From IMG/VR virus record IMGVR_UViG_3300044641_006743: a stretch of DNA of 23,811 nucleotides, one strand, 5' to 3'. The notes under the pieces were generated by a model. The model was not told where the DNA came from. It saw only the letters and a program-made list of their open reading frames with translations, and ran no database searches. The translations under genes and the position numbers were made by a program. The stretch is from an uncultured virus (IMG/VR IMGVR_UViG_3300044641_006743) (lineage: Duplodnaviria; Heunggongvirae; Uroviricota; Caudoviricetes). Below, piece after piece: positions 1-23,811 of the stretch (position 1 is the first letter of the stretch; every line of letters starts with the position of its first letter).

Positions 1-2
1 AC

Positions 3-740
3 GCCCCCCAATCCCAACCGGCGGAAGCCCAGAGCAATCCGTGGGAATCGGCGTTCAACAAGGTGGTGAACCTGCTGAGCGCACCAGTTCAATCCCCATT
101 CCAGGGTCAACCATCAGCGCCGACGACGACCTACGCCCCGGCCAATTACGGTTCGACCAGCAGCCCAGCTACGCAACCATCGGCTCCGCAGACCTGGTCA
201 ACCAACCAGGCTTACTCGCCCAGCTATTCCCCAACCTCCTCGGAGGGTCTGAGCCTGGAAAGCCAACAGGTTCTCGAAGCGTTCGGAAGCGAAGCTCCCG
301 CAATTCTAAATAATTACGCCCTTCAGCTCGAAGGTCTGCTGGACAGTGCTGTTGCCTGGGGCCAGGAAATGACCGAAACCCTCAAGCAATATGCTGAGTT
401 TGCCACCAACGAGCACACCGAGAATCTGGCTTACAACGAGATTCTGACCAACCCCGATGTGCTCAGCGATTACACGCTGCGCTTCTTCGGTCCTGAAGGT
501 CCGTATCCCGTGCACGAAGGTGAAGCAGATCTGGAAGCTTACGGTTACCCAACCGAAGAAGTGAACCCAGCTGCTTATGGTGAGTTCCCAGCTCCCCCTG
601 CTGCAGCTGCTCCCCAGCAACCTGCCAACTTCTGGGGCACCTTTAACGAAATGATGGCGCGTGATCCTCAGAATGCATGGCGTGTTCTGAACCAGGCTCA
701 GCCCAACGTTGTGTCCAACAAACTCTTTGTGATGGAGTGA
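3..740 (+). CDS. Putative capsid scaffolding/assembly protein (5'-partial)
   Basis: The frame is open from the window edge (APQSQPAEAQSNPWESAFNKVVNLL...), so the true start lies upstream of the tracked 63. It is P/Q/S-rich and acidic, uses highly expressed-type codons and lies upstream of the MCP. Function is inferred from position and composition. Confidence 0.55.
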   Translation, partial: APQSQPAEAQSNPWESAFNKVVNLLSAPVQSPFQGQPSAPTTTYAPANYGSTSSPATQPSAPQTWSTNQAYSPSYSPTSSEGLSLESQQVLEAFGSEAPAILNNYALQLEGLLDSAVAWGQEMTETLKQYAEFATNEHTENLAYNEILTNPDVLSDYTLRFFGPEGPYPVHEGEADLEAYGYPTEEVNPAAYGEFPAPPAAAAPQQPANFWGTFNEMMARDPQNAWRVLNQAQPNVVSNKLFVME

Positions 741-745
741 GGCAA

Positions 746-1279
746 ATGCAACCATTAGGACAACGTCGTCCTTTGCTTGCATATGGAGTCCCCGCTGCTG
801 CCGGTCTGGTAGCTGGCGGGGCTCTTGCCGCACAGGGCGAAGATCCCGGTAGTGCACTTCTTGGCGGCGTTGCCGCTGGCCTCGGTGCTCGTGGTGCTTT
901 AGGTGCCGCACGTCTTGCTGGTAAATATGCTGGACCTGCTCGTGCTGCGCTTGCATCAAAAGCAATCGAAGGACTTGGTGCCGTTGGTGCCAACGCTCCA
1001 GCCGGTAGCAAGCGTGCTGCAATGGCACGTACTGCGATGGGACCTTTGGCTGATCTTATTAACAAAGGGATTGGCCCAGAAACAGCCGCTGCTGTTGGCG
1101 TCCCACTTGCCGCTGGTATGGCCGGTCTTGGCGGTGTTGCTGCTGGTGCTGGCCTCGGTGCTTTAGGTATTCCAGGTTTCCAGCAGGGCATGGCTATCGA
1201 TCCAGAAGGCTACAGCTCTAATAACACCCCAAGCGCACAATTCGGCGTCAAATCGCTTGCATCCACACAATATGTGTGA
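746..1279 (+). CDS. Gly/Ala-rich hydrophobic hypothetical protein (virion or membrane associated)
   Basis: ATG at 746 follows GGAGTGAGG overlapping the previous stop. The protein MQPLGQRRPLLAYGVPAAAGLVAGGALAA... has several GxxxG-rich hydrophobic segments. Confidence 0.65.
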   Translation: MQPLGQRRPLLAYGVPAAAGLVAGGALAAQGEDPGSALLGGVAAGLGARGALGAARLAGKYAGPARAALASKAIEGLGAVGANAPAGSKRAAMARTAMGPLADLINKGIGPETAAAVGVPLAAGMAGLGGVAAGAGLGALGIPGFQQGMAIDPEGYSSNNTPSAQFGVKSLASTQYV

Positions 1280-1294
1280 TGTAAGTTAAGTACC

Positions 1295-1303
1295 TGCTAA
1301 AAT
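1295..1303 (+). promoter_or_regulatory. Extended -10 promoter for the capsid operon (TGc-TAAAAT)
   Basis: TGCTAAAAT in an AT-rich intergenic gap, followed by a hairpin (1311-1335) and an SD at 1361. Confidence 0.55.
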
Positions 1304-1310
1304 TTGTGTT

Positions 1311-1335
1311 AGATAAGACACACGTGTCTTTATCT
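1311..1335 (+). promoter_or_regulatory. 5'-UTR hairpin of the MCP transcript
   Basis: Inverted repeat AGATAAGACAC / GTGTCTTTATCT beginning at the expected transcription start. Confidence 0.5.
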
Positions 1336-1375
1336 TTCACCCGATAAAAACACTGACACTGGAGGATAAACCAAG

Positions 1376-1387
1376 GTGTTTATTGAT
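1376..1387 (+). CDS. Major capsid protein, exon 1 (MFID)
   Basis: SD GGAGG at 1361-1365, then GTG TTT ATT GAT. It ends in U as required at a group I 5' splice site and joins in frame to AAC GAC TTT at 2212. Confidence 0.85.
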
Positions 1388-2211
1388 AGCTAGTTCAGAT
1401 CCTGGTAGGTATGACCTTTCAAGATTTGGTAAATAGCTCCGTGGTTACAGTCAAACTTTTCAGCAATCTTTCGATACGAGAGTCCTGCTTCCTTTAGAGC
1501 TTTGATCTGAGCCACGTCTTCCGAAGAAAACTTTCTCAAAGTCTTTTTCGGTTTCCCTTTACTGGCAAAGCCATTGTTTTTATAACAACCGGTTTTCCAG
1601 GCTCTTGTTAAATTTTCTTGTTTGGTAACGATCTCAAGATTGTCAAGTCGATTATTTCTCTTGTCATTATCTTTGTGATCAACTTGAAGGGAAAAGTTAC
1701 TGGTTCCATGAGAACGCAGATCTAATCCCAAAAAAGCTACAGCCATCAAGACGTGAAGATGAAAACGTTTCCTCTTCCCATCAACAAGAACTGAAACACG
1801 GTCATAAACACTGGTTGAACGAGTAGGGATCTCTTGAAAATATTCTTGATTATCGGGATCAAGTTGTTTTTCAAAAGCCTTCCCCTCTTCCGTTAAGTAA
1901 AGATTACCAAATCCAGGAACAAGCTTCGGATTCATGTTGTTCATAAACAAGTTTCCAAAGCGTAGCATGCCTCAACTGAACGCTCAACGTTGTCACCCCA
2001 CCGAGCAATCGATGGGTGCAAACCGGATGAATTCAGGGAAGCCCTAACGTCAAGACGAGGGTAATCCTGAGCCAAGCCAATCAAGCGTGATTGGAAGGTG
2101 CAGAGACTACTGGGTGTAACACGACCTTGTTACGTAATACCAGATTTAGCGTCCGGCATCCCACAGGGATGAAGAGATAGTCCACCCCTCTAAGAAACTA
2201 GAGACCAGGAG
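1388..2211 (+). ncRNA. Group I self-splicing intron (824 nt) in the major capsid gene
   Basis: Core elements: P AATTCAGGGAA 2030-2040, Q AATCCTGAGC 2063-2072, R GTGCAGAGACTA 2098-2109, S AAGAGATAGTCC 2172-2183. Pairings: P3 CCGGATG 2023-2029/CGTCCGG 2150-2156, P7 GACTA/TAGTC, P8 CATCCC/GGGATG, P9 CTCTA/TAGAG. Terminal G at 2211. IGS CGTTGTCA 1988-1995 is complementary to the ligated exons TGAT|AACG with the G.U pair at the splice site. Confidence 0.93.
1390..1944 (-). CDS. Intron-encoded HNH homing endonuclease (HNH_3 / I-HmuI-like core with C-terminal HTH), antisense to the intron
   Basis: Motifs HVLMAVAFLG...QVDHKDNDKRNNRLDNLEIVTKQEN and C-terminal LSYRKIAEKFDCNHGAIYQILKG. The DNA is visibly AT-richer than the flanks. 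Start is either 1968 (track) or ATG 1944, which is favoured by a minus-strand TGc-TACGCT element at 1967-1959. Confidence 0.85.
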   Translation of the reverse strand: MNNMNPKLVPGFGNLYLTEEGKAFEKQLDPDNQEYFQEIPTRSTSVYDRVSVLVDGKRKRFHLHVLMAVAFLGLDLRSHGTSNFSLQVDHKDNDKRNNRLDNLEIVTKQENLTRAWKTGCYKNNGFASKGKPKKTLRKFSSEDVAQIKALKEAGLSYRKIAEKFDCNHGAIYQILKGHTYQDLN

Positions 2212-3369
2212 AACGACTTTCCAAAGATTCTTGGTGCGGAACTTTACCGTCCCCACCCTGCTTACATTGCTGAAATGGCAGTGGAGCCCGTGGTTGTCCA
2301 CGACTTCACCCGTCAGCCCGGTCAAACCGTTCAGTTAGACCGCTACAAGTTCTGGGGTACCCCTGGCACCAAGGATAGCCGGGAGCGTATCGCTGACCAG
2401 ACCATTGGTACTGCCAACAGCCGCAACATCACCAAAGAGAAGGTGTTGGTTGTGTTGAAAGAGTACACCGGCCCTGCAGATCCGGGTGATCCGACCCAGC
2501 CTTCGACCTTCAAGATCGCTCGTGAAACTCTGATTACCGCCCAGCGCCTGCTGCTGGACACCGGTAACCTCAACATGTTCCACCAGTCGATCGGCAGCCT
2601 GACCCTGCTCGATGACTATCGCCGCTGGCGTGACCGCGTGTTCATTGATGAACTCGCCAAAGCCGAAGCCAATGGTGAAGCTTCCAGCACCCAGGGTGGT
2701 TACTACTTCCCCGGTGGCAAAACCAAAGCTGCCAACGGTTCGATTTCTTACACCGCTGCTGAATACACCGCTCAGGTGCAGCAGTTCCAGGTGCGTACCG
2801 ATCTTCTGACCGTTGTTAAGGACCTGCGTAAGCGCAACGTTCCTACCTTCGCTGATGGTCTGTATCGTTGCATCTGCGATCCCACTTTCATGATGCACCT
2901 GCGTCGTGATCCTGACTTCCGTGAGATCGCTCGTTACAGCGGCAACCCTGGCCAAGGCATGTACATGGGCAACCCCATGATGCCTAACAACGCCAGCTTC
3001 TACATGGGTCCCCAAGCAGGTCAGGGTTACTTCCTGGCTGGTGAGCCCGTGATGCCGACCGGCGTTCAGTTTGAAGGCGTGAAGTTCTTCGAGTCGACCA
3101 ACTTCCCGACCAAGACTGTGTCTGCCACCTTCGCTAGCGATGGTGCTAACACCTTCTCTAACCAAGAAGTTGCTCAAGGTTACTTCTTCGGTCCTCAGTC
3201 GATTGGTGTTGGTATCGGCGGCCCGAACGCTCAGGTGCTGATCAACAACAACGATGATTTCAGCCGCTTTATCATTCTGATTTGGCAACTGTATGCTGGT
3301 TTCGAAATCCTGAACAAGGACTTTGTTACCACCGCATTCAGCTTCGTGTCTGATGACGGCGCCATCTGA
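2212..3369 (+). CDS. Major capsid protein, exon 2 (spliced product 389 aa)
   Basis: The frame is open from 2212 (NDFPKILGAELYRPHPAYIAE-MAVEP...), 21 codons before the tracked ATG 2275, which lacks an SD. Strong codon bias, size, a PGQTVQLDRY motif resembling N4-gp56-like HK97-fold capsids and position after a scaffold-like gene support the call. Confidence 0.82.
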   Translation, partial: NDFPKILGAELYRPHPAYIAEMAVEPVVVHDFTRQPGQTVQLDRYKFWGTPGTKDSRERIADQTIGTANSRNITKEKVLVVLKEYTGPADPGDPTQPSTFKIARETLITAQRLLLDTGNLNMFHQSIGSLTLLDDYRRWRDRVFIDELAKAEANGEASSTQGGYYFPGGKTKAANGSISYTAAEYTAQVQQFQVRTDLLTVVKDLRKRNVPTFADGLYRCICDPTFMMHLRRDPDFREIARYSGNPGQGMYMGNPMMPNNASFYMGPQAGQGYFLAGEPVMPTGVQFEGVKFFESTNFPTKTVSATFASDGANTFSNQEVAQGYFFGPQSIGVGIGGPNAQVLINNNDDFSRFIILIWQLYAGFEILNKDFVTTAFSFVSDDGAI

Positions 3370-3402
3370 TAAAGATATAAATCCAACTTAAAGGAGAAAT
3401 AA

Positions 3403-4209
3403 ATGTCCTACTTGTCTTCCAAAAAGATCTATCCAGGTAACTGGACCAACGCCCTGAACGGCTGGTACAAGAACATTGATACCAACGACAACGGTACCAA
3501 TGATGCTTCCAAGGGCGGCCCCACCTCGGTGCTGGCCGTCCCCGGCTATCGCTATTTCCAGCAGCGTGGTTACGTTGCTGTGGCTTGGGCCTCTGGTGAT
3601 GCCGCCACCAAGGGTCAGACCATGGATGTGATCGTTCCTTCGCCTTACCGCCAGGACGACACCCGCCCCGACATCACCGGCATGGTGATCTCTGGCAGCT
3701 CCACCCAGCCTGCTTTCGTGTATCGCGCTGCGATCTCAGTTGCTTCTGGTTGGGGTGATGGTCGTGTTGCCACCGGCATTTATGCCGCCACTGGTAACGT
3801 CATCACCTTCGGTCGCAATGACAGCGGCCCTGTGGCTGTGACTGGCGTGGGTGAGCCTATTGCTCAGGCCAACCTGACCTCCACCGTTTCCGGTGATGCT
3901 TCGGCCAAGATTGTGTTTGCTGCTGGCTCCCAGGCCCTCAGCTCTACTCCTTTCCTGACCGCAACTGGTGCCACTGGCGTTGGTCCTTCCGGCGTCTACA
4001 AGTCTCTGACTGCTGCTACCACCTTCAAGGTGTTCGCTCGCGGTACTACCACTGACACTGGCGTGTCTGGTGGTGTGTATCTGGCTGATGCTGACAACAA
4101 CGCCGGCCTGAAAGGTTACCTGGTGGTTGAAGTCTGCTACATCCAGCCTGATGACGCACCTGGCTACGAAGATATCGAAGAGTATATCCTCGGCCGCACT
4201 GTTAGCTGA
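3403..4209 (+). CDS. Abundant structural protein, probably capsid decoration or minor capsid protein
   Basis: Strong SD AAGGAGA, MCP-like codon bias, G/T/A/S-rich beta-type composition and position directly after the MCP. Confidence 0.55.
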   Translation: MSYLSSKKIYPGNWTNALNGWYKNIDTNDNGTNDASKGGPTSVLAVPGYRYFQQRGYVAVAWASGDAATKGQTMDVIVPSPYRQDDTRPDITGMVISGSSTQPAFVYRAAISVASGWGDGRVATGIYAATGNVITFGRNDSGPVAVTGVGEPIAQANLTSTVSGDASAKIVFAAGSQALSSTPFLTATGATGVGPSGVYKSLTAATTFKVFARGTTTDTGVSGGVYLADADNNAGLKGYLVVEVCYIQPDDAPGYEDIEEYILGRTVS

Positions 4210-4250
4210 TTAGGTTAAACTAGGACCAGAAATTAAAACATCTGGTCCTT

Positions 4251-4661
4251 ATGCTTTACCAGCACCGCAAAACTGGCGCTCGCGTCAAAGTTGTAAGCGA
4301 ATGGGATAACGGCGATTGGTTCATGGTTGAAGACCAGGACGGTCGCCTTTATACCGCCTACAAGAATGAATTGACCCCTGACGAAGCTGCAACCAAAAAA
4401 GTTGCTACTCTTCAGGTTAAGGATAAGGCAGCCCAAGAAGAGCCTCGTACTTTCCCACCCGAAACACGTTTAAACATCAATACCGCTACCGCTCAAATGA
4501 TCGCTGATCACATTAAGGGTATCGGCCTTAAGACAGCTCGAGAGATCAAAGATCTTCAGATGTCCTTATCGGGTGAGAAGTTTAATAGTCTTGAGCAGTT
4601 AAAACAAATTAAGCGTGTGGATTGGAACGCCGTGCTTGCCGCCGACTTAATCAGGGTTTAA
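4251..4661 (+). CDS. Helix-hairpin-helix (ComEA-like HhH) DNA-binding protein with a small N-terminal beta domain
   Basis: RLNINTATAQMIADHIKGIGLKTAREI...FNSLEQLKQIKRV matches the ComEA/HHH_3 pattern (INxAxxxxLxxLPGIGxxxAxxI...FxSxxxLxxV). Confidence 0.75.
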   Translation: MLYQHRKTGARVKVVSEWDNGDWFMVEDQDGRLYTAYKNELTPDEAATKKVATLQVKDKAAQEEPRTFPPETRLNINTATAQMIADHIKGIGLKTAREIKDLQMSLSGEKFNSLEQLKQIKRVDWNAVLAADLIRV

Positions 4662-4680
4662 TCCATTTCACAAAGGAAGG

Positions 4681-4704
4681 CCCCTGGGAGACCAGGGGTT
4701 TTTT
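4681..4704 (+). terminator. Rho-independent terminator closing the head operon
   Basis: CCCCTGG-GAGA-CCAGGGG followed by TTTTTT. Confidence 0.88.
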
Positions 4705-4730
4705 CGTTTTAAAATAAAAAGAAAAAGATA

Positions 4731-5402
4731 ATGGCTGGTATTCAGTACTTTGGTCAAGTTGGCTCAACCGGCGTATCAACCGGTCCGCATAAACATGTTT
4801 ATGTAAAAGAACTTGCGACTGGAAAGTATCTTGACCCAGCAACAATTCGTACGCCACTACTTGGTTTGCGTATTGGTGAAAAGAAAATACCTGCGTTAAT
4901 TAAAACTGCAGACGGTAAGATTGACTTCAATCCGGCTGCTGGGATTACTTTAACTTCGAGGTATGGTCCACGCAGTGCTCCAACTGCAGGAGCTAGTTCT
5001 TTTCACCGTGGAGAGGATTGGGCTCTTCCAGAGGGTACTCCCATTTACTATGAAGGCGGCGGCAAGTTCATACCTAAATCCAACCAAGGTGGCTACGGTA
5101 ATCTCGCAACCCTGGTTACAGGAGACAATAAGTATGAAATCGGCTTGGGTCACATGAAGACGCTGGGAGGTGCGTCTGAGCTTCCAGCAACGACCCTACC
5201 ACTTGACCAACAATCCCCTGGTACCAGTGGAGATGATCTTTCAACTCTGATGTCACTTCTTCAGTTGACCAAACCCCGTCAAAAAACAGTTCAAGAATCT
5301 TTGCTTGAGCAATCACTTGGCGAATTACTTACTCCCAAGCAGAGCATGGCCCAACAATTTTTGATGGAGTATATGAACTCTCCAATCCCAGGTGCCGCTT
5401 AA
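4731..5402 (+). CDS. M23-family metallopeptidase, circularly permuted
   Basis: GQVGSTGVSTGPHKH (HxH) at the N-terminus, then TSRYGPR...FHRGEDW (HxxxD), GTPIY, GGYGN and GHM motifs. Confidence 0.8.
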   Translation: MAGIQYFGQVGSTGVSTGPHKHVYVKELATGKYLDPATIRTPLLGLRIGEKKIPALIKTADGKIDFNPAAGITLTSRYGPRSAPTAGASSFHRGEDWALPEGTPIYYEGGGKFIPKSNQGGYGNLATLVTGDNKYEIGLGHMKTLGGASELPATTLPLDQQSPGTSGDDLSTLMSLLQLTKPRQKTVQESLLEQSLGELLTPKQSMAQQFLMEYMNSPIPGAA

Positions 5403-5441
5403 GTTGATACATTTATAATTAAACTATAACGAAAGGTAGAC

Positions 5442-5903
5442 GTGCAATTATCGGAATTTGATAAAAGCAGAGTCAGGTATCACCTGGGCTACTTTACCGT
5501 GTCTGTTCCAGCGGGTGACTATTCCCGCCTGGAAGAAGCTATGAATACGGTTCCGGATTCATACTTCTATGACAAGGTTGTTATTCAGCTCGGCCGTTGT
5601 GATACGGCGGAGAAGAAAACCGAAGTTGCATCGACACCTTCTACACGAATTGAAAGCATCCTCGGTGACGTGGATCGTACAATTCGTTCAAGCAATGCCA
5701 AGGAAGCATTAAAGGTTTGGGACGAGATTTATCTTTACGAAACCAACCGTCTTGCTGGCATCCTCTACGTTCCTAACTATAAAGATCCATTTCAGGCTCG
5801 TTACCGTTATGAACGCTCAGGTGCGGAGTTTATTCAAGCTTTACCTGGTCCTGCTGATACTGCAGTGGGTTCTCGTATTTACCTTCATGAAGTTTGGCGT
5901 TAA
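5442..5903 (+). CDS. Conserved phage protein, possibly head completion/connector
   Basis: GTG start with SD-like AAAGGT and an upstream TATAAT. It is a 153-aa helical-looking protein in the morphogenesis region. Function is inferred from position only. Confidence 0.5.
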   Translation: MQLSEFDKSRVRYHLGYFTVSVPAGDYSRLEEAMNTVPDSYFYDKVVIQLGRCDTAEKKTEVASTPSTRIESILGDVDRTIRSSNAKEALKVWDEIYLYETNRLAGILYVPNYKDPFQARYRYERSGAEFIQALPGPADTAVGSRIYLHEVWR

Positions 5904-5905
5904 TC

Positions 5906-6727
5906 ATGGCCATTGATATCTTTAAGGCTATCCAGAACGCAGGTGTTGTCTCCCCTGTCTTCCAGCGCCCACAAGCCAAGGCAAAATCTTTTGTAGAGAC
6001 AGCTGCTGCATCTGCGCCTGCTTCCTCTCTTTTCAAGTGGCCAGTACAAAAGGCTCCATACGGCGCTGCACCTGGCGCCCAACCACAAACGCTTGCCTCG
6101 GTTTCTGATCCGTTGGAACGCGCATATCTTGAAGAAAAGAGTCGTGTAGCTCAGCTGGCAGCACAAAACCCAGACCTTCAGCGTTACGAAGCAGCACGCA
6201 AGATTGCTGCAGCACAGAACGCTACGCCTGAGCAAGTGCAGTCTGCAGAAGATATCGGGATGCAGATGTGGGCAAAAGCCAATCCTGAACTCGCCAAGCG
6301 CGTCAAGCCTGGTCAATCTGGTTACGACGTTATTCAGGGTGTTATCAATGCAGGCGCCATGGGTGCGCCGGCAGATTTACCCTTCAACCCAGCATCCCTC
6401 CTGGGGACCAACGCAACACAAACCATCCCCAGCTATGCGGGCGCATCTGATCTGCAGCCGATTGGTACTCCACTTCCTCAAACACAGTTCAACACACCTC
6501 AAAACCAAATCCAAGCCCAGATGTTTAATCGCTTTATGAGCGGACAAGGACAACCTCCCGTGGCACCGCCTCCTACTAGCCCGGCGGAAGCAACTTATGC
6601 AGGCGCCACAAACGTTCAGCCTGTAGGCGGTATTTCCCTGGAGCCCTTCTCCTTCAGTACTCCTGCCGAAAAGCGCCGCGGTGATCTCTTCCAACAGCTT
6701 TTGAATAGCACGTTGTCTGTACAGTAA
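5906..6727 (+). CDS. Ala/Pro/Gln-rich hypothetical protein (possible internal virion protein)
   Basis: ATG 5906 lies just after the previous stop. The protein is low-complexity with an internal repeat SYAGASDLQPIG / TYAGATNVQPVG. Confidence 0.6.
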   Translation: MAIDIFKAIQNAGVVSPVFQRPQAKAKSFVETAAASAPASSLFKWPVQKAPYGAAPGAQPQTLASVSDPLERAYLEEKSRVAQLAAQNPDLQRYEAARKIAAAQNATPEQVQSAEDIGMQMWAKANPELAKRVKPGQSGYDVIQGVINAGAMGAPADLPFNPASLLGTNATQTIPSYAGASDLQPIGTPLPQTQFNTPQNQIQAQMFNRFMSGQGQPPVAPPPTSPAEATYAGATNVQPVGGISLEPFSFSTPAEKRRGDLFQQLLNSTLSVQ

Positions 6728-6816
6728 GTCAAATCTGGCATTGCTTTGCATGTAAGCCCAGCCGACTGGACACAAATCTTTTGATTTACGGGGGCCAGTG
6801 TTGTTGCTTTAAACCC

Positions 6817-6933
6817 ATGATTCTCTGTCCCAAGTTTGTTAAACGAACCCTGACCCACCTCGCAACAGTACTAACGCTTCAAACAGTATTTGTTCCCGCA
6901 CTCAGGGCAAGTTCAAACTGGGTAGCAAGTTAA
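6817..6933 (+). CDS. Small 38-aa ORF resembling a signal peptide
   Basis: [38 protein letters not shown]. It fills the gap before the transglycosylase and has the same AAACCCATG start context as that gene. Confidence 0.45.
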
Positions 6934-6943
6934 CAAGAAACCC

Positions 6944-7567
6944 ATGTCCTACAACACCGAACAACTAAAAGAAATTGCGCGGCAGAAAGCCCGTGATTTT
7001 GGTGTCAATGAAGACATCTTCTTGAAGCTTGTACAGAAGGAATCCGGCTGGAACCCACAAGCTAAGAGCAGCGCTGGTGCCATGGGCCTTGTTCAGCTCA
7101 TGCCTGGGACAGCACAAGGTCTTGGTGTTTCCAATCCCTATGACCCTGTACAGAGCTTGACGGGTGGTGCTCGTTATCTGAGCCAACAACTCAAGCGCTT
7201 TGGTTCCTATGACAAAGCACTGGCAGCCTATAACGCGGGTCCGGGCAATGTCGAACGATACGGAGGCATTCCTCCCTTCAAGGAAACACAGAACTACGTC
7301 AAGAACATTCTTGGTGGAGCTAATGTGGCTGCCCCAAAACCAGCGGTACAGGCACAGGAAGCATCCGGATCTAGCGTTCAAGATTTCTTGAAGGGATTCT
7401 TGTTGCAGAATTTCCTGCTCAATGACCAAAGTGTTGTTCCATCTTTGGGAGAACAGTTATTTAAAACTGCTCTCCAGCGTCCAATGACACAGATGGAAAC
7501 CGATACGGCAACGGCGTCCCTTTACACCCCTAGGACGCCATTCCTGGAATCACTGACTCAGTTTTGA
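6944..7567 (+). CDS. Lytic transglycosylase (SLT domain)
   Basis: Canonical SLT motifs: [43 protein letters not shown] and [10 protein letters not shown]. Confidence 0.93.
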
Positions 7568-8158
7568 TTTAGAGGGCTTCACTTGTTTGGAGCCCTTTTT
7601 ATCATGACGCTCTTTGGAAAAGGCTTCTTCTAAAGGCCAGCCGTTGTTTAATCGTTTTTGCATTGATTGTGGACTGATACCAACTTCCTTGGCCCAGTCC
7701 GCAATGCACATTGTTTTCCCATCAAACGTGTAAAGCCTGGTAGCACGTTTACCGCCACGGTTTCGTGTTTGCTCTTTACGTGTTGCCCATCTGCAGTTTT
7801 CTTTACAATAGTTCCCGTCATTATTAATTCTTTCTAGTTCCATCGAAGGATCGGTTTTTTCTCCCATGTCTTTAAGAAAGTTTATAAAATTCTCCCAAGC
7901 AGGATCATAAGTTATTCCACGTCCGCCATATCTGTCATAAACTTTGCACTTTTTGTTATTGCACCTGTTTTTCATTGCATGCCAAGAAGTGTATTCGGAA
8001 GTTTTATTTTTATTTCCACCGTGTTTAAACGATGCACATGATTTTGAACAATATGTATACCCACGTTCTTTTAAACGCTTTCTGTGCCAAGCTGCAGTAT
8101 TTCCAAAACGTTCATAGAAATTTCCGCACTGCGCACATTTGAATCTAGTTTGTTCCAT
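7550..8158 (-). CDS. Free-standing HNH-type homing endonuclease
   Basis: Motifs [11 protein letters not shown]...YGGRGI...W..F..F..DMG...[26 protein letters not shown], an N-terminal CxxC..CxxxC and a C-terminal HTH-like segment. It is AT-rich and on the opposite strand to its neighbours. Confidence 0.85.
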
Positions 8159-8207
8159 TAGAATAAAAGAAGTTTTCGGAGGCCCCTGTCAAACTAGCAT
8201 AGACAGG

Positions 8208-8999
8208 GTGTTAAGTCCAATATCCAGTACTAGCAGCAACAAGCAGCCCCTATTTATTGATCGTCCGTTATTTGATACGGTCCGAGTTACCACTCAGACT
8301 GTTGGTAGCCAGGCGAGTAATACGATCTTCGTGCAGGGCGGCCAGGCACCATCTATTTTGGTGGACATGGACGCGAACCTCAGCGAAGACAATAATAACG
8401 GTGGTGTCGTCGATTCGATCACGATTGCTCGCAACGATCGTTATCGGGACGCTGATTACACCGTCAATGCGTCAACGTCTGGTACTGTTGTTGCCTTAAC
8501 AAGCGGCCAAGTTGTTTATATTCAATCCTCTGCGGTTCTTACCAATGGGACCGCAAGTGGAGTTGGTTATTATACCTATACCGGCTCGGGTACTCTTACT
8601 GGAGTTAATACGGCACTGAACTATTCGGGTGCTATTGCTAGTGGTTTCCAGTACCAAGGCGTGGCCTATGGTTATCAACCAGCGGTAACATTTGTTTTCT
8701 ATCAGACTCGTAATACGACCACTCCTATCCCAGCCAGTGGCGACTACCGTGTTCTATTTGCAAAAACTGTTCCTGCCAACAGTGGTGTTGTTGACTGCTC
8801 TGACGTGATGCCTCAGTTGGCAGTTCCCATGCCAACAGCAGGCAACACCAACGGTCTTGGTCCTAGCGCACCACTTCGCAACAAAGGGATTTACCTGGAG
8901 CGAGGCGACCGTATTTATGTGGGTGTGTTTGCGGAAGGCCCCAACATTTCTGGTTATACCCCAGGTGCTCATGTGTACGCACAAGGCGGTTTCTTCTGA
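8208..8999 (+). CDS. Putative virion structural protein (start uncertain)
   Basis: Long ORF rich in G/T/S/V. The tracked TTG 8139 overlaps the divergent HNH gene, so GTG 8208 is the more plausible start (VLSPISSTSSNKQPLFIDRP...). Confidence 0.6.
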   Translation: MLSPISSTSSNKQPLFIDRPLFDTVRVTTQTVGSQASNTIFVQGGQAPSILVDMDANLSEDNNNGGVVDSITIARNDRYRDADYTVNASTSGTVVALTSGQVVYIQSSAVLTNGTASGVGYYTYTGSGTLTGVNTALNYSGAIASGFQYQGVAYGYQPAVTFVFYQTRNTTTPIPASGDYRVLFAKTVPANSGVVDCSDVMPQLAVPMPTAGNTNGLGPSAPLRNKGIYLERGDRIYVGVFAEGPNISGYTPGAHVYAQGGFF

Positions 9000-9005
9000 T
9001 GAGTT

Positions 9006-10544
9006 GTGACTAAGTCAAAGGGTACGTTTGGATCTTTTACACCTTTTACCAAAGAAAAGGATAAGGATCCATTTCGCCTAAAGCCAATCACAACCGAATT
9101 TTCCAAGGGATCCATCCCCGATTCTTTAAGTACGATCAATCGAGAATCGGCTTGGTCTCGTTGGCGCCGTGGCTATGAACTAGCCACAGCAACGTTTTAC
9201 GATAACGATTTTACTTATCCATTTCAATATCAAATTCCTGTTCCGTCAGGCACACCAAGTTCAGTAGCTAATCCAAACCCTATTATTTCGGGTGCATTTG
9301 TTGGCTTCCCTACGACCAACAAAGAGCTTGGCATGCACTGGGCCGGCTGGCGTTATGCCGGGTCCATGAGAAGCGATAAGTTAAAAGACCCAATCACGAA
9401 CGACAGGCTTTATATCGAATCAATTACACAAGACCAAAGCAACTGGTATGTAAAGCTTGCGGGCTCTTGGAGCCCAGCCAACCCACTTCCTCCTCCTTTT
9501 TATGTAGCTGTTCCAGGTGTCCCAGGGGGGTTAAAGCCTTTGATCACCGAGATTTTGGAGGATCGTGTTATCACAATTGATGGTGAGATTATTGATAAAG
9601 ATACGATTGATCCAACAACTCAAAAACGTTATGGCTACGTGCAAGCTGTATTGACTGCCGTCAATCAGAACACAGGTGTCTTGACGTTTAAAAAAGCTGG
9701 TTCAGTGCAAGTTACACCGGACCAAGAATACTTAACACCGTCTCCGGCTCAATTTACTGTTGGAAGGTACTTAATCACTGGCGCAAGATTCTGCTGTTCT
9801 TGTCAAGATTTTACACACCGTGATTACGCTTTCTTGACCAATCCAGCAGCAAATGACCGAAAATTTTTCCCGCGCAACAATATTTCTTCTGTGAAACCAG
9901 GTCGTTACGAAGTCATCACGTTGAGTGGTGTTGTAGATAACAATGCGATGAATGATGCATCCGTCAATAGAGAAATGGATGTTTACGCTCCATCTGGCTA
10001 TAGTGTTCCCTTTTCTTTGTCGACGACAACCACAATTGACAACAAATCCACCAGGGACAATGTCGGTGTTTATAGAGAATTTGGTGCTACGTATTTAAGA
10101 AGTACAGCCAACCCAGCAATCCCTGGATCCAAAGCAGAAGGCATGCCTGGCTATAACGATTACTCTACAGAGCAAGGTGTAATCACATCGCTTACTGATA
10201 ACTGGACACCGTTACTTGATGAGATGCGTTATTGCAAACACATCTATGCACTTAAGTTCAAGGACAATACGTTTCCTCCAGAGCCGTCTGATTTCCCAGT
10301 GCAAGTTGGTAGCATGGCTGCGTGGGAACAAAGATTGGTAGAGAATACTGAAAGTGAACAAAAAGAAGCAGCTTCTTTTGTTATGACCATGAGATCACTG
10401 GCAGACATGGACGTTCCTCCTTATAACTGTCAAAGTCCCATGATGATGCCAATGATGCAAAAACTATTTAACGTTCCTGCGGACTTTATTGTGATGCAAG
10501 GTTTCACCATGTTTGACAAAGATGGCAAGCCATATAAGCCTTGA
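9006..10544 (+). CDS. 512-aa hypothetical protein with a split SWIM-like zinc-finger motif
   Basis: FCCSCQDF at 9789-9812 and YCKHIYA at 10230-10250. Confidence 0.65.
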   Translation: MTKSKGTFGSFTPFTKEKDKDPFRLKPITTEFSKGSIPDSLSTINRESAWSRWRRGYELATATFYDNDFTYPFQYQIPVPSGTPSSVANPNPIISGAFVGFPTTNKELGMHWAGWRYAGSMRSDKLKDPITNDRLYIESITQDQSNWYVKLAGSWSPANPLPPPFYVAVPGVPGGLKPLITEILEDRVITIDGEIIDKDTIDPTTQKRYGYVQAVLTAVNQNTGVLTFKKAGSVQVTPDQEYLTPSPAQFTVGRYLITGARFCCSCQDFTHRDYAFLTNPAANDRKFFPRNNISSVKPGRYEVITLSGVVDNNAMNDASVNREMDVYAPSGYSVPFSLSTTTTIDNKSTRDNVGVYREFGATYLRSTANPAIPGSKAEGMPGYNDYSTEQGVITSLTDNWTPLLDEMRYCKHIYALKFKDNTFPPEPSDFPVQVGSMAAWEQRLVENTESEQKEAASFVMTMRSLADMDVPPYNCQSPMMMPMMQKLFNVPADFIVMQGFTMFDKDGKPYKP

Positions 10545-10567
10545 CATAATTGTTAATAAGGTATACT
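10541..10567 (+). promoter_or_regulatory. Sigma70-type promoter (TTGACA-N15-TATACT)
   Basis: Consensus -35 at 10541-10546 and -10 at 10562-10567. The 15-nt spacer is short. Confidence 0.5.
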
Positions 10568-10662
10568 TATGTTAAGTCTCACGAGACTTGTTAGGAATTC
10601 CTTAAGAACCAGCGACCCGTCCTGTACCATTCTTAGGTTCGGGACGAGCGGACACACCAGCC

Positions 10663-11085
10663 ATGACTCAGCCCATCCCTGTTGACCAGCGGATCGTTGA
10701 CGATTTTTTCCAGCTCAGCTCTAGCCGTTCCACGAAAGGAGCCGCGTGGTTATTTGGTATGATTGCCACCTATGGCATCAAGCCAGAAGATCTATCGTCC
10801 TTTGATTGGGGACCGGAGGCATCCCTGGTGCTCCCCAATAAAAAACGTCCGATTCGCCCACTACATCCACAGTGGGTTTTTCTGTTTGATCTGCAGAAAA
10901 AACGGCCTTGCGAAATGCAAGACCGTGTATCCATCCTCTCGTCCACGTTGTACAGGCTGATGGCTCATCAAGTCATCAGCGTTAACATCACTGATTTAAT
11001 GTTGGCTCATAGGCTACGGAAGCAACACTACAAACAGATCAAGCAACCGCAGCAAGCTTCTCTTGCTTGCGTAGGTGCTTCCTGA
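10663..11085 (+). CDS. Degenerate tyrosine recombinase-like protein (catalytic-domain fragment)
   Basis: WLFGMIATYGIKPEDL, IRPLHPQWV and TDLMLAHRLR resemble the cyanobacterial integrase segments W..GM.ATYGLRPHE, ..PLHP.WV and YDLRHA.A.R, with catalytic residues changed. Confidence 0.6.
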   Translation: MTQPIPVDQRIVDDFFQLSSSRSTKGAAWLFGMIATYGIKPEDLSSFDWGPEASLVLPNKKRPIRPLHPQWVFLFDLQKKRPCEMQDRVSILSSTLYRLMAHQVISVNITDLMLAHRLRKQHYKQIKQPQQASLACVGAS

Positions 11086-11257
11086 CTGCCTCTACATTCC
11101 AACGGTAGCCATCCCTGGAACGTGTCTCCGGGAATGCGGCGAAGTGGGGACCGAGCTTTAGTGTGCCGTTATCCCGCATACGGAAGAGTTCCTTGCGGTC
11201 GATACCGAGGAGTTCTTCAGCGCGGGCAACGGAGACCCAGCCTGTGTTTTGAGCCAT
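11039..11257 (-). CDS. Excisionase-like / MerR-type winged-HTH DNA-binding protein
   Basis: WVSVARAEELLGIDRKELFRMRDNGTLKLGPHF...YRWNVEAVRKHL; 72 aa and basic. Confidence 0.65.
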   Translation of the reverse strand: MAQNTGWVSVARAEELLGIDRKELFRMRDNGTLKLGPHFAAFPETRSRDGYRWNVEAVRKHLRKQEKLAAVA

Positions 11258-11286
11258 GACTTAGCGTCAGGGTGAACAACTCTTGT

Positions 11287-11314
11287 ACGGTAACGGGTTA
11301 GAGCCCTGGGTCAA
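11287..11314 (-). promoter_or_regulatory. Sigma70-type promoter for the Xis-like gene (TTGACC-N16-TACCGT)
   Basis: Minus-strand -35 at 11314-11309 and -10 at 11292-11287. The inverted repeat GCCCT..AGGGC (11303-11318) overlaps the -35. Confidence 0.4.
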
Positions 11315-11396
11315 GGGCATTCATACTTTTTTAAGGGTCGCATGAAGAACTGTAAAGCTTAAGGAAATTAAAATAAGGTAACGGCAACTAAAGAGC

Positions 11397-11864
11397 ATGT
11401 ATTACAGCGAGCATGAGCCCATCGCCTTACTCGTTGAAGTCACGCCAAAGTTAGCAAAGAAACGATTTAGAGATGAGATATACAAATCCTGGAACCACAA
11501 ATGCGCTTATTGCGGAGAAGATGCAACAAGTCTTGACCATGTGATTCCACGTCACAAATCAGGAGAAACAACTCGCAAGAATTTAGTGCCAGCCTGCAGG
11601 CGCTGCAATGCCTCCAAGGCATCCTACAGGTTGCACGAGTGGTACTTAAATCAGGATTTCTTTTCTAAAGCTAGGCTCAATAGAATTGAAAGATGGATTG
11701 ATCAAAATCCTTTCCAGGTATTGTATTGGGAAGAAGAAACAGATTCATCATTAGTACGGGTTAATTATGTCGGACAAACCAAGGAAGGCTGTGGCTGCAG
11801 CCAAGCGGTACCAGAAGGACAAGATGAAATGCAACTCACCGCAGAAAGCGCCCCCTGGAGATAA
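11397..11864 (+). CDS. HNH endonuclease (McrA-like, Zn-binding)
   Basis: CAYCGEDATSLDHVIPRHKSGETTRKNLVPACRRCNASK. Confidence 0.88.
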   Translation: MYYSEHEPIALLVEVTPKLAKKRFRDEIYKSWNHKCAYCGEDATSLDHVIPRHKSGETTRKNLVPACRRCNASKASYRLHEWYLNQDFFSKARLNRIERWIDQNPFQVLYWEEETDSSLVRVNYVGQTKEGCGCSQAVPEGQDEMQLTAESAPWR

Positions 11865-12054
11865 ACATAAAAAGGTCGTTAAGAGTTGTCACGGTGGCGA
11901 GGAAAAGATCATTCGCTACGGCGCCAGGGGTTACGAAGACTACACACAGCACAAGGATCCCAAAAGACGTGCTAACTTCAGGGCGCGGCACAACTGTGAT
12001 TCCGTAACCGACAAAAACACAGCCCGTTACTGGGCTTGTGAAGACCTCTGGTGA
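11767..12054 (+). CDS. Small basic viral protein (DUF5754-like)
   Basis: The pattern IRYGARGYEDYTQHKDPKRRANFRARH...ARYWA...LW is one I recognise from phage and large-DNA-virus proteins. The family name is from memory. Confidence 0.6.
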   Translation: MSDKPRKAVAAAKRYQKDKMKCNSPQKAPPGDKHKKVVKSCHGGEEKIIRYGARGYEDYTQHKDPKRRANFRARHNCDSVTDKNTARYWACEDLW

Positions 12055-12059
12055 TCCTC

Positions 12060-12185
12060 ATGGCAAAACCCAAATCCTCCGGCTCCATCAAAATTCAATC
12101 CAAGCGGAAAAAAACTAGGCAAGGACAGGGCATGAACTCACTTCCTAATCACGGACGTAAACAACGTCGCGGTCAAGGGAAGTAA
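12060..12185 (+). CDS. 41-aa highly basic peptide
   Basis: MAKPKSSGSIKIQSKRKKTRQGQGMNSLPNHGRKQRRGQGK*. It fills the gap exactly, and the KKTRQG...RGQGK pattern is familiar from cyanophage small proteins. Confidence 0.65.
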   Translation: MAKPKSSGSIKIQSKRKKTRQGQGMNSLPNHGRKQRRGQGK

Positions 12186-12221
12186 TTATTTGTGTATATT
12201 GGGGGTAATTAAGTTACCCCC

Positions 12222-12887
12222 ATGTCTGATTTTTCTGCTGCAATTGAACTAATCAGAAAGTACGAAGGGTATAACGAGAAAGCTTACCCAGATCCGACCA
12301 CTGGTGGCGAACCTTACACCATTGGTTATGGAACACAGTTTTACCCGGACGGTTCTCCAGTCAGACGCGGACATCTCTGCACGAAACGCAAAGCCCTGGA
12401 ATATCTGTACCACGAGTTAGAAGTCCTTGATACTGAACTGAAGAAACTCAACCTAGGCCTGGATGACTGCATGCATCAGGCATTACTTTCTTTCAGTCAT
12501 TCCGTTGGCTGGAACTCTTTTCTGTACAGCAATATTATCGATTGCCTAGAACGAGAAGATTGGCGCAGCGCCAGCCAAGAAATTCCCAAGTGGGTCTTTG
12601 ATCAAGACCATAAGATGGTGGGCGCCCTTCTGCATCGTCGCCAAGAAGAAGTTGCGCTGTTCCTGTGTCAGGTCAACGACAATCCCTGGATCTCTACTGA
12701 GATACTCTTGACGGCTTTTCGTAACTACAGCGCGGCAGCTCACCAGGTCCGTGCCATCCGTATGTTAGAAGAGTCGATCAACCCTTATACTCTGTCTGAA
12801 TTCGCCAATAACTACAAGATTGACGAGGACCCATGGTGTGGTTCAGAGTACGAGGAATTTGATCCTCAAGGCATCTGTGACATTTAG
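12222..12887 (+). CDS. Phage lysozyme/endolysin (GH24 muramidase) with acidic C-terminal extension
   Basis: IRKYEGYNEKAYPDPTTGGEPYTIGYG (E..D..T triad), ALLSFSHSVG and KWV...GALLHRRQEE. Confidence 0.88.
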   Translation: MSDFSAAIELIRKYEGYNEKAYPDPTTGGEPYTIGYGTQFYPDGSPVRRGHLCTKRKALEYLYHELEVLDTELKKLNLGLDDCMHQALLSFSHSVGWNSFLYSNIIDCLEREDWRSASQEIPKWVFDQDHKMVGALLHRRQEEVALFLCQVNDNPWISTEILLTAFRNYSAAAHQVRAIRMLEESINPYTLSEFANNYKIDEDPWCGSEYEEFDPQGICDI

Positions 12888-12911
12888 CCCTAGAATAGTT
12901 TCAATTGAAGC

Positions 12912-13211
12912 ATGAAACCAGGAATGGACAGATCGGTTGAACCTCACCAATTTGAGCTTCCTTTAGAGCTTCAATTCTCGATGCGTAAGGCCGAGCTACA
13001 GGCCCAAGAGATGACGTGGGATCAGCTCTATTCCGCGCTCTTAAACTTGTACCACCAGCGCCTGATGGAGTGGTATGCGGTTAAGTCATTGATGGCCGAT
13101 GAGAATGTCGATATCGAATTTGACATTCCCACCGATCTGGAGCTAGCAGAACTCGCCGCCGCATGCATCTACGACGACGAGGATGATGACGATGAACTTC
13201 AGCCGTTCTGA
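12912..13211 (+). CDS. nblA: Phycobilisome degradation protein NblA-like
   Basis: ELPLELQFSMRKAELQAQEMTWDQLYSALLNLYHQRLMEWYAVKSLM fits the NblA pattern L(S/T)LEQ.F.......V..M..EQ....L..L..Q.M......K.L. Confidence 0.72.
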   Translation: MKPGMDRSVEPHQFELPLELQFSMRKAELQAQEMTWDQLYSALLNLYHQRLMEWYAVKSLMADENVDIEFDIPTDLELAELAAACIYDDEDDDDELQPF

Positions 13212-13489
13212 ACTTCTACAAATGTCAGCAGCCGATCAAGATACCACTGTGCTTTGGCAAGGTCAGTTTTACCCCCCTTATTACGCCAGCGCCATAGATA
13301 CTTAACACTGTTACCACGAAGATAACCCTGGTACTCCTCCGGTGTTAATTGAGCTTCAATGGCTTCAATGCACTCAATTCCACCGCCATCGGTGTAGTGC
13401 GGAGGATGATTTACCTGGTCCGGTTGAACCACAGGTGCTTCTTCCTTGACAGCCCAAGGCACCGGGCAAACGCCGTCTTTGCATTCCAT
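13199..13489 (-). CDS. DUF3310 family protein (T7 gp1.7-like nucleotide kinase domain)
   Basis: DQVNHPPHYTDGGGIECIEAIEAQL...GYLRGNSVKYLWRWRNKGGKTDLAKAQWYLDRL. The start is uncertain; ATG 13489 avoids a 200-nt overlap with the upstream gene. Confidence 0.8.
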   Translation of the reverse strand: MECKDGVCPVPWAVKEEAPVVQPDQVNHPPHYTDGGGIECIEAIEAQLTPEEYQGYLRGNSVKYLWRWRNKGGKTDLAKAQWYLDRLLTFVEVQNG

Positions 13490-13509
13490 GCCGAGAATAT
13501 CGCTGGTTT

Positions 13510-13866
13510 CTACCGGAGCAAACCACGTCTTTTCTGCGACAGGATCAGCTCCTCCTCCGGTGCTGTTCCCAAGTCCAGAATCAAGGTCTTCGGTCGTGGC
13601 GATGAAGCTGGGTACATCTCCAGTGCTTCCTCCATCGATGGGATATAACCCGTCATTCCAGGCCGTGCCCCCTCGAGTTCCAGTGGATTCCTTTCCAGCC
13701 CCTCTTCGCATAACGTTAAGCCGCGATTGTACTGGTCATATAATGGCACATCATTTTCTTCATTGTCGAGATCAGTACCAAATGTTGCCTGATTCAGACA
13801 ACGGCACATGACTTCGTCAATGATGCTTTGACCGAGACCGTCGCGGTAATCAGCAGGGCTATGCAT
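13510..13866 (-). CDS. Hypothetical acidic protein
   Basis: 118-aa ORF, divergent from 13908 and tiling with DUF3310. Confidence 0.55.
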   Translation of the reverse strand: MHSPADYRDGLGQSIIDEVMCRCLNQATFGTDLDNEENDVPLYDQYNRGLTLCEEGLERNPLELEGARPGMTGYIPSMEEALEMYPASSPRPKTLILDLGTAPEEELILSQKRRGLLR

Positions 13867-13907
13867 GGGAATATCCTGGCCTAAATTGCCTCGATTACAA
13901 TATTAAC

Positions 13908-14369
13908 ATGGCAAGATTCTATAACCCACGTCAAGATAATCCCGACCAGCCGGTTGATACTTCGGTTGGTTACAGAGGCCGTCTTGAGTACGATCCACGT
14001 CATGACTCTGGTTCTTCTGGTGGTGAAGTTACTGACTTAACCCCCGAGCGTCAATATGACGTTGATTTGAGGCGTCTAGATCCAATCGAACGTGCTACCG
14101 CTGGAGCAGCCGATACAGAAAATGCGGTACAGCAGGCGAGAGTATCTCGTTTTCTAAAAGCTTCCCGCCTTGCAGAAAAATATAAATCACAAGCTGATAC
14201 CCAATACCCAATCATTGGTACATCCGTTGGACGCCAACCGTCTTCACGACAAGGTGTTGTTCTTCCAACCTTAGGCGAAGCACCAGGTGCGAGGGGTAGT
14301 ATTAACTACCCCAATAAGCCTCAACCACGATCTGGTAAAGCGTATAACTGGCTTGACAGTTTTAGTTGA
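13908..14369 (+). CDS. Hypothetical protein
   Basis: 153-aa ORF with TACAAT 6 nt upstream of the ATG, suggesting a leaderless mRNA. Its stop abuts the dcd stop. Confidence 0.6.
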   Translation: MARFYNPRQDNPDQPVDTSVGYRGRLEYDPRHDSGSSGGEVTDLTPERQYDVDLRRLDPIERATAGAADTENAVQQARVSRFLKASRLAEKYKSQADTQYPIIGTSVGRQPSSRQGVVLPTLGEAPGARGSINYPNKPQPRSGKAYNWLDSFS

Positions 14370-14957
14370 TTAGACCTTACTGAAGACAACTTCAGGGGCT
14401 TGGTTCTGATATTTACCCTTGCGATCCTGGTAGCTGACTTCGCATGGATTGCCGCGATAAAAGAGGAGCTGGGTAACGCCCTCATCTGCGTAAATGCGGT
14501 TGAATAGCCCTGTGCAGTTGCTAATTTCAAGCGTCAAATAACCCTCCCAGCCACTCTCGGCAGGAGTGATATTAACCAGGATTCCCGATCGGGCATACGT
14601 AGATTTGCCAACGGCAACTACAGTTACATCACGGGGAAGCTTGAGGCGCTCTCGTGCCACGCCCAAACAATACCCATAGGGAGGAAGAAGGAAATACTTG
14701 CCTTTTTCGTCCTCTAGCAATTCGGCATTGGTCAGGATTTCCGGCTTGAAATCCTTTGGATCACACTCACCCTCCGAGATGCGTCCAAAGATGAGACATT
14801 GTTCTGGCGACAAACGGATGTCGTATCCATAGGAACTTAGTCCATAGCTAAGAATACGACGGCCATCTTCTTTGCTGATGAGACGATCCTGGAACGGGAC
14901 AATCATCTCTTCTTCTTCCGCGAGTTGACGGATTTCTTTATCGCAGAGAACGCTCAT
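14370..14957 (-). CDS. dcd: dCTP deaminase
   Basis: LSYGLSSYGYDIRL, GKSTYARSGILVNITPAESGWEGYLTLEISN, IYADEGVTQLLF and SYQDRKGKYQNQ. Confidence 0.95.
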   Translation of the reverse strand: MSVLCDKEIRQLAEEEEMIVPFQDRLISKEDGRRILSYGLSSYGYDIRLSPEQCLIFGRISEGECDPKDFKPEILTNAELLEDEKGKYFLLPPYGYCLGVARERLKLPRDVTVVAVGKSTYARSGILVNITPAESGWEGYLTLEISNCTGLFNRIYADEGVTQLLFYRGNPCEVSYQDRKGKYQNQAPEVVFSKV

Positions 14958-14989
14958 AGACCTTTTAAAGCTTTTTCAATATAGATCAT

Positions 14990-15577
14990 TCAGCAAAGAA
15001 CACGACCTTTTTCGGAGTAAATATCGATGAATCGCTGGGTTGCTTCACCAATATTGTCCTTTGGTTGCAGATAAACCAAGAATGAGGTGCAGGTGTTGTG
15101 GTTTTTAACTCCTTCGTTTGTTCGCGCTACAAGGTTTGGTACAGTACGCAGAATGCACACCGGAAAATCAAAGAGCCGCTGTTCGTACCTAAACATGTCG
15201 GGACAGTTAGAGAAGTAAAGACCCTCCTCGATTTCGTTATGGTACCAAGCTTTGAAAAGACGCCGAAACCAAACAGCATGGGACGATGTCAACGTCGAAG
15301 AACATGCCCTGGTCATCTTCCACCGTTCGTTCTTTTTGTCCCAGAAGTACGTCCCACTGGGCGGGAATAAGTAAACTTTGCCGAACCATTCCTGGTCATT
15401 CAGCCCATCATCTGTGGGCGTGAAGAAGTTTTTAGCATTGACATACTCATTGGCAAAAGCAGAGCTTGCCACGTCAAGATCGATGTGACCCATTAGGCCA
15501 TGTGCTGCCGCAACAAGATCTGCATTAGTCACAAGCTCCAAATCTTCACGGCGCATGCCGCTTTTAGTAATTGCCAT
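14990..15577 (-). CDS. Phage Dam-like DNA N6-adenine methyltransferase homolog with altered catalytic motif
   Basis: GHIDLDVASSAFANEYVNAKNFFTPTDDGLNDQEWFGKVYLFPP matches the IDLDPAS...AN..V.A...YT..DDGL...W.G.V.LNPPY family, but NPPY reads FPPS. Confidence 0.7.
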   Translation of the reverse strand: MAITKSGMRREDLELVTNADLVAAAHGLMGHIDLDVASSAFANEYVNAKNFFTPTDDGLNDQEWFGKVYLFPPSGTYFWDKKNERWKMTRACSSTLTSSHAVWFRRLFKAWYHNEIEEGLYFSNCPDMFRYEQRLFDFPVCILRTVPNLVARTNEGVKNHNTCTSFLVYLQPKDNIGEATQRFIDIYSEKGRVLC

Positions 15578-15963
15578 TACTGATTGGTTTCTTTGTTGTA
15601 GTCCACTTCGAAGTATCGAATACCCTCATCATCATTAATGACATATCCAGCTTTTTCAGTTGGATCAATCTTTTGTGCAGCAGAGAGAATACGCCTAAAG
15701 CTTTCGGCTAGATCACCGTCGTTTGCTCGCTCGCACTCCTCTTGTGCTGAGTGAATTTCTTTGAGTGTCCAGAAAAACATAGAGCGCTCTTTGTTTTTTG
15801 GCTGGAACACCATCACCCCAGGCCCTTCCACATCCCACATCTTGCAATAGTGTTCACCCATATCACCAAGGATTAAACGCACCGTAGCGTCCAGCATCCG
15901 GACCTTGGTATCGTCCATATCAGGGCCAATGGCCTGAGCGATCAGCTTCTCGCGTCTATTCAT
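15577..15963 (-). CDS. Hypothetical protein
   Basis: 128-aa ORF with start/stop overlaps to both neighbours. Confidence 0.7.
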   Translation of the reverse strand: MNRREKLIAQAIGPDMDDTKVRMLDATVRLILGDMGEHYCKMWDVEGPGVMVFQPKNKERSMFFWTLKEIHSAQEECERANDGDLAESFRRILSAAQKIDPTEKAGYVINDDEGIRYFEVDYNKETNQ

Positions 15964-16438
15964 GGGATGCTAAACCTTGTTTTTGAAGGACCTCTTGGAG
16001 CTTAGGCAATGGCTGATAGATGACGACCAACTTGCCTAAGACACCACGTTTTTTAATAAGCTTACCGCTTTCGTCCCGAAGTTTGTCAAATTCACCAGAG
16101 CGAATTAAATACTCAGCAACGCAACGCAACCGCCGCTTGAGAGGTAGTTCTGCGGCTGGGAACTTGCTACAGATGGTATCAGGATTCATGTCACGGAAGG
16201 CAACACGCAATCGATTGGCCAAAGTCATGTTTGAATTCACGTCCTCCTCTTCGTAGTTTCTAATGATTTCTAGATACCGGCGCAGGCATCCATCATCAAA
16301 AGAACCCTCGGGCGGCATGAAACATTCCATCTGGAGCGCCAAGGAAACCGGAAGAATTTCCCTGTAATTCTCTAGATTTACCTCTTCGATTTGAAAGGTT
16401 TCAAATCGATGAGCCAGGGGTACTGTCTTCTTCTGCAT
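15956..16438 (-). CDS. Hypothetical protein
   Basis: 160-aa ORF in the same overlapping minus-strand operon. Confidence 0.65.
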   Translation of the reverse strand: MQKKTVPLAHRFETFQIEEVNLENYREILPVSLALQMECFMPPEGSFDDGCLRRYLEIIRNYEEEDVNSNMTLANRLRVAFRDMNPDTICSKFPAAELPLKRRLRCVAEYLIRSGEFDKLRDESGKLIKKRGVLGKLVVIYQPLPKLQEVLQKQGLASHE

Positions 16439-16883
16439 CTGGAGAACTTTCTAAAGAGGCCAAGTAAGCGTCGATGGAATGCGCGTTAATTCGATAACCG
16501 TGAGCATTTTTTTCTTTGTAATCTTTGTTGCTTAGTTCAGGGTTCTTGGCAAAGGAACGGACCAGGTGATTCCACGGAATCCGAAGCTTGTTTTTTTTGT
16601 TTGCCCCTGGATTGATGTTGACGTAATGAATGCCCTCAGTCCATCCAGCGCCTTTTGTACTGGTCTTTCCAATAGCAATCCAATTACGGATTGTTTGATC
16701 CGAAACCGAAAGACGCCTGGCGCACTCCTCGGTTGAGATGTATTCATCTGCATACATCTCTGGATTGGGACTGTTTTTATCCTGGGCTCCTTGCTGCAAA
16801 GCCCAGAGACTACCGAGAATATTACGAATTCCTTTCAATTCGTATGCAATATCCTCTAAGCCCTTGCGAATTCCGTACGACAT
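16401..16883 (-). CDS. HTH DNA-binding protein (Xis/MerR-like)
   Basis: YISTEECARRLSVSDQTIRNWIAIG...WTEGIHYV. Confidence 0.75.
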   Translation of the reverse strand: MSYGIRKGLEDIAYELKGIRNILGSLWALQQGAQDKNSPNPEMYADEYISTEECARRLSVSDQTIRNWIAIGKTSTKGAGWTEGIHYVNINPGANKKNKLRIPWNHLVRSFAKNPELSNKDYKEKNAHGYRINAHSIDAYLASLESSPDAEEDSTPGSSI

Positions 16884-16931
16884 ACCTCAACTGTTTTGGC
16901 TAAATGCTAATGTATTTGAACAAGCTTTGTT

Positions 16932-17282
16932 ATGACTATGGACGAACAAGTCCAAAACAGTATTCCACCTGAGTTCCAGCAGATGCCAAAGCTTTCGGCA
17001 GAGCAGGTGGAGATGCTAAAAGCTGTTGCCAGGGAACGTGCGATTGCCCAAGCTGCAGCAGAAGCATCTTCTCAGCAAGTACAAACGCAGCGGCTTGCAG
17101 TACCCCCGCCGTCTATGGTGCCACCTCAGGTTCAAACCCAAGTTGTTTATGTGAGGCGCAACTTTACAGTTGCTGAACTCTTGTTGATTCTTTTCTTGTC
17201 TTGCGGTCTGGTTGCTGGAGCACAAGCTTTGTGGGGACTTGGGGCTCGCATCTTACCTCAGGTTGAAATAAAGGTCAAATAA
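16932..17282 (+). CDS. Membrane protein with one C-terminal transmembrane segment
   Basis: Q/A/P-rich soluble N-terminus followed by RR-NFTVAELLLILFLSCGLVAGAQALWGLG. Confidence 0.65.
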   Translation: MTMDEQVQNSIPPEFQQMPKLSAEQVEMLKAVARERAIAQAAAEASSQQVQTQRLAVPPPSMVPPQVQTQVVYVRRNFTVAELLLILFLSCGLVAGAQALWGLGARILPQVEIKVK

Positions 17283-17334
17283 AATACGACAAACCTAAAC
17301 TATAATTTTAGTTATAAGGTTTGCGAGCGTATAG

Positions 17335-19317
17335 GTGGCCAATAGGCGGATCTCAGATTTACCTGCAATTAGTTCGGTCGACATCGCGGATGCCGACCTA
17401 TTTACTATTGTCCACGTTTCAGAGGTTGATCCTGGGTTAAAAAATAAGAAATTTACAGTACAAGATCATAAGGCATATCTTAATAATTACTATCTTCAGT
17501 TAACTGGTGGAACTGTTAACAACTTAACGGTTACCAATAATTTAAATGTATCTGGCAATACAACCCTTGGGGGTAATCTCACCGTTTCTGGTTCGACCAG
17601 TTTTGCCAACTTAACTCTCAATAACCTGACCGTAACTGGCACGCTGAGTGGCGCAACGATTACTGGTCAAAGTATCCAGGGTTTGAACGTTAACGGAACC
17701 AACGGATATTTTGTCAGTCTTCAAGCTGTCAATGGCACGGCTGATTCGTTTCAAATTACCGCAATCAGCGGTGGAACAATTACCGGAAACGCCATTGCGG
17801 CTAGCGGTATCACTGGTCAAACAATCACCGGAAATACCATTAACGCCATTCGAATTAACACCACATCCATCACGGGTGCCACTGGTGTTTTCACGGCAAG
17901 TGTCTCTGGCGCAGTTGTTACCGGCGATATTGGACGTTTTGCAAACCTGACTGGAGTCTCTGGAACATTCACCAGTCAGCTTTCCGGTGCGGTCATTACA
18001 GGTAATACTGCACGTTTTAGTAACACTACCGGCGTCTCAGGTACTTTTACAAGTCAGCTTTCTGGTGCTGTCATTACAGGTGTCACCGGTCAATTTACTC
18101 AGCTCAATGGTGTCACGGGCCAGTTCATTAACCTGTCTGGTACTACGGTCACTGGTGGCACAGGTCAATTTACAAGTCTGACTGCAACCTACGTCACTGG
18201 AACCATTGGTGTTTCAGGTGCAACAATTACCGCATTAACCGGCAATATTACCGAGATTCAATCAACGTCTGGTACTTTTGCAGGACAGATTTCCGGCGCA
18301 GTCATAACCGGGGATACAGGACGTTTCTCCAGGATTACTGGTATCTCTGGCACGTTCACCAGCCGTATTTCTGGTGCAACCGTAACAGGCGTAACGGGTC
18401 TGTTTACTACCATTACTGCCGCAACAGGTACTTTTACTGATCAAATCAACGTTAGTACGATTGCCACGACGGGTAATCTCTCCGCCAGCGGTGATCTTTT
18501 TATCGGCGGCTCTGGGACAGTCGTTAACAACTTCACTGTTAGCGGCACTATTTCGGGTTCAACTGTCACAGGCACAACTGCTTTATTTGACAGTGTTACT
18601 GGTAATGGCGTATACGGCAATACGCTTGTTTACGCACCAACGGTTACAGGTAATGTTGTCCAAGCCACTTCCGTCACTGGGGTCACTGGTGTCTTTACGA
18701 CACTGCTAAGTGGCGCCACAATTACTGGCAATGCACTTAATGCAAGTACAGCCACTGTTGGAACCGGTAATTTTGTCCGTGTTTCAGGGTCAACCGTTAC
18801 AGGTGCAACTGGTTTATTTGCTCTTCTAACGACAGATACTGGAAACTTCACCCGTGTTTCTGGGGCCACAATTACTGGAACCACTGGTTTATTCAGTTCC
18901 ACAACTGTTGTTAGTGGCCAGTACACAAATCTGTCTGGCGCCACAATCACCGGCAATAACTTAACGGCTGGCACAGGACGTTTTACGTTAATTACAGGTG
19001 CAACCTTTGTCGCAGGTGGTGTTGTCTTTGCTTCTGGTGCAGGCGACGTTCGTCCTTTCAACCAGTTTTCCTTCCCTGCAACACCCGGCACATCGGGCTA
19101 TGTCCTTACCACGCTCGGTAACGGGCAGACAACCTGGACCGTTGCAACAACTACAGGAACTCTTGTTACCAATGCAATTGCAGAAACAAAGATCGTTATT
19201 GACATTAACTATGCAATTGGAATTGGATACAACGGTTTATCTGTTGGACCAGTTGAAATTGCATCTGGATTTACCGTGACGGTTCCATCTGGTTCAACTT
19301 GGAAAATCTTGGATTAA
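17335..19317 (+). CDS. Tail fibre protein with Gly/Thr repeats
   Basis: N-terminal MANRRISDLP attachment-type motif, many SGATITG/TGxFT repeats and a C-terminal NGLSVGPVEIASGFTVTVPSGSTWKIL motif typical of fibre subunits. Confidence 0.8.
   Translation: MANRRISDLPAISSVDIADADLFTIVHVSEVDPGLKNKKFTVQDHKAYLNNYYLQLTGGTVNNLTVTNNLNVSGNTTLGGNLTVSGSTSFANLTLNNLTVTGTLSGATITGQSIQGLNVNGTNGYFVSLQAVNGTADSFQITAISGGTITGNAIAASGITGQTITGNTINAIRINTTSITGATGVFTASVSGAVVTGDIGRFANLTGVSGTFTSQLSGAVITGNTARFSNTTGVSGTFTSQLSGAVITGVTGQFTQLNGVTGQFINLSGTTVTGGTGQFTSLTATYVTGTIGVSGATITALTGNITEIQSTSGTFAGQISGAVITGDTGRFSRITGISGTFTSRISGATVTGVTGLFTTITAATGTFTDQINVSTIATTGNLSASGDLFIGGSGTVVNNFTVSGTISGSTVTGTTALFDSVTGNGVYGNTLVYAPTVTGNVVQATSVTGVTGVFTTLLSGATITGNALNASTATVGTGNFVRVSGSTVTGATGLFALLTTDTGNFTRVSGATITGTTGLFSSTTVVSGQYTNLSGATITGNNLTAGTGRFTLITGATFVAGGVVFASGAGDVRPFNQFSFPATPGTSGYVLTTLGNGQTTWTVATTTGTLVTNAIAETKIVIDINYAIGIGYNGLSVGPVEIASGFTVTVPSGSTWKILD
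17650..19000 (+). repeat. Degenerate tandem coding repeats (SGA[T/V][I/V]TG..G.F, 11- and 15-aa units)
   Basis: For example GTFTSQLSGAVITG at about 17962-18003 and 18040-18081, 78 nt apart. The same unit recurs at about 19450-19700 in the next gene. Confidence 0.75.
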
Positions 19318-19344
19318 ACTAGATTTAAAGGATAGTAGTTACTC

Positions 19345-21219
19345 ATGCCATACGGAATTTTAAAGGCAGATACCCTTACTTATTACACCGCCACAGGGGA
19401 TGTCAACCTGGCGATTAGTGGCATTGCTCTTCAAGGTGCCGCTCTTGTTTCTGGTGTTAGCGGTATTTTTACCACTGTTGTTTCTGGTGCGACGGTAACT
19501 GGTAACGCAGGTCAATTCACCACCATTACTGGTGGCACTGCAAACTTTGCAAATATCACCGGAGTTTCTGGTACCTTTACAACCAGGATTTCGGGGGCAA
19601 CCGTAACAGGCAATACGGCTCAATTCACTACTGCAACAGCAGTAACTGGTGTTTTTACCACGAGTGTTTCTGGCGCAACCGTTACCGGCGACCTCGGTTT
19701 ATTTAATACTCTTAGTGGAAATCAAGTTGTCCTTGCCACTGGTCTTTCGATTCCAAGCGGCAGTGCTTCTTCTCCATCCATCAGTGTAAACGGAGACCCA
19801 AATACTGGACTCTATTCCCCCGGCGCAGACCAAGTAGCCATCTCGACTAGTGGCACTGGGCGGTTGTTTGTTGATGCCAGTGGGAATGTGGGGGTTGGGA
19901 AAAACCCAACATATGCCTTAGACGTGGCTGGAACGATCCAAATAACTAACAACGCATATTACAGAGCACTTAACTCTACAGGTGGTTCTGTAAGACTTTT
20001 GGGATTAGGGGCGGACAACAACATTTATTTTGGACAGGAATCAACTGGATTTACGGCTTTCTATGCCAATGGTTCCGAGCGCATGCGCCTGGACTCCAGT
20101 GGCCGCTTAGGTCTGGGGACTAGTAGCCCTGGCGTTTCCCTTGACGTAGTAGCAGGATCAGATGCCATTGCGTATCGAGTTCGTGGGCGATCTTCAGACA
20201 GCATCGGAGCTATTCAGTTCACAGACAATGGCGCAGCAACTCAGTACGCCAGCATCCAGACGCCTGCCGCCAATACGCTCGCATTACTTACGGCTTCTAC
20301 AGAGCGGCTTCGGATTGATTCCTCAGGCCGCGTAGGGATTGGCTCTACTGCGCCCCTGACAACGCTTGAATGTAGAGGCCAGTTCTCTATTAGCAATAAT
20401 GCTGGTAGTTACTGGGTGCTTGACCGCGATGATTCAGACGGGCGACTTAAGCTGCTCGACTCATCTACGTCTACAAATGAGCGTCTTGCTGTAGACAGCT
20501 CCGGCAGGTTGTTAGTTGGCACGTCTACTCACTCTGGTCTTAATGTCACTAGCTACACCGGCTTAAATGCTTATTTTGCTAATACTGGCGATACAGGTAT
20601 CTCGCTGTCTCGATTCCAAAATACAACCAATGGGCCGTCAGTTCAGCTACTAAAAAGCAGGGGTACTTCAGTTGGTAGTTTAACGACCGTTTCTAGCGGT
20701 GATTCTCTAGGCGAAGTTGTTTTTGCTGGTGCTGATGGGGACGAGTTCCGAGCTGGCGCATCTATTGAGGCGATTGTAGATGGTACACCTGGCAATAATG
20801 ACATGCCGGGCCGCCTAGTGTTCTCCACTACGGCGGATGGGGCATCTTCGCCTACTGAGCGTGTTCGTATTAGCCAGAACGGTGTTGTTACTGTTAAGAA
20901 TGGCGCAGTTGCTGAGATTGGTACGCTGACCGATGGTGCGACTGTTACACCTGATTTTGCGGCAAATTGCAACTTCACTCTCACCATCAGTGGTAACAGA
21001 ACACTGGCTAACCCAACCAACATCACCGCCGGTCAAACGGGTTCCATTTTCATCATCCAAGGTTCTGGTTCTAATACCCTTAGCTGGGGTAGCTATTGGG
21101 ACTTTGCTGGAGGCACCGCACCCACCTTGAGCACCGCATCGGGAGCCATTGATCGTGTCGATTATGTTGTGCGTACCAGCACCAGTATTCACACGGTCTT
21201 TACTGCAAATTATTCGTAA
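19345..21219 (+). CDS. Tail fibre protein
   Basis: N-terminal SGATVTG repeats, central ER(M/L)R(L/I)DSSGR.G.GT repeats, a DMPGRLVFSTTADG module and a C-terminal TL..PTN...GQTGSIFI.Q...WDFAGGTAPTLST...DRVDY domain. Confidence 0.82.
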   Translation: MPYGILKADTLTYYTATGDVNLAISGIALQGAALVSGVSGIFTTVVSGATVTGNAGQFTTITGGTANFANITGVSGTFTTRISGATVTGNTAQFTTATAVTGVFTTSVSGATVTGDLGLFNTLSGNQVVLATGLSIPSGSASSPSISVNGDPNTGLYSPGADQVAISTSGTGRLFVDASGNVGVGKNPTYALDVAGTIQITNNAYYRALNSTGGSVRLLGLGADNNIYFGQESTGFTAFYANGSERMRLDSSGRLGLGTSSPGVSLDVVAGSDAIAYRVRGRSSDSIGAIQFTDNGAATQYASIQTPAANTLALLTASTERLRIDSSGRVGIGSTAPLTTLECRGQFSISNNAGSYWVLDRDDSDGRLKLLDSSTSTNERLAVDSSGRLLVGTSTHSGLNVTSYTGLNAYFANTGDTGISLSRFQNTTNGPSVQLLKSRGTSVGSLTTVSSGDSLGEVVFAGADGDEFRAGASIEAIVDGTPGNNDMPGRLVFSTTADGASSPTERVRISQNGVVTVKNGAVAEIGTLTDGATVTPDFAANCNFTLTISGNRTLANPTNITAGQTGSIFIIQGSGSNTLSWGSYWDFAGGTAPTLSTASGAIDRVDYVVRTSTSIHTVFTANYS

Positions 21220-21251
21220 TTTTGGTATAGTTTTAGAAAGGATTTTTAACC

Positions 21252-21575
21252 ATGGCTACCAAGTCTTCTGCTACTACTTTTACCTGGAACATTGCTCAGC
21301 TTGAGCGTGAAGTTTCTGATGGCTTTGTGTTTACTGCTCATTACACCATCGATGCCAAGGATGATGTATATACCTCTGGTGCTTACGGCTCCATTGGTTT
21401 CGAGCGCCCAGACAACCTGATTCCATATTCGGAATTAACCCTTGATGAAGTGGTGGGCTGGGTCAAAGAAGCCCTTGGCGAAGAAAAAGTTGCTGACATC
21501 GAAGCTGCTCTGCAGAAGCAACTTGACGAACAGCGCACCCCCTCAGTTGCCGCAGGCCTGCCCTGGAGCAACTGA
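21252..21575 (+). CDS. Tail fibre-associated small protein (assembly/chaperone-like)
   Basis: SD AAAGGA. The sequence FTWNIAQLER...TAHY...YGS...IPYSELT...V.GWV...LG...GLPW follows a pattern common next to fibre genes. Confidence 0.65.
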   Translation: MATKSSATTFTWNIAQLEREVSDGFVFTAHYTIDAKDDVYTSGAYGSIGFERPDNLIPYSELTLDEVVGWVKEALGEEKVADIEAALQKQLDEQRTPSVAAGLPWSN

Positions 21576-21606
21576 TTTTTAATCACTAACAATACCGGTT
21601 TCCGTC

Positions 21607-23811
21607 ATGAGTCTTTTCCACGACAGCGCAATTATTGGTGCCAGTGGTTCTGGTGGCGGAGCCGGATATTCTATTTCTAGGTCGCTCCGTTTCAACAGTA
21701 GTGACAGTGCCTACTTGTCCAGAACGCCTGCATCAGCCGGCAACCGCAAGACGTGGACCTGGGCGGGGTGGGTGAAGCGCAGCGCGATGGGCGGTAGTTC
21801 ATTGCAAACGTTATTTGGTCTTGAATCTTCCCTGTGGTGCTCAATCGTAATTAACAACGATTTTTTTGGTATTAGTGATAGCATCGCTTATTTCAGGTAT
21901 TCAACCAATTTATTGCGAGATCCATCCGCATGGTATCATCTTGTTTGCACTTTTGATACCACTCAGGCAATTGCAAGCAATCGAGTCAAGCTCTACATAA
22001 ACGGCACGGAAGTTAGCTACGCAGGCGGCACCATCCCAGCTCAAAACTACGATGGTGGCATTAATACTACAGATAGCCACTGGATAGGCAGGGTTGGTGC
22101 AACCAACGGCCGCTACTTTGATGGGTATTTAGCCGACATCCACTTCATCGACGGCCAAGCCTTAGACCCCACCAGCTTCGGTGAGTTCGACGCCACCACC
22201 GGCGTGTGGATGCCAAAGGCGTTCTCGGGCGGCAGCTACGGCACTAACGGCTTCAAACTCGACTTCAGCGATAACTCCGCCGCCACTGCTACCACGCTGG
22301 GTAAAGATAGCTCCGGTAACGGCAACAACTTCACCCCCAGCAACCTATCCGTCACCGCTGGTGCAGCCAACGACAGCCTCGTAGACGTTCCCACTAATGG
22401 CAGCGAGGTTGATACGGGAAGTGGGGGGCAGGTGAGGGGGAATTATTGCACCGGCAATCCCCTTGCGATAGGCGGTGGAACACTTAGCAATGGAAATCTT
22501 GATTATGTCCGCGTATCCGATCCAAGCGGTAATACTTGCGGCAAAGTTCTGGGGACCATTGCCACTACATCTGGCAAGTGGTACTTTGAATACACTATAG
22601 CGACATCATCAGCGTCATCCGCAGCTATTGGAATAACTTCCAATATTCAGGGCACTATCTCGGCAATAGGTGGTACGAATTATGTTGGTATTGGCTCTTA
22701 TGAGTATGTGTGGCGTGCCCAAGGGCAGACGATAAATAACGGATCATTCCCAAGCTATGGAACAGCAGCGTCCAATGGCGACACAATAATGTGCGCGTTT
22801 GATGTGGATGCTGGGAAGGTTTGGTTTGGAAGAAACGGAACATGGTTCAATTCGTCAAACCCTTCAGCAGGAACCAGTCCTGCGTTCGCTGGGTTCAGCG
22901 GGACGGTTATGCCAATTTTTGGAATTGGTACAGCCAGCGCAGGTTTTGACGCTAACGGGTCAATCAACTTCGGCCAACGCCCCTTCGCCTACACCGCTCC
23001 CAGCGGCTTCAAGGCGCTCTGCACGGCAAACCTGCCCGCCCCAGTAGTCACGAAGCCTAGTGAGTACATGGATGTGTTGCTATATACGGGCAATGGGAGT
23101 ACGCAGACTATTTCGGGGTTGGGATTTAGTCCGGATTTTCTATGGTTTAAAACGCGTAATACCAATAGCCAACACGCTTTGTATGACGTTATTAGGGGTG
23201 TTTCAAAGTCGCTTGTATCGAACAGCACTGCAGCAGAAGCAACCGAAGGCGGCGGCCTCGCGTCTTTTGATTCTGCTGGTTTTTCGTTGTCCGGGGACAA
23301 TACTATACAGGGTTCCACAAACGGCAGTGGCCGCACCTACGTCACTTGGGCCTGGGACGCCGGCAGCTCCACCGTCACGAATACACAAGGCTCCATCTCT
23401 AGTCAGGTGAGGGCTAATGCAAGTGCGGGGTTCTCGATTGTTACTTATACGGGGAATGGGACTTCTTCTCAGACAGTTGGGCACGGGTTAGGTGCTAAAC
23501 CTGGCTTGATCATCGTTAAAGTAAGAAGTATTAGTGGCTACAACTGGGGCGTTTATCACTCTTCGCTAACAGGCACCCAACCTTTAATCAAACTTAATTC
23601 CACAGACGCTGTAACCCAAGCATTTCCCTCCTTTCAGCCAGCGCTCAACACATCCACTGTATTTGGCATTGGCAATGAAGGAACGACAAATGACCCTGGC
23701 GCTACCTACGTCGCCTACTGCTTCGCCCCAGTAGCCGGGTACTCTAGCTTTGGGAGTTATGTGGGAACAGGAGCGGTATCTACAGGCCCATTCTGTTATA
23801 CGGGCTTCCGT
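21607..23811 (+). CDS. Tail fibre/receptor-binding protein with LamG (ConA-like) and SPRY-like domains (3'-partial; absent from the ORF track)
   Basis: ATG 21607 gives MSLFHDSAIIGASG...YSISRSLRFNSSDSAYLSRTP...TWTWAGWVKRS...RDPSAWYHLV...YFDGYLADIHFIDGQAL...GKWYFEY...YTGNG. I found no in-frame stop before the window end. Confidence 0.85.
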   Translation, partial: MSLFHDSAIIGASGSGGGAGYSISRSLRFNSSDSAYLSRTPASAGNRKTWTWAGWVKRSAMGGSSLQTLFGLESSLWCSIVINNDFFGISDSIAYFRYSTNLLRDPSAWYHLVCTFDTTQAIASNRVKLYINGTEVSYAGGTIPAQNYDGGINTTDSHWIGRVGATNGRYFDGYLADIHFIDGQALDPTSFGEFDATTGVWMPKAFSGGSYGTNGFKLDFSDNSAATATTLGKDSSGNGNNFTPSNLSVTAGAANDSLVDVPTNGSEVDTGSGGQVRGNYCTGNPLAIGGGTLSNGNLDYVRVSDPSGNTCGKVLGTIATTSGKWYFEYTIATSSASSAAIGITSNIQGTISAIGGTNYVGIGSYEYVWRAQGQTINNGSFPSYGTAASNGDTIMCAFDVDAGKVWFGRNGTWFNSSNPSAGTSPAFAGFSGTVMPIFGIGTASAGFDANGSINFGQRPFAYTAPSGFKALCTANLPAPVVTKPSEYMDVLLYTGNGSTQTISGLGFSPDFLWFKTRNTNSQHALYDVIRGVSKSLVSNSTAAEATEGGGLASFDSAGFSLSGDNTIQGSTNGSGRTYVTWAWDAGSSTVTNTQGSISSQVRANASAGFSIVTYTGNGTSSQTVGHGLGAKPGLIIVKVRSISGYNWGVYHSSLTGTQPLIKLNSTDAVTQAFPSFQPALNTSTVFGIGNEGTTNDPGATYVAYCFAPVAGYSSFGSYVGTGAVSTGPFCYTGFR

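Follow-up and report, generated by a model that had tools for sequence, protein, structure and literature searches.

The window, by which is meant the whole stretch of 23,811 nt analysed here, carries on its plus strand a major capsid gene that lies in two pieces. Four codons and the ribosome-binding region upstream of them are separated from the remainder of the reading frame by an insert of 824 nt; on the strand of the capsid gene the insert has the parts of a predicted group I ribozyme, and on the opposite strand an endonuclease gene. The features are listed by position, each helix strand with its partner.

1361..1366, plus strand: Shine-Dalgarno-like GGAGGA of the capsid gene, read from the sequence
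1376..1387, plus strand: coding part of exon 1, GTG TTT ATT GAT (M F I D), ending in the 5' splice-site U
1384..1390, plus strand: 5' strand of P1, TGAT/AGC, across the 5' splice site (slash); partner 1989-1995
1388..2211, plus strand: 824-nt group I intron, starting with A and ending in G (omega-G 2211), from Rfam RF00028 and absence from related loci
1390..1935, minus strand: HNH homing endonuclease gene (HEG), 181 aa, ATG 1935..1933, stop TAG 1392..1390, from Pfam, PHROG and similarity to I-HmuI
1391..1393, plus strand: in-frame TAG two codons into the intron, read from the sequence
1393..1398, plus strand: 5' strand of P1a, GTTCAG, an extension of the P1 hairpin; partner 1976-1981
1400..1406, plus strand: TCCTGGT, strand of a long-range helix; partner ACCAGGA 2204-2210
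1959..1987, minus strand: promoter-like site for the endonuclease gene, -35 TTGAGC 1987..1982, TGn 1967..1965, -10 TACGCT 1964..1959
1976..1981, plus strand: 3' strand of P1a, CTGAAC; partner 1393-1398
1988-1995, plus strand: internal guide sequence CGTTGTCA; 1989-1995 is the 3' strand of P1, and 1988-1991 pairs with exon 2 AACG (P10)
1997..2203, plus strand: ribozyme core P2-P9, from covariation, comprising
P2 1997-2016 (GCAA loop); P3 2023-2029/2150-2156
P4 2033-2038/2065-2070; P5 2042-2045/2058-2061; P5a 2048-2050/2055-2057
P6 2071-2073/2097-2099; P6a 2077-2082/2089-2094
P7 2103,2105-2109/2178-2183; P7.1 2110-2113/2140-2143; P7.2 2116-2121/2128-2133
P8 2157-2162/2166-2171; P9 2188-2192/2199-2203
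2204..2210, plus strand: ACCAGGA, directly 5' of omega-G; partner 1400-1406
2212..3369, plus strand: exon 2 of the major capsid gene, 385 codons and stop, from PHROG 1357, an AlphaFold model and Foldseek

The insert stands between codon 4 (GAT, ending at 1387) and the AAC at 2212, from where AAC GAC TTT CCA AAG runs in frame with the open reading frame at 2275-3369. An earlier note, made from the letters of this DNA alone, had described just this arrangement: a Shine-Dalgarno site with GTG TTT ATT GAT, then an 824-nt insert ending in G, then AAC GAC TTT CCA AAG; all of it was recovered (GGAGGA at 1361-1366, codons at 1376-1387, insert at 1388-2211, exon 2 from 2212). GTG 1376 is the first possible start, because the nearest upstream in-frame stop of the capsid frame is the TAA at 1367-1369, and upstream of the start GGAGGAT is kept in all 74 loci in which the start region is present. 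ATG 2275 is codon 26 of the spliced gene, and the predicted spliced product of 4 + 385 = 389 aa compares with 364 aa for the mechanically called frame, exactly the truncation by 25 aa that the note had expected of standard gene callers. Owing to the TAG at 1391, unspliced RNA would yield only M-F-I-D-S from the capsid start; AGC TAG or AGC TAA stands at the 5' end of the intron in each of the 25 HEG-bearing forms with that end present. An intein or a programmed frameshift in place of an intron was also considered, and is ruled out by the in-frame stop at 1391 and the match to a ribozyme model.

By its modelled structure, the split gene is that of an HK97-fold major capsid protein. The exon 2 product matches the major head protein family PHROG 1357 (E 1.1e-16, residues 31-375), neither the capsid protein nor its neighbours being assigned to a Pfam family, and the AlphaFold model (pLDDT 80.4, pTM 0.79; 52-92 over the 25 N-terminal residues) has as its listed Foldseek matches phage and virus capsids and related shells, with 8i4l_A the best (E 4e-13, TM 0.51/0.59). 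In the closest isolate, the Synechococcus phage S-EIVl, the gene is an uninterrupted 383-aa frame starting MFIDTDFPKILGAELY, and exon 1 is contiguous with AAC GAY TTT CC both there and in 58 intronless loci. The alignment to intronless homologues that the earlier note had proposed as a check gives the start it had anticipated, MFID(T/N)DFPKILGAELY, in S-EIVl and in 58 of 81 related loci. A wider alignment of the window with 32 library relatives, down to about 25% identity, places the start 4-13 residues before the MFID(T/N)DFPK motif in 29 of the 32, with two (P0114, P0230) starting inside or after it; homologues starting at MAVEP, which the note had named as evidence against its reading, number none among the 32. 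Short database proteins that do start at MAVEP (query residue 22) are P0134, P0141, P0149, P0151, P0158 and P0229, and these would fit truncation by gene callers.

Evidence for the ribozyme comes from a covariance model and from the pattern of substitutions. RF00028, the Rfam group I model, matches the plus strand at 1963-2204 over all of its positions (1-253 of 253) with 89.1 bits (E 7e-22; gathering score 50 bits), the sole Rfam match within the 23.8-kb window and one that falls where the note had suggested looking for it, at 1985-2211. In the nearest record (G001, 14 kb) the model has no match, which carries no weight because that record is a fragment. Guide GTCA and exon TGAT form a helix that includes a wobble of U1387 with G1992, and guide CGTT pairs with exon AACG, so that the pairing of 1988-1995 with TGAT/AACG, including its G.U wobble, by which the splice sites had originally been fixed, is confirmed. 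P1 has seven of seven pairs and P1a six of six in all 28 sequences, P1a in six helix versions that are all complementary; the last intron base is G in the same 28. In 13 rows of a second lineage (L082-L106) a U-to-C change in the exon strand of P1 is matched by A-to-G in the guide.

For the core helices and P10 together (68 pairs over 29 diverged rows), the paired share of cells is 94.8%, slid partners giving 33-41%, and both sides have changed in 25 pairs, compared with 1-7 for slid partners, a count that none of 500 shuffles reached; since the rows form two main lineages, many of these compensatory cells trace to few events. P10 (CGTT 1988-1991 with AACG 2212-2215) is paired in 100% of cells across the 29 rows. 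The covariation includes the P3/P7 pseudoknot and bears out the claim that a P3-P9 core could be read directly. The P7.1/P7.2 hairpin (2110-2143) folds in 12 of 12 sequence versions, with compensatory changes; an extra hairpin of this kind between P7 and the 3' strand of P3 marks subgroup IA of group I introns, which the intron by this criterion looks like.

A further helix joins 1400-1406 to 2204-2210, with seven of seven pairs in 26 of 28 sequences (6/7 in L065, 2/7 in L106) and one double, compensatory change in the L082 lineage. It is also contained in the minimum free energy fold of the ORF-less form, a single-sequence fold that recovers P2-P9 from the precursor without P1 and P1a and has a z-score of only -1.68. 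The idea that strand 1400-1406 alternatively masks the Shine-Dalgarno site was dropped, as the second lineage has no such site before its ATG.

The endonuclease gene, which the earlier note did not mention, fills most of the insert and is placed in the loop of P1. Its stop codon lies 2 nt inside the 5' end of the intron and its coding sequence overlaps P1 and the 5' strand of P1a; the mechanical frame extends to an ATG at 1968 (192 aa), and many database homologues are 181-184 aa long. The protein matches Pfam HNH_3 (39.8 bits, cut-off 24.8), PHROG 59 (E 1.5e-28) and I-HmuI (1u3e; E 3.2e-5, residues 54-187). Its C-terminal region aligns with the C-terminus of I-HmuI and scores 23.5 bits against HTH_38, under the cut-off of 27, as HTH_23 and HTH_7 are likewise under theirs. 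The frame is intact in 13 of 13 complete introns, at dS values up to about 1.4; dN/dS has a median of 0.10 over 77 pairs (range 0.06-0.17), and variable sites fall 67/35/134 by codon position across the 181 codons. By the median dN/dS of 0.10, the gene is evidently under purifying selection.

Upstream of this gene, the -35 box of the promoter-like site directly adjoins the guide sequence, and the -10 (TACGCT) is weak in the window. Of 26 distinct HEG-bearing rows, 22 retain the pattern TTGA[GC][CT], 15-18 nt, TAnnnT (20 with TGn) and four lack it; the pattern was found in 60 of 5200 shuffled segments. A stricter, generic sigma-70 scan flagged no promoter upstream of the endonuclease gene, and a promoter and terminator scan of 1150-2500 gave two promoter-like sites, both inside the endonuclease frame, and one terminator-like site, neither count being above that in shuffles.

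Across related loci the intron occurs in several states. Of 81 loci, 58 lack it precisely; the other 23 have it at the same site, 12 of them in a form of 824-827 nt and four in an ORF-less form of 276-277 nt, with seven cut at the end of the locus. The second lineage adds 25 insert-bearing loci, the first 25 of 45 found, whose endonucleases are 59-90% identical to probe P0073, itself 64% identical to the endonuclease of the window. In all 11 loci scanned from these 25, ribozyme and endonuclease gene lie on opposite strands and RF00028 scores 82.6-99.4 bits; in the five with flanks read, the capsid site is the same in every case. A tree of exon 2 (82 rows) calls for at least 17 presence/absence changes of the intron, at least 14 of them forced by starred branches (shuffled mean 20.7), with gain and loss looking alike on that tree, and exon 2 of the window is 100% identical to that of the intronless locus L003. 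Because presence is scattered over the exon tree and the exon is identical to an intronless allele, the element appears to have been mobile recently. The stretch itself has been sampled repeatedly, at least 0.61 of its sampled words being contained in each of 14 DNA runs from 11 studies.

Six RNA runs contain small shares of the sequence, and contigs from four were examined. A joined form, 1387 to 2212, occurs in one contig each of X17 (shorter side 33 nt) and X19 (shorter side 94 nt), and both contigs differ from the window; X17 also has a contig bridging the 3' splice site unspliced, and ORF-less intron forms are found in both runs. In view of these differences and of how common intronless alleles are, the joined contigs were not counted as splicing; intronless phages may be their source, whether as transcripts or as DNA. 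The contigs of X18, from one study and seen as contigs only, span only 1383-2212, with none on the exons. Such coverage could reflect stable excised intron RNA, and is at most a weak hint.

Judged from sequence comparison, positions 1388-2211 are very probably a mobile group I intron with an antisense HNH homing gene, seated in the capsid gene of an S-EIV1-like freshwater cyanophage, and the intron interpretation of the earlier note is to that extent supported. It is worth asking whether the ribozyme could instead be a dead relic, the capsid protein being made from the internal ATG 2275 (MAVEP...), 25 residues short, or the phage genome being defective. The RNA-library contigs gave no observed splicing and ATG 2275 is conserved also in S-EIVl; nor is the missing Shine-Dalgarno site before that ATG decisive, given that cyanobacterial genes often lack one. 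Against this, the core retains 94.8% pairing with compensatory changes over 29 diverged rows, none of 28 sequences has lost P1 or P10, relatives with as little as about 25% identity conserve the 25 N-terminal residues that an internal start would forgo, which are modelled at pLDDT 52-92, and the intron recurs in 23 of 81 related contigs, in a stretch found in 14 DNA runs of 11 studies. We consider a relic very unlikely.

A working intron could also carry an antisense frame that is inactive as a homing enzyme, in which case its patchiness would stem from recombination between co-infecting phages and precise intron loss. Such an account draws on the ORF-less introns of four loci and on a tree that does not tell gain from loss, yet it sits poorly with a frame that is unbroken in each of 13 introns although dS reaches about 1.4 (dN/dS 0.06-0.17), with an HNH motif region that matches both HNH_3 and I-HmuI, and with a promoter-like site kept in 22 of 26 rows; we hold it to be improbable. 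For any contig from a metagenomic assembly, an artefact of assembly or a chimera has to be considered as the origin of an insert, but this is scarcely credible when the same insert stands at the same site in 23 other contigs and in 25 loci of the second lineage, and when 14 DNA runs of 11 studies contain at least 0.61 of the sampled words.

Under the preferred reading of a mobile intron, the late capsid transcript would carry the ribosome-binding site, the GTG and four codons on exon 1, and P1 would form between TGAT/AGC and the guide GTTGTCA, which lies about 600 nt further downstream. The P2-P9 core would then fold, guanosine would attack after U1387, guide CGTT would align AACG of exon 2 (P10), and the exons would be joined after G2211. 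Ligated exons would read TTTATTGAT-AACGACTTT and give a 389-aa capsid protein starting MFIDNDFPK. The tip of the P1 extension (P1a) would have been replaced by the 181-aa I-HmuI-like HNH endonuclease gene on the opposite strand, and where phages with and without the intron infect together, the endonuclease presumably nicks or cuts the intronless capsid allele, with repair then copying the intron into it (homing). One may further speculate, though we think it unlikely, that the antisense gene has a regulatory part and that the intron thereby times the passage from an early 'spread' phase to a late 'build capsids' phase. The idea arises from the putative promoter in the P1/guide region, the overlap of coding sequence with the 5' strand of P1 and P1a, and the helix 1400-1406/2204-2210. 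Endonuclease transcription toward the capsid start might gate P1 formation and hence capsid synthesis or, alternatively, the endonuclease mRNA might pair with the loop of P1 (about 550 nt) in the capsid pre-mRNA; ribosome loading and P1 formation could compete on the same RNA, because the start codon is only 12 nt from the splice site.

Several known systems share parts of this layout. I-HmuI of the Bacillus phage SPO1 (PDB 1u3e) is likewise an HNH endonuclease encoded inside a phage group I intron; it is a nicking enzyme whose gene lies on the sense strand in a DNA-polymerase gene, whereas that of the window is antisense and in a capsid gene. By blastn, phages of Vibrio and Klebsiella and a single Escherichia phage (H2-H12) match the intron core (2021-2204) at about 70-77%. 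Vibrio phage 1.187.O, whose terminase gene is annotated in three pieces around such matches, thus has a related ribozyme core in a different host gene and no annotated antisense endonuclease. The freshwater cyanophage Pf-WMP3 carries an HNH homing endonuclease, I-PfoP3I, in a group I (IA2) intron, resembling the window by description, in a DNA polymerase gene rather than a capsid gene (PMC3428280). I-DirII, from a nuclear rDNA group I intron of Didymium, is described as an antisense endonuclease gene with its own promoter (PMC3073962), and PMC9548176, by its title, likewise concerns endonuclease genes placed antisense in group I introns of nuclear rDNA. The I-DirII type shares with the window an endonuclease gene opposite to the host transcript with its own promoter (putative in the window), but it is a eukaryotic His-Cys box system with a Pol II promoter, a spliceosomal intron and poly(A), where the window has a bacterial-type promoter-like site and a protein-coding host gene (PMC3073962).

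The novelty of a capsid-gene intron that the earlier note implied is overstated, group I capsid introns having been published for LittleE and, as cited in the same paper, Tuc2009 (PMC3706429). Mycobacteriophage LittleE (Pope et al. 2013, PLoS One, PMC3706429) has an 819 bp intron in its major capsid gene, with splicing demonstrated by RT-PCR and N-terminal sequencing. As in the window, the intron is of about 0.8 kb, the exon ends in U and the intron in G, a bottom-strand homing-endonuclease frame is transcribed leftwards, and the insert is missing in sister phages (PMC3706429). The combination of a capsid intron with an antisense endonuclease is therefore already published and is not new as a kind of element. 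The two systems differ in that the LittleE frame is called HNH in a figure legend and LAGLIDADG-similar in the text, against an I-HmuI-like HNH here; its site is near the delta-domain processing site, against one after codon 4; and its intron type was left open by the authors ('most likely a group I'), against a clear covariance-model match and covariation (PMC3706429). A blastn search with positions 1000-3400 of the window matched 23 records, none of them a mycobacteriophage, so there is no DNA similarity to LittleE and the resemblance would be one of layout, not descent. The titles and abstract openings surveyed on cyanophage capsid group I introns and on S-EIV1 introns contain no report of this intron.

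The value of the locus lies in its related lake and freshwater contigs, which between them present all three stages expected of a homing element, namely an uninterrupted site, an intron that carries the endonuclease gene and an intron from which that gene has been lost. As the flanking exon can be identical in intron-bearing and intronless alleles, these contigs lend themselves to measuring how uncultured phage populations gain and lose introns in nature, and the lineage is reportedly widespread. With an intron 12 nt from the start codon and, within that intron, a gene transcribed the other way, the system could also be used to examine how well a highly expressed late gene copes with such an interruption. 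For annotation, an intron-aware check would catch the 25-residue capsid truncation that results from a mechanical start at ATG 2275. As a separate matter, the capsid gene of the intronless S-EIVl is mis-annotated in GenBank, where the 383-aa capsid frame is overlaid by a CDS on the minus strand together with a short fragment.

The earlier note's claim that a group I intron splits the capsid gene after codon 4, with splice sites fixed by group I rules, is confirmed as an observation and supported as an interpretation: the same site is empty in intronless relatives, and the sole Rfam match in the window falls on the predicted core, as the note had anticipated (RF00028, the Rfam group I intron model; 1963-2204, + strand; 89.1 bits against a gathering score of 50; E 7e-22). 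The features concerned, read in sequence, are:

1361-1366, + strand: Shine-Dalgarno-like GGAGGA
1376-1387, + strand: exon 1 codons GTG TTT ATT GAT
1388-2211, + strand: insert of 824 nt, first base A, last base G

Directly 3' of the insert, AAC GAC TTT CCA AAG lies in the same frame as the ORF called from ATG 2275. The edges of the insert could equally be placed one base over, since the same letter stands at A1388 and at A2212, and 1388-2211 was chosen by the rule that the exon ends in U and the intron in G. Because intronless and insert-bearing loci differ there, the splice sites derived from group I rules are also the edges of a natural insertion/deletion polymorphism.

Synechococcus phage S-EIVl, the closest public phage (81.8% identity over aligning parts), has at the homologous place an uninterrupted 383-aa ORF with the same GGAGGAT site and a GTG start; its N-terminus, MFIDTDFPKILGAELYRPHPAYICEMAVEP, is of the uninterrupted kind that had been predicted for an intronless homologue. 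Related loci were gathered with exon 2, and the best 80 of at least 599 relatives, together with S-EIVl (n = 81), were classified by script, the intronless class being GTG TTY ATY GAY joined directly to AAC/ACC GAY TTY CC.

Classes of capsid site among the 81 loci (L-numbers are related loci)
Intronless: 58/81, S-EIVl among them
Insert of 824-827 nt: 12/81 (L002, L004, L005, L007, L009, L012, L013, L018, L021, L056, L065, L076)
Insert of 276-277 nt: 4/81 (L011, L040, L045, L051)
Cut at the locus 5' end, ending with the intron 3' part: 7/81 (L006, L010, L033, L037, L039, L053, L069)

In the S-EIVl GenBank record (KJ410740.1 60784-62010, corresponding to L001:2511-3737), the actual capsid gene, one 383-aa + strand ORF at L001 2586-3737, lies under two other CDS: a minus-strand 'hypothetical protein' at 2511-3272 and a short + strand CDS at 3267-3737.

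By profile match and modelled fold, the split gene is the major capsid gene. Its product matches PHROG 1357 'major head protein' over residues 31-375 (E 1.1e-16), with no Pfam family found. In a Foldseek search of the PDB, its AlphaFold model (33 diverse input sequences; pLDDT 80.4, pTM 0.79) best matches tailed-phage capsid proteins, headed by cyanophage P-SCSP1u (8i4l_A, E 4e-13), with capsids of a haloarchaeal tailed virus and of a gene transfer agent, as well as two encapsulins, lower down. Homologues starting at MAVEP, which the earlier note set against its own reading, were found nowhere among 32 aligned library relatives, 29 of which, down to ~25% identity, start 4-13 residues ahead of a D-FP..LLG..L..P.P.Y motif (P0114 and P0230 start inside or past it). 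Six short database proteins begin exactly at query residue 22, that is, at MAVEP, and would be consistent with gene calls cut short where a contig carries the intron.

Upstream of the capsid gene lie two overlapping long ORFs, 3-740 (Pro/Ser/Ala/Gln-rich) and 677-1279 (Gly/Ala-rich), neither with a Pfam or PHROG match, which by position could encode scaffold or internal proteins. Ahead of the capsid ribosome-binding site, an inverted repeat (AAGACA..TGTCTT, 1316-1335) precedes a run rich in T; the sequence in this place in S-EIVl differs, yet it too is self-complementary. The repeat might terminate transcription of the preceding gene or serve as a processing site. A generic scan also listed a minus-strand site resembling a terminator (1353-1324), at a count no higher than in shuffles.

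The ribozyme was assessed in an alignment of window 1969-2223 to 28 further distinct rows, of which 15 belong to the lineage of the window and 13 to a second one, with introns of 802-810 nt. Over the 68 pairs of a hand-drawn structure (P10, P2, P3, P4, P5, P5a, P6, P6a, P7, P7.1, P7.2, P8, P9), standard pairs occupy 94.8% of cells, against 33-41% with partners slid 1-3 columns. Pairs changing on both sides number 25, against 1-7 in slid controls and a mean of 14.1 in shuffles (0/500 reach 25). For all the covariation described here, the rows belong to two main lineages, so that few events underlie many of the compensatory cells. P7.1 and P7.2 are only 72-75% paired in the alignment because of where MAFFT set gaps in the 13 rows of the second lineage; when folded by itself, their hairpin forms in 12/12 sequence versions, with helices fully exchanged between lineages. 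This additional hairpin, lying between P7 and P3', is the mark of subgroup IA, to which the intron probably belongs. The proposed guide pairing across the 5' splice site also held: P1 (TGAT/AGC with GTTGTCA) is complementary in 28/28 sequences having both ends, and the second lineage combines exon CGAT with guide GTTGTCG, a compensatory exon/intron change.

The ORF-less forms represent a minimal intron, comprising P1, an internal loop, P1a (a 6-bp helix, 1393-1398 with 1976-1981, complementary in 28/28 sequences in six different versions) and a small GNRA-capped tip hairpin, in place of which ~565 nt stand in the long forms. Seven bases at the start of the P1 loop (1400-1406) are complementary to those just before the 3' splice site (2204-2210), a relation kept in 26/28 introns with one double change; it is not known to match any named group I helix.

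Within the insert there is no + strand ORF of at least 40 aa. On the minus strand, an ORF absent from the earlier note's description (1390-1968; 192 aa by mechanical call) matches Pfam HNH_3 (39.8 bits, cut-off 24.8), PHROG 59 HNH endonuclease (E 1.5e-28) and I-HmuI, an intron endonuclease of solved structure (1u3e, E 3.2e-5). It is intact in 13/13 complete long introns at DNA divergence of up to 18%. Its low pairwise dN/dS (median 0.10, range 0.058-0.172; 77 pairs with dS >0.05) and the distribution of variable sites by codon position (67, 35 and 134 of 181 codons) show that it is a maintained protein-coding gene. Its stop TAG (1392..1390) falls within the 5' strand of P1, its last six codons overlap the 5' strand of P1a, and the palindrome CTAG (1390-1393) provides both this stop and, on the + strand, a TAG in the capsid reading frame, as the second codon of the intron.

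Upstream of the endonuclease gene, the minus strand carries a promoter-like site: TTGAGC (1987..1982), 17 nt, TGC TACGCT (1967..1959). The pattern TTGA[GC][CT], 15-18 nt, TAnnnT is kept in 22/26 distinct endonuclease-bearing rows (TGn in 20 of those 22), with inner -10 positions free to vary, and occurs in 60/5200 shuffled segments; as the rows are related, this represents conservation, not independent recurrence. A stricter generic promoter scan did not flag the site at 1987..1959. Were it used, ATG 1968 would fall inside the promoter and the endonuclease would start at 1935..1933, giving 181 aa. ATG or GTG is kept there in all rows except the more distant relative L106, and this length agrees with many database homologues of 181-184 aa; the start also agrees with the I-HmuI N-terminus.

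Given established group I chemistry and this anatomy, P1 would form and guanosine would attack after U1387; P10 would align exon 2, and ligation of the exons after G2211 would yield a 389-aa capsid protein. Without splicing, translation from the capsid start would end after MFIDS. In two RNA libraries the exons stand joined (1387 to 2212) in one contig apiece; these contigs differ from the window and, intronless alleles being common, may derive from intronless phages. The predicted endonuclease would be made from its own leftward transcript and would convert intronless alleles in mixed infections, by nicking or cutting; I-HmuI is a nicking enzyme.

On a quick-search maximum-likelihood tree of exon 2 (82 rows, branches assessed by SH-aLRT), intron presence requires at least 17 changes, at least 14 of them forced by starred branches; shuffled presence requires a mean of 20.7, with 18/500 shuffles as low as observed. 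Over 1155 columns, exon 2 of the window and that of intronless locus L003 show 100% identity. The tree shows recent and repeated intron turnover, in which gains are not distinguished from losses.

A probe with P0073, a 176-aa relative 64% identical to the window's endonuclease, recovered 45 loci. Twelve were scanned for RF00028, which in 11 lies on the strand opposite the endonuclease gene; five of these 11 were read, all five having the same capsid site (ATG TTY ATC GAT, with TGG in place of TTY in L106, then the intron, then AAC/AAT GAY TTY CC). The other scanned locus, L107, with a 36%-identical endonuclease, carries the two on a single strand and is a sense-oriented counterpart of the antisense arrangement: on this other viral contig (L107:2001-3089), an HNH endonuclease gene lies ~290 nt upstream of a group I ribozyme (60.7 bits). 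On the minus strand of L106 (1377-1983), this capsid gene is interrupted by two group I introns, one at the codon-4 site with an antisense endonuclease gene (RF00028, 82.6 bits), the other (65.7 bits) beginning ~100 nt further in, after ...GTT CAT GAC TTT.

The arrangement of a major capsid gene intron with an opposite-strand homing-endonuclease frame is shared with mycobacteriophage LittleE: according to Pope et al. (2013, PMC3706429), LittleE has an 819-bp intron in that gene with the frame on the bottom strand, its splicing proved by RT-PCR and N-terminal sequencing, and lactococcal phage Tuc2009 is cited for an intron in a capsid gene. No blastn similarity to mycobacteriophages was found, and the window's intron is therefore an independent case of this layout. 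Group I introns are also numerous in jumbo gut phages, in terL among other genes (PMC12880540), and nuclear rDNA introns are known to contain antisense endonuclease genes (PMC3073962). The terms 'antisense', 'opposite', 'orientation' and 'capsid' are all absent from a 2014 review of bacterial group I introns (PMC3984707), and the antisense-endonuclease capsid layout is therefore rare in print, though not new. Literature searches, in the portions of text returned, gave no report of a capsid intron in S-EIV1-like cyanophages. In Vibrio phage 1.187.O (MG592553.1; L127:1501-2354), annotation divides the terminase gene among three 'terminase-like' CDS, around and between which lie two blastn pieces like the window's intron core; its terL thus probably holds unannotated group I introns.
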